16,243 nucleotides of DNA from a virus (Duplodnaviria > Heunggongvirae > Uroviricota > Caudoviricetes). The stretch lies in the IMG/VR virus record IMGVR_UViG_3300027708_003081; one strand, written 5' to 3'. Below, piece after piece: positions 1 to 16,243 of the stretch. Numbering within the stretch: the first letter of the stretch is position 1; each line of letters begins with the position of its first letter. The notes beneath the pieces are model-generated. The model had not been told where the DNA came from and ran no database searches. It saw nothing but the letters and a program-made list of their open reading frames with translations. The position numbers were made by a program, and so were the translations under genes.

Positions 1-318
1 TGGAGAGGTACTGATATTGATGTAATATTAGAACAAGCAGAACAAATTTTAGAAAAACAAATGATTAGTATAATTGATGAAGTATCACCAAATTGGTATA
101 AATGTTATACTGAACAAGATAAAAAAGCACACTTATCAAAAATATCAGAATCACTTAAACACCAAGAATTCAAAAACGATTGTATTAAATGTGATTATTG
201 TAGTAAAGTAGTTAAAAATTTTATGGCTATTGATGTTTGGATGATAACAGACGATAATAAAAATGTGTGTTACGAATGTCAAATAAAAAACAATATTGGG
301 TATGGAGAAAAAAAATAA
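1..318 (+). CDS. Hypothetical protein, 5'-truncated, with probable Zn-binding Cys cluster
   Basis: Frame 1 is open from base 1 (WRGTDIDVILEQAEQILEKQ-MISIIDE...), so the true start probably lies upstream of the window rather than at ATG 61. The C-terminal part has CIKCDYC...CYEC. Ends TAA 316-318. Confidence 0.6.
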   Translation, partial: WRGTDIDVILEQAEQILEKQMISIIDEVSPNWYKCYTEQDKKAHLSKISESLKHQEFKNDCIKCDYCSKVVKNFMAIDVWMITDDNKNVCYECQIKNNIGYGEKK

Positions 319-328
319 TTTAAATAAA

Positions 329-655
329 ATGGGAAATACAATAGAAAATAAAATGATGAAACTTCAGTTTAAGTATTTAGATTACTTATTTGAAGGAATG
401 TATGAGGTTAAGTCAGATGAAGATGATGTTAGAATTTGGAGAAAAAACGAACAACCTGTATTAAAATTAGAATTGCAAATAGGATTTATTCGCAAATTGT
501 GGGTTTTAAACACATATTGGGATGATATTAGTGATATGTTATCATTAGATAATCGTGAAACTAAACAACTAATGAGAGAATGGGCTGAAAAACGTATAGA
601 ATTAAAAGGAAAAGTTTACCCCCAACCACGAATATTAAGTTTTCTTAGTCAATAA
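329..655 (+). CDS. Hypothetical phage protein (108 aa)
   Basis: Same frame as track ORF 296..655. ATG 329 is preferred because it follows the previous stop (318) after an A-rich spacer; ATG 353/356 are alternatives. Followed directly by a terminator hairpin. Confidence 0.65.
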   Translation: MGNTIENKMMKLQFKYLDYLFEGMYEVKSDEDDVRIWRKNEQPVLKLELQIGFIRKLWVLNTYWDDISDMLSLDNRETKQLMREWAEKRIELKGKVYPQPRILSFLSQ

Positions 656-660
656 GAATT

Positions 661-690
661 AGCCCCTCCCCATAAAGGAGGGTTTTTTAT
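661..690 (+). terminator. Rho-independent terminator
   Basis: Stem CCCTCC (664-669) / GGAGGG (677-682), 7-nt loop CCATAAA, then TTTTTT (683-688) and a further T-rich run. Starts 6 nt after the stop at 655. Confidence 0.85.
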
Positions 691-725
691 TTTTATTATT
701 TATTTACTATTTACTTTTTACAAAA

Positions 726-738
726 TATTTATAATAAA
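726..738 (+). promoter_or_regulatory. Recurrent TATTTAT(N)ATAAA upstream motif (putative phage-specific promoter element)
   Basis: TATTTAT-A-ATAAA, with TATTTAT ending 17 nt before ATG 750. The same core lies upstream of ORFs at 3618, 7190 and 9591. Confidence 0.45.
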
Positions 739-749
739 CAAAACTACCT

Positions 750-1865
750 ATGAAAAACTTATCTAAAGAAGAGCTATTAAGCCGGCTTGAAGGCATTAAT
801 AGAAGTAATGCCATTATCTATTTTGACCTAGGAGGTATCATTTTGGGTGTAAACGACATTTTTTTGTTGGCGATGGGGTATAAAGTTGATGAATATAATG
901 AACTTATTGGTAAGCACCATAGCATCTTTGTATGTAAAGATTATGCAAAGTCATCGGAGTATGAAAAGTTTTGGGACATTTTAAGAAGTGGTAAGTATTA
1001 TTCAGGGGAATTTGAAAGAATAAAAAAAGATGGTACCCTTATCAACTTACAAGCAACATACAATCCTATTTTTGATGATAGTGGTAAGATTACTAAAATA
1101 ATGAAAGTCGCTACTGACATTACGGCAATTGCGAATAGTAAAAAACAATTAGAAGCGATTAACAGAAGTACGGCAAGTATTACTTTTAATGTTGATGGAT
1201 TCATTTTAGATGCGAACACTCTGTTTTTACAAGCGATGGGATATAAACCCAACGAAAAAAATCAAATAGTTGGGAGACACCATAGTATCTTTGTTAGTTA
1301 TGAGTATTCAAAGTCAGATGAATATAAAATATTTTGGGATACCTTAAGAAGTGGTAAGTTTTTTGAAGGTGTGGTAGAAAGAAAAAAAGTGGATGGTAGT
1401 GTTATTTATTTACAAGCCACGTATAATCCCATTTTAGATAGTAAAGGAAATGTTATAAGTGTAATTAAAATTGCTACTGATATAACTGAAACTGTTATCA
1501 GTAAAAATAAAATAGAAACACTAACAAAAGACTTGAAATTAGAGTTAGATAATTCAAAGAAACTTAAAGATTCCATAGAAATAGAAAAGAATGCGGCTTT
1601 GAATGACTTGGATGTGGTGATGAAAAAGAGTCAAAGTGAGTTAATAAAAATAATTGTTAAATGTGCTTTATCGGTAATTATAGGAGTAGGTCTTGTAACA
1701 ACTTCGCTTTATTGGATGGCTATTGTGATGGGAAAGGAAACACAAATTATTGGCTCAACTTGGAGTAATATGTTTAGTGTACTTCTAACAAACGCATTTT
1801 CAATTGTAGGAACAATTATGGGTATTAAATATGCTACTCAAGAAAATGGTAAAGAAAAAAAATAA
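750..1865 (+). CDS. Tandem PAS-PAS sensor protein with coiled coil and two C-terminal transmembrane helices; no output domain
   Basis: Two PAS/PAC repeats (INRS..I.F...G.IL..N..FL.AMGY...GxHHSIFV...EY..FWD.LRSG....G..ER.K.DG....LQATYNPI.D..G......K.ATDIT) resembling the PAS domains of BdlA-type soluble chemoreceptors. Then a K/E/L-rich helix (aa ~247-300), hydrophobic segments at aa ~301-328 and ~333-359, and a basic tail (KEKK). Confidence 0.9.
   Translation: MKNLSKEELLSRLEGINRSNAIIYFDLGGIILGVNDIFLLAMGYKVDEYNELIGKHHSIFVCKDYAKSSEYEKFWDILRSGKYYSGEFERIKKDGTLINLQATYNPIFDDSGKITKIMKVATDITAIANSKKQLEAINRSTASITFNVDGFILDANTLFLQAMGYKPNEKNQIVGRHHSIFVSYEYSKSDEYKIFWDTLRSGKFFEGVVERKKVDGSVIYLQATYNPILDSKGNVISVIKIATDITETVISKNKIETLTKDLKLELDNSKKLKDSIEIEKNAALNDLDVVMKKSQSELIKIIVKCALSVIIGVGLVTTSLYWMAIVMGKETQIIGSTWSNMFSVLLTNAFSIVGTIMGIKYATQENGKEKK
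786..1511 (+). repeat. Intragenic tandem duplication, 363-bp unit (two PAS domains)
   Basis: Matching blocks at a constant 363-nt offset: GCGATGGG(G/A)TATAAA 870/1233; CATAG(C/T)ATCTTTGT 918/1281; TTAAGAAGTGGTAAG 981/1344 (15/15 identical). Confidence 0.85.
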
Positions 1866-1867
1866 AA

Positions 1868-1896
1868 TTGACTTAACACTCATTTAAAACTATACT
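1868..1896 (+). promoter_or_regulatory. Canonical sigma70-type promoter
   Basis: -35 TTGACT (1868-1873), exactly 17-nt spacer, -10 TATACT (1891-1896). Lies in the intergenic gap upstream of the exonuclease gene. Confidence 0.8.
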
Positions 1897-1935
1897 TAAT
1901 TAGAAACAATATTTTATCACCACACAAATGGTTAA

Positions 1936-2928
1936 GTGAAGACACTTTTAATTGATGGAAATAACCTGTATATGATAGGTTATAATGGGGTTAGGGATTT
2001 ATTTAATAAGAACGAGCATATCGGTGGGATATATCATTTCATTAATACAATCAGAAAACATTTAGAGGAAAGCAATTACGACAAGGTAATTGTTTGTTGG
2101 GATAGCGAGTCCAATACATCGGTTAGAAAAGAGATGTATCCTAACTATAAAGTACAAAGAAAAAACGAGATGAGTGAGGAACAATACGAATCCTACCTCC
2201 ATCAAAGACAAAGAGTTAAACAATACTTGGAAGAAGTATTTGTTAGACAGGTTGAAGTTCCAAATAATGAAGCCGACGATTTAATTGCACAATACTGTAA
2301 GATTGCATTAGATGAAAATATAACCATATTTTCAGGAGACAAGGACTTTACACAGCTCATATCAGAAAGAGTCCAAATTTACTATCCTATTAAGAAAGAA
2401 TACTATAAATTAGGTGATATGATATTACTTGATAAAGTTAATATCCCCCATCAAAATGTGTTATTAACAAAAGTTTTTGTTGGTGATACGTCAGATAATA
2501 TTTCAGGTATTGATGGACTTGGTGTAAAAACTTTGGTTAAGTTATTCCCTATGTTGCAGGAGAAATCATGCACTATCACCGAAATCTTGGATAATGCACG
2601 AATTATCGGACAGGAAAAGAAAGTTCCAAAAATTATTGGTAAAATTTTGACTGGACACTCAAAAAATGGTATACTTGGTGAAGAGTTTTATAATACAAAT
2701 CTAAAAATAATTGATTTAGGAAACCCCCTAATTACAGATGAGGCAAAAGTATTAGTTGAAGAAGTTTATAAACAAAAAATTGACCCGACGGATAGGGGAT
2801 ATAAAAATCTAATGAAGATGATGATGGCTGACGGACTATTCAAGTACTTACCGAAAGATGATAATGCTTGGGTTAATTTCCTTAAACCATTTTTAAAATT
2901 AACAAGAAAGGAAAAAAGAAAATTATGA
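1936..2928 (+). CDS. 5'-3' exonuclease / flap endonuclease (T4 RNase H / T5 D15 / Pol I N-terminal PIN-like family)
   Basis: GTG start. Motifs LLIDGNNL, VIVCWD, RKEMYPNYK, EADDLIA, IFSGDKDFTQL and the H3TH motif GDTSDNISGIDGLGVKT. No polymerase domain follows. Confidence 0.92.
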   Translation: MKTLLIDGNNLYMIGYNGVRDLFNKNEHIGGIYHFINTIRKHLEESNYDKVIVCWDSESNTSVRKEMYPNYKVQRKNEMSEEQYESYLHQRQRVKQYLEEVFVRQVEVPNNEADDLIAQYCKIALDENITIFSGDKDFTQLISERVQIYYPIKKEYYKLGDMILLDKVNIPHQNVLLTKVFVGDTSDNISGIDGLGVKTLVKLFPMLQEKSCTITEILDNARIIGQEKKVPKIIGKILTGHSKNGILGEEFYNTNLKIIDLGNPLITDEAKVLVEEVYKQKIDPTDRGYKNLMKMMMADGLFKYLPKDDNAWVNFLKPFLKLTRKEKRKL

Positions 2929-3113
2929 ACAGTTTAAAAAGAATTGATGATGAGACCATCTTTGTTGATGGAATTTATTACAGTACAAACTCATTAAAGA
3001 AAGTAGAAATAAAAAATGAAATGGGATATAAGGTAGAATCCATTAAATTAAATGGAATTCGTTATTATCCATATAAAGAAGATAAAAATAATACAAAAGA
3101 AAATCACAATTAA
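2925..3113 (+). CDS. Small hypothetical protein (62 aa)
   Basis: ATGA overlap with the exonuclease stop, suggesting translational coupling. Fills the gap before ATG 3124. Two similar beta-hairpin-like motifs: IFVDGIYY and IKLNGIRYY. Confidence 0.55.
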   Translation: MNSLKRIDDETIFVDGIYYSTNSLKKVEIKNEMGYKVESIKLNGIRYYPYKEDKNNTKENHN

Positions 3114-3123
3114 AAATAGAAAT

Positions 3124-3576
3124 ATGAACAAAGAGCAAGACAGCACAAAACTTGAGTTTCTTTTAACTTTGAATGAAAACATCATAGTACAAAGATTCTT
3201 TAATGTGAGGGGGTTTAACCCAAAGGCGAGAAATTCTTATGAACTCTATGAGTTTATGAAAGACACCAAGGATACGTTGACGTATGACTTGAAAATGAAA
3301 ACCGTTGTCTATATGATGGACAATATGGAGGCAATTATGCACGACGCGGCAGTTATGAACACATCTTATACAGAAGATGCCGAGTATTTTAATCTGTATG
3401 TGAAGTTGGGAGAACAGACAATTTGTCACAGAATTTTTGACGGAAAAATGTTTCCACCAAAAGTTAGGTATACGGTTGATGTAAGACCATATCTAAAAGA
3501 AATCTTGAGAGGACTTACTGACATTTTTTCAGATTACAGATTATCTTACGAATATTTGGATTATCAGTTGGCTTAA
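3124..3576 (+). CDS. Hypothetical protein (150 aa) upstream of the helicase, with internal two-fold repeat
   Basis: Same frame as track ORF 3052..3576. ATG 3124 is preferred because it avoids a 62-nt overlap with 2925..3113 and the extension is low-complexity K/I. Globular composition; internal repeat aa 10-36 vs 89-115. Confidence 0.75.
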   Translation: MNKEQDSTKLEFLLTLNENIIVQRFFNVRGFNPKARNSYELYEFMKDTKDTLTYDLKMKTVVYMMDNMEAIMHDAAVMNTSYTEDAEYFNLYVKLGEQTICHRIFDGKMFPPKVRYTVDVRPYLKEILRGLTDIFSDYRLSYEYLDYQLA

Positions 3577-3580
3577 AAGA

Positions 3581-3594
3581 TATTTATTAATAAA
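3581..3594 (+). promoter_or_regulatory. Recurrent TATTTAT(NN)ATAAA upstream motif
   Basis: TATTTAT-TA-ATAAA (contains the palindrome TTTATTAATAAA, 3583-3594), with TATTTAT ending 30 nt before helicase ATG 3618. Confidence 0.4.
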
Positions 3595-3617
3595 AGGGGT
3601 TTACCCGAACAAATACT

Positions 3618-4991
3618 ATGAAGAAAAATTTTGACTATTTAGGAAACACATTTCAGATACAATTACTTAATCAGTTAATTGTAGACAAGAACTTCTCAAA
3701 CACTATAATTAATGTCCTCGATGGTAACTATTTCGACAACAAGTATTTCAAAATTATTAGCCAACTTACAAAAGAGTACTACAAAAAGTACGAATCAACA
3801 CCTTCCTTTGATACGTTAGAACAACTAATCAAGTCAGAAATAACACAAGAATTGGTGCAGAAAATTGTTTTAGACACATTAAAACAAGTTAAAGACGCAC
3901 CTTTTGAAGGAACAATATTTGTCCAAGAAAAAGCGTTGAAATTCTGTAAACAACAAGAGTTACAGAAGGCAATGGAGAAAGCTCAAAAAATAATTACTGA
4001 AGGTGATTTTGAGTCTTACGACAAAGTTGAAGGGTTGGTTAGGGACGCCTTACAAGTGGGACAAACCGATATGGGAATTACTGACATCTTCTCGGGACTT
4101 GATACAGTTCTTGAGGAGGACTACAGACACCCAATTCCTATGGGAATTCCCGGTATTGATAAACTACTTAAGGGCGGACTTGCGAAGGGTGAGATAGGGG
4201 TTATACTCGCTCCTACGGGGGTTGGTAAAACAACTATCTTAACCAAAATCGCAAATACAGCATACAACTTGGGGTATAATGTATTACAAGTATTTTTTGA
4301 GGACAACCCAAAGATTGTTCAAAGAAAACACTTCACGTTATGGACAGGTATTGAACCGGATAACCTTAACAAACATAAAGAAACAGTTCTTGCAAAAGTT
4401 GAGGAGATTAGAAGTTCGATGGATAATAGATTAGTTCTACAGAAATTAGCGTCAGACACTTACACTATGTCTCAAATAAAGAATATGGTAAGAAAGATGA
4501 TAGCAGATGGAAATAAGATTGATTTGATTATGTTGGATTATATTGATTGTGTTACACCAGAATCATCAAGTAAAGATGAGTGGAAAGCGGAAGGTTCGGT
4601 TATGAGAGGATTTGAAGCGATGTGTCACGAACTTGATTTGGTTGGTTGGACCGCAACTCAAGGTAATAGAAGTTCAATCTCATCGGAGGTGGTTACAACA
4701 GACCAAATGGGTGGCTCAATTAAGAAAGCACAAGTTGGACACGTAATCATATCAATAGCGAAAAGTTTACAACAGAAGGAAATGAACTTGGCAACAATTG
4801 CAATTACAAAGTCAAGATTGGGTAAAGATGGTGTGGTATTTGAGAATTGTAAGTTTAATAATGAATTACTTGAAATAGATATAGATACATCAGTAACATT
4901 TTTAGGATTTGAAGAACAACAAGAAGAAAGAAAAAAAGACAGAGTTAAAGAATTAATGGAGAAAAGGAAACAAAGAGAACAAAATAATTAA
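3618..4991 (+). CDS. dnaB: Replicative DNA helicase, DnaB / T4 gp41-like (SF4)
   Basis: Walker A GVILAPTGVGKTT, Walker B LIMLDYID, and SF4 motifs WTATQGNR, MGGSIKKAQVGH and KSRLG (arginine-finger region). Helical N-terminal domain; 457 aa. Confidence 0.93.
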   Translation: MKKNFDYLGNTFQIQLLNQLIVDKNFSNTIINVLDGNYFDNKYFKIISQLTKEYYKKYESTPSFDTLEQLIKSEITQELVQKIVLDTLKQVKDAPFEGTIFVQEKALKFCKQQELQKAMEKAQKIITEGDFESYDKVEGLVRDALQVGQTDMGITDIFSGLDTVLEEDYRHPIPMGIPGIDKLLKGGLAKGEIGVILAPTGVGKTTILTKIANTAYNLGYNVLQVFFEDNPKIVQRKHFTLWTGIEPDNLNKHKETVLAKVEEIRSSMDNRLVLQKLASDTYTMSQIKNMVRKMIADGNKIDLIMLDYIDCVTPESSSKDEWKAEGSVMRGFEAMCHELDLVGWTATQGNRSSISSEVVTTDQMGGSIKKAQVGHVIISIAKSLQQKEMNLATIAITKSRLGKDGVVFENCKFNNELLEIDIDTSVTFLGFEEQQEERKKDRVKELMEKRKQREQNN

Positions 4992-5045
4992 GTAATTAAA
5001 TATCTACTTTTTCACAAAAAAACATTATTTTTTTTATCAAAATTA

Positions 5046-5068
5046 TGAGCCGCAAACCAAGCGGCTTA
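5046..5068 (+). other. GC-rich hairpin in the dnaB-nrdJ spacer
   Basis: AGCCGC (5048-5053) pairs with GCGGCT (5061-5066) around loop AAACCAA, extended by G.T and T-A pairs. No immediate U-tract, so it is not a textbook terminator. Confidence 0.6.
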
Positions 5069-5120
5069 ATATTTAATATTAAAATCACGGATTTTTTATA
5101 AAAAACAAAAAGAATTAAAA

Positions 5121-6980
5121 ATGGAAATTTCAAACAGAATACTATCGGAGATAACGGTGCATATGAAATATGCAAAGTATTTGCCGGAGTTAAAAAGAAG
5201 AGAGACTTGGTACGAATTAGTAACAAGAAATATGGAGATGCATATCAAATCGTATCCCCATTTAGAACAAGAGATAAGAGACAATTATCAGTTTGTTTAT
5301 AACAAGCAAGTATTACCGTCTATGAGGTCAATGCAGTTTGCAGGGAAACCAATTGAGATTTCACCAAACAGAATTTACAACTGTGCATACGCTCCTGTAG
5401 ATGATTGGAGAGTATTTTCAGAGATTATGTTCTTGTTACTTGGTGGAACAGGGGTTGGTTATTCAGTTCAAAAACATCACGTAGATGAATTACCTGAAAT
5501 TAGAAAACCAAATGAAAGAACAAGAAGATGGTTAGTTGCAGATTCAATTGAAGGATGGGCTGACGCAGTTAAAGTATTAGTTAAATCATACTTTTTCGGA
5601 GGTTCAAAAATTGAGTTTGACTTTTCAGACATCAGGGCAAAAGGCGCAAGACTTGTAACATCAGGTGGTAAAGCCCCCGGACCTCAACCACTTAAAGAGT
5701 GTTTGATTAAACTTGAAGGTATATTAGATGCTAAACAAGATGGTGACAGGTTAAGACCAATTGAGGTTCACGATATGGTTTGTCATATTGCTGACGCGGT
5801 ATTGGCAGGAGGGATTCGCAGAGCGGCTCTTATTTCCTTATTCTCGGCAACAGATGATGAGATGATTAGTTGTAAGTCAGGTGCTTGGTGGGAAACAAAC
5901 CCACAAAGAGGAAGAGCAAACAACTCCGCAGCACTTGTAAGACATAAGATTACCAAAGATTACTTTATGGAACTTTGGAAAAGAATTGAAGCGAGTGGAG
6001 CGGGAGAACCTGGAATCTACTTTACAAATGATAAAGATTGGGGAACTAATCCTTGTTGTGAGATTGCACTTCGTCCATTCCAATTTTGTAATCTTTGCGA
6101 GGTGAATGTTTCAAATGTTGTTAATCAAGAAGATTATGAGGCGAGAATCAAAGCTGCAACATTCATCGGAACATTACAAGCGGGATATACTAACTTCCAT
6201 TACTTAAGACCAATTTGGCAAAGAACAACTGAAAAAGATGCGCTTATCGGTGTATCGATGACGGGTATTGGTTCAGGTGCGGTATTAGGTTTGGATATGA
6301 AGACAGGCGCAAAAGTTGTGAAGGCCGAGAATGAAAGAGTCGCGGGGTTATTGGGAATTAACAAAGCGGCAAGAACAACTACAGTTAAACCTGCAGGAAC
6401 TACTTCGTTAACACTTGGAACATCATCAGGTATTCACGCTTGGCATAATGACTATTACATCAGAAGAGTGAGAGTTGGAAAGAATGAAGCAATCTACGGA
6501 TATTTGAAAACCAATCATCCCGAACTTATTGAAGATGAGTACTTCCGTCCACACGACACTGCGGTAATTGGTATTCCACAGAAAGCACCCGAAGGTTCAA
6601 TCTTAAGAAACGAATCACCAATTCAATTATTGGAGAGAGTTAAAAAAGTTCACACAGAATGGATTAAACCAGGACATAGAACAGGAAGTAATTCACATAA
6701 TGTTTCGGCGACTATTTCAGTTAGAGAACACGAATGGCCGGCAGTTGGCGAATGGATGTGGACTGAAAGGGAACACTACAATGGATTATCTGTATTGCCC
6801 TACGATTCTGGAAGTTATAAACAGGCACCCTTTGAGGACTGTACAAAAGAAAAGTATGACGAATTAATGGAAACCTTAAAAGATGTTGATTTATCCAAGA
6901 TAATTGAAATAGATGATGATACAGATTTAAGAGGTGAAGCGGCTTGTGCTGGTGGAGCTTGTGAAATAACATTAGTATAA
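5121..6980 (+). CDS. nrdJ: Class II (adenosylcobalamin-dependent) ribonucleotide reductase, monomeric RTPR-type
   Basis: Motifs RRETW, LPSMRSMQFAG, YNCAY, GGTGVGYS, GGKAPGP, AGGIRRAALI, GEPG, active-site TNPCCEI (thiyl Cys ~aa 312, nt 6054), FCNLCEVN, TTVKPAGT and the C-terminal redox pair ACAGGACEI. No class I beta subunit is adjacent. Confidence 0.93.
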   Translation: MEISNRILSEITVHMKYAKYLPELKRRETWYELVTRNMEMHIKSYPHLEQEIRDNYQFVYNKQVLPSMRSMQFAGKPIEISPNRIYNCAYAPVDDWRVFSEIMFLLLGGTGVGYSVQKHHVDELPEIRKPNERTRRWLVADSIEGWADAVKVLVKSYFFGGSKIEFDFSDIRAKGARLVTSGGKAPGPQPLKECLIKLEGILDAKQDGDRLRPIEVHDMVCHIADAVLAGGIRRAALISLFSATDDEMISCKSGAWWETNPQRGRANNSAALVRHKITKDYFMELWKRIEASGAGEPGIYFTNDKDWGTNPCCEIALRPFQFCNLCEVNVSNVVNQEDYEARIKAATFIGTLQAGYTNFHYLRPIWQRTTEKDALIGVSMTGIGSGAVLGLDMKTGAKVVKAENERVAGLLGINKAARTTTVKPAGTTSLTLGTSSGIHAWHNDYYIRRVRVGKNEAIYGYLKTNHPELIEDEYFRPHDTAVIGIPQKAPEGSILRNESPIQLLERVKKVHTEWIKPGHRTGSNSHNVSATISVREHEWPAVGEWMWTEREHYNGLSVLPYDSGSYKQAPFEDCTKEKYDELMETLKDVDLSKIIEIDDDTDLRGEAACAGGACEITLV

Positions 6981-6983
6981 CCT

Positions 6984-7169
6984 ATGGAAAAAGAGAATAA
7001 AAAAGGGGAGAAGTCACAACTTCTCCCTTCTCATTATTATATGGATGAGACAAAATTAGTTTTTACGGAACAATATCATATTGATAGAGGGTACTGCTGC
7101 GGAAATAATTGTAGACATTGTCCTTATGAACCTAAAGGACAAAAAGGTAACACTACAATAAAAAAATAA
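6984..7169 (+). CDS. Small Cys/His-rich protein, DUF5522-like
   Basis: LVFTEQYHIDRGYCCGNNCRHCPY matches my recollection of the DUF5522 signature (H-x-x-RG-x-CCG-x-x-CRHCPY). Starts 3 nt after the nrdJ stop. Confidence 0.8.
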   Translation: MEKENKKGEKSQLLPSHYYMDETKLVFTEQYHIDRGYCCGNNCRHCPYEPKGQKGNTTIKK

Positions 7170-7177
7170 TGTAGATA

Positions 7178-7184
7178 TATTTAT
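7178..7184 (+). promoter_or_regulatory. TATTTAT upstream motif before the baseplate block
   Basis: TATTTAT lies in the 20-nt gap, ending 5 nt before ATG 7190, at the switch from nucleotide-metabolism to structural genes. Confidence 0.4.
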
Positions 7185-7189
7185 TACAT

Positions 7190-7660
7190 ATGGCAGACGG
7201 AAGGACATATGGTATAAATTTCCCATTTAGAGATTCTAAAGTTGGTGATTACTTACAATTAACTCAATTTCAAAAAGATGAAATCAGAGCAGCGTTAATT
7301 CATTTAATTTTAACGAGAAGAGGCTCAAGGTATTACTTACCAAATTTTGGTACAAGAATATATGAATTTATTTTTGAACCTTTTGATGGTTTAACATTTA
7401 GTGCGATAGAATCTGACATCAGAGATGCAATCAATAATTATATGCCAAATTTATTGGTTAATAATATTACGATTGAGCCTGCAAGTGTTGAGGATGAATC
7501 ACCTGTCGGTGTTGAAAACAGAAGTACCGTAAGTGATGTTCCATATATATTTCGTGTTCCTGGTAAAGGAACTGCCGATTATACTGCAAAAATAACAATA
7601 AACTATTCAACAGATTCTGCGACATTTGCACAGAGTGATTTTGTAATTATTAATATTTAA
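7190..7660 (+). CDS. Baseplate wedge subunit, gp25/GPW-like
   Basis: YGINFPF...IRAALIHLILTRRGSRYYLPNFGTRIYEFIFEP...IESDIRDAINNYMPNL fits the gp25-family pattern (L.T..GER...P.FG..L..L.FEP). 156 aa, directly before a gp6-like gene. Confidence 0.88.
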   Translation: MADGRTYGINFPFRDSKVGDYLQLTQFQKDEIRAALIHLILTRRGSRYYLPNFGTRIYEFIFEPFDGLTFSAIESDIRDAINNYMPNLLVNNITIEPASVEDESPVGVENRSTVSDVPYIFRVPGKGTADYTAKITINYSTDSATFAQSDFVIINI

Positions 7661-7665
7661 TTAAT

Positions 7666-9504
7666 ATGGCTAACGGTAAAATATCTTATACGGTAAGAGA
7701 TTATGAAGGAATAAGATTAGAACTTCTTAATTATGTTAGGACTTACTACCCTAATTTAATCCAAGACTTTAGTGATGCTTCTGTGTTTTCAGTTTTTTTG
7801 GACTTAAACGCGGCAATTGCCGACAATTTACATTACCATATTGATAGAAGTATACAAGAAACAGTTTTACAATACGCACAACAAAGGTCGTCAATATATA
7901 ACATCGCAAGAACTTATGGATTGAAAATTCCGGGATTAAGACCATCAGTATCCCTTGTTGATTTTTCAATAACGGTACCAGCATATGGTGACAAAGAAGA
8001 TGAAAGATATTTGGGTGTTTTGTTAAGAGGTTCACAAGTTAGTGGTGCGGGACAAGCATTTGAAAATTTATATGATATTGATTTTGCATCCCCATACAAT
8101 TCTCAAGGTGATCTTAATAGATTAAAAATTCCTAACTTTAATGGTAATGGTGTTTTGGTTAATTATACAATAACTAAAAGAGAATTAGTTGTTAATGGAA
8201 TTACTAAAGTTTTTAAAAGAGTTATAACACCAAATGATGTTAGACCCTTTTTTGAATTATTTTTACCTGAAAGAAATGTTTTAGGTATAACAAGTGTTTT
8301 AATAAAAAGTGGTACTGATTATACAAACGTCCCAACAACTGCGGAATTTTTAGGTTTAAATAATAGATGGTATGAGGTCGACGCTTTAGCTGAAGACAGA
8401 ATATTTGTTGAAGACCCAACTAAAGTTTCAGACCAACCAGGTATAAAAGTCGGTAGTTACGTTCAGACAAATAATAGATTTATGTCCGAATTTACACCTG
8501 AAGGTTTTAAAAGAATTATATTTGGTGGAGGAAGTACATCCGCTCAAGATGCTTTAAATCAATTTACCGCATTTGGAGGTCCTTTAAATATTCAAACATT
8601 ATCTAATAATTTTTCATTAGGTTCTACCTTACCTGTAAACTCAACATTATTTGTTCAGTATAGAATTGGGGGAGGATTGGCAACTAATTTAGGTGTTAAT
8701 GTAATTAATCAAATAGGTACAGTTTCTTTCTTTGTAAACGGTCCTTCTGAAACAACAAATACTTCGGTAATTGGTTCTTTAAGATGTAATAATGTTACAG
8801 CAGCAATAGGTGGGTCAAACGCCCCAACAACAGAAGAAGTTAGAAACTTTGTTTCTTTTAATTTTGCGGCACAAAAAAGAGCGGTTACCATCCAAGATTA
8901 TAACGCATTACTTAGAAATATGCCCGCTCAGTTTGGAGCACCTGCTAAAGTGGCGATAACAGAAAATAATAATAAAATTGATATTCAAATTTTATCATAT
9001 GATACAACAGGTAAATTAACAAATATTGTATCAAATACTTTAAAACAAAATATTGCCAATTATCTATCGAATTATAGAATGATGAATGATTATATTTCAG
9101 TTATGACTGCGGATGTTATTGATTTATCTTTAAATATTTCTGTTGTTTTGCAAGCAACTCAAAACTCAGGTCAAGTTGTATCAAATATTATTAATAGTAT
9201 TTCCGCGTATTTAGACCCATTAAATAGACAACTTGGTCAGAACGTTTATTTATCAGAAATAAAAAGTATCATACAAAACCAAAACGGGGTAATAACAGTA
9301 ACAGGTTTAGATGTGTTTAATAATGTAGGAGGACAATATTCGTCTTCTCAAACTTCGATGGCCTATTTGGATGCAGAAACAAAACAAATTCAACCGGTAG
9401 ACGACACAATATTTGCGGAACCAAGTCAGATATATCAAATAAGATATCCAAATAAAGATATTAGAGTTTCTGTAAAGAATTTCCAATCAGTAACATTCTC
9501 GTAA
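7666..9504 (+). CDS. Baseplate wedge subunit, T4 gp6 / baseplate J-like
   Basis: N-terminal RDYEGIRLELLNY...DFSDAS...LDLNAAIADNLHYHIDRSIQETVLQYAQQRSSIYNIARTYG, plus IGGSNAPTTEEVR and KRAVTIQDY typical of gp6/J. 612 aa; canonical gp25-gp6 order. Confidence 0.88.
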   Translation: MANGKISYTVRDYEGIRLELLNYVRTYYPNLIQDFSDASVFSVFLDLNAAIADNLHYHIDRSIQETVLQYAQQRSSIYNIARTYGLKIPGLRPSVSLVDFSITVPAYGDKEDERYLGVLLRGSQVSGAGQAFENLYDIDFASPYNSQGDLNRLKIPNFNGNGVLVNYTITKRELVVNGITKVFKRVITPNDVRPFFELFLPERNVLGITSVLIKSGTDYTNVPTTAEFLGLNNRWYEVDALAEDRIFVEDPTKVSDQPGIKVGSYVQTNNRFMSEFTPEGFKRIIFGGGSTSAQDALNQFTAFGGPLNIQTLSNNFSLGSTLPVNSTLFVQYRIGGGLATNLGVNVINQIGTVSFFVNGPSETTNTSVIGSLRCNNVTAAIGGSNAPTTEEVRNFVSFNFAAQKRAVTIQDYNALLRNMPAQFGAPAKVAITENNNKIDIQILSYDTTGKLTNIVSNTLKQNIANYLSNYRMMNDYISVMTADVIDLSLNISVVLQATQNSGQVVSNIINSISAYLDPLNRQLGQNVYLSEIKSIIQNQNGVITVTGLDVFNNVGGQYSSSQTSMAYLDAETKQIQPVDDTIFAEPSQIYQIRYPNKDIRVSVKNFQSVTFS

Positions 9505-9570
9505 CCAATTTATTTATTTCAATCTTCACTTATTTTTAATTTGGTGTATTGGGAAAAATTCGCCCTAAAC

Positions 9571-9585
9571 TATTTATTCAATAAA
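9571..9585 (+). promoter_or_regulatory. Recurrent TATTTAT(NNN)ATAAA upstream motif
   Basis: TATTTAT-TCA-ATAAA, with TATTTAT ending 13 nt before ATG 9591. A second TATTTAT lies at 9511-9517 in the same gap. Confidence 0.45.
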
Positions 9586-9590
9586 GGACA

Positions 9591-12500
9591 ATGGGATATT
9601 CACAAAGAATACGAACAGAGATTGGTATTAATAAAACAATCAACGTTGAGTTAGAACAAGATTTTAATTTTTTAGAGATATTATCTTTAAAGATACAACA
9701 AGAAGATGTTTATGATAGGTCTTGTGCTAATTATGGTGTTGTTGTTGGTAGAATAACCGCAAATAATGGTTATGGCGTACCAAACGCAAAAGTATCTATT
9801 TTTGTACCAATCGATGATGTAGATAAGTTAAATCCTGAAATAACTGCAATTTATCCTTATACCACTACTGATATTAAAAACGAGGATGGTTATAGATATA
9901 ATCTTTTACCATACGAACAATCATATTCAAATCACGTACCTACAGGTACATTTCCCTCAAGAAAAGACGCATTAACAAATAAACTTGCAATAGAGATTTA
10001 CGACAAGTATTATAAGTACACCGTAAAAACAAATGATAGTGGGGATTATATGATTATGGGTGTTCCTCTTGGAGTACAAATAGTGTTTTTAGATTTAGAC
10101 TTATCCGATATTGGGGAGTTTTCATTAACACCACAGGATTTGATAAGAATGGGAAGGGCAACAGACGCTCAAGTGTCGGGTCCACAATTTAAAAGTTCAA
10201 ATAATCTAAATTCTTTACCACAAATTGTTAATATAACTAAATCAATAGATGTATCACCATTATGGGGGGATGAAAATATTTGTAGAATTGCTATTAATAG
10301 GGTGGATTTTGATTTAAGAGACGATGCAAATATTGATATACAACCAACCGCAGTTTTTATGGGGTCTTTAATATCTTCAATAGATACCAAACCTTTAAAA
10401 ATTGCGTGTAAACCATCCACCGAAATGGGTAATCTTTGTAACTTGGTTGCAGGCCCTGGAGAAATATTGGCAATAAGACAAACAATATATGATGACTCAT
10501 ACGGTAGACCAGTACTTGAACAGTATAATTTTAACGGTGGAAATAATGTTATTGACACAGATGGCTCTTGGTTGGTGGATGTCCCTATGAACTTAGAATA
10601 TGTTGTAATAAATGAATTTGGTGAAAGGGTTTTTTCAAACGACCCAAAAGTTGGGATACCAACAAAATCAAAATATAGATTCAAGGTTAAATGGAAACAA
10701 TCAAATGATTTGGCTGCGACAATTAAAAGAGGATATTTCTTGGTCCCAAATATCAGAGAAGGCGGGTGGATATCATCGGTAAATGACCCAAGACTTTTGG
10801 GCACTACAAATCCTACACAGTATGGTGAGTTTATACAATCTTATGCTTTTAGTTTAGATTGGGCCGATTATGGAAATACGGGTACAACAAAGGGTAGACA
10901 AATAATACAAAGCGCGATTGATTGCGAGGATAGATTTTATCAGTTTTCATATAATAAAGTTTATACCGTTTCAGGTATGATTGACCTTTACCACAAAGGA
11001 ACAAATAGAGGTAGATTTATTGGAATAAAACAAATAACGGATAATAGTTGTGATAGCACAAATTATAAATTTCCAACAAATGATGGTACAAGAAATTTTG
11101 ATATGTTATTCAATATTGTAAATTTTTTGATGTCAATCATACTTCTAATAGTTTTACCTTTATTACCAATAATACATATTGTGGCATTTATATGGCCTTT
11201 ATTTAAACTCTTATTTATCTTTGTTTATGGACCAATTGCATATACAATATATTTTCTTTGTAAACTTGTTGATGCAATACCAGGAGTTAAAGCAAATTGT
11301 AAAAAACCAACAAACTTAAAAGACTTATTTAATAAGATAGGAAATCCTTTTAAGAAATTAAAATTCCCAATTCTAACGTATCCTGAATGTGAAATATGTA
11401 GTTGTACTAGTGAAACTTTAGACACAGACCAAGGAGACGCATTTAATTTTGCGACAAGAGCACAACAAAACCAATCAATTTCCTGTACAATTAATACACA
11501 AAGTTCAACAGGTTTCAGTAACATTTATTCTGAAGATTATTGTAAAGATGACCCATTTCTTGGGGGTGTAAATACACCTGCTTGTAGTGGGTTAACAAAT
11601 ACTTGTGGAGATTCAGCTCTTGCAATACAAGAATTGATGGCGGGAAATGGAAATAACGCATACTACAAAAGAACTCCAGCATCAATAATTGGTAATTGTA
11701 ATGGATTACCATATCAGTGGCATTCACAAGATTTGACTTTGGCTGAAAGATTAAATTTATTTAATACGAAGGCGAAGTTTTTTAATTCACAACCGGGAGG
11801 AGGGTGGAATCAAATAAAAGTTTCTGTTAACCCAACACAAAATGCCGGTAAGTTTCACTATGATAATGTGATGGCTTTGTTAATTGATGACGGATGTGCA
11901 GATACATTTACCACAGGTGCGATAATATCATTTAATGGAAGTAAGTTCTCTACAGACCCAAATTTAACTGGTGGAACATTAACCTCTTATTTAAATTCCG
12001 ATGGTGATGAAGTCACTACAACTGCGGTAAAAGGATTACCAAAAAATATAAGTAATATTACTATAAATTGTGCTGACCCAAGTAACCCAAATTCATTTTT
12101 ACCTTCAGTTAATTATATACTTAATCAAAGTTCAGAAATACAACAAGCGTTAATTCCAAATACTAAAGGACAAATATCAGGTATAACTTTCACTTATAAT
12201 GGTACTTCGGCAGTTAATGGAACTTATATAAATGTTAGTGGAGTTACAGATGGTGTGGGTGTTAATGCTACATTTGATATTGTTGTCGTCAATAATGTTC
12301 CTACAAGTGTGACAATCAATAATAGAGGTTATAATTACGAAGAAAGTGAAACCATAACCATTTTGGGTTCGGTAATTGGGGGTCAAGATGGGTATGATGA
12401 TGTTGATATAACAGTAACAAATGTATCATTACAACAATATGAAAATGTGGTGTTCCAAAAATTTCCAACTGACGTTGAATATTTTCAAGTAATTACTGCG

Positions 12501-15032
12501 ATGACGTATGGTAATTTTTCTAATTTAAATCCAACGCCACAAACAGGTCAATATAATACGCCAACAATTACTCAATACGATTCTTTAAGATATAGATTTA
12601 CGGACAATTTTATGACTATGTTTGCGGAGATAAAAGACCCACAAGGGATTTACACTAATTACAGATACGGGACGGATTACAATACTTTTAGACCAATATA
12701 TACGATGCCTGACCAAAAACAATATGTTGTTGCGTTTTTAGTTAGAGGTGTTGACCCTCATTCATCAAGACAACCTATGAATATTGATATTAGTAGGTTA
12801 ATGGGTAAATCATATGGTAGTGTTGTTGTTAGTGGAAATTATAAATTAAATATTCCAATACAACCAGGACTTGTTTTACCAAGACATAACCAAATCACTA
12901 CAAATCAAACAACAAGTCAAGGATACCCAATATTTTTCGATTCATTTTTCTATCAAGTTCCATCAAGTTTTAGGACTTATAGTTCAAATTTAATCGCTAA
13001 TTATTCTGCATTAGACGCAACCGCTTTAACATCATTCCCTGGTACTCCAAATAGACCATTTCAGGTAGATACTACAAGTTCGTTTACAATATTAGATAAT
13101 ACAAAAGTTAACACTATTGGAGGGTATCTTACAGTTGACGCAACAAATAATCTTTTTGCCCAAAGTTCTTATCAAACTGGTAGTTTAGGGCTTATACAAA
13201 CAACTAGCCAATATACTTTTTCTTCTAATGTTTATAGTTTAAATATGAATCCAAATCATTATTTAAATTTGAATGGGGATAAGCAACATAGAGGTTATTA
13301 TCCAAACGAATATATAGAAGGAGGAACATATTTTTACGCTCAAAAAGAAATCCAAAGAGTGTATAATAATATACCCGTAACAAGAATACAAGCCGGTAAC
13401 TTTGTTTATTTTTCACCCATATATCCAACAGGAACAACAACTAATTTTATTGCCGGTACACAAAAGGTTGTAATGAGAACCGATAGGTTACCAAGCTCAA
13501 CTTACAGAAGTGATACTCAAGGAAACAATACATTTGTATTACATCAAAATTTAGGGTTTTCTATTTATGCCTATGATGATAATGGAGTTTCAGCTCCACA
13601 ATATAGTGAACAAACTATTGGATACAATAGTGGAGATAGTATAGATGATGAACCAAGTCAGTTTGAAGAGACTGTTATTAATAGTTTTAGTTGTCAAGGG
13701 TTGGCACCTTTGAGTTGCTACTCTGGTAATGGAGAAAATTTTGGTGTAAAACCTGTGGGAGACCCTTGTTTTGAAAAACCAAGTATAGTTAGGAATGGTT
13801 GTTATGTATTTGTTGATAAACCAATAATAAGATTAGTAAGAGATTTTCAACAGTTAGCAGAATGGAAGGCCAGATTTAAAGTTAATCTTGCGGCTTGCCG
13901 AGGAGTATTTGGACACAATTTTGTAAACAATTGGGTTAATGGAACATTATTTGCATTTCCTATTAAAAATAAAAGATTATTTGGTACTGACCCAACAACA
14001 GGAAGTTTTAATGTACCGTTTAACAAATATTGTAAAGATGTTGTTATGTTACATCCTGTAACAAATAACTTTTTTTATAGGTCGTCTCCCTATAACTATA
14101 GTAGCGGAAAATTTGTTGGATTTACACCAAACAATAAAACACATAGAAATAAATTACAATTACAATTTCCAACAACAATTATGGATTTGGGTCCAAGAGA
14201 TGCGTTTGCAAACGAATTAAGTTGTTCTAGCGATTATTTTGGATACAACATAAATAATATGAAGCAAACAAGTTATCAAGATGTATCTAATATTCTAAAT
14301 TTATTTATAATATCAAGACAAATCAGTTCAACATTTTTGGGTCAATTATTAAGTGCTGGAGACGCATCGGTCGATACTTTTTTTTCAAGGAAAAAAGCAA
14401 GATTTGATGGCGATTATGCTCAAGCAATTTCAGTTAACTCTGAAATAGGTGTAGATGAATTTGATTTTGAAAGTTACGATTATACTACTGGTTCAACAGG
14501 TGGAAATACATTTTATGTTAAAGACAAAACAGTCGGAATCTTTTTTTCATCTGACACACAGATTAGAGATTATATTTCACCTAAAAGGATTATAAGAAAC
14601 GATTCCACTGTCCCTGGTCTATATGATTATCTTTCTGTATTTACTCAAGTGGTACCTATGTATAAATGGAATATAACACAAACTAATACAACAAGTATTT
14701 TTGGTAATCAATATAATGATTGGGCAACAACTAAAGCGGACATACAAGCACAAAAATATCAATCATTAGATAGAGTTGCAGCGTCTTCAAATTATTTTAG
14801 AGGACAAGTTAATATACCATCACAACTTAAGGGGTATATATATAATGTGGCTCCAGCAACTCCACCGTTAACAGGATTTGTTTTTGAAGGTGATAGAGTT
14901 GGAGGACAAACATTAGCAAATGGTTCTAACGTAACTGTAGGAGCACCATTTTATTTTTATTTCGGATTAGTAAGAGGGAATAACGCTCTTGATAAATTTA
15001 ATGTAAAATATTTAGGAGTTGAAACTATATGA
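9591..15032 (+). CDS. Large putative virion/baseplate-associated protein (1813 aa), Cys-rich, with internal hydrophobic hairpin
   Basis: Uninterrupted ORF after the gp25/gp6 genes; N/T/S/G-rich, beta-type composition. N-terminal VVVGRITANNGYGVPNAKVSIF resembles a carboxypeptidase-regulatory/prealbumin-like beta-sandwich. Hydrophobic stretch at aa ~503-557; about 25 Cys. Function is inferred from context only. Confidence 0.7.
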   Translation: MGYSQRIRTEIGINKTINVELEQDFNFLEILSLKIQQEDVYDRSCANYGVVVGRITANNGYGVPNAKVSIFVPIDDVDKLNPEITAIYPYTTTDIKNEDGYRYNLLPYEQSYSNHVPTGTFPSRKDALTNKLAIEIYDKYYKYTVKTNDSGDYMIMGVPLGVQIVFLDLDLSDIGEFSLTPQDLIRMGRATDAQVSGPQFKSSNNLNSLPQIVNITKSIDVSPLWGDENICRIAINRVDFDLRDDANIDIQPTAVFMGSLISSIDTKPLKIACKPSTEMGNLCNLVAGPGEILAIRQTIYDDSYGRPVLEQYNFNGGNNVIDTDGSWLVDVPMNLEYVVINEFGERVFSNDPKVGIPTKSKYRFKVKWKQSNDLAATIKRGYFLVPNIREGGWISSVNDPRLLGTTNPTQYGEFIQSYAFSLDWADYGNTGTTKGRQIIQSAIDCEDRFYQFSYNKVYTVSGMIDLYHKGTNRGRFIGIKQITDNSCDSTNYKFPTNDGTRNFDMLFNIVNFLMSIILLIVLPLLPIIHIVAFIWPLFKLLFIFVYGPIAYTIYFLCKLVDAIPGVKANCKKPTNLKDLFNKIGNPFKKLKFPILTYPECEICSCTSETLDTDQGDAFNFATRAQQNQSISCTINTQSSTGFSNIYSEDYCKDDPFLGGVNTPACSGLTNTCGDSALAIQELMAGNGNNAYYKRTPASIIGNCNGLPYQWHSQDLTLAERLNLFNTKAKFFNSQPGGGWNQIKVSVNPTQNAGKFHYDNVMALLIDDGCADTFTTGAIISFNGSKFSTDPNLTGGTLTSYLNSDGDEVTTTAVKGLPKNISNITINCADPSNPNSFLPSVNYILNQSSEIQQALIPNTKGQISGITFTYNGTSAVNGTYINVSGVTDGVGVNATFDIVVVNNVPTSVTINNRGYNYEESETITILGSVIGGQDGYDDVDITVTNVSLQQYENVVFQKFPTDVEYFQVITAMTYGNFSNLNPTPQTGQYNTPTITQYDSLRYRFTDNFMTMFAEIKDPQGIYTNYRYGTDYNTFRPIYTMPDQKQYVVAFLVRGVDPHSSRQPMNIDISRLMGKSYGSVVVSGNYKLNIPIQPGLVLPRHNQITTNQTTSQGYPIFFDSFFYQVPSSFRTYSSNLIANYSALDATALTSFPGTPNRPFQVDTTSSFTILDNTKVNTIGGYLTVDATNNLFAQSSYQTGSLGLIQTTSQYTFSSNVYSLNMNPNHYLNLNGDKQHRGYYPNEYIEGGTYFYAQKEIQRVYNNIPVTRIQAGNFVYFSPIYPTGTTTNFIAGTQKVVMRTDRLPSSTYRSDTQGNNTFVLHQNLGFSIYAYDDNGVSAPQYSEQTIGYNSGDSIDDEPSQFEETVINSFSCQGLAPLSCYSGNGENFGVKPVGDPCFEKPSIVRNGCYVFVDKPIIRLVRDFQQLAEWKARFKVNLAACRGVFGHNFVNNWVNGTLFAFPIKNKRLFGTDPTTGSFNVPFNKYCKDVVMLHPVTNNFFYRSSPYNYSSGKFVGFTPNNKTHRNKLQLQFPTTIMDLGPRDAFANELSCSSDYFGYNINNMKQTSYQDVSNILNLFIISRQISSTFLGQLLSAGDASVDTFFSRKKARFDGDYAQAISVNSEIGVDEFDFESYDYTTGSTGGNTFYVKDKTVGIFFSSDTQIRDYISPKRIIRNDSTVPGLYDYLSVFTQVVPMYKWNITQTNTTSIFGNQYNDWATTKADIQAQKYQSLDRVAASSNYFRGQVNIPSQLKGYIYNVAPATPPLTGFVFEGDRVGGQTLANGSNVTVGAPFYFYFGLVRGNNALDKFNVKYLGVETI

Positions 15033-16243
15033 TTATAGAATAATACCGAGTAAGTTAAAATATAAGTCAGCACCTGCGGTCGACCAAAAAATTGATATTA
15101 CTTTAAATCAAACATCAAAACTCAATACAGAATTTGATAGAATCACTACTGTGTCCCTACCTCAAGTTTATGATAATGAGAGACAATTGTGTGAAATTTT
15201 TAGACCTACATTTCAAATAAGTTACATTTATTCTAACGCCTATACAGGTACTACAAGTTATGTTCCTTTTAGAAATAATTTATTTTATTTAAACCCCGAA
15301 CTATCGGTCTTGAATAATTTTTGGTATGGGTTTCCCCAATTTTATGAGTTTGATTTTTTTAGACCTGACGCTAAAGACCAACATTTTACATACGAATCAA
15401 AAAGTGCATACACCTATAATTGGACCTATTATATTAGTTATGCTAATAATAGTAACTATAATAAACGATTATTTTATTCATTAAATAATACAAGTGGTGC
15501 TTGGATTGCTAAAGATGGCATACCGTTTAAAGTGGTAAATACCACATCAAATGGTAGTGAATTAATATCTTTTCAGTGTATTGCACCACACGGACTACAA
15601 GTCGGAGAATCTGTTGAGTTATCATTTAAATACGGTATCAATAATTTGTTTGAAGTTTATTCGTTAGGTAACGATTCATTAGGTAGTGATGAATATATTT
15701 TTAACATTTATAATGTTGGTTATACAGGAAATACGTTTTTTAATAATAGAAGTGGCAAATTTAAAAGAGTTATTTATCCTGAACAATTAAACGAAACTCG
15801 TTCAAAATATTACGTTAGGGAACATAAAATTTTAACTAATGTTGATGAAGTTATAATGACTAAAACGGGGTTCCAAAAAAATTCTTTTGGAGAAGAAAAA
15901 AAATTGTACTTGAGTTCCATAACACCAAATAATACAACAAGATGTGCTCAAAAAACGAGTAGTAATACTTATACTTTAACCTCAAAAATAGATATTGATT
16001 TGACGGGAGTTTTAGATAATCAAAAAAGACCTGTAAGTGAGTTATTTTTAACTGTTATTCATAAAGGATATTCAGGTTATTTCAATAAACCTTCAGCATC
16101 TAATGTTGGATTAAAAGAAGGGTGGAAATTTAATTTGACTGATACCACAAATTCTTGGTGGGACGAAAATAATCTTAATTCAGATTCAAGTATAACAACA
16201 TCTTCTTATAATAAAACGGACATTAGTGGTACGACAAAAACAT
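15019..16243 (+). CDS. Putative structural protein, 3'-truncated (>408 aa), not in the supplied ORF track
   Basis: I translated frame 1 by hand: it is open from 15016 (after TAG 15013-15015) to the window end, reading TTG-KLYDYRIIPSKLKYKSAPAVDQKID...APHGLQVGESVEL...GWKFNL...SGTTKT. The first in-frame ATG is at 15856, so TTG 15019 (14-nt overlap with the upstream gene) is the likely start. Confidence 0.8.
   Translation, partial: MKLYDYRIIPSKLKYKSAPAVDQKIDITLNQTSKLNTEFDRITTVSLPQVYDNERQLCEIFRPTFQISYIYSNAYTGTTSYVPFRNNLFYLNPELSVLNNFWYGFPQFYEFDFFRPDAKDQHFTYESKSAYTYNWTYYISYANNSNYNKRLFYSLNNTSGAWIAKDGIPFKVVNTTSNGSELISFQCIAPHGLQVGESVELSFKYGINNLFEVYSLGNDSLGSDEYIFNIYNVGYTGNTFFNNRSGKFKRVIYPEQLNETRSKYYVREHKILTNVDEVIMTKTGFQKNSFGEEKKLYLSSITPNNTTRCAQKTSSNTYTLTSKIDIDLTGVLDNQKRPVSELFLTVIHKGYSGYFNKPSASNVGLKEGWKFNLTDTTNSWWDENNLNSDSSITTSSYNKTDISGTTKT

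Follow-up and report, generated by a model that had tools for sequence, protein, structure and literature searches.

At one end of the window, as we call the whole 16,243-nucleotide stretch of viral DNA analyzed here, lies a complete gene for a protein, P0001, in which a tandem-PAS sensor is followed by a coiled coil and a membrane hairpin (Table 1). A terminator-like hairpin ends the preceding unit and the PAS gene opens a unit of its own, which closes where a putative promoter, that of the exonuclease gene, follows directly on the stop codon. The neighbors in the window are a 5'-3' exonuclease, a DnaB-like helicase, a class II RNR, gp25/baseplate J-like proteins and a 1813-aa ORF. Together with homologues whose viral contigs reach 308 kb and bear gp32 and T4-type portal and terminase genes, they bear out the claim of the first-pass annotation that the protein is phage-encoded. 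The gene adjoins the replication module, and no lysis gene was found near it in the window's 16 kb. Nor were lysis genes visible around it in the close lineage of the window (L002-L007, L111, L112, L119 and L149), where it is flanked by unrelated small ORFs or an HNH gene and by exonuclease/helicase/RNR genes. The lysis cassette of this lineage was also sought in a 134-kb fragment (G005, 46% complete), where no lysis gene was recognizable. A TATTTAT motif precedes the PAS gene, the gp25 gene and the giant-ORF gene in the window; we rejected it as a timing cue because across loci it showed no consistent tie to the P0001-type gene or to lysis genes.

Table 1. Features of the P0001 gene and its borders (positions in the window).
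Feature	Position	Strand	Residues	Basis
Intrinsic-terminator-like hairpin and T-run closing the upstream unit	664..682	+		6-8 bp G+C stem, then TTTTTTATTT
Complete gene, 371-aa PAS-PAS-coiled coil-2TM protein P0001	750..1865	+		ATG start
PAS domain 1	810..1118	+	21-123	Pfam PAS_3 at 33-120; DSSP of AlphaFold2 model
PAS domain 2	1173..1481	+	142-244	Pfam PAS_9 at 144-247; AlphaFold2 model
Heptad-like coiled-coil/signaling helix	1485..1637	+	246-296	Model pLDDT ~90 to aa 290; hydrophobic pattern
TM1	1638..1727	+	297-326	Variable in homologues, 83% mean column identity
Short outside loop MGKET	1728..1742	+	327-331	AlphaFold2 model
TM2 and juxtamembrane stretch	1743..1841	+	332-364	Model, conservation
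Variable charged C-terminal tail	1842..1862	+	365-371	Sequence, conservation
Sigma-70-like promoter TTGACT-17-TATACT	1868..1896	+		Immediately 3' of the P0001 stop codon

Pfam places two PAS domains (PAS_3/PAS_9) at aa 33-120 and aa 144-247 (E 2e-23 and 4e-22), with domain scores of 82.7 and 79 bits against curated cut-offs of 25.6 and 27, and the TIGR00229 sensory box matches P0001 at 94.8 bits. The AlphaFold2 model (mean pLDDT 87.6) contains two PAS folds, the first preceded by an N-cap helix at aa 6-19, and the motifs by which the pair had originally been recognized are all present, namely GKHHSIFV (54-61) and EYEKFWDIL (70-78) in one domain and GRHHSIFV (175-182) and EYKIFWDTL (191-199) in the other. 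The nearest solved structures to the pair are the tandem PAS of MmoS, DosP, NifL and FixL, with MmoS the top Foldseek match (E 1.6e-17), and PAS domain 2 matches the Aer PAS domain 8dik (E 1e-5). The invariant PAS residues are H57/H178, Y71/Y192, W75/W196, R90/R211, Y104/Y225 and K119/K240. At the position of the G-beta-strand Asn of Aer/MmoS-type PAS, which we take to be the flavin-binding residue there, the P0001 family has an invariant Arg. Tandem PAS units of cellular sensors share 40-48% identity with the PAS pair, and these best matches are scattered over Pseudomonadota, Planctomycetota and other phyla, so that no host emerges from them. As separate observations, the Shine-Dalgarno sequence is missing and a TonB-type outer-membrane protein gene is phage-borne, which hints, weakly, at a Bacteroidota host.

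Beyond the sensor the model predicts one unbroken helix from aa 246 to aa 326, in which the coiled coil runs into TM1, and its first part agrees with the coiled coil of about 55 aa that the first-pass annotation had described. The two hydrophobic helices of the proposed hairpin were likewise recovered; in the model, however, they are joined by five residues rather than by a four-residue KETQ loop, and the helix after the loop spans aa 332-367. The earlier reading was also correct in seeing no N-terminal signal peptide, the N-terminus being hydrophilic, and a basic C-terminal tail. The protein ends 12 residues past TM2, the tail (KYATQENGKEKK) carries a net positive charge, the N-terminal flank of TM1 (MKKSQSELIK) is basic, and an N-in/C-in topology therefore fits. 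Residues 333-364 (IIGSTWSNMFSVLLTNAFSIVGTIMGIKYATQ) are near-invariant at the protein level across 67 distinct homologues, with only three non-synonymous codons, in one sequence each. Synonymous sites nevertheless vary freely there, identity at third codon positions being 0.61 in TM2 against 0.51-0.65 in the rest of the gene. The suggestion that TM2 presents a polar face for helix packing or pore lining held up in part: S336, N340, S343, T347, S351, G354 and G358 do lie on one side of the helix, but its hydrophobic moment of 0.85 was matched by 280 of 5000 shuffles, and the amphipathicity is by itself only marginally significant. An internal start at M291, giving an 81-aa holin-like product, was rejected as a family feature, the Met not being conserved.

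As a phage membrane protein, P0001 is thus both complete and widely conserved. Homologues that are all longer and continue into a kinase or MCP domain, as a truncation would predict, were not what we found: among clusters at 78-100% identity, over 100 have lengths of 365-377 aa, and metagenomic homologues in their thousands share the 371 aa of P0001. Searches of P0001 against Pfam and NCBIfam gave no match to MCPsignal, HAMP, HisKA/HATPase, GGDEF or EAL, in agreement with the initial claim that the protein has no signaling output, be it an MCP, a kinase or a cyclase domain. The C-terminal module is common to more than 3,400 protein clusters and comes in three architectures, with two PAS domains, with one (about 250 aa; 248-250 aa) and in a split form. 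It matched nothing in Pfam, PHROG or NCBIfam, including any holin or antiholin family, and P0001 matched none of the PADLOC defense models at E up to 0.1. Whether the coiled-coil/2-TM module occurs alone or with other sensors had been posed as a check, and it does occur without PAS, beside a PAS-kinase/receiver pair and endolysins. This split-type effector, of 189-229 aa, is the sole genuine PAS-less form; apparent stand-alone module genes (81-151-aa matches) were rejected as contig-end fragments (L392), internal starts inside PAS or scaffold-gap products (L393).

In related phages the gene keeps close company with lysis genes. An endolysin is adjacent in 40 of 82 loci holding homologues 64-100% identical, lies within two genes in 59 and within four in 67, although, as these phages are related, the loci do not count as independent events. 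The 82 loci nevertheless show widely differing gene orders and endolysin types, and the nearby endolysins belong to four unrelated types by Pfam/PHROGs (GH19, GH24 phage lysozyme, Peptidase_M15_3 and a PG_binding_1 protein). Phage_holin_4_1 proteins also stand alongside the gene, as do c1, a small holin-like protein with two TM helices, and spanin-like pairs, and the 248-250-aa forms with one PAS domain immediately precede an M15 or GH19 endolysin. Two near-complete genomes each have a single recognizable lysis cassette with the gene inside it: G006 (123 kb, terminal repeats, CheckV 100%), where the genes overlap, and G004 (160 kb, 95%). The cassette does not always include it, however, as 70 of 80 c1 loci lack the PAS gene within 5 kb, and the order GH19-c1-c36-PAS gene-spanins-TM12 of one locus (L297) has a counterpart in c1-c36-spanins-GH19-TM12 of another (L306). 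The gene is missing from otherwise syntenic cassettes and hence accessory. Each cassette examined contained further holin candidates, be it c1, Phage_holin_4_1 or another small multi-TM protein, and since the syntenic cassettes lacking the gene have such candidates too, a regulator, whether antiholin or trigger, is likelier than the holin itself. Profile-profile comparison found no homology between the hairpin and c1, and a complex prediction for the C-terminal module with c1 of the same phage (score 0.00, fold confidence below 50) speaks neither for nor against binding.

The split form separates sensor and hairpin into neighboring genes. At one locus (L154) a PAS-PAS-HATPase_c protein (HATPase_c E 6.5e-12), a Response_reg protein (E 2.3e-9) and a 194-aa coiled-coil/2-TM protein all lie beside a GH19 endolysin. 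Kinase, receiver and effector keep that order in 75 of 80 further contigs, with an endolysin within about 2 kb in 60 of the 75. These relatives thus encode a HATPase_c kinase and a receiver together, as a two-component system does, and the receiver consists of the receiver domain only, with no output domain. Kinase and receiver are absent from the fused-type genomes, the window included. The fold of the effector, in which a small cap at the N-terminus (aa 1-36 in the L154 protein) precedes a long helix and then the hairpin, is too simple for fold search, and its near-invariant TM2 is shared with the fused-type proteins.

Taken with this context, we think it somewhat better than an even bet that this family, an accessory part of phage lysis cassettes, is a sensor-coupled regulator of lysis timing that acts in an antiholin-like manner or as a trigger. 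The cytoplasmic PAS domains would read a cue such as redox, oxygen, energy state or a metabolite, and the continuous coiled-coil helix, probably dimeric, links them to the predicted N-in/C-in hairpin. PAS domains usually pass signals through an unbroken helix, such as the one that runs here from PAS2 into TM1, so a change in the cue could shift the coiled coil and TM1 and thereby alter the action of TM2, the presumed working part of the hairpin, in the membrane. TM2 may hold back the holin of the cassette for as long as the cue stays the same, or may set that holin off by depolarizing the membrane. In the sister architecture the PAS-less effector would be driven by the neighboring PAS-PAS-histidine kinase through the receiver-only response regulator. 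Gating by a signal, the direction of the effect, the partner and the same job for the window copy are all matters that we infer, and for that copy the functional reading would carry over from homologues 64-80% identical. The lysis timer proposed in the first-pass annotation accordingly has strong contextual support in relatives, from cassette embedding and the split form, but none from the surroundings of the window copy.

Could P0001 itself be the pore? It might act as a ligand-gated protein of holin or pinholin type, in which TM2 oligomerizes, TM1 and the coiled coil restrain it and the PAS domains release it. Like class II holins and pinholins (phage 21 S68, lambdoid S with dual-start antiholins), it has two TM helices, N-in/C-in topology, a charged tail and a polar-faced second helix, here also invariant, and in relatives its gene is endolysin-adjacent, often in the classical holin position immediately 5' of the endolysin. 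We nevertheless consider this unlikely. The other holin candidates recur in all cassettes examined, syntenic cassettes work without a P0001-type gene, and the endolysins have no signal-anchor, so that a small pinhole alone would be insufficient for their release. P0001 is also atypical in its 371 aa, with a large cytoplasmic domain of about 295 residues of sensor and coiled coil before the hairpin, and it matches no described holin family. Holins are normally very variable, whereas TM2 is invariant. Set beside holin candidates that vary greatly, the invariance of TM2 is explained by a conserved target in the host at least as readily as by binding to a holin. The hairpin could then serve an end unrelated to lysis by acting on a conserved membrane protein of the host, for instance to exclude superinfecting phages, to control respiration or transport, or to counter defenses, and its proximity to lysis genes would only reflect a neighborhood shared by late membrane proteins. 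An invariant TM2 across phages with differing holins and endolysins does suggest a conserved non-phage partner, and the position of the window lineage's copy away from lysis genes and the accessory status of the gene agree with one. Such a host target remains quite improbable in our view, as the linkage to endolysins outlasts extensive reshuffling, in two-PAS, one-PAS and split forms alike, which is hard to explain without a role in lysis, and known defense or exclusion families are unmatched.

Far less credible is a fragment of an Aer/BdlA-type chemoreceptor, be it a truncated MCP or a protein that interferes with host PAS receptors as a decoy or dominant-negative. Aer and the BdlA-type PAS-PAS-MCP proteins do belong to the same PAS subfamily, many homologues are named 'methyl-accepting chemotaxis protein' by JGI, the PAS pair resembles tandem PAS units of cellular sensors, and one relative (P0213) runs on into an MCP-like segment. 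PAS2, linker and hairpin are moreover collinear with Aer (P0001 aa 145-365 with Aer 23-226, BLASTP), in the common order of PAS, a linker of about 50 aa, membrane hairpin and very short outside loop. The similarity to Aer is, however, confined to the PAS domain, the linker and hairpin being dissimilar, and neither HAMP nor MCPsignal (PF00015) is there, and the length is fixed at 371 aa in hundreds of clusters. Bacteroidota, the weakly hinted host, are also generally without flagellar chemotaxis. The earlier idea of a decoy that titrates host PAS receptors found no support, the linkage to lysis cassettes and the version with kinase and receiver being out of place in such a model.

For a regulator of lysis timing, the nearest functional analogy would be the T4 antiholins RI and RIII acting on holin T, which are likewise accessory phage proteins that tune holin triggering to a signal; in T4-like phages, too, lysis genes can be scattered, as in the window. 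RI, however, senses in the periplasm via a small soluble domain and RIII is small and cytoplasmic, both are without PAS, coiled coil or 2-TM hairpin, and no sequence relation of P0001 to either was found. The split form resembles LytSR-LrgAB/CidAB, where holin-like membrane proteins come under the control of a sensor kinase and its response regulator. LytR, though, is DNA-binding and transcriptional, whereas the split system is phage-encoded, lies beside an endolysin and has a receiver without output domain, so that control would pass from protein to protein. CBASS SAVED/2TM and Pycsar cNMP-TM effectors similarly join a ligand-binding domain directly to membrane-acting TM helices; they serve host defense and bind cyclic nucleotides, in contrast to the phage-encoded P0001 with its PAS input and lysis-cassette context. 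VqmA of vibriophage VP882 is a phage PAS receptor through which a small-molecule cue leads to lysis (PMC8284805), and in tying such a cue to a lysis decision it may be a fair parallel. VqmA is a soluble PAS-HTH transcription factor that serves the lysogeny-lysis switch of a temperate phage, whereas P0001, from T4-like phages, sits in the membrane and has no DNA-binding domain.

More broadly, many uncultured T4-like phages may carry a sensory lysis clock, in which an invariant coiled-coil/2-TM effector is coupled to tandem PAS directly, or via a histidine kinase and receiver-only regulator, and by which a virulent phage would bring lysis forward or put it off with the redox, oxygen or energy state of the cell; we hold this tentatively, at a little under an even chance. 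Were it true, a lysis protein gated by a sensor domain would be known for the first time, and so would a phage two-component system that acts on the lysis machinery by protein contact. Phage fitness is set by lysis timing, and to our knowledge the sole well-understood signal-dependent control of lysis is T4 lysis inhibition, in which superinfection is read from the periplasm. The route envisaged here would be a different one, with the host's physiological state read by the phage to decide when to burst. The three modular architectures mark input versus output and the invariant helix offers a sharp target for mutagenesis, which makes the question testable, and a confirmed system would be a compact natural sensor-to-membrane switch for engineered controllable lysis. 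Our literature searches found no published description of an architecture joining a PAS sensor to a membrane hairpin; new here are its linkage to lysis cassettes, the split version, the invariant TM2 and the accessory status of the gene. As a lead only, look-alikes of the C-terminal part in the Atlas are viral clusters without names, with scores of at most 0.87.

The PAS gene product, P0001, gave two PAS domains (aa 33-120 and 144-247) and nothing further when scanned against Pfam. Its sole NCBIfam match was the PAS 'sensory box', and PHROGs and PADLOC scans returned no match. In the AlphaFold2 model (input alignment of 60 rows, mean pLDDT 87.6) an N-cap helix (aa 6-19) precedes the two PAS folds; these are followed by a helix unbroken from 246 to 326, a 5-residue loop (327-331) and a final helix (332-367) that contains TM2. 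The long helix is heptad-like to about aa 296 and hydrophobic beyond, forming TM1. Basic residues lie on the N-terminal side of TM1 and after TM2, and the loop between the helices carries no net charge, which predicts an N-in/C-in arrangement with cytoplasmic PAS domains. These results reproduce every element described in the first-pass annotation: two PAS domains, a coiled coil leading to two hydrophobic helices with a short loop, cytoplasmic sensors and no signalling output domain. TM2 also bears a polar stripe (S336, N340, S343, T347, S351, G354, G358), its amphipathicity being only marginally above shuffled sequences (280/5000 shuffles).

Word-index searching found more than 6,000 matches to P0001, and scoring residues 250-371 alone brought up 3,406 proteins, among them a recurrent one-PAS form of about 250 aa. 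The first-pass annotation had considered that homologues might all be longer, with a kinase or MCP domain after the TM region; instead, the best 120 of the >6,000 matches (78-100% identical) are nearly all 365-377 aa. In an exhaustive search against 50%-identity representatives the PAS pair was 40-48% identical to tandem PAS units of large cellular sensors, and the C-terminal module (coiled coil plus hairpin) occurred only in three phage clusters, of 371, 251 and 230 aa. The near-constant length and phage-only module therefore rule out both a truncated chemoreceptor and a pseudogene. A 308-kb contig that also encodes gp32 holds a 90%-identical homologue in the same gene order as the window. 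A 77%-identical copy filed in a 'Candidatus Saccharibacteria' MAG (L217, CAYOCN010000078.1, 3.2 kb) is probably a mis-binned phage fragment. On a human-faecal 'Bacteriophage sp.' contig (MT836939.1, hit H1, see table) lies a PAS pair that matches aa 13-255 at 44.5% identity but has no C-terminal module, which suggests that phages of other groups carry the PAS pair as well. The apparent 126-aa 'stand-alone' protein P0370 of contig L393 is an artefact, a full-length homologue cut by a scaffold gap of 100 N whose flanks are duplicated, and exemplifies how database fragments can mimic short forms.

Coordinates and composition of the features discussed
Sequence	Feature	Position	Strand	Length	Remark
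Window	two unrelated ORFs	61-318, 296-655			replace upstream HNH gene of close relatives
Window	terminator-like hairpin	664-682			before PAS gene; bounds PAS unit
Window	PAS gene (P0001)	750-1865	+	371 residues	
Window	promoter TTGACT-17-TATACT	1868-1896			serves gene after PAS gene; bounds PAS unit
Window	B12-dependent (class II) ribonucleotide reductase, then DUF5522	5121-7169		DUF5522 61 aa	RNR-II insertion domain in reductase
Window	ORF	9591-15032		1813 aa	directly after baseplate genes
Window	open-ended ORF	15019		at least 408 aa	after 1813-aa ORF
L002	HNH-type endonuclease	9288-9905		~200 aa	immediately upstream of PAS gene; also L004, L039, L041
L154	split module, gene 1	6001-8448 (module)		474 aa	first 260 residues 55% identical to P0001; HATPase_c kinase end
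L154	gene 2			143 aa	receiver-only response regulator
L154	gene 3			194 aa	short N-terminal cap, long coiled coil, same hairpin as P0001
L154	gene 4				GH19 endolysin; one small TM gene between effector and endolysin
L411	split module	4326-6700			kinase, receiver, effector
L297	TonB-dependent-receptor-like outer-membrane protein	7860-10109		749 aa	Plug + OMP_b-brl_3; also L009, L010, L012, L018
L393	scaffold gap	3076-4000			positions are those of the region with the gap; source of P0370
MT836939.1	PAS-pair protein	6586-7308			
G006	lysis cassette				spanin-like, spanin-like, PAS gene, c1, GH24, M15; reading frames overlap
G004	lysis cassette				c1, PAS gene, PG_binding endolysin, Phage_holin_4_1, TM protein

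Genomic context was assessed by calling ORFs and clustering neighbours on ~80 viral contigs that carry two-PAS homologues, plus ~80 more found with a one-PAS query. Recurrent neighbours, backed by Pfam/PHROGs matches, include GH19 (phrog_181), GH24 phage lysozyme (phrog_7) and Peptidase_M15_3 (phrog_894) endolysins, a PG_binding_1 protein related to endolysin PHROGs, two Phage_holin_4_1 clusters, the holin-like c1 (~85 aa, two TM helices, charged tail), pairs of an N-terminal-TM/coiled-coil protein with a lipoprotein that resemble i- and o-spanins, and other small TM proteins. In 40 of 82 loci an endolysin directly adjoins the PAS gene; the number rises to 59 at a distance of up to two genes and to 67 at up to four. 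In the one-PAS form, the next gene downstream is an M15 or GH19 endolysin. The phage genomes G006 (123 kb, terminal repeats, CheckV 100%) and G004 (160 kb, 95%) each have a single lysis cassette, in which recognisable lysis genes occur once each and the PAS gene is included. This linkage persists while gene order and endolysin type differ between lineages. Just after the lysis cassette some relatives carry an unusual auxiliary gene, the TonB-dependent-receptor-like gene of the table, which hints at a Bacteroidota-type host.

The PAS gene is nevertheless accessory. No PAS-gene homologue or kinase lies within 5 kb in 70 of the 80 contigs found with c1, and at least one other holin candidate is present in every cassette seen. 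Comparison of L306 (c1, c36, spanin-like pair, GH19, TM12) with L297 (GH19, c1, c36, PAS gene, spanin-like pair, TM12) shows clean presence/absence of the PAS gene, the two genes that flank its site being shared.

The window and its close relatives (L002-L007, L111, L112, L119, L149) are the exception, the PAS gene there adjoining exonuclease, helicase and reductase genes and following either small unrelated ORFs or an HNH endonuclease with a RecA/UvsX-like gene. The exchange of the HNH gene for two ORFs marks a local mosaic junction. The PAS gene of the 308-kb contig is still followed by a small TM protein whose family is otherwise found in the lysis cassettes, but that of the window is not, and a 134-kb fragment of this lineage, 46% complete, has no recognisable lysis gene. 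T4 scatters its lysis genes, so the window placement is still compatible with a lysis role; the functional reading proposed for this copy is one by homology only.

A split arrangement, exemplified by L154, separates sensor from hairpin. Scanning with the kinase half found 80 contigs (L394-L473), 75 of them in the order kinase, receiver, effector; among these 75, an endolysin lies within ~2 kb in 60 and within 50 bp in 24. The kinases are about 474 aa and the receivers about 143 aa long; the effectors (189-229 aa, differing in length by coiled-coil insertions) retain ...WSN.FGILLTNAFSIVGTIMG.KYA and are modelled as a cap, a single helix (37-150) and the hairpin. Near-complete fused-type genomes contain no kinase or receiver genes. 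The first-pass annotation had asked whether the C-terminal module occurs alone or with other sensors; here it is a separate protein encoded beside a PAS-PAS-kinase and a receiver. This pattern of fusion and fission shows that the PAS pair is the input and the coiled-coil/2-TM part an autonomous output, the two being functionally coupled. The split module is a two-component system encoded by phages and without DNA-binding output.

In an alignment of 67 distinct two-PAS proteins the PAS domains have a mean column identity of 85-87%, the coiled coil one of 80% and TM1 one of 83%, whereas residues 333-359 reach 99.9%; the mean for c1 is 42%. Over 333-364 third codon positions vary as freely as in the rest of the gene (pairwise identity 0.61 versus 0.51-0.65), serine codon families switch at 339 (AGT versus TCA), and only three non-synonymous codons occur, in one sequence each (GTT 333, ACT 341, CAT 364). 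Free synonymous variation around near-fixed residues therefore identifies protein-level purifying selection on TM2, and the variable third positions exclude recent recombination or an RNA element as its cause.

Among solved structures, those nearest to the sensor in sequence are the FAD-binding tandem PAS of MmoS (E 3e-9) and the PAS domain of Aer (E 1e-5); fold comparison points to MmoS, DosP, NifL, LOV-PAS and FixL, all redox, oxygen or light sensors. Residues H57/H178, Y71/Y192, W75/W196, R90/R211, Y104/Y225 and K119/K240 are invariant across phage and cellular homologues. A LOV cysteine is absent, and the G-beta strand Asn of Aer and MmoS, which we take to be a flavin-binding residue, aligns with an invariant Arg.

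Beyond architecture and context, the mechanism is a proposal. An unbroken helix leading out of the last PAS strand, here into TM1, is how PAS domains normally pass on their output. In a dimer held together by the coiled coil, a cytoplasmic cue sensed by PAS would shift TM1 relative to TM2 and alter the action of the invariant TM2, which might either restrain a holin or depolarise the membrane to fire it. We lean, by a little over even chances, towards such a lysis-timing regulator. It is preferred to a self-sufficient gated holin because the gene is an accessory one and holin candidates accompany it in every case; class II holins, with Aer the nearest systems in architecture, do share the hairpin and tail, and we regard this alternative as unlikely. 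Action of the hairpin on a non-lysis membrane target is best argued from TM2 being invariant while holins vary, as if facing a conserved host partner; set beside the lysis-gene linkage, it too is considered unlikely. An Aer-like decoy seems very improbable: PAS, linker and hairpin are collinear in Aer and P0001, but similarity is confined to PAS, and P0001 lacks HAMP and MCP domains.

In function, T4 RI/RIII lysis inhibition and LytSR-LrgAB come closest, and by analogy the family may be placed with signal-dependent lysis control. One phage PAS sensor tied to lysis is known, VqmA of phage VP882, which unlike P0001 is a transcription factor (PMC8284805). A full-text literature search of incomplete coverage found no PAS-fused lysis protein, and no lysis cassette in which a phage encodes a kinase/receiver pair; this family has a fair chance of being the first sensor-gated lysis switch.

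In the window the PAS gene forms a unit of its own. No Shine-Dalgarno-like sequence precedes it (720-750) or most other window genes. The starts of the PAS, helicase, gp25 and giant-ORF genes are each preceded, at a distance of 4-35 nt, by a TATTTAT(T/A) motif, a pattern that did not generalise to related loci. The window (G+C ~30%) also encodes a 5'-3' exonuclease, a DnaB-like helicase, and gp25-like and baseplate-J-like proteins; its class II reductase and DUF5522 pair is kept on the 308-kb relative. The two long ORFs at its end are probably tail-fibre or baseplate-associated giants.
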